Positions 1 to 64,000 of a stretch of 64,000 bases of DNA are shown here, in pieces (position 1 is the stretch's first letter; every line of letters begins with the position of its first letter). The stretch spans positions 12,198 through 76,197 of the forward strand of contig CAUQDZ010000002.1 of assembly GCA_963517005.1 (NCBI GenBank), written 5' to 3'. A program made the position numbers and the translations under genes. A model generated the notes under the pieces. That model was not told where the DNA came from, did no database searches, and was given only the letters and a program-made list of their open reading frames with translations. The DNA is from an uncultured bacterium (GTDB taxonomy: Bacteria; Patescibacteriota; Gracilibacteria; Absconditabacterales; Absconditicoccaceae).

Positions 1-11177: not shown

Positions 11178-14100
11178 ATGAAGATGAAATCAAAAATTTT
11201 AATTCTCTCATTGTTGTTGGGGGTTGTTATGCATGGCTTCTCTATGGCAGAGGTGGTAGGAATATCACAGCAAAACTGGGATTCTTCAACAAATGATTAT
11301 TGGTTTAATCAAAAGTGTGATGAGGTAAGACAGCAGGAGGTGTATCTCAATCAGTATGGGGTATATCTTGATAATTTTGTTAATCCTGCATCAAATCCTG
11401 GTGCATTGTATTTGCACAAGAATAAAGTCTTGACTAGGGGGAATTATTTATTGTATAACCCATCAAATCATGTAAAAGGAAATGGTTTGAGTATCTTTAA
11501 CCGCGATCTTTTGGGGGTAAGGTGATGGAAGGTTAATCCAGGAGAAAAAGTAAGACATATGACTACTGCTGAAGAGGTAAGTGGAGCATCATTTTCTTAT
11601 GACTGGAAGTTAGATGTTCCATATACAGCGTTTGATGGAAAAAAATTCTATAAACCAAACTTTAGATCAGATGGTACACATCCACAAGCTCCAACAAAAT
11701 TCCCATCACGAGATGCGGAGTTTAGAACTATTACTTTGTATGATAATGATGATAAATTATCTACATCATCAAACAATCGTGCAATTGTTGAGTGTCAACA
11801 ACATGTAATTCGCTGGTGTGGAGATGGAATCTTGGATAAAAAATATGGTGAAAAATGTGATCCTAAAGACCCTCAAAAAGCTGGATGGGGAAATAAGGGA
11901 TGTGATGTATCTTGTCAGCCAATCAATGAGGAAGTAAAAAAGATTTATGATCTTGCACTCACAAAAACTATCCAAAATCAAAAAGATTCTTATACAAAAG
12001 GAGAAAATATTACTTTTGCTATTACGGTTCATAATCAAGGAGAGTTGGTAGCGAGAAATATTGAAGTGACTGATTATTTGCCAGCAGGTCTTGAACTGAA
12101 AGATGCTAATTGGACACAAGAAAATGGAATGATCAAGACTACTATTATTGGTCCTATCAATCCAGGACAGAGCAAAACAGTAAACTTGACAACAAGAATA
12201 AAACCTGACTTTTCAGGAAGTGATATTCTCAATTTGGCAGAGATTTCAAAAGATAATTCTGGAGAATATGGAACCACAGATAAAGATTCTACCCCTGACA
12301 AAAATCAGAATAATGACTGTTTTGTAGAAGGAAAGCATTTGACAAGCGGAAATGCAAAGTCAGGATCAAATGCTTGTAATGATGGAACAGATGAAGATGA
12401 TCATGATGGAGTAAGATTCTCAGTTCGTGATCCTAAAAAGCCAATCTACGATCTCGCACTTACAAAGCAGATTAAGGCTCCAGTAAAGCATGCTTATGCA
12501 CTTGGAGATGAATTAACTTTTGTGATTACTGTGCACAATCAAGGAGAGTTAGTAGCTAGAAATATTGAAGTGACTGATTATCTACCTGAGGGGCTTATTC
12601 TCAAAGATACAAGATGGACTTTTGATCCACAGACCCGTAAGGCTACTTATCAGATTCCAGGAGAACTTGCTGTAAATGGAACAAATTCGTCTAGATCTAT
12701 TGAAATGAATGTAGTGATTGATGGAAACTTTAAGGGATCAAAAATTCTAAATAGAGCTGAAATTAGTCGCGATAATGCTTCAGATTACGGTACAGTTGAC
12801 AAGGACTCTACTCCGGATCAAGATCCAACAAATGATTGTTTCTCAGAATCGTTCCTTCATAGAACTTCTGGAAATGGAAAGGCTAGTTCTGTAGATAACT
12901 GTAATGAAACTACAGATGAAGATGATCACGATGGAGATATTATTACTATTGCAAAGCCAACTATCAAAAAAGATCTTCAAGAAGTTGGCAAGGTTTATCA
13001 AGAAGGAGATCTTGTTGGATTTAAGATGCCTTTTGCCAATAATACTAATGATACTGTAAACAACGTATCTATCAAGGACTTTATGCCACTCAATCTTGAG
13101 TATGTAAGCAGTGAAATCCATGGAGTAACTCCTGCATATCATCAAACATATCAGATTGGTGGTGCAACTGTAGATGAGTGGTCTGGTTTCAATCTTCTTC
13201 CTAGTCAAAATGGAGTATTGTATCTTACCGGTAGAGTACTCAAGACAAATTTGGATTCAAGACTCAATACCGTTGGTATCTATACCAATAATATCCTTGT
13301 AGAAAAGGATTCTGAGCATTATGAACTCGGAAATAGAAAAGTAATTATTGAAAAAGATGTAAATAAAAATCTGGTTGCATCTGGTGAAATTGCTCAATAT
13401 ACGATCAAAGTAACGGCAACAGAAGGTGCTTATGATGAGCTTTTAGTAGTTGATACTTTACCAAAAGGAGTAGTATATCAAGAAGGTTCTTACAAACTAG
13501 GAGCTTCCAATACTCTTGTAAATATTGAATCTGCAACACTTGGAGTTAATGCTCAAGGATTACAGACTATCACATGGAGACTTCGCTTTCCACAAAAACT
13601 AGCTAAAAATCAGACTTTTTCTCTTGTTTATGATGCGAAATTGACAGTTGGAGAAAAGAAAATATATACCAATGTGGCTTGTGTAGAAGATCCAAAAAAG
13701 CCAAATGATACACCAATTTGTGATCCTGCGGATATTACTCCACCAGATCCAAATCCTCCTCGTCCTCCGAGACCAACCGATCCAACAGTTCAAATCAAAA
13801 AATATGTCAATAAGGTTGGTGCAGAATCTGGAAGAGAAGATGTTTTGATGACAGGATTTGCACAAGGACAAACAGGATACTTTACACTAGAAGCTCAAAA
13901 TGCTAGTGCAGGAATGAATACTTTCACGATTACAGATACTATTGAAGGAAATTTGAGTTATGTTGATTCTTCAGATCTTCTTAATAATGCCTTTACAGGA
14001 GTTTTCCTCAGAGGAAATGGAAATTCATCAGCATACAAGTATACAACAAATCAAACTGTTGAAAAGCTTTCAAACAATACTACTAGACTTACTTGGAAGG

Positions 14101-16430
14101 TGGTAATGACAGAAGGTCAGTTCCTTCCTGGAGATAAATATCAGGTACAGTTTAAGGTAAAAGTAAATGGAGATCAGAGAAATATTGCATTTATCGAATA
14201 TCCAGGTGGAAAGTGAAATGATGATGCATCAGTAAAAACAGAAGATGTAAAGCTGACTATCAAAAAGTATGTTTCTGATAAGATTGACGGAACATATAAC
14301 GATGATAGTATTACACTATCCAATAATACGACAGCATTCTTCAAACTTGTAGTATCTGGTGCAACAAATTCTCTTACCTGATTTGTAGTGAAAGATACTA
14401 TTAAAGACAATCTTAAGTTTGATTTCAGTTCGACAGGACTTGCAAATAATGCCTTTACTGGTGTGATTGCATTTGGAGCACAAAATCCAAACAAGCCTGC
14501 TTACAAGATTACACCTACAATCTCAGGAATTTATCCAGCAGATATTGAGTGGAAGGTAGAGATGTTGAATGGTAACTTTATGCCAGGAGATAGTTTGACT
14601 ATCATCTTCAAGGCTACTAAGCTCGGTACACAAGAAAATATCGCAACTGTTGAATATCCAAAAAGAGACGGAACAAAAGGAAAATCTTCTGATCCTGCAA
14701 AAGTAAGAAGTCATAGTACGCCATCGGTTACTCCTCCTAGTACCCCATCAAATGGATGATGAGGATGAGGTGGATATTACTCTCCATCATGTGGAAATGG
14801 ATATAAGAACGGTTATGAAATTTGTGATCGAGAAGGAGAATATAAAATTCCTTCAGATGGAAAACTTTTCAAGAATGAAAATATCTATGATACCAAATAT
14901 GCCGGATATATATGTACCGCTTCTTGTGGTTTAAAAAACAATGGAGAACAAGTAGCTCCAAAGTGTTTCAATCTCCAAAATGGATCAATTTCAATCATGA
15001 AGTGAGAAGTGTTGCCATTCTACTGGAATCTCGATGGTATGGCAGGAAAAGCTACTCCTAAAGAAAAGCAAGATTGGCTTAAAGATCATTATGTAGAAAA
15101 TAAAGACAAAGCTGATTCAACACCAAAGATTGATATTTCTTCTATGAAATGTACCTTCAAGGTTTATGGTCCAGGGCGTAATTTGAGTAATGTAGTTTAT
15201 GATTTTACAGCTCCATGTTTTAATCCTGATGGATGGCAGGACGCACTTCATGGTACTTACTCAAGTATCAAGGACTATATCAATCAAAATAGAGCTGGTT
15301 GGTTAGGAGGTTCTCTTCTTCTAAAGCAAGGACGAGTGAAAAATGTGTTTGATACCTTAGATAATCAAGGCCAATATCCTGTACTTTTCCCACTTTCATC
15401 AAAGCTATTGATTACAGATTTTGGGTCTGGAAACAATAGTCTTCATAAGTCAAATAATGATATTGTAAGATTGGATCCTACAAATATTAAAACCTTTGGA
15501 GAATATAAGGTTGCTCTAGAGAGGATTGATTATACGCTTGTATCAAAAGGAGAAAAGACACTAAATAAAGAAGATAAATTCTTTAATGACAGGATTTGTG
15601 AAGTAGATTTCGCAGTAACTGATCACTATATGATTCAGAGAAGTCCATATGGAATCGGAAACAAGGCTACAAAAGATTTGACGGCATATAAATTGATGAA
15701 ATGAGATAGTTTTATTTCAGATGGGAAACTTTTTGGTACAGAAAGAGCTGTAGAACAAGCTTATGCTCCATCAAAAGAACTTCAAAAGCAATTCACAACC
15801 TTCAAAAACAAGTATGCAAAGTTAGCAAAACCTGTAAAAGGAAAAGAAGGTCTTTCAAAAGTACCAGGAAAGTCTATCTATCTTGTATCTGGTAAAGAAA
15901 TAAATCTTGAAACTCTGATTTCTGATTATAGTAAACCTTTCACTTTGATTGCTACTAAGCCAGATGCAAAGATTATAATCAAGGAAAATCTTAATACCAA
16001 TGCGATGATTATGACACAATGAACGATTACCTTTGATGCAACTAACGCATGTAATGGAAAGCTTGATAAAAAAGGTCATGCTGGACAGATCGTAAAGGGT
16101 ATCTTCTATGCAGGAGCTGGATTTAAATCTTCAGAACATGACAAGCTAAAGAATACTTACGAGAAACTCTCAAAGGGAGAGCGATGTAATTACGGAAATC
16201 TTCATATCAAGGGAGTTGCTATCGGAGATCTGTCAAAAGTTGTGTCAGCTAGAAGATCAGAACTCTATACTTGGTTCCAAGGAAATGGAGGTGGTAAAGA
16301 TGGAGGAGAAAAAGTACAAAAAATAATCAATGGAGCTTCAGTGCTTGTTGATTACAACCCTACTCTTCGAGGAAATCTTCCTCCAGGTGCCAACGAATTT
16401 AACAAGGCGCTTGCTGTTTATAGAAAATAG
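11178..16430 (+). CDS. giant secreted surface protein (1750 aa) with DUF11-type repeat modules, CGDG/CGNG Cys-rich repeats and a Pro-rich linker
   Basis: Signal peptide MKMKSKILILSLLLGVVMHGFSMA. Track ORFs 11178.., 11559.., 14388.., 15009.. and 16242.. are all in frame 0 and joined only by TGA (joins read, no TAA/TAG). Repeated motif block: YDLALTK...ITVHNQGELVARNIEVTDYLP...DKDSTPD...DEDDHDG. Confidence 0.8.
11937..12935 (+). repeat. tandem intragenic duplication of two ~165-aa DUF11-like modules
   Basis: Unit 1 (11937-12410) and unit 2 (12435-12935) both run KK(P)IYDLALTK ... TVHNQGELVARNIEVTDYLP ... YGT.DKDSTPD ... NDCF ... TDEDDHDG. Confidence 0.8.
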
Positions 16431-16454
16431 CATAAACTCTTAGAATACCAGAGA

Positions 16455-16479
16455 AAGTGAGTTAACCACTCACTTTTTT
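16455..16479 (+). terminator. rho-independent terminator after the giant surface protein gene
   Basis: aagtgag-ttaacca-ctcactt hairpin followed by tttttt. Confidence 0.65.
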
Positions 16480-16657
16480 CTGATTTTGTCTTTTTTCTGC
16501 TTCAAAGGAGTTCTTTTGTTTAATAATTCTCAAAACTTTTTTTCTCACTTGCTATTATGGTCAAAATTGATATAGTAATAAAAAATAAAATCTGTAAATG
16601 TCGCTATTTTGTAAACAAAATCAAAAAATTTGATTTTTTATCTCGTTTTTTCTTGAG

Positions 16658-17734
16658 ATGATGTGGTATTTTCTCTTGATAGTGATTGTTTTGATTATTG
16701 CCTTTTGAGGTCTCAAATGTTTCCAAAAATGGAGAATTCTTGATAAACCTGGTTCTGACTTAAAAAATACCAGAGCACCAGTGCCGACCTTACAAGGAGT
16801 CTTTGTGATTTTGGCGATGATGGTAGTGGTTGGAGTTTTTTTTCCTCAGTGGTATAGTTCTCAGCTGTTTTTAGGTTTATTGATTCCATCACTCTTGATT
16901 GGTACAGTTGAGCTGATAGAGGAACTTAGCTATCTTGGAAAGTTTCCAAAAATTCCACCTTTTATTAGACTTGTTGTACATTTACTCTCAGCAGGATTGG
17001 CTATTTGGATTTGATGACTTGGTAATCAAGAATTGATTTTTGGTGGTATAGTCTATCATATTCCACATCGGATTTTTAGCATTGCATTTTTGATCTGGAC
17101 GATGTTTTGTATCAATGCAATCAATCGATTTGATGGGATTTATGCACAGGGAAGTGGAGTTTCTGCAATTGGTTTCTTTACGCTTTTTGCTTTGATCAAG
17201 TGGGTAGTATTTTCATCATATGATTCATTCCCAAATCTTGAAATACTCCTCTTTGTGCAAAATATGGCATTTATCCTCTTTGTGATTAGCTTGGTGTATG
17301 CAGTTATCGAATATAAGCCTCTTGGTTTGGTAAGAGATGTGGGGATTATGGTCTTTGGCTTTGCAATTGCCTATCTCTCTATTCTCTGAGGGGTAAAAAT
17401 CGGAACCATTCTTGTAGCACTTTCTTTACCACTATTTGATGCGATTTGGGTTGGGCTTTATAGAATCTTTGTAATGAAAAAAAATCCACTCAATGGGGAT
17501 TATACTCACTTTCATCATAGATTGATGGGGTTGGGATTCTCTAGGGGTGAGACCAGGGCATTTATCCGAATCTGGTCAATGATTATGATGATCTTGATGA
17601 TTATGCAGTGAGCTGATAGATTCAATAAAATCGTGATTTTTATACTGATGGCAAGCCTCTTTTTCTGAATCAATTGGTATCTCTTTATTTATAAAAAACT
17701 CCCTTGTGGATTGCAAATCCAAAAAGAGAGATAA
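16658..17734 (+). CDS. polyprenyl-phosphate N-acetylhexosamine-1-phosphate transferase (glycosyltransferase family 4, WecA/MraY-like)
   Basis: Frame-2 fusion of ATG 16658 with track ORFs 16781.. and 17033.. plus a 3' extension to TAA 17732-17734. Motifs: ILDKPGSDLKNTRAPVPTLQG, NAINRFDGIYAQGSG, PLFDAIWVGLYRI...THFHHRL. Multi-pass membrane protein. Confidence 0.8.
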
Positions 17735-17736
17735 AA

Positions 17737-17775
17737 ATAAAAAAGTCTGATCTCATTTCTGAGGTCAGCTTTTTG
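17737..17775. terminator. bidirectional terminator between convergent genes
   Basis: ctgatctca-tttc-tgaggtcag hairpin flanked by an A-run on the left and a T-run on the right. Confidence 0.6.
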
Positions 17776-19047
17776 TTATTTGTTTTCTCAAATTTTAGGA
17801 TTATGAGCTTTGTAAGCTTGAAATCCATATTGATCGAGTTCCTTATTAAAATAATCTACATACGTGTTGTAATTTCCAGCTTCTCCATTGATTTCTACTT
17901 GTACAGAATTGATGCTGTCTTTGAGTTTTTTAAGGCGTTCTGGATTTGACAAGTGTCCATTTACAAGATGGTTGATTGCTTTTGAAAAAGTTGGAATCTG
18001 AGTTTTGTCTCCATGTTCATATTGATCAAGAAGTGTCCAATAGCTAATGACTTTTGCAGCATAATCGTCTCGAGAACGTCCAGAGTATTTGTTAAGTGCA
18101 AAAATCCATCCATCTTTTCACTTGTTCATCCCATAGGTTTCATAGCAATTTCTTAAAAACCTTGCTGCAACATCTACTGCGAGTACGGGATTCCATCTTT
18201 CATCATGCTGTGCTAGGGTATAGGTGTCCTGTGTTTTTTCATAAAGCATAACTGCTTTTTTTCCTAGTTCGATATCTTTCATATTGCGAGAATTTGGTTT
18301 CCCTGGAGTTGTTTGAAGTACTTTAAGTCCATAATCTTGTGCATTAACGCCTTGGATATGAATCAATCAAAGACCTCAGTCAGATTTTGTTATCCTTCTT
18401 TTTCCTGTTTTTTCATCCGTTTTCCAGTTCAAAATGTTTGGTAGGGTTGGATCTCCCATTCCTTCTTGTGCCATCATTGCTAGGAGGAGATTAGAAGGAA
18501 TTCCATATTTTTGTTCTGCTGCATCGGTAAGTTTTTTTCGTCTTAGACATCTCATAACTTTTCAAATGGTTCCCATATCTTGAGGAAAATATTTCAAAAT
18601 GAGTTTGTCGTGCTGTTTTCTTTTGAGAAGATGGATTCCTTCTGGTTTGCTTTGTAAAATGCGAGTTCCAAATTTTTTGTTTGCAAGAAGGTGGTAGGAG
18701 TCTTGTTCTGTATTTTCTTTACTCTGTTTCTGTGTGATTTGTTGTTCTATTTTGTCGGGTTGTTTTTCTGGTTTAGGAGAAAGTGTCTGATAGGCAATAC
18801 TTCCTCCACTAGCAATCCCTCCAGCCGCCAATGCAATGAGTAATTTTTTTCTTGTTTCTGCTTGAAGTTTGGATCGATATTCTTTTGCTCTGGTATAAGC
18901 TTTTTCAGAAAGATTAGCAACTTCTTTCCCTCCTTGTTTTGTGAGTTTTCGTCCAAGTTTTGCTCCACTTTTACTTACATTTCGACTTGCTTTTGCAAGT
19001 TTTTTGGCATCTTGCTTAAAGTCTTCGTATTCTGGAGAGTGTTTCAT
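17776..19047 (-). CDS. membrane-anchored lytic-transglycosylase-like (SLT domain) protein
   Basis: Track ORFs 18562..19047 and 18118..18366 are in the same frame and joined by TGA codons. TM helix KKLLIALAAGGIASGGSIAY, then ...LLLAMMAQEGMGDP...SDGGLGLIHIQGVNA... resembles the SLT E...GLMQ pattern. Stop TAA (rc) at 17776-17778. Confidence 0.65.
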
Positions 19048-19248
19048 CGCTATTGCTTTAAAATAAAATCTCCCTTATTATACTTCCAAATTATCAAAAA
19101 AGCAAAAAAATCTGACTTTTCATCTTGATTACCTTACCTTCAAAAGTTTACAGATTTTTCTATCTTTCTCTTGATTTTTGAGAGGAAAATCAGTATAAAG
19201 AGATGATTTCCATCACTGGAAATATCATTTTTTGAGAAATCAAGATTT

Positions 19249-19320
19249 GCTCCTGTAGTTCAATGGATAGAATAGGCCCGTCCTAAGGGTTAGATACTGG
19301 TTCGATTCCGGTCAGGAGTA
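19249..19320 (+). tRNA. tRNA-Arg, anticodon CCU
   Basis: Cloverleaf with acceptor gctcctg/caggagt and anticodon loop gtCCTaa. The anticodon arm resembles my recollection of E. coli tRNA-Arg(CCU). T-arm ctgg-ttcgatt-ccgg. Confidence 0.8.
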
Positions 19321-19409
19321 GAGGGACATCCATATTTACGGTATCCTTGATCTCAAGGCGACTGTGGGATTGGTTCAGCTTTATTTTATTTTTCTAAATC
19401 CATTTTCAA

Positions 19410-19664
19410 ATGGCAAAACAAACACAAGAAAATGTATTTCAGAGACACGAAAGAGATACAGGGTCTCCAGAAATGCAAATCGGGCTTTTATCTAGCGAAA
19501 TCGCGATGCTTCAGGCTCATGTAGCTGCAAATGCAAAAGACTATGATGCAAAAAGAAGTCTTTTGAAAAAAGTAGCAAAGAGAAGAAGTTTCCTCAGATA
19601 TCTCAAAGCTAGAGATCTCGATGCTTATACAAAAATCTCTAAGAAAATCGGACTTAAAGTTTAG
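19410..19664 (+). CDS. rpsO: 30S ribosomal protein S15
   Basis: ...RDTGSPEMQIGLLSSEIAMLQAHV...RRSFLRYLKARD... is typical S15. Confidence 0.95.
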   Translation: MAKQTQENVFQRHERDTGSPEMQIGLLSSEIAMLQAHVAANAKDYDAKRSLLKKVAKRRSFLRYLKARDLDAYTKISKKIGLKV

Positions 19665-19802
19665 TCCAAAGAACAAGTAAAAATAGACAATGAAATTTTT
19701 GACTTGGAGAAGATATTTTGAAAAAACAAAAAATCTGACTCAATTCTGTAATTTTTTATTGTTAATTGTTCATTCTTTTTATTTCATTACTTTTATATTT
19801 TA

Positions 19803-20909
19803 ATGGCTAAAAAAGCTACAGCAGTTGCAGCTAGCAACTACACTGTTCCTGTGATCAAAGAAGGTCAAAAAGTAAAGGGAACTATCTTGAAAGAAATTGA
19901 GAACGGAGTTTTGGTTAATTGTGAGAATGGTGCTTTCACTGGTATCATCCTTTCAAAAGAAGCTAAAGAGCTCAAAAGATCTCAATTTGATCTTAATCCA
20001 TCTACAGAACTTGAACTTGAAATTATCAATCCTGCTGTAAGACACGAAGATGGATATTATATCGTATCTGTTACTAGACTTTTGCAATACGATGTTCGAA
20101 AGTCTGTTATCTCAAAGTTTGAAAAAGATGAAATCATCACTGTGGTTCCTACTGAAGCAAACCTTGGAGGACTTTTGATCGATATGCACGGTATCAAGGG
20201 ATTTATCCCATTGTCTCAACTTGCTCCTATTCACTACCCTAGAGTAGAAGATGGAGATCAAGAAGCTATTTTTGACAAACTTCTTGAACTTATCGGACAA
20301 GAAATCAAAGTTAGAGTGATCAATATCGATGAAGAAGATAGAAGAATCATCCTTTCTGAAAGAGAAGCTCTTAAAGAAGAAAGAGAAAAGGTTCTTGCTG
20401 AACTCGAAGTTGGAAAGATCTTCGATGGTGTGGTATCTGGAGTTTCTTCATATGGACTTTTCGTGACTATCGGAGGAACTGTTGAAGGTCTCGTTCACAT
20501 CTCAGAAATTACTTACGGACACGTAAATGATATTGATAGACTTGGAAAGATCGGAGACAAGATGCAAGTTAAGGTAATTGGTCTTGAAAATGGAAAAATC
20601 TCTCTTTCAAGCAAGCAGCTCAAAGGAGACCCTTGGACAGAACTTCCAAAGAAGTACAAGGTTGGAGATGTTATCGAAGGAGAAATTATCAGATTCGTTC
20701 CTTATGGAGTATTCGTGAGAGTATTTGACGACATCAATGGACTTGTTCACCTTAGCGAGCTTTCTCAAAAATCAGTTAACAATCCAAATGAAGTTGTAAA
20801 ACTCGGACAGATTGTTAAAGCAAAGCTTATCCTTATCGATCCAAAAAATAGAAAGATCGGACTTTCAATGAAACACTTGGAAGACAAAGCAGAAGCTAAA
20901 GCTGAATAA
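19803..20909 (+). CDS. rpsA: 30S ribosomal protein S1 (short, about 4 S1 domains)
   Basis: Repeated S1-domain pattern (G..V.G.V......G.FV.....G..H.SE). 368 aa with no in-frame TGA. Confidence 0.85.
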   Translation: MAKKATAVAASNYTVPVIKEGQKVKGTILKEIENGVLVNCENGAFTGIILSKEAKELKRSQFDLNPSTELELEIINPAVRHEDGYYIVSVTRLLQYDVRKSVISKFEKDEIITVVPTEANLGGLLIDMHGIKGFIPLSQLAPIHYPRVEDGDQEAIFDKLLELIGQEIKVRVINIDEEDRRIILSEREALKEEREKVLAELEVGKIFDGVVSGVSSYGLFVTIGGTVEGLVHISEITYGHVNDIDRLGKIGDKMQVKVIGLENGKISLSSKQLKGDPWTELPKKYKVGDVIEGEIIRFVPYGVFVRVFDDINGLVHLSELSQKSVNNPNEVVKLGQIVKAKLILIDPKNRKIGLSMKHLEDKAEAKAE

Positions 20910-20935
20910 TCGAGAAACTTTCAAAAAAAAAGAAG

Positions 20936-20962
20936 AAACCTGATTTTTCATCAGGTTTTTTT
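20936..20962 (+). terminator. rho-independent terminator after rpsA
   Basis: aaacctgat-ttttc-atcaggttt 9-bp hairpin followed by a T-run. Confidence 0.7.
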
Positions 20963-20975
20963 GGATACGAAGAGA

Positions 20976-21260
20976 ATGGCTAATTTCAAGATTGGAAGAA
21001 TCATGATTGGAATCAAAGATCAAAACGGAGACGGGAAAAAGGAGGTTGTTTATATTTTGACTGGAAATTATACACAACCAGGTGCTGTATCTGTTTTGAC
21101 TAGCTTAGGATGTTTGTCTTTAGACATTATGATGTTAGATGGCCATTCCTCTGCTCAGATGATGGCTGAGGGAGTTGACTATTACAGTAGTGTTGTTGTT
21201 TCTAGTATATGGCACACGCGACGAAACATTCCCTGTGTAATTTATGTACGACATAAATAG
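20976..21260 (+). CDS. hypothetical protein (94 aa), possibly a gene fragment
   Basis: ATG..TAG ORF. The stretch ...LDIMMLDGHSSAQMM... only vaguely recalls LDGG(S)S-type glycosidase motifs. No further support. Confidence 0.3.
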   Translation: MANFKIGRIMIGIKDQNGDGKKEVVYILTGNYTQPGAVSVLTSLGCLSLDIMMLDGHSSAQMMAEGVDYYSSVVVSSIWHTRRNIPCVIYVRHK

Positions 21261-21272
21261 GGAGTGTAAATT

Positions 21273-21306
21273 AAAAAAAGAAGGATAGAATTCTATCCTT
21301 CTTTTT
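21273..21306. terminator. palindromic hairpin shared by convergent genes (copy 1 of a duplicated terminator)
   Basis: gaaggataga-at-tctatccttc perfect palindrome around an EcoRI site, with an A-run on the left and a T-run on the right. A near-identical copy lies at 44131-44162. Confidence 0.6.
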
Positions 21307-21744
21307 CTATAAAGATAAAGCTGAATATAAATATCAATATAAATATAGAGCAATACTTTCCTGTCCACCATTTCATAACAATAAATGCCCAGTGATCAAT
21401 AACGAAGAGCAAATTATAAACCAAATAAAATTATACAAGCAGTTTTTTTTAACGAAAGCTTTCTTTTTCCATAGATAAAGTTCATTACATATAAAGACAA
21501 GACAGAAAATAATAATTCAAAAAATCATATAGTAATACATTTGTGCGGCTAAGGTAGAGAAAAAGTACTCAAAATAGACAAGGTCAAAATACTCATCTGT
21601 TCCAGGATTGTCCAATAATGGAACTACCTTCATATAAGACAAAAAATTTACAATAGTTGTGAATAATACAATAAAAGTATAGCCAAAAGAAAGTAGGAAA
21701 AAATATCTCGTAGATTTTGGAAAAGTGGGTAGTTGTCGTTTCAT
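21307..21744 (-). CDS. small multi-pass membrane protein, paralog copy 1
   Basis: MKRQLPTFPKSTRYFFLLSFGYTF... reads through TGA codons to TAG (rc) at 21307-21309. An alternative upstream ATG lies at 21768. The first ~70 nt of the CDS are identical to the copy at 43733. Confidence 0.55.
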
Positions 21745-21832
21745 TATTGGTTTATAAAAATAAAACATCTGAGTTAATATATAGTGATATAAATAATGAA
21801 ATCAACTAAAATTTTCCTCAAAAATTCCCTCC

Positions 21833-22483
21833 CTAATACGCTTCTACATAGATATTGCTATATCCTCTCGCTCTGAGCTTGGTCATAAAATCCTTGACCA
21901 TCAAAGGCACTCCACAGATGTAAAATTCCGTCTCGGGAGCAAAATCGATCTCATCGATCTGAATTCTTCCTTTTTCATAATCTGCCACATCTTCTCTAGA
22001 AACGGAAATATGAGTTTCATCAATATTGAGAGCCTTGATTTCTTTAGTGTAAAAGAGATCTTTTTCGTAGGAAACGGAAAAGAAAAACCACTTTTTAGCT
22101 CAGCTTTGGTCTTCTTTTGCCATACGATAGCACGGAGCTAGTCCAGAACCTGTCGAAAGAAAAACTTTTGGATTTTGTGTATTTTTGAGAGTAAAGTGTC
22201 CATTTGGACCTTCAAGTCCTACTTCTGCACCAATTTGCAAGATTTTGAGCTGATTTGAGCCTTGTCCATTGTCTACTAGTTTAATCAAAAAAGTTAAAAT
22301 GCTGACTTCTTCTTGCGTTTCGCTATTTGCGATGGAGTAAGCTCTTTTGAACGGTTTTTCTAGTCCAAGATAATTGATAAATATCCACTGTCCAGGGAGT
22401 GAGTCGATTTTTGATGTTTCGAGTTTAAGTTCAAGCATTTCATCAGTAAGCATTGTTTTTGAAAGTATTTTTGCTGTTTGCAT
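21833..22483 (-). CDS. ferredoxin/flavodoxin-NADP reductase-like oxidoreductase (FNR family)
   Basis: RAYSIAN (R-x-Y-S FAD motif) and LSTGSGLAP (G-x-G-x-x-P NAD(P) motif). Track ORF 22100..22483 is extended through TGA 22100-22102 to TAG (rc) at 21833-21835. Confidence 0.7.
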
Positions 22484-22651
22484 TTTGAGTTATAACGAAT
22501 TAAAAAGTCAGATTTCTTTTTTCTTTTCAAAAAAAAGTTTTCTACTCACTATTGTACGAGATTTTTTGATTTTTGCAAATTTTTGGCATTTGACTTGATT
22601 TTTTTGAAACTTTATTTACAACTATTTTTACTTTATCTGTTAGTGCTACTG

Positions 22652-23665
22652 ATGTACAAGAGATTTTCTTTGGACGAGCTCCAGACAATTCAGAATGATT
22701 TTATCCCGCACTTGCAAGAGGTGATCAAGCGTGAGATTCGTAATCCTCGTGATCAAAATCTCAAAGCTTTCTTGAAACTTGCTTTTAGTGAAGGTGATGA
22801 GGTGTATTATTACTTTAGATCTGATGTAATCTTTTGGCTTTCCAAAACTGCAGAGGGATTAAGCTTTTTTGATGAGAGAGACAAGATCGAAGTTTTTTGT
22901 AAAAATAGTGAGGAAGAGTCAAAACTTATGAGAATGCTTCTCAAATTTGATCCAAAAAAACAGGAAAAAAACTGACAAAAGACAATTGAACAAATTTTGA
23001 TGGACGAATTCAAAACAGGGAAGTATTCGACTATTCTCGGAAAACCTTATTTAGTTTACGATATTGAAACTACCGTTGTTGATGATCTTAAATCTGCAAA
23101 ATATCTCCTCGGCTATGCAATGCATCCTAAAGGAGATCGTATGGAATACGAATGTGTTATGCAAGAAGATCTCAAAGATTTTGTAGATCGTATGCTTACT
23201 TTTGATGGATATATTATTGGATTCAATCAAATTTGGTTTGATAATCCAGTTTCTATCTATAATGTGGGATATGGACAAGCGGAAATCGATGAGCTTAATC
23301 GTAAGAGTATTGATTTGTATCTTTTCTTTCTTCATCTGACTAAAAAGAGAATCGGTCTCAATAAATTATCAGAAGCTTTGATTGGGGTAACAAAAACACT
23401 CTCTTCTGGGGCAGAAGGAGAAGTGCTCTGGAAACAATATCAAGAATCCTGAGATGAGTCACTACTCAATCAGTTCAAAGAATATTGTAAAAACGATGTG
23501 AGGATGACAGCTCTGGTGATGTTTTATTTCCTCTATTATTTAAAGATATTTCACGATGGACAGGAGTATAGTTATACTTTGCAAGAATTCGTAGCCTATT
23601 CAAATAATAATCAATCAAATGTCTCTGAGGACAAAAATATTCAAAATCAGTCAATTTTTGGCTAA
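22652..23665 (+). CDS. RNase H-fold 3'-5' exonuclease-like protein with an N-terminal extension
   Basis: Track ORFs 22583.. and 22997.. share frame 2 and are joined by TGA. Motifs: YDIETT, GFNQIWFDNP, and CKNDV after a further TGA (DEDD-type pattern). Stop TAA 23663-23665. Confidence 0.55.
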
Positions 23666-23692
23666 CTTTTTATCTATTACAATAATATCAAA

Positions 23693-24127
23693 ATGAGGTG
23701 CCCAAAATGTCAAAATATGGACTCAAAAGTAGTTGATTCAAGAATGATTGAGGAAGGTCAGGTAGTCAGAAGAAGGAGGGAATGTGAGTTTTGTTCACAT
23801 AGATTTACCACTTTTGAGAGAGTTGGAGTTGTCGAGCTAATCGTGGTCAAAAAAGATTGAACTAAAGAAATGTATGATCGTGCAAAACTTAAAAGAGCTG
23901 TGATGCTTGCCTTTGCCAAAAGAGCAATTCATCCTGAGGAGATTGATAAGTTGATTTCCTCACTCGAGATCAAATGGCAGGCTGAAAGCCCAGAAATTCC
24001 TAGTAAACAAATTTGATCTGATATTCTTGCTGCTCTTAAGGAGGTAGATCCTGTGGTGTATGTGAGATTTGCCTCAGTTTATCAGGATTTTGATAGTTTT
24101 GAGGATTTCAAGAGGCTTATTGTATAA
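23693..24127 (+). CDS. nrdR: transcriptional repressor NrdR
   Basis: [17 protein letters not shown]...[17 protein letters not shown] zinc ribbon plus ATP-cone. The two in-frame TGAs fall at VVKKD-G-T and SKQI-G-S, positions I recall as Gly in NrdR. Absent from the ORF track because of those TGAs. Confidence 0.9.
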
Positions 24128-24235
24128 CTTTCAAATAAAAGTTAAAAATCTCTTGCAATTTACAAAGTAGGCTATCTTATAGCTATCAAAAAACAAAAAA
24201 GAAGTCTGATTTTTCCCTTGTTTTTTCTTTCTTAA

Positions 24236-24251
24236 ATACTACATATAGTAT
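24236..24251 (+). promoter_or_regulatory. candidate NrdR box 1 upstream of nrdD
   Basis: ATACTACATATAGTAT palindrome, close to the NrdR-box consensus acaCwAtATaTwgtgt as I recall it. Confidence 0.5.
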
Positions 24252-24268
24252 CGTGTAAAGATTTTATT

Positions 24269-24284
24269 ACTAGATGTTGTGGTA
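24269..24284 (+). promoter_or_regulatory. candidate NrdR box 2 upstream of nrdD
   Basis: ACTAGATGTTGTGGTA (reverse complement TACCACAACATCTAGT) is a weaker match. It sits about 33 bp centre-to-centre from box 1, close to the usual three helical turns. Confidence 0.3.
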
Positions 24285-24378
24285 AGGAAAACAAGATATA
24301 AAATCAGATTTTTTAATTTTGTTTACAAAAATACACAACACAATGGAGTATTTTTATTCTATTTTATTGAGATTCCAG

Positions 24379-26514
24379 ATGATTACTCAAGTATTGAAAA
24401 GAAATGGTTCAGTTATGCCGTATGATCCACAAAAGATCCGCCTTGCTATCCAAAAAGCAAATCAAGAAGTGGAGTCTTCGCAGCAGGCAGAAGAGGTTCT
24501 TATAGATCAGCTTATTAGTCAGTTAGAAGTTGAGAAGTCAGGGCTAGTAAATATCGAGGAAATTCAAGATTTTATTGAATCTTTCTTGATTTGAGCAAAT
24601 AAAGCGCCTCTTGCTAAAAGATATATTATTTATCGCTATCAAAGAGCACTTATCAGAAAAGCAAATACTACTGATGATTCGATTTTAACACTCATCAGAA
24701 ATGACAATATCGAAGTTGGTCAAGAAAATTCAAATAAAGACTCAGCTATCGCTTCTACACAGAGAGATCTGATCGCGGGTGAGGTTTCCAAGGATCTTGC
24801 AAGAAGAATTATGCTCCCAGAATCTTTGGTAAAAGCTCATGATGAGTGAATTTTACATTTTCATGACATGGATTACTTTATCCAACCTATTTTCAATTGT
24901 TGTTTGGTCAATATCAAGGATATGTTTGATCATGGAACGGTTATGAACGGGAAGCTTGTCGAAAGTCCAAAAAGTTTTCAAGTTGCTTGTACTGTGATGA
25001 CGCAAATTATTGCATCTGTTGCATCTTCTCAGTACTGAGGGCAGTCAGTGAATATCAAGCACCTTGGGAAATATCTTTATCAAACAAAGCAAAAATATCT
25101 TAAAAAATATCAGCAAGAATTCTGATCTGAGATTTCAAGTGCTCAAATTCAAAAACTTGTTGACTCAAGAATTAAGGATGAACTTGCCTCTGGAGTACAA
25201 ACCATTCAATATCAGATCAATACTCTTATGACGACCAATGGTCAATCTCCATTCGTAACACTTTTCCTTGAACTTGACTCCCAAGATCCCTATCTAGAGG
25301 AGACTGCACAAGTTATTGAAGAAATCCTCAGACAGAGAATCACAGGAATTAAGAATGAAGCAGGAGTCTATGTTACACCGGCATTTCCAAAGCTCGTCTA
25401 TGTTTTAGATGAATGTAATGTACTTAAAGGTGGAAAATATGACTATCTCACAAAACTAGCGGTTCAATGCTCTTCCAAGAGAATGTATCCTGATTATATT
25501 TCTGCCAAAAAAATGAGAGAAAATTATGAAGGAAATGTGTTTTCTCCAATGGGATGTCGCTCTTTTCTTTCTCCACGAAAAGATCAAGACGGTAACTACA
25601 AATTTGAATGAAGATTTAATCAAGGAGTAGTAAGTTTGAATTTGCCGCAAATCGCACTTTTGACCAAGGGGGATGAAGTCAGATTTTTTGAACTTTTGGA
25701 TCAAAGGCTTAAACTTTGTTATGATGCATTGATGTTTAGACATCAAAAACTCAAGGGTACTACCTCAGATATTAGCCCAATTCATTGGCAATATGGCGCA
25801 ATCGCTAGACTCAAAAAAGGTGAAGTTATCGATAAATATTTGATGGATGGGTATTCTACACTTTCGCTCTGATATATCGGGATATATGAGGCTTCGAAGC
25901 TTATTACTGGTGTCTCTCATACTCAGCCAGAGGGAGAGGCCTTTGCACTCAAAGTAATGAAAACACTTGCTGACTCCTGTGAAAAACGAAAAAAAGAAAC
26001 CTGACTTTGATTCGGTTTATACTGAACTCCAGCAGAAAGCCTTTGTTATCGTTTTGCCAAGATAGATAAAAAGCGTTTTTGAGAAGTCAAAGATATTACA
26101 GATAAGGGCTATTATACCAATTCTTACCATGTTGATGTGAGAGAAGAGATTGATGCTATGAGCAAGTTCGTCTTTGAGTCACAGTTTCAAAAAATCTCTT
26201 CAGGATGAGCAATTTCCTATATTGAGATCCCAAATATGCAAAAAAACCTTCCTGCACTAGAGACTTTGGTTCAATTTATTTATGACAATATCCAGTATGC
26301 TGAGTTTAATACCAAATCTGATTATTGTCATGAATGCTGATTTGAAGGTGAAATCCTCGTAAATAGTGAATGAACTCGAGAATGCCCACAATGTCACAAT
26401 ACCAATCAGAGAAAAATGAATGTAACTCGTAGGACTTGTGGATATTTAGGAGAAAACTTTCGAAATCTTGGGAAAACCAAGGAGATTTCAAAGAGAGTCT
26501 TGCATGTGAGCTAG
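24379..26514 (+). CDS. nrdD: anaerobic ribonucleoside-triphosphate reductase (class III)
   Basis: Track ORFs 24319.., 25228.. and 25636.. share frame 1. I read every codon between them and on to TAG 26512-26514 with only TGA interruptions. ATP-cone at the N-terminus, NCCLVN, C-x-x-C...C-x-x-C, and glycyl-radical motif RRTCGYLG. Start ATG 24379 chosen (alternative 24343). Confidence 0.9.
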
Positions 26515-26689
26515 GTATTGTTAAAAAATAAATCAGAATAGCTGGATATTTATAAACTATGACTTCATGTCAGAGGAAGTATGGAGAAACAAAGAGTTTG
26601 ATTGTAGGAAGCAACTCGGTCTATAAGTTGTCGGAAAAGCTCCTAGATTGTAAGTACTATATTGATTTTTAGTTAAAGAGAAAGAGGGC

Positions 26690-27034
26690 TTATTCTCCCT
26701 CTTGTCTTATTAGATAGCTTAGTCTTCCTAGCCAAAGGCTTGTAATCGGATCTTGTTTAATTTCAAGATCGATTTCTTTCCAACCTGTTTGTTTTAGTAG
26801 TTGTCTTATATTTTCTTTGAGACTTTTTGGGTCTACATGTATAAAGAATTTACTTTTTATTAAAAGTTCTCTATACGTTAATTCACAACTGTAAGATACT
26901 CTCTTTGGATTGTAGGTTGTTAGAATGATAATCTTTTTTTGTTCTGGTATCCTCCCTTGTCTTGCGTAGAGGAAGGATGTTATTCTGTTTTCTAGCTCTT
27001 GTAGATTTATAGCATAGAATTTTCTTTTCTTCAT
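26690..27034 (-). CDS. hypothetical protein (114 aa) inserted between nrdD and nrdG on the opposite strand
   Basis: Clean ATG..TAA ORF with no TGA and no recognisable motif. Confidence 0.5.
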   Translation of the reverse strand: MKKRKFYAINLQELENRITSFLYARQGRIPEQKKIIILTTYNPKRVSYSCELTYRELLIKSKFFIHVDPKSLKENIRQLLKQTGWKEIDLEIKQDPITSLWLGRLSYLIRQEGE

Positions 27035-27286
27035 TTTTTAATGCTCCTATTAAACTTCTTATGAAGTCAGACTTTGAGCATTTTGGTCTGTTGGTTATTT
27101 TTTGTTTTCAATAACTACTATACTAATTATAGGGAGAAAGTCAAGATAAAAAACTGTTCTGATATTTTTAATTTATCTTTTGTCGAAGTTTGTTGAATTA
27201 TAGTTTTTTGGGGGAATCTCTTGATTTTTAGACTCCCTCGAGTAATATGTGTTTATCTATTTTTTTCAGTTGCTTATCATGGTAAA

Positions 27287-27874
27287 ATGCACTACGGAAC
27301 GATAAAAACAATGGATACTGCCAATGGTCCTGGACTCAGGGTTTCGCTGTTTGTGAGTGGCTGTCATCATGCTTGCCCAGGCTGTTTTAATGCTGAAGCT
27401 TGGAATTTTAAGTTTGGACAAGAATTTACGCAAGCAACTATTGACGAAATTATAAAAAAATTGGAGCCTGACTATATCACGGGTTTGACCTTACTTGGAG
27501 GGGAGCCGCTCGCTCCAGAAAATCAGTCTCAAGTTGCAGATCTCATCACGCAAGTTCGTAAAGAGCTTCCACACAAGACTATTCGATGCTATACAGGTTT
27601 TACTTACGATTTTCTCTGTAAAACTGATCCGAAAAAGCTTCCCTTTCTTGAGGATATTCTCTCTCAGATTGATGTCTTGATCGATGGGCGTTTTGAGCAG
27701 GATTTACTAGATCTCAAGCTCAAATTTAGAGGATCAAGAAATCAAAGAGTTATTGATATCCCAAAAACCCGTAAAAAGCATGAAATCATTTGGACAAATG
27801 CTATCGATGATCAGGATTTGTATCTTTTTAAGCCATCTCCTGAGCGAGAAAAATTTGCTTACTTGCTCCCTTAA
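27287..27874 (+). CDS. nrdG: anaerobic ribonucleotide reductase activating protein (radical SAM)
   Basis: MHYGTIKTMDTANGPGLRVSLFVSGCHHACPGCFN matches the NrdG N-terminus and Cys cluster. ATG 27287 lies inside track ORF 27221..27874. Confidence 0.9.
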   Translation: MHYGTIKTMDTANGPGLRVSLFVSGCHHACPGCFNAEAWNFKFGQEFTQATIDEIIKKLEPDYITGLTLLGGEPLAPENQSQVADLITQVRKELPHKTIRCYTGFTYDFLCKTDPKKLPFLEDILSQIDVLIDGRFEQDLLDLKLKFRGSRNQRVIDIPKTRKKHEIIWTNAIDDQDLYLFKPSPEREKFAYLLP

Positions 27875-27898
27875 TTTTTATCTTTTCCTTCCACTACT

Positions 27899-28591
27899 AT
27901 GACCACTTTTCAGCAAAAAAACAAAAAAATCTGAATCTTGACCGCGATGTCCGAGGAAGCTCAGTTCATTATTGATCTTTACTGATTAGAAAAAACACAC
28001 TCCTTGACAACGATCTCGTTTTATGAAAATGCTGAGATGGTGCTTGTTCTCGCAGGAGTAGGGAAGGTACAGGCAAGCATTGCGACAACGCTTTTAGTTC
28101 AAAATTACAGTCCAGAATTGTTAATTAATATCGGAATAGCAGGAAGTCTTCTATGACAAGATGCTAAAGTTTGAGATGTTTTTTTGATTGATAAAATTGT
28201 TCAGCACGATATGTATTTGCCGTTTGACTGATCTCATCTTGATTATGCCAAGGGAGCAATTCAGATTTCCTTTAATCCTCAGTTTGACTTTAAGGATTTT
28301 GATTTTACAGTATATCAGAGAGGAATTTGTCTTACTTGAGATCAGTTTCTCGATGATCAGCAAAAGGTGTCTCAACTCCACAAAGCTCGAAATGCACAAG
28401 TCGTAGAAATGGAAGCTTTTGCATTTGCCAGTGTTGCTCGTGAATTTTGAATATTAGAAAAAACCTTAATTATCAAGGCAATTTCTGATGGTGGAGATAC
28501 TGAGGCAAAGTCTGCTCATATGGATAATCTTGATTTTGCAATGCATAATTCACTTCTCGTTTTGCAAAAAGTAGTCAAGCATCTGATCTAG
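27899..28591 (+). CDS. mtnN: 5'-methylthioadenosine/S-adenosylhomocysteine nucleosidase
   Basis: Reconstructed through 7 in-frame TGAs, all codons read. KI-G-ILTAMSEEA, NIGIAGSL, VVEMEAFAFA are Pfs/MtnN-like. Stop TAG 28589-28591. Confidence 0.8.
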
Positions 28592-28601
28592 TCGCTTGTT
28601 C

Positions 28602-28901
28602 TTAGAATTTATCGAAAGTCTCATCAATTTTTTGATTTACACGATCCTTAATTCCATTTTTTGCATCGTCTTTGAGTTTTTTGTATTGTTTTTGAGCCTC
28701 AGTTTTTGCTTGATCAGCTACTTGGGTGGCTTGTGTTTTTGCACTATCGAGTGCTTGATTTGCAACAGTTGTTGCCTGCTCAAGTCCTGAGTTTGCTAGT
28801 GATTCGATCTGTTGCATATCAGGAGTTGTTAGATCATTGCCACATCCTGCAATTATAGATACCAAGGTAAGACCAAGGATTAAAGTCAGATTTTTATTCA
28901 T
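28602..28901 (-). CDS. small helical lipoprotein
   Basis: MNKNLTLILGLTLVSIIAGC is a lipobox signal, followed by an Ala/Gln/Lys-rich helical repeat. Confidence 0.6.
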   Translation of the reverse strand: MNKNLTLILGLTLVSIIAGCGNDLTTPDMQQIESLANSGLEQATTVANQALDSAKTQATQVADQAKTEAQKQYKKLKDDAKNGIKDRVNQKIDETFDKF

Positions 28902-29000
28902 TTTTTACAAAAAAGATCTAAAAGTCTGACTTCAACTATGCGATTTTTTTATTGAAAATCAAGAGAGAATAGCTAGACTTTAAGTATTTAGTTTTTTTAG

Positions 29001-29693
29001 ATGCTGATGAAGATTTTTTTGGTGTCGATTTTCCCTGAAATTTTTGAGAGTTTTCTTAAAACTTCACTCATTGCCAAGGCTCAGCAAAAGGGAATTCTTG
29101 AGTTTAAGATTATCAACCCCAGGGACTTTTGCACCGATAATCATCAACAAATCGATGATGAGATTTATGGTGGAGGTAAGGGGATGTTGCTCAAGGCTCA
29201 GCCGCTTATTGATACTATTAACCATATTATTGATAAAAATCAGCTCCAAAAATCAGATTTTTCGATTTTATTCCCCTCACCTTCTCCGCAAGTTTTCAAT
29301 CAAAAGATCGCCTATGGTCAGAGTAAAAAAGATGCTTTGATCTTTGTCTGTGGGAGGTATGAAGGAATTGATGCGAGATTTGAAGAGTATTGCTTATTTC
29401 ATTATCCAGATCAGTTTAAAAAGCTTTCTTTGGGACAGTTTATTTTGCTCGGAGGAGAACTGCCTTCTTGTGTGATGATCGAGGCAATAACGAGACTTAT
29501 TCCATGAGTGATAAAAGAAAAGCAAAGCCGAATTGAAGAAAGCTATACCATAAAAGATGGAATGTCTACACTCGAAGCACCAAATTATACTAGACCCGAA
29601 GAAGTATATGGGATGAAAGTTCCTAAGGTACTTTTAACCTGAGATTTGGAGGCTATTGCTCAGCGAAAGGTAGATAATACAATACATCTCTAG
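29001..29693 (+). CDS. trmD: tRNA (guanine37-N1)-methyltransferase
   Basis: IFLVSIFPEIFESF...IDDEIYGGGKGMLL... is typical TrmD. Read-through of TGA 29505-29507 gives RLIP-G-V, and a later TGA gives LLT-G-D. Stop TAG 29691-29693. Confidence 0.9.
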
Positions 29694-29717
29694 CTTTTTT
29701 ATTCCTCCCTTTACACA

Positions 29718-30062
29718 ATGACTTCCTTGCTCAAACAAAAAGGCTACCAATCAGAAAATCTAGTAAAAGAGCATTATCTCAAAGCAGGATATCATTTTCT
29801 TCATGCTAATCGAACGATTCCAGGAGGAGAAATTGATCTGATTTTTGAGTCGGCTTCCGAACTGATCTTTATCGAGGTCAAAACTGTAGATTATATCGAT
29901 GATTTGGACAATTATATTACAAAATCCAAGCTCAATGCTCTTTCTAGAACGGTCGATACTTATCTTGTGAAGTATCCAACTACCAAAGATATTAGGATCG
30001 ATATAGCATTTCTCCAGCAAGGAGAAATTATCGAAATCTATGAAAATATTACCAATTCCTAA
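29718..30062 (+). CDS. yraN: YraN-family (UPF0102) endonuclease-like protein
   Basis: ...GYQSENLVKEHYLKAGYHFLHANRTIPGGEIDLIFE....LIFIEVKT... is the UPF0102 pattern. Confidence 0.8.
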   Translation: MTSLLKQKGYQSENLVKEHYLKAGYHFLHANRTIPGGEIDLIFESASELIFIEVKTVDYIDDLDNYITKSKLNALSRTVDTYLVKYPTTKDIRIDIAFLQQGEIIEIYENITNS

Positions 30063-30092
30063 TTCAGATTTTTATCTTTTTTTCAAAAAAAT

Positions 30093-30545
30093 ATGCTTGT
30101 TCATTATACTTCTGTGGATCAAAAAACACAAGAAATCTGACTTGATACTTTGATCTCTGCTAGTCCCTATACAATTTTATATTTTTATCCCAAGGATAAT
30201 ACGCCAGGTTGTAGTTTAGAAGCAAGGACTTTTTCAGCATTGCTTCCGGATTTTCAGAAAAAACAAGTACAAATTATCGGGGTAAGTCGTGATAGTGCGG
30301 CATCGCATTGTTCTTTTATGGTAAAACAAGACTTAAAAATTGGCTTGATCACTGATTCTGAGCTTGTTCTACATCGTCAGTTTGCTGCTCGAGGAGAAAA
30401 GAAAAACTATGGGAAAATTTACGAAGGAACGATTAGATCTACTTTTTTGCTTGATTCTACGGGAAAAATCCTCAAAGAGCGAAGAAATGTTAAGGCTACG
30501 GGGCATGCCGAGAGAGTTCTCAAAGAAATCCAAGATTTGGTGTAA
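30093..30545 (+). CDS. bcp: thiol peroxidase Bcp/PrxQ-type peroxiredoxin
   Basis: YFYPKDNTPGCSLEA active-site motif. ATG 30093 joins track ORF 30150.. through one TGA. Confidence 0.85.
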
Positions 30546-30552
30546 TAAAAAA

Positions 30553-30579
30553 AGAGAAGTCAGTTTTCTTCTCTTTTTT
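30553..30579 (+). terminator. rho-independent terminator after bcp
   Basis: agagaag-tcagtttt-cttctct hairpin followed by a T-run. Confidence 0.65.
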
Positions 30580-30597
30580 GTCATTAAGTAATATTGT

Positions 30598-31353
30598 TTA
30601 GAAACAAATTACAGAACAAAAACCATCTTCCCCATTGTTAGAATTTTCATATAAAAATCGAGCTGTCTTTCATTGAGTTTTACTAGAGGATCAATCTGTA
30701 AAAATCTGACAAATATGCTTTGATCAATTATTTGCTACTGTACTGAGAGCACAAAAGTTATAGTCTCCAATTTTTTTTGATTTATTTATTAAGTTTTTTC
30801 TTGTTGTGGGATTTATAGTATTTCTTCAGACAGTATAAAAATCACTTTTATTATTAAGCATCATTGTATAGACATCATTTGAATCATCACACTCCACATC
30901 TTTTCCCTTACACATATAATATCTCCTATTAATAATAGTTGTGATGATATTATCAATTCTGTCAGTTGAAGTTCATCATCCACTTGGTAAATTATTAAGT
31001 TGTTTCTTTATTTCTTCAATTGTTTTGTCAATCCCTGATAATCTTGTTAAAATTGAGGTAATTTGACTGTTGATAGTTCAAATGTTAGTATTTGTAGTAT
31101 TGATTTTGTTATTGATAGCTACAAATTTATTTTCAAATGAGGAAACTTTTATTTTTATCCTTTTAAAAAAATCCAGCATCTCATCTCGCATTTCAGCACT
31201 TAATCTATTATTGTTTGCTGGATAGGTAGATTTTAATTTGCTAATTTCCGATTCACTAGGAAGAGTGTCTTGAGAACTTGCATAACTCTGAATTGCAAAA
31301 ATCGCTCATCCTGCAATGAGAAATCAAACAAGGACTAAAGCCAGTTTTTTCAT
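30598..31353 (-). CDS. secreted hypothetical protein (251 aa): coiled-coil N-half, Cys-rich C-half
   Basis: Not in the ORF track because it contains 9 in-frame TGAs. Signal peptide MKKLALVLV-G-FLIAG-G-AIFAIQSYA. 252 codons counted from ATG (rc) 31353 to TAA (rc) 30598-30600. Confidence 0.55.
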
Positions 31354-31414
31354 TTTTTTTGTCATAAAAAATATAAAAAGCTGAGTCTGTACCTCGTTTA
31401 TCTTCAAAATTTAT

Positions 31415-31612
31415 AAAAAATAAAAAAGACACATAACTCGTAAATGTGCCTACCAAGCGACAACCTGCTTTTTTCTATGAAAGAAATCAGTCAAGCTATG
31501 TGTCTAATTGCTTTCATAAATCAAAAAACGAGCAAATCGTCTTAGCTTGACGCTAAGAAAAATAATGGTTGAAAATTCCTTCAAATAAGGAATTATATGC
31601 TTGGTAGGCATC
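31415..31612 (-). promoter_or_regulatory. candidate structured leader / cis-regulatory RNA with mutually exclusive helices and a terminator-like 3' end
   Basis: 12-bp perfect long-range helix (31447-31458 with 31599-31610). 8-bp helix (31428-31435 with 31497-31504) that on the minus strand is followed by UUUUUUAUUUUUU. Local hairpins at 31540-31558 and 31574-31594. Confidence 0.35.
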
Positions 31613-31653
31613 TTCCTTATAGCAATTTCTCACCCAAAATCAAGCAAAAACAA

Positions 31654-31680
31654 CAAAAAAACTCTTCCCAAACGGAAGAG
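31654..31680 (-). terminator. rho-independent terminator (minus strand) after the 31687..32142 gene
   Basis: ctcttcc-caaac-ggaagag hairpin. The A-run on the plus strand is a T-run on the minus strand. Confidence 0.7.
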
Positions 31681-31686
31681 TGGTAA

Positions 31687-32142
31687 TTAGATTTTGAGTT
31701 TTCTCATTAGTTTATCGATGGTTGATTGCTCATAGTGATCAAGAGCTGGGAGATATTGATTGAGTTTTTGTGCAAATCTTTCGATATTTTCTGGACTATC
31801 GGTAATCGTAAAGACTTCATGATGGGAAGCAAAAACAAGGACAAAATTCAGAATTTTTTTGCTTTTAGCCTCTCATTCAAAGAGAAATCACTTGATTTGT
31901 GAATAGGTAAATTGACGATTTGCTATGTCAAGACTCGTTTCTCAGATCTGAATTTGGATCTTTTGAGTTACCTTAGTTTGCAAATAGGCATATCCTCAGA
32001 GCAAAAAGAGCAAAAAGATCGCTCAAATCATATTGTCGTAGACAAAACTTAGGATAATCAATCCAAAAATTCCCAAAACAAAGAGGATATATCGCCACTT
32101 TGGTCTCTCGAAAACTTCTCCATTATATACTTTGAGCATCAT
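31687..32142 (-). CDS. hypothetical membrane protein (151 aa)
   Basis: Reconstructed through 5 TGAs, 152 codons counted. Two hydrophobic helices near the N-terminus. Confidence 0.45.
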
Positions 32143-32163
32143 CAAAACTAGAGGAGTTAAAAA

Positions 32164-32820
32164 CTATTTTGTAGGAATGATATTCTTGATTGTTACATCA
32201 AAGATAAGGTCTTTACCTGCAAGTTCATGATTTGCATCTACTGTAACTTCCTTGTCGGTGATTTCAGTGATTGTTGCTGGCATATATCCACCGAGCATTA
32301 CTTGAGTCCCTACGGTTACTCCTGAGAGATCTCCAGCTTGTTCGCGAGGTATTTTACCGATAAGTTCTTCTTTTTTCTGACCATATGCTTTATCTGCTGG
32401 GATTTTTAATGTTTTGGTCTCACCTTCTTTCATTCCGATCACTCCAGCATCAAATCCAGCGATCATCTGACCGGCACCTACGGTAAATTCAAGTCCTGAC
32501 TTATAGTCTCTATTAGGATTATATTTTCCAGCAGCTTTTGCTACAGATTCTACACTCGTATCAAAGACATTACTTTCATCGAGTCTACCGATATAGTCTA
32601 CGATAACTTTGTCGCCTGATACAACTTTTGTTTTTTTGATATCTTTATTTGCTGCTGCCAAATAGTCTTTAATTGCTTGTTTTGCACTCATTTGTGTTCA
32701 AGTAGTAGATAAAGTTTGTTCTCCTGTTAATTCAGTTTGAGGAGTTTTGTTTTCTTTGTTTCCGCATCCTGCAAGTACCAAAGCACTAGCTAATGCAAGC
32801 ATAATCATTTGTTTTTTCAT
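32164..32820 (-). CDS. FKBP-type peptidyl-prolyl cis-trans isomerase, lipoprotein
   Basis: Track ORF 32164..32691 carries the FKBP core (VDYIGRL..G.VFDTS......F.VGAGQMIAGFD.GV.GMK.GE). Extending through one TGA adds MKKQMIMLALASALVLAGC, a lipobox signal. Confidence 0.85.
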
Positions 32821-32928
32821 TCTGTACTATGATTAAAAGATAAAAGATTTTTGTTTTTTTGCTTTTTACTTCTTCAAAAGAAGACAAAAGCTGATTACAA
32901 CTATATCTATTCTCAGGACAATAGCAAA

Positions 32929-33900
32929 TTATTTTTTGTGCAAAATTACTTGAGCGACTTCTCAGTTGGGAATAAGCGGTTCGCTTGGTTCTAGAGTAAT
33001 TAGATAAGCTCCCGTTATATTTTCCGAGGGCGAAATAGTCAATACAGAAGCTTTCAGTTTTTTATCTTTTATGAGCATATCAAGAGTTGAATCCTGATTT
33101 CGCTCGAAAAATTCTCATGAATTGACTAGAATTTCAAGCTGTTTAATCGGATGAGAGAGTCTAAAAGCAAGCTGACCTTTTTCGACATCTTGTCCGCCTG
33201 TGAGCAAGATCTCAGCTACGGTTCAAGAAACAGGAGCTCTCAGTTGTAGTGCTGCATATTGATACAAAGCATCTCGATAAGCGAGTTCTGCTGAGGAGAT
33301 TTGCTGTGCAATATTCTCTTTCTTGCTAAAATATTCGGATTTTGCTTCAGCAAGAGCTGTTTTACTAGTTCTAAAATCTTTTTCTGCGGATTCAAGTTTG
33401 CTAGCAAGGTTAGAGACCAGTTCAGGAGAAAGTTTTTCCTCTTGTAGAGATTTATCTCGTTGGGAAAGGAGTAAGTGATAGTTTTGTTCAGCTTTTTCAG
33501 CTTTTTTTTGTAAAAGAGTAATGGTTTCTTGTTGCTTTCATAGTCCCTTTTTTGCTTCAAGAGAGAGTTGAAGGCGAATGTTTTCGTATTGTGCTTGATC
33601 AGCATAGTGCATTTGTGAGTCTTGGATTTCCAAAATAGGCTGTCCTCCTTTGACTTCCTCTCCAATAGTTACGAGAGGACGGATCATTTTCCCATATACG
33701 ATTGAGGAGACATCAATTATTTCCCCTCCTGTTAGGACCGCAGGTTTGATAATCAATGCACTTCCGCTCAAGAGCGATTCAGGTTGAGATTCTTGTTGTT
33801 CAAAAAAAGAAAAGGAGAGCTTAAATCCAAAACGAAGGATAAGCATCAATCCAAGTCCTATTACAAAACCAGATCCAATTCGCAATAATTTTCTTTTCAT
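32929..33900 (-). CDS. HlyD-family membrane fusion / periplasmic adaptor protein
   Basis: N-terminal TM helix, lipoyl-like ...GGQPILEIQD, long coiled coil, then RAPVS-[TGA=G]-TVAEILLTGGQDV (the A-P-x-x-G-x-V pattern). In frame with track ORF 33538..33900. Stop TAA (rc) at 32929-32931. Confidence 0.7.
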
Positions 33901-33961
33901 CTTTGAGATAAAAACAAGATAAAAAGTCTGTTTTTTATTTTTGTTTATTTTTGGAGGGGAG

Positions 33962-36676
33962 TTATGATTTTTTTTGCATTTTTAGCTTTTGAATCTTAAT
34001 TTCCAAAGTGAGAAGCTGATCTTTAATCATTGCATATTCATCTTCTTTTTCTTCGACTTTGAGAGGATCAGCAAGAGGAGAGCTATTGAGCATAATCAAA
34101 ACATCCTTGACAGTTTGTAGATAGGTTTGTTTATCGTGATATTGCTTTTCCAATTCGGAAAGTTCATCTTTTTTACATTCGCTTGTCGCATCAGCAACTC
34201 CTAGCTCGCCATCAAGTAACTTAAAACTTGAAAAGTTACGGGGAATTGGCTCATTTCTTTCGCTCATTAAAATCTGATCAACAGAAAGAAGTGAGGAAAG
34301 TACGGTTTGGTTTTCCAAAAGCAAATTGAAGGTTTCTTGGCTTCCTTTATGAAAGAGTGTGATTTTTTGATGTTTTTTAAGTTTAAGTTCTGATTTTTTC
34401 TCAGAAATTTTATGAATCAGATCAAAAAGTTTGTAAATCTTAAAATCTTTTGGACAAGAAAGGTTAAAGCTTGAGCAGCATTGAGACTCTTTACCTATAA
34501 GATGAAGTATTTGCCCCCTCATCTCAGTAAGATATGGGCCCAAAAGCTCTATTAGTTCTAAGAAAATCGTTCCTGCAATATGATAATCTCAATAAATGTC
34601 TAGTTTTTTGATGCATTCCAAGTATCGAGAAAAATCTTTTTTGGTGAAATCTTGTACTCTAGAGATAAACAAAGAAGCAGATCAGTTTTTTTCATTATTT
34701 TGTGCGAGATCTTTGAGTACTGTACACTGTTCAAATATCCATAAGTCTAAAGCAGTTGCACTTGCATTGCTTTGTTCAAAGGCACTGTGTTCGTAGAGTC
34801 GCTTAAAGAGATTTCGCAAATGATTGTGGTAATCATAGGTTTGATCGAGAGACTCCTGATCAGGTTTGATCTGTTGAGCAAAAAGCCAAGTTATTGTATC
34901 TCGACCATATTCTTGTATTTGTGTTAAAGTTTTTTCTGTCCACAAATTTTTTCAAAATCAAAAATTTACATCGATAAATTCATATTCTTTATGTTTTCCT
35001 TTGAGGAAATCAATTAACAAGAGAATAGTCTGTGTTTGCTGGTGTGTATTTAGTGCAAGAGCAAAGGGCTTTTTGAGTTGATCTCTCAAAAGTGAAATTG
35101 CAAAAGTATCCAAAATTTGTTCATCTCGCACTCATAAAAGAGGAGCTTTATTGGGTAAAAAATTTTCTTTAATAAAAAGTAAAGAAAGCTGATCTGGACT
35201 GAGTTTGATCCCTGGATCTTGATTTTCTAAATCGAGTAAGAATGTAATTTGCTCTTCTTCACTGGCTTGTTTAAAGTCCTCAATAGCTCTCAAAAAAATC
35301 TCTTTCTCTCAAAATGCTTCTCATATTAATTGAAGATCATGTTCAGGAATTAAAAAACACAGATCAATCAAATCATTGAATGCAAGTGTCTCTTTAATTT
35401 TTCACTCTAACAATAAGCTCGCAAGTAAAAAAGGGAGAGGCTTTGTTTTGTTGACGATACTTGCTGGCGTATAGAATATTTTTTCTCCCTCATAGGCAAA
35501 ATATTGTCCATAAGGATTGTTGACTTGAGCAAGGATTTTTGTCTCAAATTGAGAAAACTGTTTAGATATATTTTCACCATAATGCTCTTGAATCCAAGCA
35601 AAGAAATCTTCCGCTAGCTCAGTATAGTCTAGTGTGAGTTGGGGGAGAACTTTTTTGAGGAGACGATTTCCTGAAAGTGTAGAATACGCTACTTTTTGAA
35701 CTTGAGTAGTTTCTTCTGCTAAGTTCCCAATTTCTTTTAATCCCAAAATAATATTATCAATATTTTGCAAGATGTTATACTTTATACCTATATTTTCGCT
35801 CTTTTTTTCATTGCTAACAACAGCTTTTTGTACAAAATCCTCTTGTAAATTACCATTCTCATCGATAATGTTTTCATCAATTGGTAGTCAGAGTTCTTTT
35901 ACTTTTTCCAAATGCTGAGGAGATAAAAGAGGATTGATACGGACGATTCCATTGTTTTTCAGTGTATCGATACCATCAGCTCAGAGGATCGGAATTTTTT
36001 TGTTAATAATTGGAAGAATAATATTCTTACCTATAAATTTCTTATATCTTTTGTCGTTGTTATGCACCACTACTGCAACATCAGAAAAAAACGTAGTTAA
36101 GTCATCTACAACAAGAGTTAAGACTTCTCCTTTCGCTTCTACAAAACATTTAATTTGCAAAAGAGGTTGCTCTTCCTCTTTCCAAATGATATGTTCAGCA
36201 TGTACAGGAGTCTGATAATAGGTATCCCGATATACTAGTTGTGGAGTATATTTCCATAATTTTTTCTCACTAAAAAGATCACAAATTTCTTGAATTTTAC
36301 TACTATTGAGACTAGAAAAAGAAAAAGTCTGGTGTTCACCAAGGAAAACCTTAAGACTTTGGTCAGATTTTTTAAGATTTCTTATTTGAGTATGAGAGAT
36401 TCTCTGTTTCTTTGCAAAAAAGGGAAGGTTTGTTTTTTTCTGTAGGCATGATTGATAATTTTGTGTCTCTTGAGAAAATAACACAAGTGGAGAAAAGTTT
36501 TTCTGTTTATTGTGTAAAAGTGATTGAGTATAGAATTTCCAAGATGCAAGACTTTCTCGAGATTTAAGGCTAAGAGGATCAAGTGTTGGCAAAATTAGGG
36601 GATAATATCCATCGACATCGAAAGTCTTATGATGAATTTTTCAGATTTTATGATGATATTTTTTGTTTATAAGCAT
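33962..36676 (-). CDS. valyl-tRNA-synthetase-like protein (904 aa) without recognisable HIGH or KMSKS signatures
   Basis: Track ORFs 35981..36592, 35402..35770, 34682..34945 and 33962..34543 share one frame, and all joins were read with only TGA between them. VAVVVHNNDKRYKKFIGKNIILPIINKKIPIL-G-ADGIDTLKNNGIVRINP parallels the ValRS CP1/editing region. The C-terminus is a ValRS-like coiled coil. The position aligned to P-P-P-N-x-T-G-x-L-H-x-G-H reads PTLDPLSLKSRES. Confidence 0.55.
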
Positions 36677-36729
36677 GAAGACTAGATTTTTGGATAAAAA
36701 ATATTCAAAAGATAAGGCAAAAAGTCTGA

Positions 36730-38445
36730 CTAAATTGCGTTTTCGTCACTACGATACGAATAAAGTCTATAGATCAAGTATCCAAGCATTGTAAGGGTCA
36801 AAATTAGCATCATATCTTCTACTGGTCCAACCTTGACTTTTTGAGCTTCGGTGAGCACAGCTTTGTTCCCATCAGCACAGAGTGCTTCTACACTATAGTA
36901 AGCATAAACATCTTCTTTTGAAGTCTTATCAAAAGGATATTCGAATCTAGTCAATTCTGTTTCGCCCAGAAAAGCTTTATCTGTGTTGTCTGCAAAGTCT
37001 GATTTATATACTAGGTATTTTGTTGCATTTTCTACTTTATTTCGTACTAGGTAATATTTATTTCCAATTTTTTGGGTTGAAACCTTGATATTTTTGACTA
37101 CACAGGTTGGGAGTGCAGCAGTTGGATGATCTGGAGTCATTTCTAGTCCAGAAGCTGAAAGTGCAGTTTGATTTGGACCTGTTCCAGTGGCAATAGGCAT
37201 TGTGAATTCTAGTACATCTGATGGTACGCCATCTGGGATATTTGCTGTATTAAGAGGTTGTATCTTAAAAAAATAATCTTTTCCATAAGTAAATCCTGAG
37301 AGCATAGCAACAGTTCCTGTTGTGATAGCAGTTCACGCAAGTTCATCTTTGTTTATTCCATACTGAATTGCATAGGCAGGACTGGATCCGCCTATCACTT
37401 TCCAATCAAGTTGAATTGCTCCAGCTAAAGTAGTCAAAGCCTGAATTTTGACTTCTCCGATCTGGATGTTGTCAGCGACTTCTAGTGTCAGCATTTTGTC
37501 GTATTTTTTCACCAAAGTCGGTCCAGCTGAAAGCTCAGAAGCAATATCAAGTGATCAAGTTTGTGTTAACATCAGTTCTTTGCTGAAAAGTCCATCTTTT
37601 TCTTTATCAAGAGGATATTGTTTGTCCCCAGGTAAAATAAGTTTAGCTGAGCTGACAGAATCTTCTGTTGCGAGTTCAAAACGAACTTTATTTCAGATTT
37701 TTAGATTTTGATTTGGAGTTGCAGTAATGGATTTGAGGAGATTTTCAGATTGTCCTTGATAGGTAAAAACAAGCTTGTCTGAGGCTCAAACTTCCTCATT
37801 AGTTACAGAAAGGGCCTTGAGTTGTAAAACATTAGTTCAAAACTTAAGTCCTGAGATACTATCTCTAACAAGCCCATTGTTATCGGTTGTTGTTTCTTTT
37901 GCGAGTTCATCATTAAGAAGGATTTGTACACGAGCATTAGGCAGATCCTCAGCTGTAGCCATTACATCGATGGTAGACTGATTTTCTTCAACTCATGCAC
38001 TAGGGGAGAGAATATCGATCTTTTTTACATCAGTTCTTTTGTCCGAAGATACAATAACTGTTGTCGATCCTGAAATAGAATCATTTGAAAAATCAGTGAC
38101 ATTCACAGTAAAATTTCCTGGTTTGGTAATTAGAAGGCCTTTTGTATATTTTTTACTTCCTTGATCAGTAAGCCCAAGTTCTAAGATTCCCCCATTGGAA
38201 ATAGTTGCATCTGTCAAAGTTAATTTTGAAGAATTTCCCTTTGAAGCAGAATCTACTGTCATAAAAACCATTCCTGTGTAGTTTTTCATCACTTGCTTGT
38301 TTTTGATCGCCTTCACGGTAAAATCCACTGCTTGATTGACTGCAAATGATGAGGGTGAAACTTCAATCTGAAAAGCATCAGGAGAAACTGCAAAAGTTAT
38401 CCCTAATAAGGCAATCATCAAACTTGATGCTAAAATCCTTTTCAT
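36730..38445 (-). CDS. secreted Ig/FN3-like repeat surface protein with a C-terminal TM anchor (571 aa)
   Basis: Track ORFs 37993..38445, 37333..37515 and 36730..37305 are in the same frame. Every triplet between them was checked for TAA/TAG and none found. Signal peptide MKRILASSLMIALLGITFA, beta-rich repeats, C-terminal helix MMLILTLTMLGYLIY. Confidence 0.6.
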
Positions 38446-38476
38446 AACTTAACAAATAGGTCAAAAAAATAAAATA

Positions 38477-38974
38477 TTATTCATCGTGATGATGGTGTTC
38501 TCAGAGATTTCCAATACTGAGTCAGTGTTTTACTCCGTTTGAGTCGAGAAAGAGAGCTTCAGCAACAACGACTTGTCCTTCTTCTCCTTCAAAATGTATT
38601 TCAAAAAGATGTTGATTCAGAGGGTTGTTCTTGTAGTTTGAAAGTACAATATCCATAGTTCCAGTGTGTGTCGTCCAAGACTCGAGATAGCCAGACAAGG
38701 AGTCTGATTTTAAGCTTATTTTTTCTGGATTATATTGAAGTTGGAGTTTGAGTTTTCATTGAGTAGGAAGTCTCTCTGATCAAAAAAGCTCAAAAATCTG
38801 ATCTTCAGCCTTGTATGCTACATCTCGACCGGAGTCTTTGATTTGAGAGATCTCAGCAATATCCAAAACACTGGCAGTCATTAGACCTCATTGTTGGGCA
38901 AGTTGAAAAAGCCCCCGTCCGAGCAGCCCTCACACTACAATAATCCCAAAGTTTTTCAAAAGTTTCGTCCGCAT
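38477..38974 (-). CDS. hypothetical membrane-anchored protein with a His-rich C-terminus (165 aa)
   Basis: Reconstructed through 6 TGAs, 166 codons counted. N-terminal hydrophobic helix. Ends ...EHHHHDE. Confidence 0.4.
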
Positions 38975-39296
38975 CTCAAAAATTGGAATAAAATACACAA
39001 GTATACCTTATATCATAGCAAAATTCAAGAAAAAGTCAAACCGAAAAAAGAAAAAACTGATTTAGAATTCTGTTTTTTTTCTTTTGATTTTTTTAGTCAA
39101 AAAAAACTTCTTGACAAATGGATAGAAATATTAAAAAAGAATATTTTTTCTGTCACAAAATGCAGGGTAATTCGTACATTTGAATGTAGCAAAAGAAGTA
39201 TTCCAAATTAGACAAGAAACTTGCATAATTTTCCCTTCAAGTTTCACTCAAAATATGCTTTAGCACCTTTATTTCTCAAAAATCCATGCTAAGATT

Positions 39297-40643
39297 ATGA
39301 AATTGTCCACATTCTTTCAGGAGCAGCAACGCATAAAGATAAGCGATCAACAAAAGCTCCAACTGTACCATCTTATTCAACAAAAAAAGTCCAAAAGTCA
39401 GACTTCCCTCATCAAGAGAGCTGTTTTTCACAAGCAGTTACGATATTCTTTGATGAGTTTGACAATGATTTTTGTATTTTTTGGTACATATTTTTGGAAT
39501 AATTTAGAAACTAGGGATTATAGAGCATTTTTCTCACACAAGCTTCCCTCTCTCAATAGTGCACAAGCTGACCAGATTGCCAAGATACAAGAGATCAATT
39601 GAGATTATATCATCGAAAAGGATGGTAAACAATTTCACAACTCAGTCCTTTTTGATTGAGATTTGATCACTTTAAAACCTAATGCAAAAGTGATTTTTAA
39701 TATCAATGAAAGTACACAAGTCGAAGTAAAAGGTCCTGCACAGTTTAGTATTAGTAAAAAGCTACAAGGTGGTTACTTGCTTAAGCTGATTGATGGTGAG
39801 TTTTTCAAAATCACTACTGACCGCTCTCAAGATGCACTCACTATTGAAACTCCAAAGCTTAGCTTAGAAACTGAAAAATCTCAAAAGATAAATCTTGAAC
39901 TTACAAAAATTACCACAAAACTTCAGGTTAAAAATCAAGGAGATCCATTGCTTGTAGCACAAAAAGACGAGAAGCAGAAAAGGGTAACTAAAACATTAGC
40001 TTCTGCAAAAGTTCTTACTGTTCAAGAAAACGACATTAATCGTATTGAGGATATGTTCAGCTTTTCAAAATCAATTCTCGCTGGTAATCTCACTCATACT
40101 TCTAGTTCATCAAGCGTGGTGGTTACAACAGGAGAAAAATCTGAATTTACAGGAACGATTATCACTTGAGACAAAGAGCTTCTCGCTATTAAAGAACTTG
40201 TACAAGAAGAGGGAGTAGTCAATACGGGTATTATTGCTACGATTTCAGATACTCAATCTAATAAGAAAGTTCCTACAGAAGCTCAGATGAGTCATATTAG
40301 TGCTGCTCTTAGTTCAAGCTTCCTTGCTGATGAAGTCAAAGTTCTCTATGTTGCACTCTATTCTCAGGATGCTACTCAAGTGGAACGTTCTTATATACGA
40401 TTCAATAGCAAGATCCAGGCTATTGCCCAAAATTTTGCACTACCTGTGCCAACTGGAAAAACAGCAAGTGAACTCTCGCAATCAGTGGAAAGTCTACTCT
40501 CTGGACTTAACAGTTATCATATTCCTCCAACTAAGATGGTGCAACTTAGAAAGCTTAGAAACTGGTTTAATAAGTTAAAAGCTCAGCCAACTGAAAGTTG
40601 GGAAGATTTTAGTCAGCATATTCCTACAAATCTCAAGTTTTAA
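39297..40643 (+). CDS. single-pass membrane protein, possibly with a FecR-like domain (448 aa)
   Basis: Track ORFs 39297.., 39663.. and 40287.. share frame 0 and are joined by TGA. TM helix LMSLTMIFVFFGTYFW. The following ...ITLKPNAKVIFNINESTQVEVKG... loosely resembles a FecR fold. No sigma factor gene is adjacent. Confidence 0.45.
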
Positions 40644-40675
40644 TCAATACTCTTATATCAAGAGAAAAAACAAAG

Positions 40676-40701
40676 GAGAAGTTCAGACTTCTCTTTTTTT
40701 T
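40676..40701 (+). terminator. rho-independent terminator
   Basis: gagaagt-tcag-acttctc hairpin followed by a T-run. Confidence 0.65.
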
Positions 40702-40766
40702 ATTTTTTTGCTTTTTTTTGAAAAATAACTATACTGAGAGGAGATCGTTTATTTTTGACAAACCCA

Positions 40767-42161
40767 ATGCCAAAAACACATTTGAAAAATGCTCCATCAG
40801 CAACAAAAAAAACAAAAAAGCTGATTTTATTCAGAGATCGAATCTTTAATCTCGCAAAAGTTCCAATGGAAATTAGGGAAGTTTCACTTTCTTTATTTCT
40901 TTTTACAATAGGATGGGGACTAGGAGGAGATACGTTTTTTTCTGTTTATATGAAAAATATCATTGGAACAGGGATCTGATTGACTTTGATCGGAACACTT
41001 TTGCCATTGATTAAGCTCTTTATTGTTATGCCAATTTGAACCCTCAATGATAAGGGACATGGGAAAAATCTCCTTTTGAGTGGAAAGATGTTTTATGCCT
41101 TTTCTGCATTGTTTTACTTTTTAGCAGGAGTCAATCAATCAGCCTTGTTACTCGTAATCGCGGTGATATTCAACGGGATCTGAAGCGCAACGATGTATAC
41201 AACCTATCGTAGTCTTTATGGAAACAATAGTTGTAGCGAAAATAGAACTCAGGTTTTTTGAGTTTATTTTTCAAGTATCAATATCGCTTATGTGATTGGA
41301 GCGATTATTAGTAGTTGGTTGGTATGATGGTTAGATTTGCCATATATGTACTTATTTATTGTGATTTTCGGAATATTGTCAATTTTGCAAGATGGGAATA
41401 TTCAGGATTTTATCCATCATAAAGTAGTGCACAAACGAAAACCGTTTGGTAAAAAACGAGAAAAAAAACTGAATCCAAACTACAGGTTAGTAAAAGATTT
41501 TGAATCTTTGCACAACTATCTGGGAAAATGAGGATTTCTCCATAATTTTTGGAAAGAGATTTTTTCTCTTAAGGCATGGAAAAGGACCTTTGCAGCACTT
41601 AGATCTTATCAGCGAGATATGAAAGTCGCACTCGGGACTCAGTCTTTAGTCAATTTTGTTAATTATGTTGGATATTTATTTATTCCACTTATCGCAATTG
41701 AGAAGAATCTTTCACTTTCTGAAATTGCATTGCTTTTTGGTGCGATGAAGTTGCCCTATTTAGTCAATATTTTTATCTGAAATCTCGGTGATAGATACAA
41801 TAAAAAATTAATGATAAGTTTGTTGTTCTCAATTTGTGCAGTATTCTTTGTCTTGATGGGGAGTTTGAGTTCATTTGGTGCAATTTTAGGGATTTGTTTT
41901 GGAATTTCACTTATGGTGGCGATCCTTCAGCCAATCTCCACCGCTTTGATCACGAGTTATGCTAGACCAGAAGACAAGGGGCTAATGGCAGGACTGAGTG
42001 AATTAGTGAGTAAAATAGGAGAAATTGCAGGGTCGCTGGGATTTGGAATTTTGAGCGGAGTTTTTGGTATACAGGTAGCTTTTCAACTTGCTGGTCTTGG
42101 ACTGGGTATTCTCGGGGGATACACTTTAGTCAAAAAAATCATAAAAAGAGGAGACAACTAA
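40767..42161 (+). CDS. MFS-type transporter
   Basis: Track ORFs 40755.., 41337.. and 41811.. share frame 0 and are joined by TGA (joins read). About 12 hydrophobic segments with a central basic loop. Start ATG 40767 (a TTG at 40755 is also possible). Confidence 0.75.
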
Positions 42162-42234
42162 ACCCCTCTTTTTTTGTTAGCAAACAGAAGACTAAAATCT
42201 GATTTTGAGCTTGTTTTAGCTTGCGATTGAAAAG

Positions 42235-43020
42235 TTATGGTAAAAATTCAAATCTTGGATACCAATATCGAGAAGCCACACTTTTGTAATAAGCTTGTGG
42301 ACTTAGCAAAAGATAGCGATCAGGAAAATCCCAGCTATAAAGCACAACATAAGGAAGATCAACTCCATAGCCAAAATTTTGAGCAGGAAACTTTGATGAA
42401 CAAGTCTGATCATACCCCCAAAATTCTTCATTCATATCCCCCGCTTCAGACAATTCTACTCCAATATCATACGGAGTTCTTAAAGTCCAAAAAGCTCACT
42501 CTTGCTCGGGGATAAACCTTGGATATACCCTATTTTTGGCTTCATATTCCTTTTTTGCTGAACTATTTTGTTTGAAGATACAATACGCCTGATCTTTGAA
42601 TCGTGCACCTCCAGGAGAATGATATTCTTCATAACTTCAGATTCCATAATCTTTTTCGAGCTGTTGTTGTAAAGAAATCTCAGGATCTTTAGGTTTTAGG
42701 ATATAATGCACTTGATGATCTCTTCCCAAAAAGAGCTCATTCCCACTCACCACTCCTGTAAGGTCTGCTGGATCAGGAAACTGAGGGTCTAAAGGATATA
42801 AATTAGATTTCTTGTCTGAAAGAGATAAGTGAATTTTTAACTTCATCTCAGGAACTAACACTTGATATACATCACCAGAAGTCTTTTGAAAAACTAGAGG
42901 AGAAGTCTGAGCTCAAACCTTACTCGTCTCCCATTTTTGAGAGTTTTGTGGAGTTGGACTAGATACATTGCTACATGCACAACACAGCATCGGTAATATA
43001 CAAAGCAATAATTTTTTCAT
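42235..43020 (-). CDS. secreted/lipoprotein-like hypothetical protein (261 aa)
   Basis: MKKLLLCILPMLCCACS signal. Track ORFs 42637..42861 and 42235..42453 share a frame, and the joins were read codon by codon. Confidence 0.55.
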
Positions 43021-43135
43021 TGCTAGAATAAATACGAAATAAAAAGCAAGTTTTTTCAAGATATAAATACAAATGAGCTGGAATTGGGAGATAAAGAAAG
43101 AGAGGATAGTATATCTATCCTCTTAAATACACTCA

Positions 43136-43423
43136 CTACTTCAATCCAATTGAGAAAGCATCATAGTAATTTACTCTATTTCTACCGTCAATTAGTGTAG
43201 TTCCTGATTCTGCCATACTATCAAGAAGTAAGGAATATTTTACATAGCGTCTGTTACTACCATTCCTCGTCTTGGCAAGAGGATCTAGATATGTTACTAT
43301 ACCATCTCCAGTAGCATCGGTATTGATTGCTATCAATACGATAACATGACCTCCAATATTTGAACTGTTCTCTTCTGGCTTAGAAGTAATGTAAAGAGGA
43401 GAAGTGCCAAGGTCCGGGTTCAT
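43136..43423 (-). CDS. short ORF resembling only the C-terminal (His-containing) half of a papain/C39-like peptidase; possibly a truncated remnant
   Basis: ...GGHVIVLIAINTDATGDGIVTYLDP...RRYVKYSLLLDSM... fits the G-H-x-V-V-x-G....V...DP pattern. No Cys-containing N-half is present, and a TAA lies 64 nt upstream in frame. Confidence 0.3.
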   Translation of the reverse strand: MNPDLGTSPLYITSKPEENSSNIGGHVIVLIAINTDATGDGIVTYLDPLAKTRNGSNRRYVKYSLLLDSMAESGTTLIDGRNRVNYYDAFSIGLK

Positions 43424-43438
43424 AAATTTGTCGAGTTC

Positions 43439-43513
43439 GTTGTTTATGAGAGAGATGTTTCTTTTATGATATCACGTATACTCTTTTTAATGTAAAAATC
43501 AAGTTTTTTCTAA
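43439..43513 (-). repeat. copy 1 of a ~75-87 bp repeated upstream (promoter-like) element
   Basis: gttgtttatgagaga..tttcttttatgatat...atactc.ttttaa..atgtaaaaatcaagttttttctaa recurs at 45405-45491. Confidence 0.7.
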
Positions 43514-43732
43514 GAAGAGGGGGGCAAGAAAATACTATTTGCATTCTTCTAGATTTATAGATCTAAATTCTTTATCCTCTCTTTGCACCATTATACTTTA
43601 TAGGATCTAAAAGCTCAACTCTCTTTTATAAATTAGTGGTGTATTTTGTAGTATAATGAATCACTTTACCTTGATTTTATTCTTTTTTTCATTATTTTTT
43701 AACTCGGATGTTTTATTTTTCACAAATCAACG

Positions 43733-44110
43733 ATGAAACGACAACTACCCACTTTTCCAAAATCTACGAGATATTTTTTCCTACTTTCTTTTGGCTATAC
43801 CTTTGTAGTATTACTTACAACTATTGTAAATTTTTTATCGTATGCTAAAGTTGTTTGACAAATCTCTAGTCCTGATGAAAACCTTCAACTCAATTATATG
43901 GTGTACTTTTTCCCTACCTTAGCCGCACAAATGTACTACTATATGATTTTTTGAATTATTATTTTCTGTCTTGGTTTTATATTTAATGAACTTTATCTAT
44001 GGAAAAAGAAGGCTTTTGTTGGGAAAAACTTCTTGTATAGTTTTATTTGGCTTTTGATTTGTTCCTTACTATTGGTAAGTGGACATTTAATTCTATGAAA
44101 TGGGCATTAA
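43733..44110 (+). CDS. small multi-pass membrane protein, paralog copy 2
   Basis: MKRQLPTFPKSTRYFFLLSFGYTF... 126 codons counted through 3 TGAs to TAA 44108-44110. Inverted paralog of 21307..21744. Confidence 0.55.
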
Positions 44111-44130
44111 GTATTTTATTACAAGATAGA

Positions 44131-44162
44131 AAAAGAAGGATAGAATTCTACCCTTCTTTTTT
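44131..44162. terminator. palindromic hairpin shared by convergent genes (copy 2)
   Basis: agaaggatagaattctacccttct with flanking A and T runs. One mismatch relative to the copy at 21273-21306. Confidence 0.55.
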
Positions 44163-44167
44163 AGACT

Positions 44168-44797
44168 CTAGAAATTATTTGTTCCATAAAAAACATTTTT
44201 ATCTAGCTGAATAACATCTCCACTCAAAATAATTGGATAACAAACTTTGATCTCTTTTATTGCTTGATTCCTAGCTCATATACGATAGCTTCCGTTATAG
44301 CAGATTTTATATTCATGCAATCATAAACGAGGAAGTAATGATACTTCTAGTGTTTCAATTTCCAAAGGAAGATTATCAAGATTTTGCTCGCGATACGCTA
44401 AGGGAGACGAAAAGTAGGCTAAACTTTTTGGGTCTTTAAGTAATTTGATAAGATTAGAGTTTTGAGTATATTTTTGATAAAGAGAGGATCTCGCTAAAAA
44501 ATAACTAATCTTTTCAAGAGGAGCAATATCTGGTTCATCGTGCTCTGTTGCGATAACATAGAGCAGATGGAGCATATCTCGATCCAAAAATCTAATCCAC
44601 AAATATCTTCACCCCACACAGAAAAATACAAATAGAAATCCAAATAGAATATACTTCTTTTTCATAGGAATCTTAGGCATAATTCCAAAAAAAGTGTAAA
44701 AAATAAAGGGAAGTAGTGATGTAAACATCCAAATTCTAGATATATCAATATCCTCTATGTCAAAAATTACTAAAGAAGAGAAATTAACCGTTTCCAT
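44168..44797 (-). CDS. hypothetical membrane protein (209 aa)
   Basis: Track ORFs 44609..44797 and 44321..44602 share a frame. Extended through TGAs to TAG (rc) at 44168-44170. Confidence 0.4.
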
Positions 44798-45009
44798 AAT
44801 TCAAACTCAAGAAGATTTCATTGCAATGATGGTTTTATAAGACACCACCATAACACAAGCCCCTCTCCCGAACATCAATCATTTCCATAAACACGATGTA
44901 GACTCATCCCAAGCTCAGCTACAAAAACCGAGAAAGCAATATTTACTATAATATGAAGAGAAAACAGCACAATTGCGGTTCGCATAATTCGTTTAGCTAC
45001 TTTTTTCAT
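44770..45009 (-). CDS. small Cys/Trp-containing membrane peptide (79 aa), tandem paralog A
   Basis: MKKVAKRIMRTAIVLFSLHIIVNIAFSVF...ND-G-CSGEGLVLWWCLIK...LWKRLISLL. 80 codons counted. Confidence 0.4.
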
Positions 45010-45025
45010 TAAAGGAACAAAAAAA

Positions 45026-45268
45026 TTAAAGAAGACTAATTAATCACCTCCATAGTCCAAATTCAAAAAGAGTGCAGTACAAGAATTGTTTTATAAAACA
45101 CCACCATAGTATAATTCAGTCTCCTGAGCATCAGTCATCAACGTAATGTCGCCCATGGAGATCCATCCCCCATCGAGCCATAAAAACTGAGCAAGCAATA
45201 CTTACTATAATATGAAGAGCAAATAACACAATTAATGTTCGCATAATTCGTTTGGCTACTTTTTTCAT
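45026..45268 (-). CDS. small Cys/Trp-containing membrane peptide (80 aa), tandem paralog B
   Basis: MKKVAKRIMRTLIVLFALHIIVSIACSVF...DD-G-CSGD-G-IILWWCFIK...LWR-G-LISLL. 81 codons counted. Confidence 0.4.
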
Positions 45269-45404
45269 TAGAGAAGCAACAAAAAATAAAGAAACTATAA
45301 CTATAGAAACTTATAGTTATGGTTGGAGAAATTAGACTTTCATCGTCTATCCATTCCTAGCACAATAGGAATCTTTCTTATTTTAATTCCTTTTTGTCGT
45401 GTTT

Positions 45405-45491
45405 GTTGTTTATGAGAGATATTTCTTTTATGATATGAGGGATACTCATTTTAAATATAAAAATTAAATGTAAAAATCAAGTTTTTTCTAA
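45405..45491 (-). repeat. copy 2 of the repeated upstream element
   Basis: Same sequence blocks as 43439-43513 with a ~12-nt insertion. Only a 17-codon ORF follows it. Confidence 0.7.
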
Positions 45492-45587
45492 CTTTTTTGA
45501 AAAAGCTTCCTAAAATCTTTCTCCTCAAAATCAAAAGGAAAACGGAGAAAAAAAATCTGACTTTTTTGCTTTTTTTTGCTTTGTGAT

Positions 45588-45593
45588 TATAAT
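45588..45593 (+). promoter_or_regulatory. candidate -10 box upstream of pilB
   Basis: tgtgatTATAATtgg, an extended -10-like context 43 nt upstream of the ATG. Confidence 0.3.
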
Positions 45594-45635
45594 TGGAGTT
45601 GAATATGTATATTTTACTAGCAGAAATTTTGCACT

Positions 45636-46955
45636 ATGGAAACTCAAGAATTTAGAGCACAACTTCAACAATCTATTCTAAGATCAGATATCGTGAGGAT
45701 ATTTGATAATCTTTTGACAATTGCTGTGGAGGAAGGTGCTTCTGATATCCATATTGAACCGATGGAAAATTACTCAAGGATTAGGCTTAGAATCGATGGA
45801 GTATTGGTAGAACTCATCCAATATCCTCGTTCATTACATGAGAGTATTATTTCAAAATTTAAAATTGAGTCTGGACAAATGAGGCCAGATGAAAAGAGGC
45901 TTCCTCAAGATGCCAGAGTTTCTTCTATTACTCAAACAAATAAGGAAATCGACCTCCGTGCGAATACTTTGCCAACAGTTTGGGGAGAAAAACTCGTAAT
46001 GCGTATCGTAGATAAGTCAAAATCTATCCCGCCTCTCAATCAGCTTGGAATTATCGGATCGAATAAAGTAGCAATTGAAAAACACCTCAAAGATCCAAAT
46101 GGAATCCTGCTCAATACAGGACCTACAGGATCAGGAAAGACTACAACGCTTTATGCTGCGTTGAATGAGATTAACACTATCGAAAGGAACATTATTACTT
46201 ATGAAGACCCAGTTGAAAATAAAATGTCAGGGCTCAATCAATCGCAGGTGAGATCTGATATTTGATACACATTTCATTCAGGACTTAGATCTGCACTGAG
46301 ACAGGATCCTGATGTAATTATGGTGGGGGAAATTCGTGACAAGGAAACACTCGAAATGGCGATGGAGTCTGCCATGACAGGGCACCTTGTATTCTCGACT
46401 ATCCATACCAATTCTGCTGTAGAAACTCTTACTAGAGCTTTTAATCTTGGTGCAAAGCCATATATGGTTGCTGGTACTTTTAATCTTATTATTGCACAGA
46501 GACTTTGTCGTAAAGTTTGTTCACATTGTGCACAAAAAGTTAAAGTTCTCAATGATCCTCAGTTTCTTAATGCGATTGAGACCTTCAAGGAATTTGATAG
46601 AGATGCACTCAAAAATGAGATGATTTCAAGAGAAATTACAGGGCAAATGTGGAATGATTTTATCAAAGAAGGAATAATAACGATTGGAACTGGAAAAGAT
46701 CCACAAACTTGATGAGTGTGTCCCGTTTGTTGAGGATCTGGATACAAAGGTAGAGTCTGACTTTATGAATTGATGGACTATACCGATGATATCAAGACTA
46801 TGATCTTAGATGGAAAATCGGCTTTTGAAGTAGGAAATTATGCACTTCAGAAAGGAATGATCGATCTAGAAAGAGATGGAATTTTCAAAATTATTCATGG
46901 ACAAACTACCTTTGAAGAACTTTATAGATTTGTAAGAATGAGAAATAAAAAATAA
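45636..46955 (+). CDS. pilB: type IV pilus / type II secretion assembly ATPase (PilB/GspE family, short form)
   Basis: Track ORFs 45636.., 46320.. and 46770.. share frame 0. Walker [34 protein letters not shown], and the tetracysteine motif CSHC...[20 protein letters not shown] in which several Gly are TGA. Confidence 0.9.
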
Positions 46956-47049
46956 CTACTGAGGAAAGGGAAAATAAGATGAAAAGTCAGATTTTTGATT
47001 TTATTTTCCCTCGGATTTCGACCTATTTTAGCTACAAATAGCACAAAAC

Positions 47050-48138
47050 ATGCAAATCAATCAAAGCCGAATTGAACAAAAATGGAAAGAGTTAAATAAA
47101 CCGACACTCAAACAAAAGGTGACTTTTTTTAGACTTTTGGCGGTTTCTCAAAATGCTGGGCTAGGAATTAGAGAATCTATTCTTTCTATTGCAAAATCTG
47201 AGCAGAATGATGTGTTTAGAGGGATTATGGAAGAAATGACTATTACACTAACTAACTGATGATCATTAGCTGAAGCGATGGAGCCGTATGATTATTTTTT
47301 TAAGTCAGATGAAATTGAACTCGTAAGGTCTGCTCAGATTACAGGTAATATGGCACAAATTCTTGCACAACTCGCAGATGAATTAGAAAATGTACAAGAA
47401 ATTAACCAAAAAGTTAAAAAAGCGATGACTTATCCAACGATGGTGCTTTGTATTGCGATTGGAGCGGTGATTGTTATCTTAACTTCTGTTTTGCCAAATA
47501 TTGTGAGTATGTTTCCAAATCAAGATTCTCTTCCAGGAATCACAACTTTTATGCTTGGTCTTTCTGACTATATGAAAGCAAATTGGTATGTCTTTGTGAT
47601 TGGATTTGTGAGTATTGTAGGAGGGTATATTTTTTTGTACAACAAAGTGCTGCTTTTCAAGATGTTTATAGATAAACTTTTTGTGGAGACGCCAGGAATC
47701 AAAGATGCAGTTAAAACCTATTACATGTATCAGTTTTCAAATCTTTTGGCTCAGTTTTATGATGCTGGGGTCTCCCCAGTAGTTTCCCTAAGATTATTAG
47801 CAAATATCTTTGATAACTATCATTACAAGCAAAAAATGCTAGCGGTAAAATCAGATTTAGAGTCAGGTTTCACTCTTTTTGAATCTTTGGTATCATCTCC
47901 ACTTTTTGATTCAATTCTTGTCCAGATTATTAATGTCTGAGAAAATACCGGTTCTCTGCCAGAAGTATTAAAAAAGATGGCACTCTATTATCGTAATTCA
48001 TTTAGAAATGCAATTGATGTAGTAGTAGCTCTTCTCGATCCGATTTTGATGATGTTTGTGGCGACTATTGTAGGGGTGATTGTAGCTTCAATCTTTATGC
48101 CAATGGCAGGTATGATGGAGGCAGTAAATAAAATGTAA
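47050..48138 (+). CDS. pilC: type IV pilus inner-membrane platform protein (PilC/GspF family)
   Basis: Track ORFs 47050.. and 47278.. share frame 1 and extend to TAA 48136-48138. Two GspF-type repeats, ...-G-ENTGSLPEVLKKMALYY. Confidence 0.85.
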
Positions 48139-48160
48139 TTTTATCTTTTCTTGTAAAGAG

Positions 48161-48874
48161 ATGATTCAACAGATAGCACGCAAGATCAGCATATTTCTAA
48201 GAAAAAAAATATGACTTTTATCTCTTTTTCTTGGAGGAGGAGCTTTGATTGGAGGTGGAGTTTCAGCTTCAGTACTAGATATTATAGACTTGCATTTTCA
48301 GCTTGCGGACTCGAGTTTTGTCTATCAAAATATTACTCAAAATCAGCTCCAAAAAAAGTTCAAAAATTCTGATCTTTGGTTCGTGTTATCAGAAAGTGAA
48401 GAGTTTATCAATACTGATCTTACTCAACTTCTCAATACTTCAGATCGTGAAAATGTACTTGCTAATTATATTCTTGATTGACTTAATTTAGAGCAGATAC
48501 TGAGTTATCATTACAATCAGCAATCTTCCCAGCTCAATGCCGAAAAAACACAACTCGCTACATGTCAAGCAGATTTGAATATTGCTAATACTAATTATAG
48601 ATCTGCCTTGGAAAATAATCAGGAAGCTCTTTATGATCAAGCTTTACGCCAAGTAAAGCAGGCAAGAACTTGTATTTGAGAGTATGGTGTTTCGAGTTCT
48701 TCACTGGTAACACTCAATAATAAGATTGTTCGCTATCGTAATGCTATTCAGAGGAGAACTCAATATTTACAAGCTAATCAATCCTTAATTATCAAAAATT
48801 ACGATATGCTCAACCTTCAAAAACTCAGAGAATTACAAAAGATCACTTCAGTATTAGAATCTACAAAAAAATAA
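48161..48874 (+). CDS. membrane-anchored coiled-coil protein (237 aa), possible pilus-assembly accessory
   Basis: ATG 48161 joins track ORF 48245.. through TGA. TM helix LLSLFLGGGALIGGGVSA, then coiled coil. It directly follows pilC. Confidence 0.45.
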
Positions 48875-48903
48875 AGAGAAAAGTCTGACTTCTCTCTTTT
48901 TTT
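48875..48903 (+). terminator. rho-independent terminator
   Basis: agagaa-aagtctgac-ttctct hairpin followed by a T-run. Confidence 0.55.
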
Positions 48904-48995
48904 AGATTTATTGAGCGGCTATAATTATATTGATATACGTTATGGATCGAGTATAAAAACAAAAAAACAGTCTAGTTTGACTGTCTTTTGAAAAA

Positions 48996-49382
48996 TTAGC
49001 TAAGTCCTGGAATTTCAGGGATTCCTGCACCATTACCACCTCCCAAGAGTCCAGCAAGATTGCTAGGATCAAATCCAAGGATATCTTTTGTTTTTTCAGC
49101 AGCAATTTCTTGAGCTTTGCTCTGTGCTTTTTGGAAAGCCTTTACAACAAGTGCTTCAAGTTCATCTTTTTTTATCGGATCTAGCAAAGAAGTATCGTTG
49201 ATTTTGAAGTCCTTAAGCTTCATTTCTCCTGTCATATCTACAAGAACAGAAGCTTGTTTTTCTCCATTTTCAGTCATAAATTCACCTTCTTTTGCTCTGA
49301 TAACTAAGTTTTTGAGAGCTTTTTGGAGTTCTCTATATTTGTCATACATTTTTTTGAGTTCTCCCATTTTTCCAAAATCCAT
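48996..49382 (-). CDS. ybaB: nucleoid-associated protein YbaB/EbfC family
   Basis: ...MGELKKMYDKYRELQKAL...VLVDMTGEMKLKDFKIN.SLLDP..KDELEALVVKAFQKA... is the YbaB pattern. Confidence 0.85.
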   Translation of the reverse strand: MDFGKMGELKKMYDKYRELQKALKNLVIRAKEGEFMTENGEKQASVLVDMTGEMKLKDFKINDTSLLDPIKKDELEALVVKAFQKAQSKAQEIAAEKTKDILGFDPSNLAGLLGGGNGAGIPEIPGLS

Positions 49383-49455
49383 TGTGTTGTATTATTTATA
49401 AAGATAAAAGTTCAATAAAGTCAGATTTTAACTTTTTTTTGATTGTACAGATTGT

Positions 49456-49743
49456 TTATTTTGGTTCCACACCAAGCTGTTTAATTACAAGGAATACAAT
49501 TACTGCAGTGATCAAAAAGTCAATTATGTTTGCTAGGACTTTCCCATATAAGACACCTCTCCATGAGAGTTCTTCAAGTTTATGTACTTTGAGCTTGGTT
49601 AGAAGTGGACTAAAAATTAGCGGAGTTACCAAATCTTCTATGATGCCTTTTACGAGAGCTCAAACCTTACCTGCAATAAGAAGCCCAATTGCCATACCAA
49701 TTACATTATACTTTGCGAGGAAAGCCATAAATTCTGCGATCAT
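49456..49743 (-). CDS. mscL: large-conductance mechanosensitive channel
   Basis: MIAEFMAFLAKYNVIGMAIGLLIAGKV-[TGA=G]-ALVKGIIEDLVTP... is the MscL TM1 pattern. 96 codons counted. An upstream alternative ATG lies at 49770. The plus-strand track ORF 49382..49756 is its antisense shadow. Confidence 0.85.
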
Positions 49744-49772
49744 TCTTCTCAAATGATGAAATAAAAGCATAT

Positions 49773-50924
49773 TTAGTATACAAAAGCCTGATCAAAATAC
49801 AAGTCAGGTTTCAACTTTTTTTCGATGATCTTTTTGAGAAGTTTTGCTTTTTTTGAGTTTGGATGGTATGCTTTCTCATCCCAAAGCATAAAATTTTCTA
49901 CACCATTTTCACTAGTGTTTAGATGTACAAAAGGAGAGATAAGCCCTAGATTTTGAGAAAGAGTGGTCAATTTTTCATCCTCTAGTTGCAAATAATACAG
50001 AAGGAGCATTCTTGCTCAGTCTGGATTGGGGCTTTGTGCAGGAATTGCGAAGAAATAAGGTTTGAAGTAATGCTTTTCTAATTTAGAAGGAAAGAAATCT
50101 GAAATCAGATCCGGATTATGAGCTATTTGTGAACGAAATGAAAAACCAACTGCCAAAAATCCTCTTTCAATCATACATGAAATCACTTGTTCTTTGCATT
50201 TTTCTTGATGTAGTAGTGCAGATACAAGTTTTTCACTGAGATCCTCATCAATCATACGATCAATCAGTTCTTGAAATTTTGCAATATTATTAGTTGCTTC
50301 AAGTTCTGAGATAAGCAGTTCGATTGCATGAGTATTTAGAGAAGTATCTGATCAAAGGTTGCTTTTTTCAGATCGAAGAGGGAAAAAGGCTGAAGAAGCT
50401 GACTTTGGATTTCGGGTTTCCTCTCGAGTTTGGAAAGATCAAGTCAGGTCTGAATTTTTATGAGTATAAACCATCAAAGGATCAACACCAAGTGGAATCA
50501 GATTTTGATTTTTTACGATTTCTTGCAGTCCAGTCAAAAAGTAATTCTCAATAGGACTTGAGAGATTGAGTGAAAGTCAGGTCAGGTCAGATTTTTCTGT
50601 AATAATTAGATCAGGTTTAGATTTAGATTTCAAAGAGGGTAAAATCTGAATTTTGACTCCGTATTTCTCTTCAAATCAAGAAAAAATCTCTCTCACTCCA
50701 CTAAGTGCAATATTATTAGGGAGTTGAACTTTTAATGCTCACGAAAGTAGGGGAAGTATTGGAGTTTGAGAGGATGTTTGTTCGCCAGAAAGTTCAGTTC
50801 CTATCTCAGTTATTGTTTCTTCTTTTTGCTGATCAGAGTTTCCCCATGGTACAAAAAATACAAAGATACAACAAATAAATCCAAATCCTGCAAAAAATAA
50901 GATTTGTTTGATATCTGATCTCAT
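49773..50924 (-). CDS. membrane-anchored extracytoplasmic hypothetical protein (383 aa)
   Basis: Track ORFs 50739..50951, 50016..50255 and 49773..50009 share a frame. Every triplet in the 50256-50738 gap was checked with no TAA/TAG found. Confidence 0.5.
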
Positions 50925-50926
50925 GA

Positions 50927-52060
50927 CTAAAAGATAATAGTAAAGTTTCAAAGGGCTGGTTGGTCAAGTGTTGGTTTTTTGACTTGAAGTCTGATGGCAT
51001 AATTTCCGACTCTTCCTTCTCCTTGGATGGTAAAAAATCTATCTGCGATTTTCCCATCATTACTCTGAATTTGATATTCAAGGAATGGATAAATCGCTCA
51101 TTTGTCTTTAGCCTGAACTTTTGGTGACAAAAGAAGATTAACAAGGTCTAAAGTCAGATTTGTTCCCGTTGTTCAATTCAAAATGTCTGAATACGGTTGG
51201 TTCCTGAGATCTGCTTCATTTTGTGAGATAATATTTACCTCTCCTGCTTTTCCTGCTTCATTGAAAGGATTTTTGTTACCTCAAAATGTTAGTTGTGTTT
51301 GCCCTCAGTTTAGTCTGTTTCCTCTTATCAAGGTATCTCTACTTTCGTCTACTTTACTTCACTGAAGTGTTTCAGTTGGAATGATAGAAAAGGGAGTTCC
51401 TTTTTTTTGTCCTTTGATTGTCCAATTGACAAGTGGGAGTTTTTGGATTCATTCATTCAGAACCTTTTTATTATTGCTTAATCTTTCAGATAATAGTGGA
51501 TTAAGTCTTAGATTGACAGTTATTTGAGTATCTGGTGTTGTATAGTTGGCATTAGTATCAGGCTTTTGGTAGTAATTCCCAGTTTGAACAGTTCCAGGAG
51601 TTCCAAGAGCTATTGCCTCTGCTATATTATAATTTAACGTATTGAAGTTTTTAGAAGAATTATCTCCAGTCCAAAAATCAGAAGGAACATTTCATGCTCA
51701 TGGAGCTGGAATTTGTATAGTAGATCAGGATACAATCCAGTAGAGTGAAGTCTTATTTGGATCTCCATAATTGTAAAAAGAATCAATTTTTTGGTCAGTA
51801 GAATTTCCTATACTTTCTTGGTTTTTCCCATCCCATCTCCAGCCAGATTCTCCATCAAATCCAGGTCCCTGGAGATTAGCAGCCAAAACACCTCTCTCTA
51901 TTGCAGAAATTGCACCGTAATAAGCATTGGTATATTGCATCATATTTCCGTAGTTTTGTACAAAAGGCAAAAACGAAGCATATACTGCCAAGAGCAATGC
52001 AATTCCCATAAACATTACGATCAAAACCGTCATCAAAACCATCGATAAAGTGAGGAACAA
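50927..52060 (-). CDS. membrane-anchored extracytoplasmic hypothetical protein (377 aa)
   Basis: Track ORF 51725..52060 extended through about 10 TGAs to TAG (rc) at 50927-50929, with all triplets checked. N-terminal hydrophobic helix FLTLSMVLMTVLIVMFMGIALLLAV. Confidence 0.5.
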
Positions 52061-52079
52061 GAAATAAATTCAGTTGTTT

Positions 52080-52658
52080 TTATTCTTCTAGATTAGGTGC
52101 TCCGCATTCTGGACAAAATCCATATCCACGGTAAAATTGTGCTTCACATTCTTTACAAGCGGTTCTGAGATTCTCTCCACAGAAAACACAAGCTTTGTGC
52201 TGTTCGTCAGCAAGATTATGACAGTGAGGACAAACTACTACACCTCTAGTCATTGCTTCTCTCCAATATCCTCTTTCCCATTTATAAACAAGTGGACGAA
52301 AAGCCAGGTATAGTGGCAATCATACTAGAGGAGAAAGGGCAGTTACGAGTAGCGCAGAAAAGAGTTGATAAGCCCAGCTATCGCTTCTTGCCATCGCATC
52401 TCTTAAAACCCAAAAAATTGTCAAAACCCAAATCAAGCCAGCCAATCCAAAAACAATAATCTTAGCATCATCAAGTCCAGCGAGCATCGGAATAAATTCT
52501 GAGATGTGATGCGAATTTCCAAGTCCCCAAAAAGTTAAAAAGTCTGAGTTCTGAGCAACGGTTGTCATCATCGGATCGATTTCTGTCCCTGAAAAAGAAA
52601 ATCCGCTATTTGCTTGTTCTGTTGCAGTAAGAAGTGCTTGTGAAGTAATTTCGTTCAT
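52080..52658 (-). CDS. membrane protein with a C-terminal double zinc-ribbon
   Basis: Track ORFs 52320..52658 and 52080..52319 share a frame and are joined by TGA 52320-52322. C-terminus CPHC...CVFC...CKEC...CPEC. Confidence 0.6.
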
Positions 52659-52686
52659 ATTTTTGGATGAAAAGAATAAAAAGATT

Positions 52687-52725
52687 CAAAATCTGACATA
52701 CGTCGCACTCAAAAATCAGATTTTG
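52687..52725 (-). terminator. hairpin terminator after relA/spoT, built from an inverted pair of the AAATCTGA motif
   Basis: caaaatctga ... tcagattttg, a 10-bp inverted repeat. Confidence 0.5.
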
Positions 52726-52768
52726 TATTTTTAGATAAAAAACAAAAAGTATTATCTAGTTTTTCTCA

Positions 52769-55012
52769 TTAAGAGATTTGCTTTTTTAAAATACTCAAGC
52801 TTCCTTGATATTTTTTGAGTTCTTTAAGCAAAAATGAAGCCTTAGCAGGATTGTCGAGTTCAAGTGTGAAATCCACGAGAATTTGTCCGCTTTCTGTATG
52901 CTTAATAGCCATTTCTGTGAGTTGGATATTAAATTGGACAAAGAGCTGGATAAATTCCATCACAGACAATTCCTTAGGTAAGAATCTTATTTTGAGCTTG
53001 AGGAAATAAGGAGATGAAGCCTGGCTTTTTCGATGTGCTTCCATCAAAGCATCAAGAGAAATCGTTTTGAGAGCTTTACAACTTGTGGTATGGATTTTGA
53101 TGCCGTCTTGAGTGGACTTGGCAATGATTTTTGTTTGTGGGTTTGGTTTACATTCTGGACAAAAAAAACAGTGCAAGAATTTATCGCCATCAACTACGAT
53201 ATCAGCAGGTGAAAATCCTGACTCCAAAGTGTGAATCTGAGTTTTGAGGTCAGATTTTTCTACTTCGGTATCCTTGAGGATTGTTCTTTCTTCTACAGAT
53301 TTTCATGCATCTGGGTAAGAATCCCTAACGATATTTCAATAAGTTTCTTGTTTGTCGAGTACGGATAAGATTCTTTTTTCTATTTCGAGTTGATCTGTAG
53401 ATTTTGAGATTTTGTCTTTTTCAGATCAATAGAGTGGTAAACCGCAGTCTTTGAGATAGCTATTTAGTCCAGTAATCGCCTCTTGCAAACGAGCATCTCT
53501 TTCAATCATTTTGATGTATTTGAGGAGTTGATTTTTTGCAGTTGGGGTACGGAGAAATTCGAGCCAGTGTTTTGTTGCTGAGTATTTGTTTTTGAAAGTG
53601 TTGATATTAACAATATCTCAGGTTTTAAGTTTGTAAGAGATAGGTTTGATTTGTCCATTGACGATAGCATTCTTGAATCTCAATCCAATAGAGGAATGAA
53701 TGCTAAACGCAAAATCCAAAACTGTAGATCCAATAGGGAGCTCTTTAATATCTCCTCTCGGAGTATAAATAAAGATTGTTTTGTCTAAGACTTCAATGTT
53801 GAGTTGAGATTTGAATTTTTCCTTTTGTTCTGCATCGACATAGTCTGAAACAATTTTTTGAAGCCTTTGAACCCAAAGTCCTTGTTGTTCAGAGATTACG
53901 GTTGGTGCGTTGCTCTCAGCATAGGCAAAGTGAGCGGCTACTCCAAATTCTGCGATATTTTCCATTTCTTGAGTTCTGATCTGGATTTCTACGGGGAAGC
54001 GGAACATTCCCAAAACCGTAGTATGAATACTTTTGTATCCATTAAATTTTGGAATCGCAATGTAATCCTTGATTTTTTTGATAATTGGAATAAAGTACTT
54101 GTGAATAACTCCCAGTACTGTATAACAATCTCCAACACTCTTGGTAATTACTCTAAATGCGAGCAAATCCATTACCGTTGTAATGTCGGTGTCTTGATAT
54201 TTTTTTGAGAGCTTTTCATAGACTCTATATGGACTTTTGATCCTTCATTTAACAGTAAAATTCTGAAGTCATTCTTTGTACAGCATAGTAGTTAAGGTTT
54301 TAACTCCTTTTTCGGTGTGTTTCTCTCCTTCTCCAAAGTACTTTTTGAGTTGAGCAGTGATTGTCTTAAAATCTTCAGGATGCAAAACAGCAAATGAGCC
54401 ATTTTCGAGCAGAAGTTGAAAATGATAGAGGCCAAGCCTTTTTGCCAAGGGGGCATAGATTTTGATTGTTTCTTCTGCTATTTTTTTTCTTTTTCTTTCT
54501 TCTGGATGGAATTGTAGCGTCTGAATATTGTGGATACGGTCTGCTAACTTTACAAAAATCACTCTCAAATCTTTTGCCATTGCCAAAAAGGTTTTTTTTA
54601 TCGTTTCCAGGTGGCGATCTTCTCCTTGATATCTGACTTTTGAAACTTTTGTGAGCCCCTCACAAATTTCTCCAACTTCTTCTCCAAATTCTGCAGTGAT
54701 TTGTTCACGGGTAATCTCGGTATCTTCAATGATATCGTGCATGATACAAGATTGAATCGATTCCAAATCGGGTTTAAGCTCCATCAAAAAAAGAGTTGCC
54801 TTGAGGGGATGCACAATATAAGGTTCCCCAGATAGTCTTTTAACTCCAGAATGTGCAGCTTTGGTAAAGCGATAAGCATGGTAAATCTCAGGAATTTGTT
54901 CTGCAGGCAAGTATTTCTTTGCTTGTGAGACGATTTCTTCCAAGATTTCCACTGGATCTTCTTCAAAGGTCAATTGGTAATCAAAAAAACTATCAAGTTC
55001 TTTAATGTCCAT
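52769..55012 (-). CDS. relA: bifunctional (p)ppGpp synthetase/hydrolase RelA/SpoT family
   Basis: Track ORFs 54269..55069, 53618..54172 and 52769..53227 share a frame, and the gaps were read triplet by triplet. HD domain (HPLKATLFL...IMHDIIEDT), synthetase domain (YKSIHTTV), TGS and ACT-like C-terminus. Start ATG 55012. Confidence 0.9.
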
Positions 55013-55234
55013 GAGTTTCTTGAAAGGAAAAATAAAAAATCTGATTTCAGCTTTCGTGTGTCTCACCAAAAGGGAGTCTTAAAAAAAGCGTATGCTTAAA
55101 AAGTAAGGATATTGTACTCATAATCAAGAGAAAATGCAAAAAATTACAAAAAAACATCACGAATTTTCTCACTTGGCTTTTTGCCTTAAGATTTAAGAAA
55201 AAATCGTAATGTTGCTGTTTAAATGAAGTGTTGC

Positions 55235-64000: not shown

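Follow-up and report, generated by a model that had tools for sequence, protein, structure and literature searches.

Aminoacyl-tRNA synthetases are known to have non-catalytic relatives, but to our knowledge none of these is a full-length class Ia protein. HisZ is a non-catalytic HisRS-like regulator of ATP-phosphoribosyltransferase, and the cyclodipeptide synthases have a class I-type Rossmann fold without the ATP-binding signatures. The catalytic-like domain of PheRS beta is an example of a synthetase fold that is selected for after aminoacylation has been lost (PMC11580382). The protein described here, encoded in a 64-kb stretch of DNA that was analysed as a whole (the window), is a relative of valyl-tRNA synthetase (ValRS). 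HisZ and PheRS beta belong to class II and have known partners and roles, whereas the ValRS-like protein is a full-length class Ia protein in which the editing domain is dead as well. The cyclodipeptide synthases are small and class Ic-like and possess conserved catalytic residues of their own, whereas no such residues are found in the pocket of the ValRS-like protein. What the latter has in common with them and with other tRNA-dependent enzymes of class I-like fold is a Rossmann fold lacking the ATP-binding signatures, and handling of tRNA may have been retained. In the literature, no description was found of a non-catalytic ValRS-like protein, or of any synthetase paralogue in Absconditabacteria/Gracilibacteria.

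The ValRS-like protein shows similarity to the ValRS of T. thermophilus (1GAX/1IVS) in fold, domain order and the landmarks of the anticodon bundle, and the CP1 core of ValRS (D.RY...GK..I.P.....IP) is recognisable in it. Unlike T. thermophilus ValRS, it lacks HIGH, TDHAG, WCISRQ.WWGHR, DVLDTWFSS, KMSKS, TTRPET and Asp279, and the tip motif is replaced. A second comparison is with the canonical ValRS of Absconditabacteria of about 1000 amino acids, which comes from the same clade, uses the TGA=Gly code and has the same helical insertion of about 120 amino acids between the two Rossmann halves. The N-terminal (F)PKKY motif and a similar coiled-coil tail are also common to both. However, the canonical Absconditabacteria enzymes keep every signature (for example PPPNVT-G-VLHL-G-HA, with Gly encoded by TGA), are found in other gene neighbourhoods and have a normal conservation profile.

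The ValRS-like gene is located at 33962..36676 on the minus strand, exactly where the initial annotation had placed it, and consists of 904 codons followed by a TAA stop. The gene is open only if TGA is read as a sense codon; translation with table 11 breaks it into fragments, and all eleven internal stops are TGA (codons 12, 232, 263, 425, 452, 456, 515, 573, 575, 665, and 696). ORFs of at least 150 amino acids, summed over six frames, cover 37% of the window with TGA as a stop and more than 100% with TGA as a sense codon; when the TGA-sense ORFs are chosen so that they do not overlap, the coverage is 88%. In the orthologues, the residue at the TGA columns is Gly 118 times, and Trp is absent from the ten most common residues. 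This pattern indicates code 25 (UGA = Gly). The genome belongs to SR1/Absconditabacteria, in agreement with an earlier guess that the DNA was of CPR origin. CGA, present at codons 40, 517, 592, 621, 626, and 684 of the gene, is probably read as Trp in this lineage, and the locus gives independent support for this reading.

The ValRS-like protein is a true class Ia ValRS homologue with the full domain order, and the similarity greatly exceeds what chance would give. Two NCBIfam valS models matched it with E-values of 6e-32 and 3e-23, over residues ~116-365 only. The scores were 110.8 bits for NF004349 (cut-off 704) and 81.6 bits for TIGR00422 (cut-off 612.1), so that the equivalog cut-off for a functional valyl-tRNA synthetase is not reached with either model. 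A single-sequence comparison with 1GAX (phmmer) gave an E-value of 5e-5, and the family profile gave 1.8e-61 with an alignment that starts at residue 1. Using hhalign, the canonical code-25 ValRS was aligned over 766 columns with a probability of 100 and an E-value of 1.4e-61. Two AlphaFold models, the second of which was made with an input restricted to family members without the motifs, had pLDDT values of 81 and 86.5. For both models, Foldseek ranked T. thermophilus ValRS (1GAX_A) first (E 4.5e-25 and 2.6e-26; TM 0.55-0.61 over about 960-965 columns), followed by IleRS and LeuRS. The class Ia order of a Rossmann fold split by CP1, a helix-bundle anticodon domain, a C-terminal junction domain and a ValRS-type coiled coil is present. 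The initial annotation had claimed collinearity with ValRS, including an anticodon-binding-like region and a C-terminal coiled coil, and this was borne out from the N-terminus to the coiled coil by hhalign, the family profile and Foldseek; the latter two regions were found both by hhalign and in the AlphaFold models. Pfam searches were informative for the family (Anticodon_1 in 23 of 45 members and tRNA-synt_1 in 9 of 45), but gave no match, including tRNA-synt_1, for the protein of the window.

The regions of the protein, all on the minus strand, differ strongly in how well they are conserved in the family. The N-terminal half of the Rossmann fold (residues 1-135; 36272..36676) keeps the N-terminal KKY motif of the clade and the strand ending at P30, and outside these two elements the divergence is too high for alignment with hhalign. 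The position equivalent to HIGH (36551..36589) lies in this half. In our alignment (A1), PPPNVTGSLHMGH is aligned with P30-TLDPLSLKSRES-42, in which residue 40 (R/W) is encoded by CGA and is probably Trp. Neither His is present and the column is unconserved in the family; both the placement and the loss of the two His residues are the same as proposed initially. The homologue of the CP1 or editing domain (residues 136-350; 35627..36271) is the best conserved region of the family, with 53% identity between clades, 27% invariant columns and the motifs KCFVE.K and H.NDKRYKK.IGK..I.P.INK.IPI. The first part of the C-terminal Rossmann half (residues 351-410; 35447..35626) corresponds to the place of WCISRQ.WWGHRIP, but the motif is absent and none of the 60 columns is invariant. 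It is followed by the helical insertion (residues 411-520; 35117..35446), which is common to the canonical Absconditabacteria ValRS of about 1000 amino acids and contains an LIDL motif. The second part of the Rossmann half, with the place of KMSKS (residues 521-585; 34922..35116), lacks KMSKS and shows 20% identity between clades. The anticodon-binding helix bundle (residues 586-735; 34472..34921) contains the canonical landmarks YG.D..R, (W)N622, WY.E..K690 and L.P..P717, and the C-terminal junction alpha/beta domain (residues 736-835; 34172..34471) contains KD(Y/F)K...FD...LKKH. The C-terminal coiled coil (residues 836-904; 33965..34171) has 42% identity between clades and 22% invariant columns; it ends in a conserved tail, (E/D)IKI(Q/K)K.KM..K, and the universal ValRS tip motif N..F...AP..V is replaced.

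Every catalytic signature of the synthetic and the editing sites is lost in the ValRS-like protein. Alignment A1 shows no HIGH, TDHAG, WCISRQ-WWGHR or KMSKS, and neither the TTRPET loop nor the Asp of the editing site; TDHAG, which had been described as replaced, has no counterpart at all, nor do WCISRQ.WWGHRIP and DVLDTWFSS. A KMSKS-like motif was not found anywhere in the protein. In the hhalign alignment, the KMSKS loop falls in a deletion beside E581-K582 and not at residues 559-565 (KGKHKEY), where the initial annotation had located it; the loss itself stands, as neither site holds a KMSKS-like or a conserved motif. The Thr-rich editing loop TTRPET is represented by V190-DDLTT-195 (36092..36109), which is degenerate as claimed but lies one residue away from the placement first given (DDLTTF). 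The editing-pocket strand of T. thermophilus ValRS, K270-V-T272-P-A-H-D276-P-L-D279, corresponds to R246-INPLLSPQ-H255 (35912..35941). Here D279 is replaced by H255 and D276 by S252, two positions whose roles in the editing pocket are taken from the literature on 1GAX and 1WK9. It had been considered that intact HIGH and KMSKS motifs might be present but misplaced; neither motif appears in alignment A1 or in the hhalign alignment.

The same pattern is found throughout the family. None of about 40 full-length representatives (50%-identity clusters) has a match to HIGH, KMSKS, TDHAG or TTRPET, and all 15 family genes from species-representative genomes lack the full motif set. Some of these 15 genes have remnants (HLGN, WCISRQ or TTNPET), and less derived family members contain remnants of TPxHD and T.RP.T. 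Such partial remnants are to be expected if a real ValRS decayed step by step. Intact full-length orthologues are present in dozens of lineages, with identities down to about 16%, and at least one public record of a family member (PID34714.1) is annotated as 'hypothetical protein'. Six pairs of genes gave dN/dS values of 0.10-0.13. The conservation is inverted compared to real ValRS: the Rossmann core is the least conserved part of the family (18-20% identity and 0-3% invariant columns in the Rossmann-C/KMSKS region) and the CP1 body and the coiled coil are the most conserved parts, whereas the Rossmann/KMSKS regions of the canonical code-25 ValRS show 56-64% identity and its coiled coil only 1% invariant columns. 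The identity of the ValRS-like protein (34% and 32%) is below that of the neighbouring gene (56% and 42%), indicating that the paralogue evolves faster. The gene is thus intact and under purifying selection with its motifs lost, a combination that fits a pseudo-enzyme serving some other purpose better than a gene in decay. The view that a pseudo-synthetase was recruited to another function, expressed in the initial annotation, gains support from the motif loss, the dN/dS of about 0.1 and the dozens of intact lineages.

Canonical ValRS genes with all motifs and in-frame TGA were identified in Absconditabacterales genomes (P0049, P0177, L025, and L031); the record of P0177 is titled 'valine--tRNA ligase [Candidatus Absconditabacteria bacterium]'. 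The insertion of about 120 amino acids is aligned at high confidence with that of the canonical type of about 1000 amino acids (hhalign). As the insertion is common to both proteins, it points to a duplication inside the clade, and the paralogue most likely originated by duplication of an insertion-bearing valS in the Absconditabacteria/Gracilibacteria lineage. A neighbour-joining tree placed the family apart from canonical ValRS; its rooting is unreliable due to long branches, and the origin is therefore argued from the shared insertion. In the seven distinct canonical valS neighbourhoods that were examined, the context of the ValRS-like gene is absent and the genes are unrelated. A tblastn search with the canonical code-25 ValRS over 70 sequences (69 loci and the window; 1.2 Mb) detected no second valS near any family gene, and the assemblies and samples of eight proteins that were compared (JBBQVK01, JBPLSS01, CAZOFM01, and several ERZ and Logan runs) do not overlap with the known paralogue-bearing assemblies. 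Apart from family members, a metagenome scan yielded two short, partial matches resembling ValRS, and a protein search with a broad profile of the family gave nothing beyond the close family and unrelated canonical ValRS. P0015, P0306, and P0014 were considered as the partner enzyme and rejected, because their code-4 translations do not show the Trp-for-Gly pattern and they are thus not from UGA=Gly organisms. Valine accounts for 5.45% of the 18,671 codons of the window, so that ValRS activity is needed, and the charging of valine would be expected to fall to a different, canonical ValRS whose gene lies at another place in the genome.

The genes around the ValRS-like gene are also on the minus strand. 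Directly upstream lies a gene for a 571-amino acid protein (36730..38445) with an N-terminal signal peptide and a C-terminal TM helix. In all family loci for which the upstream sequence is available, an orthologue of this gene, of about 570 amino acids, directly precedes the ValRS-like gene. The 571-amino acid gene is preceded by the first gene of the cassette (38477..38998; 173 amino acids, about 165 in general), the product of which has a hydrophobic N-terminus; a gene for about 130-170 amino acids is present at this position in most family loci. No Pfam, NCBIfam or PDB match was obtained for either the 571- or the 173-amino acid protein. A consensus scan identified the best promoter-like site of the region (TTGACT-16-TG-TATGAT; 39012..39039) just upstream of the first cassette gene, and the same type of scan showed no terminator-like site between 39300 and 32700. 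Downstream are a gene for a 323-amino acid protein (32929..33900), which is membrane-fusion or HlyD/RND-adaptor-like based on weak matches under the curated cut-offs, and a gene for an FKBP-type peptidyl-prolyl isomerase with a lipoprotein signal (LAGC; 32164..32820). A HlyD-like homologue 3' of the ValRS-like gene is found only in clades of the window type, and the FKBP gene is syntenic in two of three close clades. The operon-like envelope context that had been proposed is real and, as regards the surface-protein gene of about 570 amino acids, more widely kept than was claimed. The FKBP lipoprotein is found downstream as stated, the HlyD match is weak, and the description of the upstream protein as 'Ig-like' has no database support. 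In reduced genomes, conserved adjacency can last without a functional link.

We consider it probable that the ValRS-like protein is a non-catalytic ValRS paralogue that arose by duplication within the clade and is kept as a folded scaffold which binds without chemistry. The most likely starting point is duplication of an insertion-bearing valS in the Absconditabacteria/Gracilibacteria lineage. The site of ATP/valine activation, with HIGH, KMSKS and the Rossmann-core motifs around them, then decayed together with the hydrolytic editing site, as is apparent from the alignments. Selection retained the folded, ValRS-shaped scaffold and acts most strongly, as the conservation pattern demonstrates, on the CP1 body, the anticodon bundle, the junction domain and the coiled coil. 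As these retained modules are the ones that hold tRNA in real ValRS, the remaining activity would most likely be binding, and the ligand would be tRNA(Val), Val-tRNA(Val) or a protein partner that uses the same surfaces. The net charges of the domains do not discriminate between these alternatives. The CP1 pocket residues for the aminoacyl end are changed, and the ligand may therefore no longer be a tRNA. The replacement of the coiled-coil tip motif N..F...AP..V is a further observation, and it counts against a role in holding tRNA. The conserved adjacency suggests that the gene is probably co-transcribed with those for a protein of about 165 amino acids and a surface-anchored protein of about 570 amino acids, and that its role is probably tied to them.

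Four other explanations were weighed against this one. The view that the gene is a decaying pseudogene or an artefact of the wrong code, for which the 11 stops under the standard code and the missing catalytic motifs might be taken as evidence, can practically be dismissed: every stop inside the frame is a TGA, a codon that is read as Gly all through the window, the frame is open under code 25, full-length orthologues are intact in dozens of lineages to about 16% identity, dN/dS is about 0.1 and not near 1, and the AlphaFold models are confident. It is very unlikely that the protein is the sole ValRS and charges tRNA(Val) through a rebuilt active site without the class I signatures. No canonical valS was found within the 64 kb of the window or flanking any family locus, and the common host-associated paralogue clusters (160-590 members) have no obvious abundant canonical counterpart among at least 120 listed relatives of P0049, which argues weakly in its favour. 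However, no conserved residue remains at the HIGH and KMSKS positions across the family, and if the protein depended on its active site, this site should be conserved best, as it is in the canonical code-25 ValRS, whereas the C-terminal Rossmann half is only 0-3% invariant. In addition, the same order does contain canonical ValRS genes that have TGA in frame, and the paralogue evolves faster than the neighbouring genes. We know of no class I synthetase that functions without both HIGH and KMSKS. That the host-associated SR1 lineages with this gene would have no canonical valS, and would either make Val-tRNA(Val) by a motif-less route without HIGH and KMSKS or receive valyl-tRNA or ValRS from the host, also has a very low probability in our estimation.

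The other two explanations assign an activity on tRNA to the protein. It could be a trans-editing factor, in which CP1 clears Thr-tRNA(Val) or another aminoacyl-tRNA and the dead synthetase body serves as a tRNA handle; this agrees with CP1 being the most conserved region, with the retained anticodon-binding and C-terminal domains and with the TPxHD and T.RP.T remnants of less derived members. Class Ia editing domains need the editing Asp and the Thr-rich loop for hydrolysis, but the D279 equivalent is replaced both in the window protein (H255) and, as read by eye from the sequences, in the less derived P0029 and P0032, and the Thr-rich loop of the window protein is degenerate (VDDLTT). As the free-standing editing proteins known to us keep their catalytic residues, we regard this activity as improbable. 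By analogy with tRNA-dependent transferases and with the cyclodipeptide synthases, whose fold resembles that of a synthetase but lacks the ATP motifs, the protein might instead be an adaptor that carries unhydrolysed Val-tRNA(Val) or another charged tRNA to a partner modifying a surface protein or the cell wall. The adjoining surface-protein gene of about 570 amino acids in every family locus with upstream sequence, the loss of the ATP-site motifs with the tRNA-holding modules kept, and a predicted promoter solely in front of the cassette with no terminators within it (consensus scan) are consistent with such a role. Against it, no transferase-like gene is conserved in the cassette, the Rossmann core shows no set of conserved polar residues from which a new active site might be built, and the proposal is drawn from gene context alone. 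Delivery of a charged tRNA is unlikely in our estimation. The non-catalytic scaffold that binds without chemistry is the explanation that we favour.

valS serves as a single-copy marker, and a second divergent valS homologue, or a real one that is missed, would bias completeness estimates for this clade. As both the synthetic and the editing chemistry are lost while the protein is widely kept among the UGA=Gly CPR bacteria sampled, the family offers a natural test of what the non-catalytic surfaces of a synthetase can be used for. The fixed place of the gene behind a pair of uncharacterised, conserved surface proteins provides a lead into how the cell surface works in these uncultivated bacteria, which depend on a host.

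With the standard bacterial code, positions 33962-36676 of the minus strand fall into four ORFs of 87-203 amino acids. Translated in full, the stretch has 904 codons; its 11 internal stops are all TGA, and it terminates with TAA. Reading TGA as sense raised ORF coverage of the window from 37% to more than 100% of its length (ORFs of at least 150 amino acids, six frames summed), and non-overlapping TGA-sense ORFs covered 88%. TGA columns in orthologue alignments contained Gly 118 times in other orthologues, and Trp was not among the ten commonest residues. The identity of the internal stops, the ORF coverage and the Gly at TGA columns therefore establish that this genome uses code 25 (UGA = Gly). 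In the whole window 221 TGA codons occur in 50 ORFs, representing about 18% of Gly codons. Most window genes are fragmented in standard-code ORF lists, and three very large plus-strand ORFs (6655..11139, 11178..16430 and 58066..63450; 1494, 1750 and 1794 amino acids) contain 9-27 TGA codons each; the 1750-amino acid protein has a signal peptide and four DUF11 repeats.

In the window CGA apparently encodes Trp rather than Arg, in line with the prediction for Absconditabacteria (PMC8629427). CGA columns in orthologues contained Trp 34 times, followed by Leu, Tyr and Phe, and Arg was not among the top residues. CGG is very rare (5 codons), and the one case checked aligned with Arg. The ValRS-like gene has CGA at codons 40, 517, 592, 621, 626 and 684, of which 621 and 684 align with conserved Trp residues of the canonical ValRS motifs K.WNA and CDWY.E. 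Database proteins of this clade are code-4 translations, in which W can mean Gly. All 15 extracted family genes contain 10-29 in-frame TGA codons. At five loci from 'uncultured Candidatus Peribacteria bacterium' MAGs (L026, L029, L034, L036, L055) the number is 12-29, which would mean either that a TGA-sense code is in use there or that the taxonomic label is loose.

The window protein is ValRS-like along its whole length. Single-sequence searches detected the editing-domain region only: the NCBIfam valS equivalogs matched residues ~116-365 (E 6e-32 and 3e-23) with 111 and 82 bits, below the respective cut-offs of 704 and 612, and phmmer matched the T. thermophilus ValRS structure 1GAX and the isolated editing domain 1WK9. 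Pfam gave no match for the single protein; Anticodon_1 was recognized in 23 of 45 family members and tRNA-synt_1 in 9 of 45. A 45-member family profile aligned with 1GAX from residue 1 (E 1.8e-61), and when the close family was compared with 18 canonical UGA=Gly ValRS proteins by hhalign, the probability was 100 and E 1.4e-61 over 766 columns. AlphaFold models were obtained for a relative 96% identical to the window protein (P0001; pLDDT 81, pTM 0.68) and with only motif-less family members as input (pLDDT 86.5, pTM 0.76). For both, 1GAX_A was the first match in structure searches (E 4.5e-25 and 2.6e-26, TM 0.55-0.61, ~965 columns), followed by IleRS and then LeuRS. Profile, hhalign and structure matches thus bear out the collinearity with ValRS noted from the sequence.

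For the catalytic motifs, the window protein was aligned with eight canonical ValRS proteins. The degeneracy reported for the HIGH segment was confirmed: P30-TLDPLSLKSRES-42 occupies the position of PPPNVTGSLHMGH, and residue 40 is encoded by CGA, probably Trp. TDHAG, described as replaced, has no counterpart, and neither have WCISRQ.WWGHRIP and DVLDTWFSS. The editing loop TTRPET is lost as claimed; the stretch aligned with it is V190-DDLTT-195, one residue off the proposed DDLTTF. The T. thermophilus editing strand K270-V-T272-P-A-H-D276-P-L-D279 corresponds to R246-INPLLSPQ-H255, with Asp at neither the D276 nor the D279 equivalent. The KMSKS loop falls, according to hhalign, inside a deletion beside E581-K582; KGKHKEY (559-565), originally taken for this site, lies upstream of the deletion and is Lys-rich and unconserved. 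None of the motif-equivalent positions is conserved across the family. Judged from these alignments, the catalytic signatures of the window protein are gone.

Of the species-representative genomes, the nearest are human oral MAGs of 'candidate division SR1' (Absconditabacteria; L011, L015), and metagenome contig ODVC01000049.1 shows 96.5% DNA identity. A word-indexed protein search returned 13 full-length relatives with 32-96% identity, none of which has the motifs. An exhaustive profile search gave 1273 matches, 85 of them below 1e-30; the best 150 include ~40 full-length 50%-identity cluster representatives without HIGH, KMSKS, TDHAG and TTRPET, and in a rough tree these make up a single group apart from the canonical enzymes. 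Some members retain remnants (HMGY, HMGQ or HLGN for HIGH; WCISRQ or RCISRQ; T.RP.T; TPxHD), a pattern that would be expected for stepwise decay of a real ValRS. Among species-representative genomes the family occurs in SR1, Absconditabacterales, Absconditicoccaceae, UBA5124, UBA6263 and Gracilibacteria- or Peribacteria-labelled MAGs; one member is recorded as 'hypothetical protein CR971_01820 [candidate division SR1 bacterium]'. In full-text literature searches, neither a non-catalytic ValRS-like paralogue nor any synthetase paralogue of Absconditabacteria or Gracilibacteria turned up.

With CGA taken as Arg, dN/dS among close relatives (L005 vs L012-L018) was 0.10-0.13 for the ValRS-like gene; among close relatives it was 0.02-0.11 for the neighbouring surface-protein gene and 0.13-0.33 for the small gene of the cassette. 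Regional identity was compared between three close family clades and within canonical UGA=Gly ValRS. Family versus canonical identity was 26% vs 56% in the Rossmann N-half, 18% (0 of 60 columns invariant) vs 49% in the first part of the C-half, 19% vs 35% in an insertion, and 20% vs 64% (30% invariant) in the second part of the C-half with KMSKS. It was 53% (27% of columns invariant) vs 58% in CP1, 30% vs 48% in the anticodon bundle, 33% vs 31% in the C-terminal junction, and 42% (22% invariant) vs 38% (1% invariant) in the coiled coil. These sequence comparisons indicate that constraint has shifted from the active site to peripheral modules and that selection acts on the family for something other than catalysis.

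The setting among envelope genes holds, with a surface protein upstream and HlyD-like and FKBP lipoprotein genes downstream. The minus-strand order is a 173-amino acid gene (38477..38998), a 571-amino acid gene (36730..38445) encoding a signal peptide and a C-terminal TM helix, the ValRS-like gene, the HlyD-like gene, the FKBP lipoprotein gene and a 152-amino acid membrane protein gene, with gaps of 18-108 bp. A consensus scan placed the region's best promoter-like site directly upstream of the 173-amino acid gene, the first of the cassette, and found no terminator-like sites inside the cassette. The 571-amino acid orthologue directly precedes the ValRS-like gene at every family locus with upstream sequence, including the most distant (30-36% identity), and at most loci the small gene in turn lies upstream of that orthologue. 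The HlyD-like gene follows in window-type clades only; at the P0034 locus an opposite-strand ABC transporter gene takes its place. None of the cassette neighbours occurs at the canonical valS loci L007, L008, L025, L031, L069, L081 and L082. The 571- and 173-amino acid proteins had no match in Pfam, NCBIfam or PDB. The pair of genes for a ~570-amino acid signal-peptide/TM protein and a ~130-170-amino acid protein is conserved across the whole UGA=Gly clade (loci L001-L006, L011-L024, L026, L027, L034, L036-L038, L042, L049, L055, L056, L070-L078), and conservation is higher in the large protein than in the ValRS-like protein (56% and 42% vs 34% and 32% identity); dN/dS of the large-protein gene is 0.02-0.04 among close relatives. 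L077 (321-kb contig BNJT01002474.1) has the cassette too, with tblastn matches spread over several frames, which suggests frameshift errors in the assembly. Elsewhere in the window, small ORFs at 21307..21768 (minus) and 43733..44110 (plus) have almost the same N-terminus (MKRQLPTFPKSTRYFFLLSFGYTF...) and look like a duplicated membrane-protein gene, and at 52769..55069 and 55235..56815 (minus) a full RelA/SpoT homologue (HD_4, RelA_SpoT, TGS) adjoins a CobW-type GTPase with a long C-terminal extension.

UGA=Gly bacteria have canonical ValRS in two forms, both with all motifs: ~885 amino acids (P0116, P0257 and P0260, the last named 'Candidatus Gracilibacteria') and ~1000 amino acids (P0049 and P0177, the latter named 'valine--tRNA ligase [Candidatus Absconditabacteria bacterium]'). 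The ~1000-amino acid Absconditabacteria-type form has a ~120-amino acid helical insertion between WCISRQLWWGHR and DVLDTWFSS, which the ~885-amino acid Gracilibacteria-type form lacks; in canonical P0049 and P0172-P0246 it has invariant residues of its own (FN...D......F). Canonical HIGH reads PPPNVT-W-VLHL-W-HA in code-4 translations, so both glycines are TGA-encoded; both glycines of PPPNVTG.LH.GH are TGA in three database sequences (P0049, P0109, P0116; related loci L025, L031). A DNA pattern with TGA-coded HIGH glycines would single out the canonical valS of recoded genomes. The insertion aligns with high confidence between the family and the ~1000-amino acid form (hhalign), and the two have coiled-coil features and the (F)PKKY motif at the N-terminus in common. 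We take this as evidence that the family probably arose by duplication of an insertion-bearing valS inside the clade.

The window protein is thus ValRS-shaped with neither active site kept, selection on it falls chiefly on CP1, the C-terminal domains and the coiled coil, and its gene is fixed beside a surface-protein gene. The protein probably binds something without catalysis. The modules kept here serve to hold tRNA in ValRS, which would make tRNA(Val), charged or not, the default candidate ligand. A protein partner must be considered a serious alternative, because the universal coiled-coil tip motif of ValRS (N..F...AP..V) is replaced by a family-specific motif and residues of the CP1 pocket differ in the alignment with the eight canonical enzymes. 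Valine makes up 5.45% of 18,671 window codons with all four GTN codons in use, so the cell must have ValRS activity. As constraint has moved off the active site in the family, a canonical valS would be expected elsewhere in the genome. None was found in the same genome as a family gene by a search of the family-locus flanks, assembly look-ups or a metagenome scan. The lack of an abundant canonical cluster among the best 120 relatives of P0049, down to ~665 bits, is uninformative here, since a canonical enzyme of at most 38% identity would score lower. The lost motifs, the dN/dS of 0.10-0.13 and the move of conservation to peripheral modules favour the pseudo-synthetase proposed initially, and the sequence data support the ValRS-like family as a probable new, clade-wide example of the known non-catalytic synthetase paralogues.
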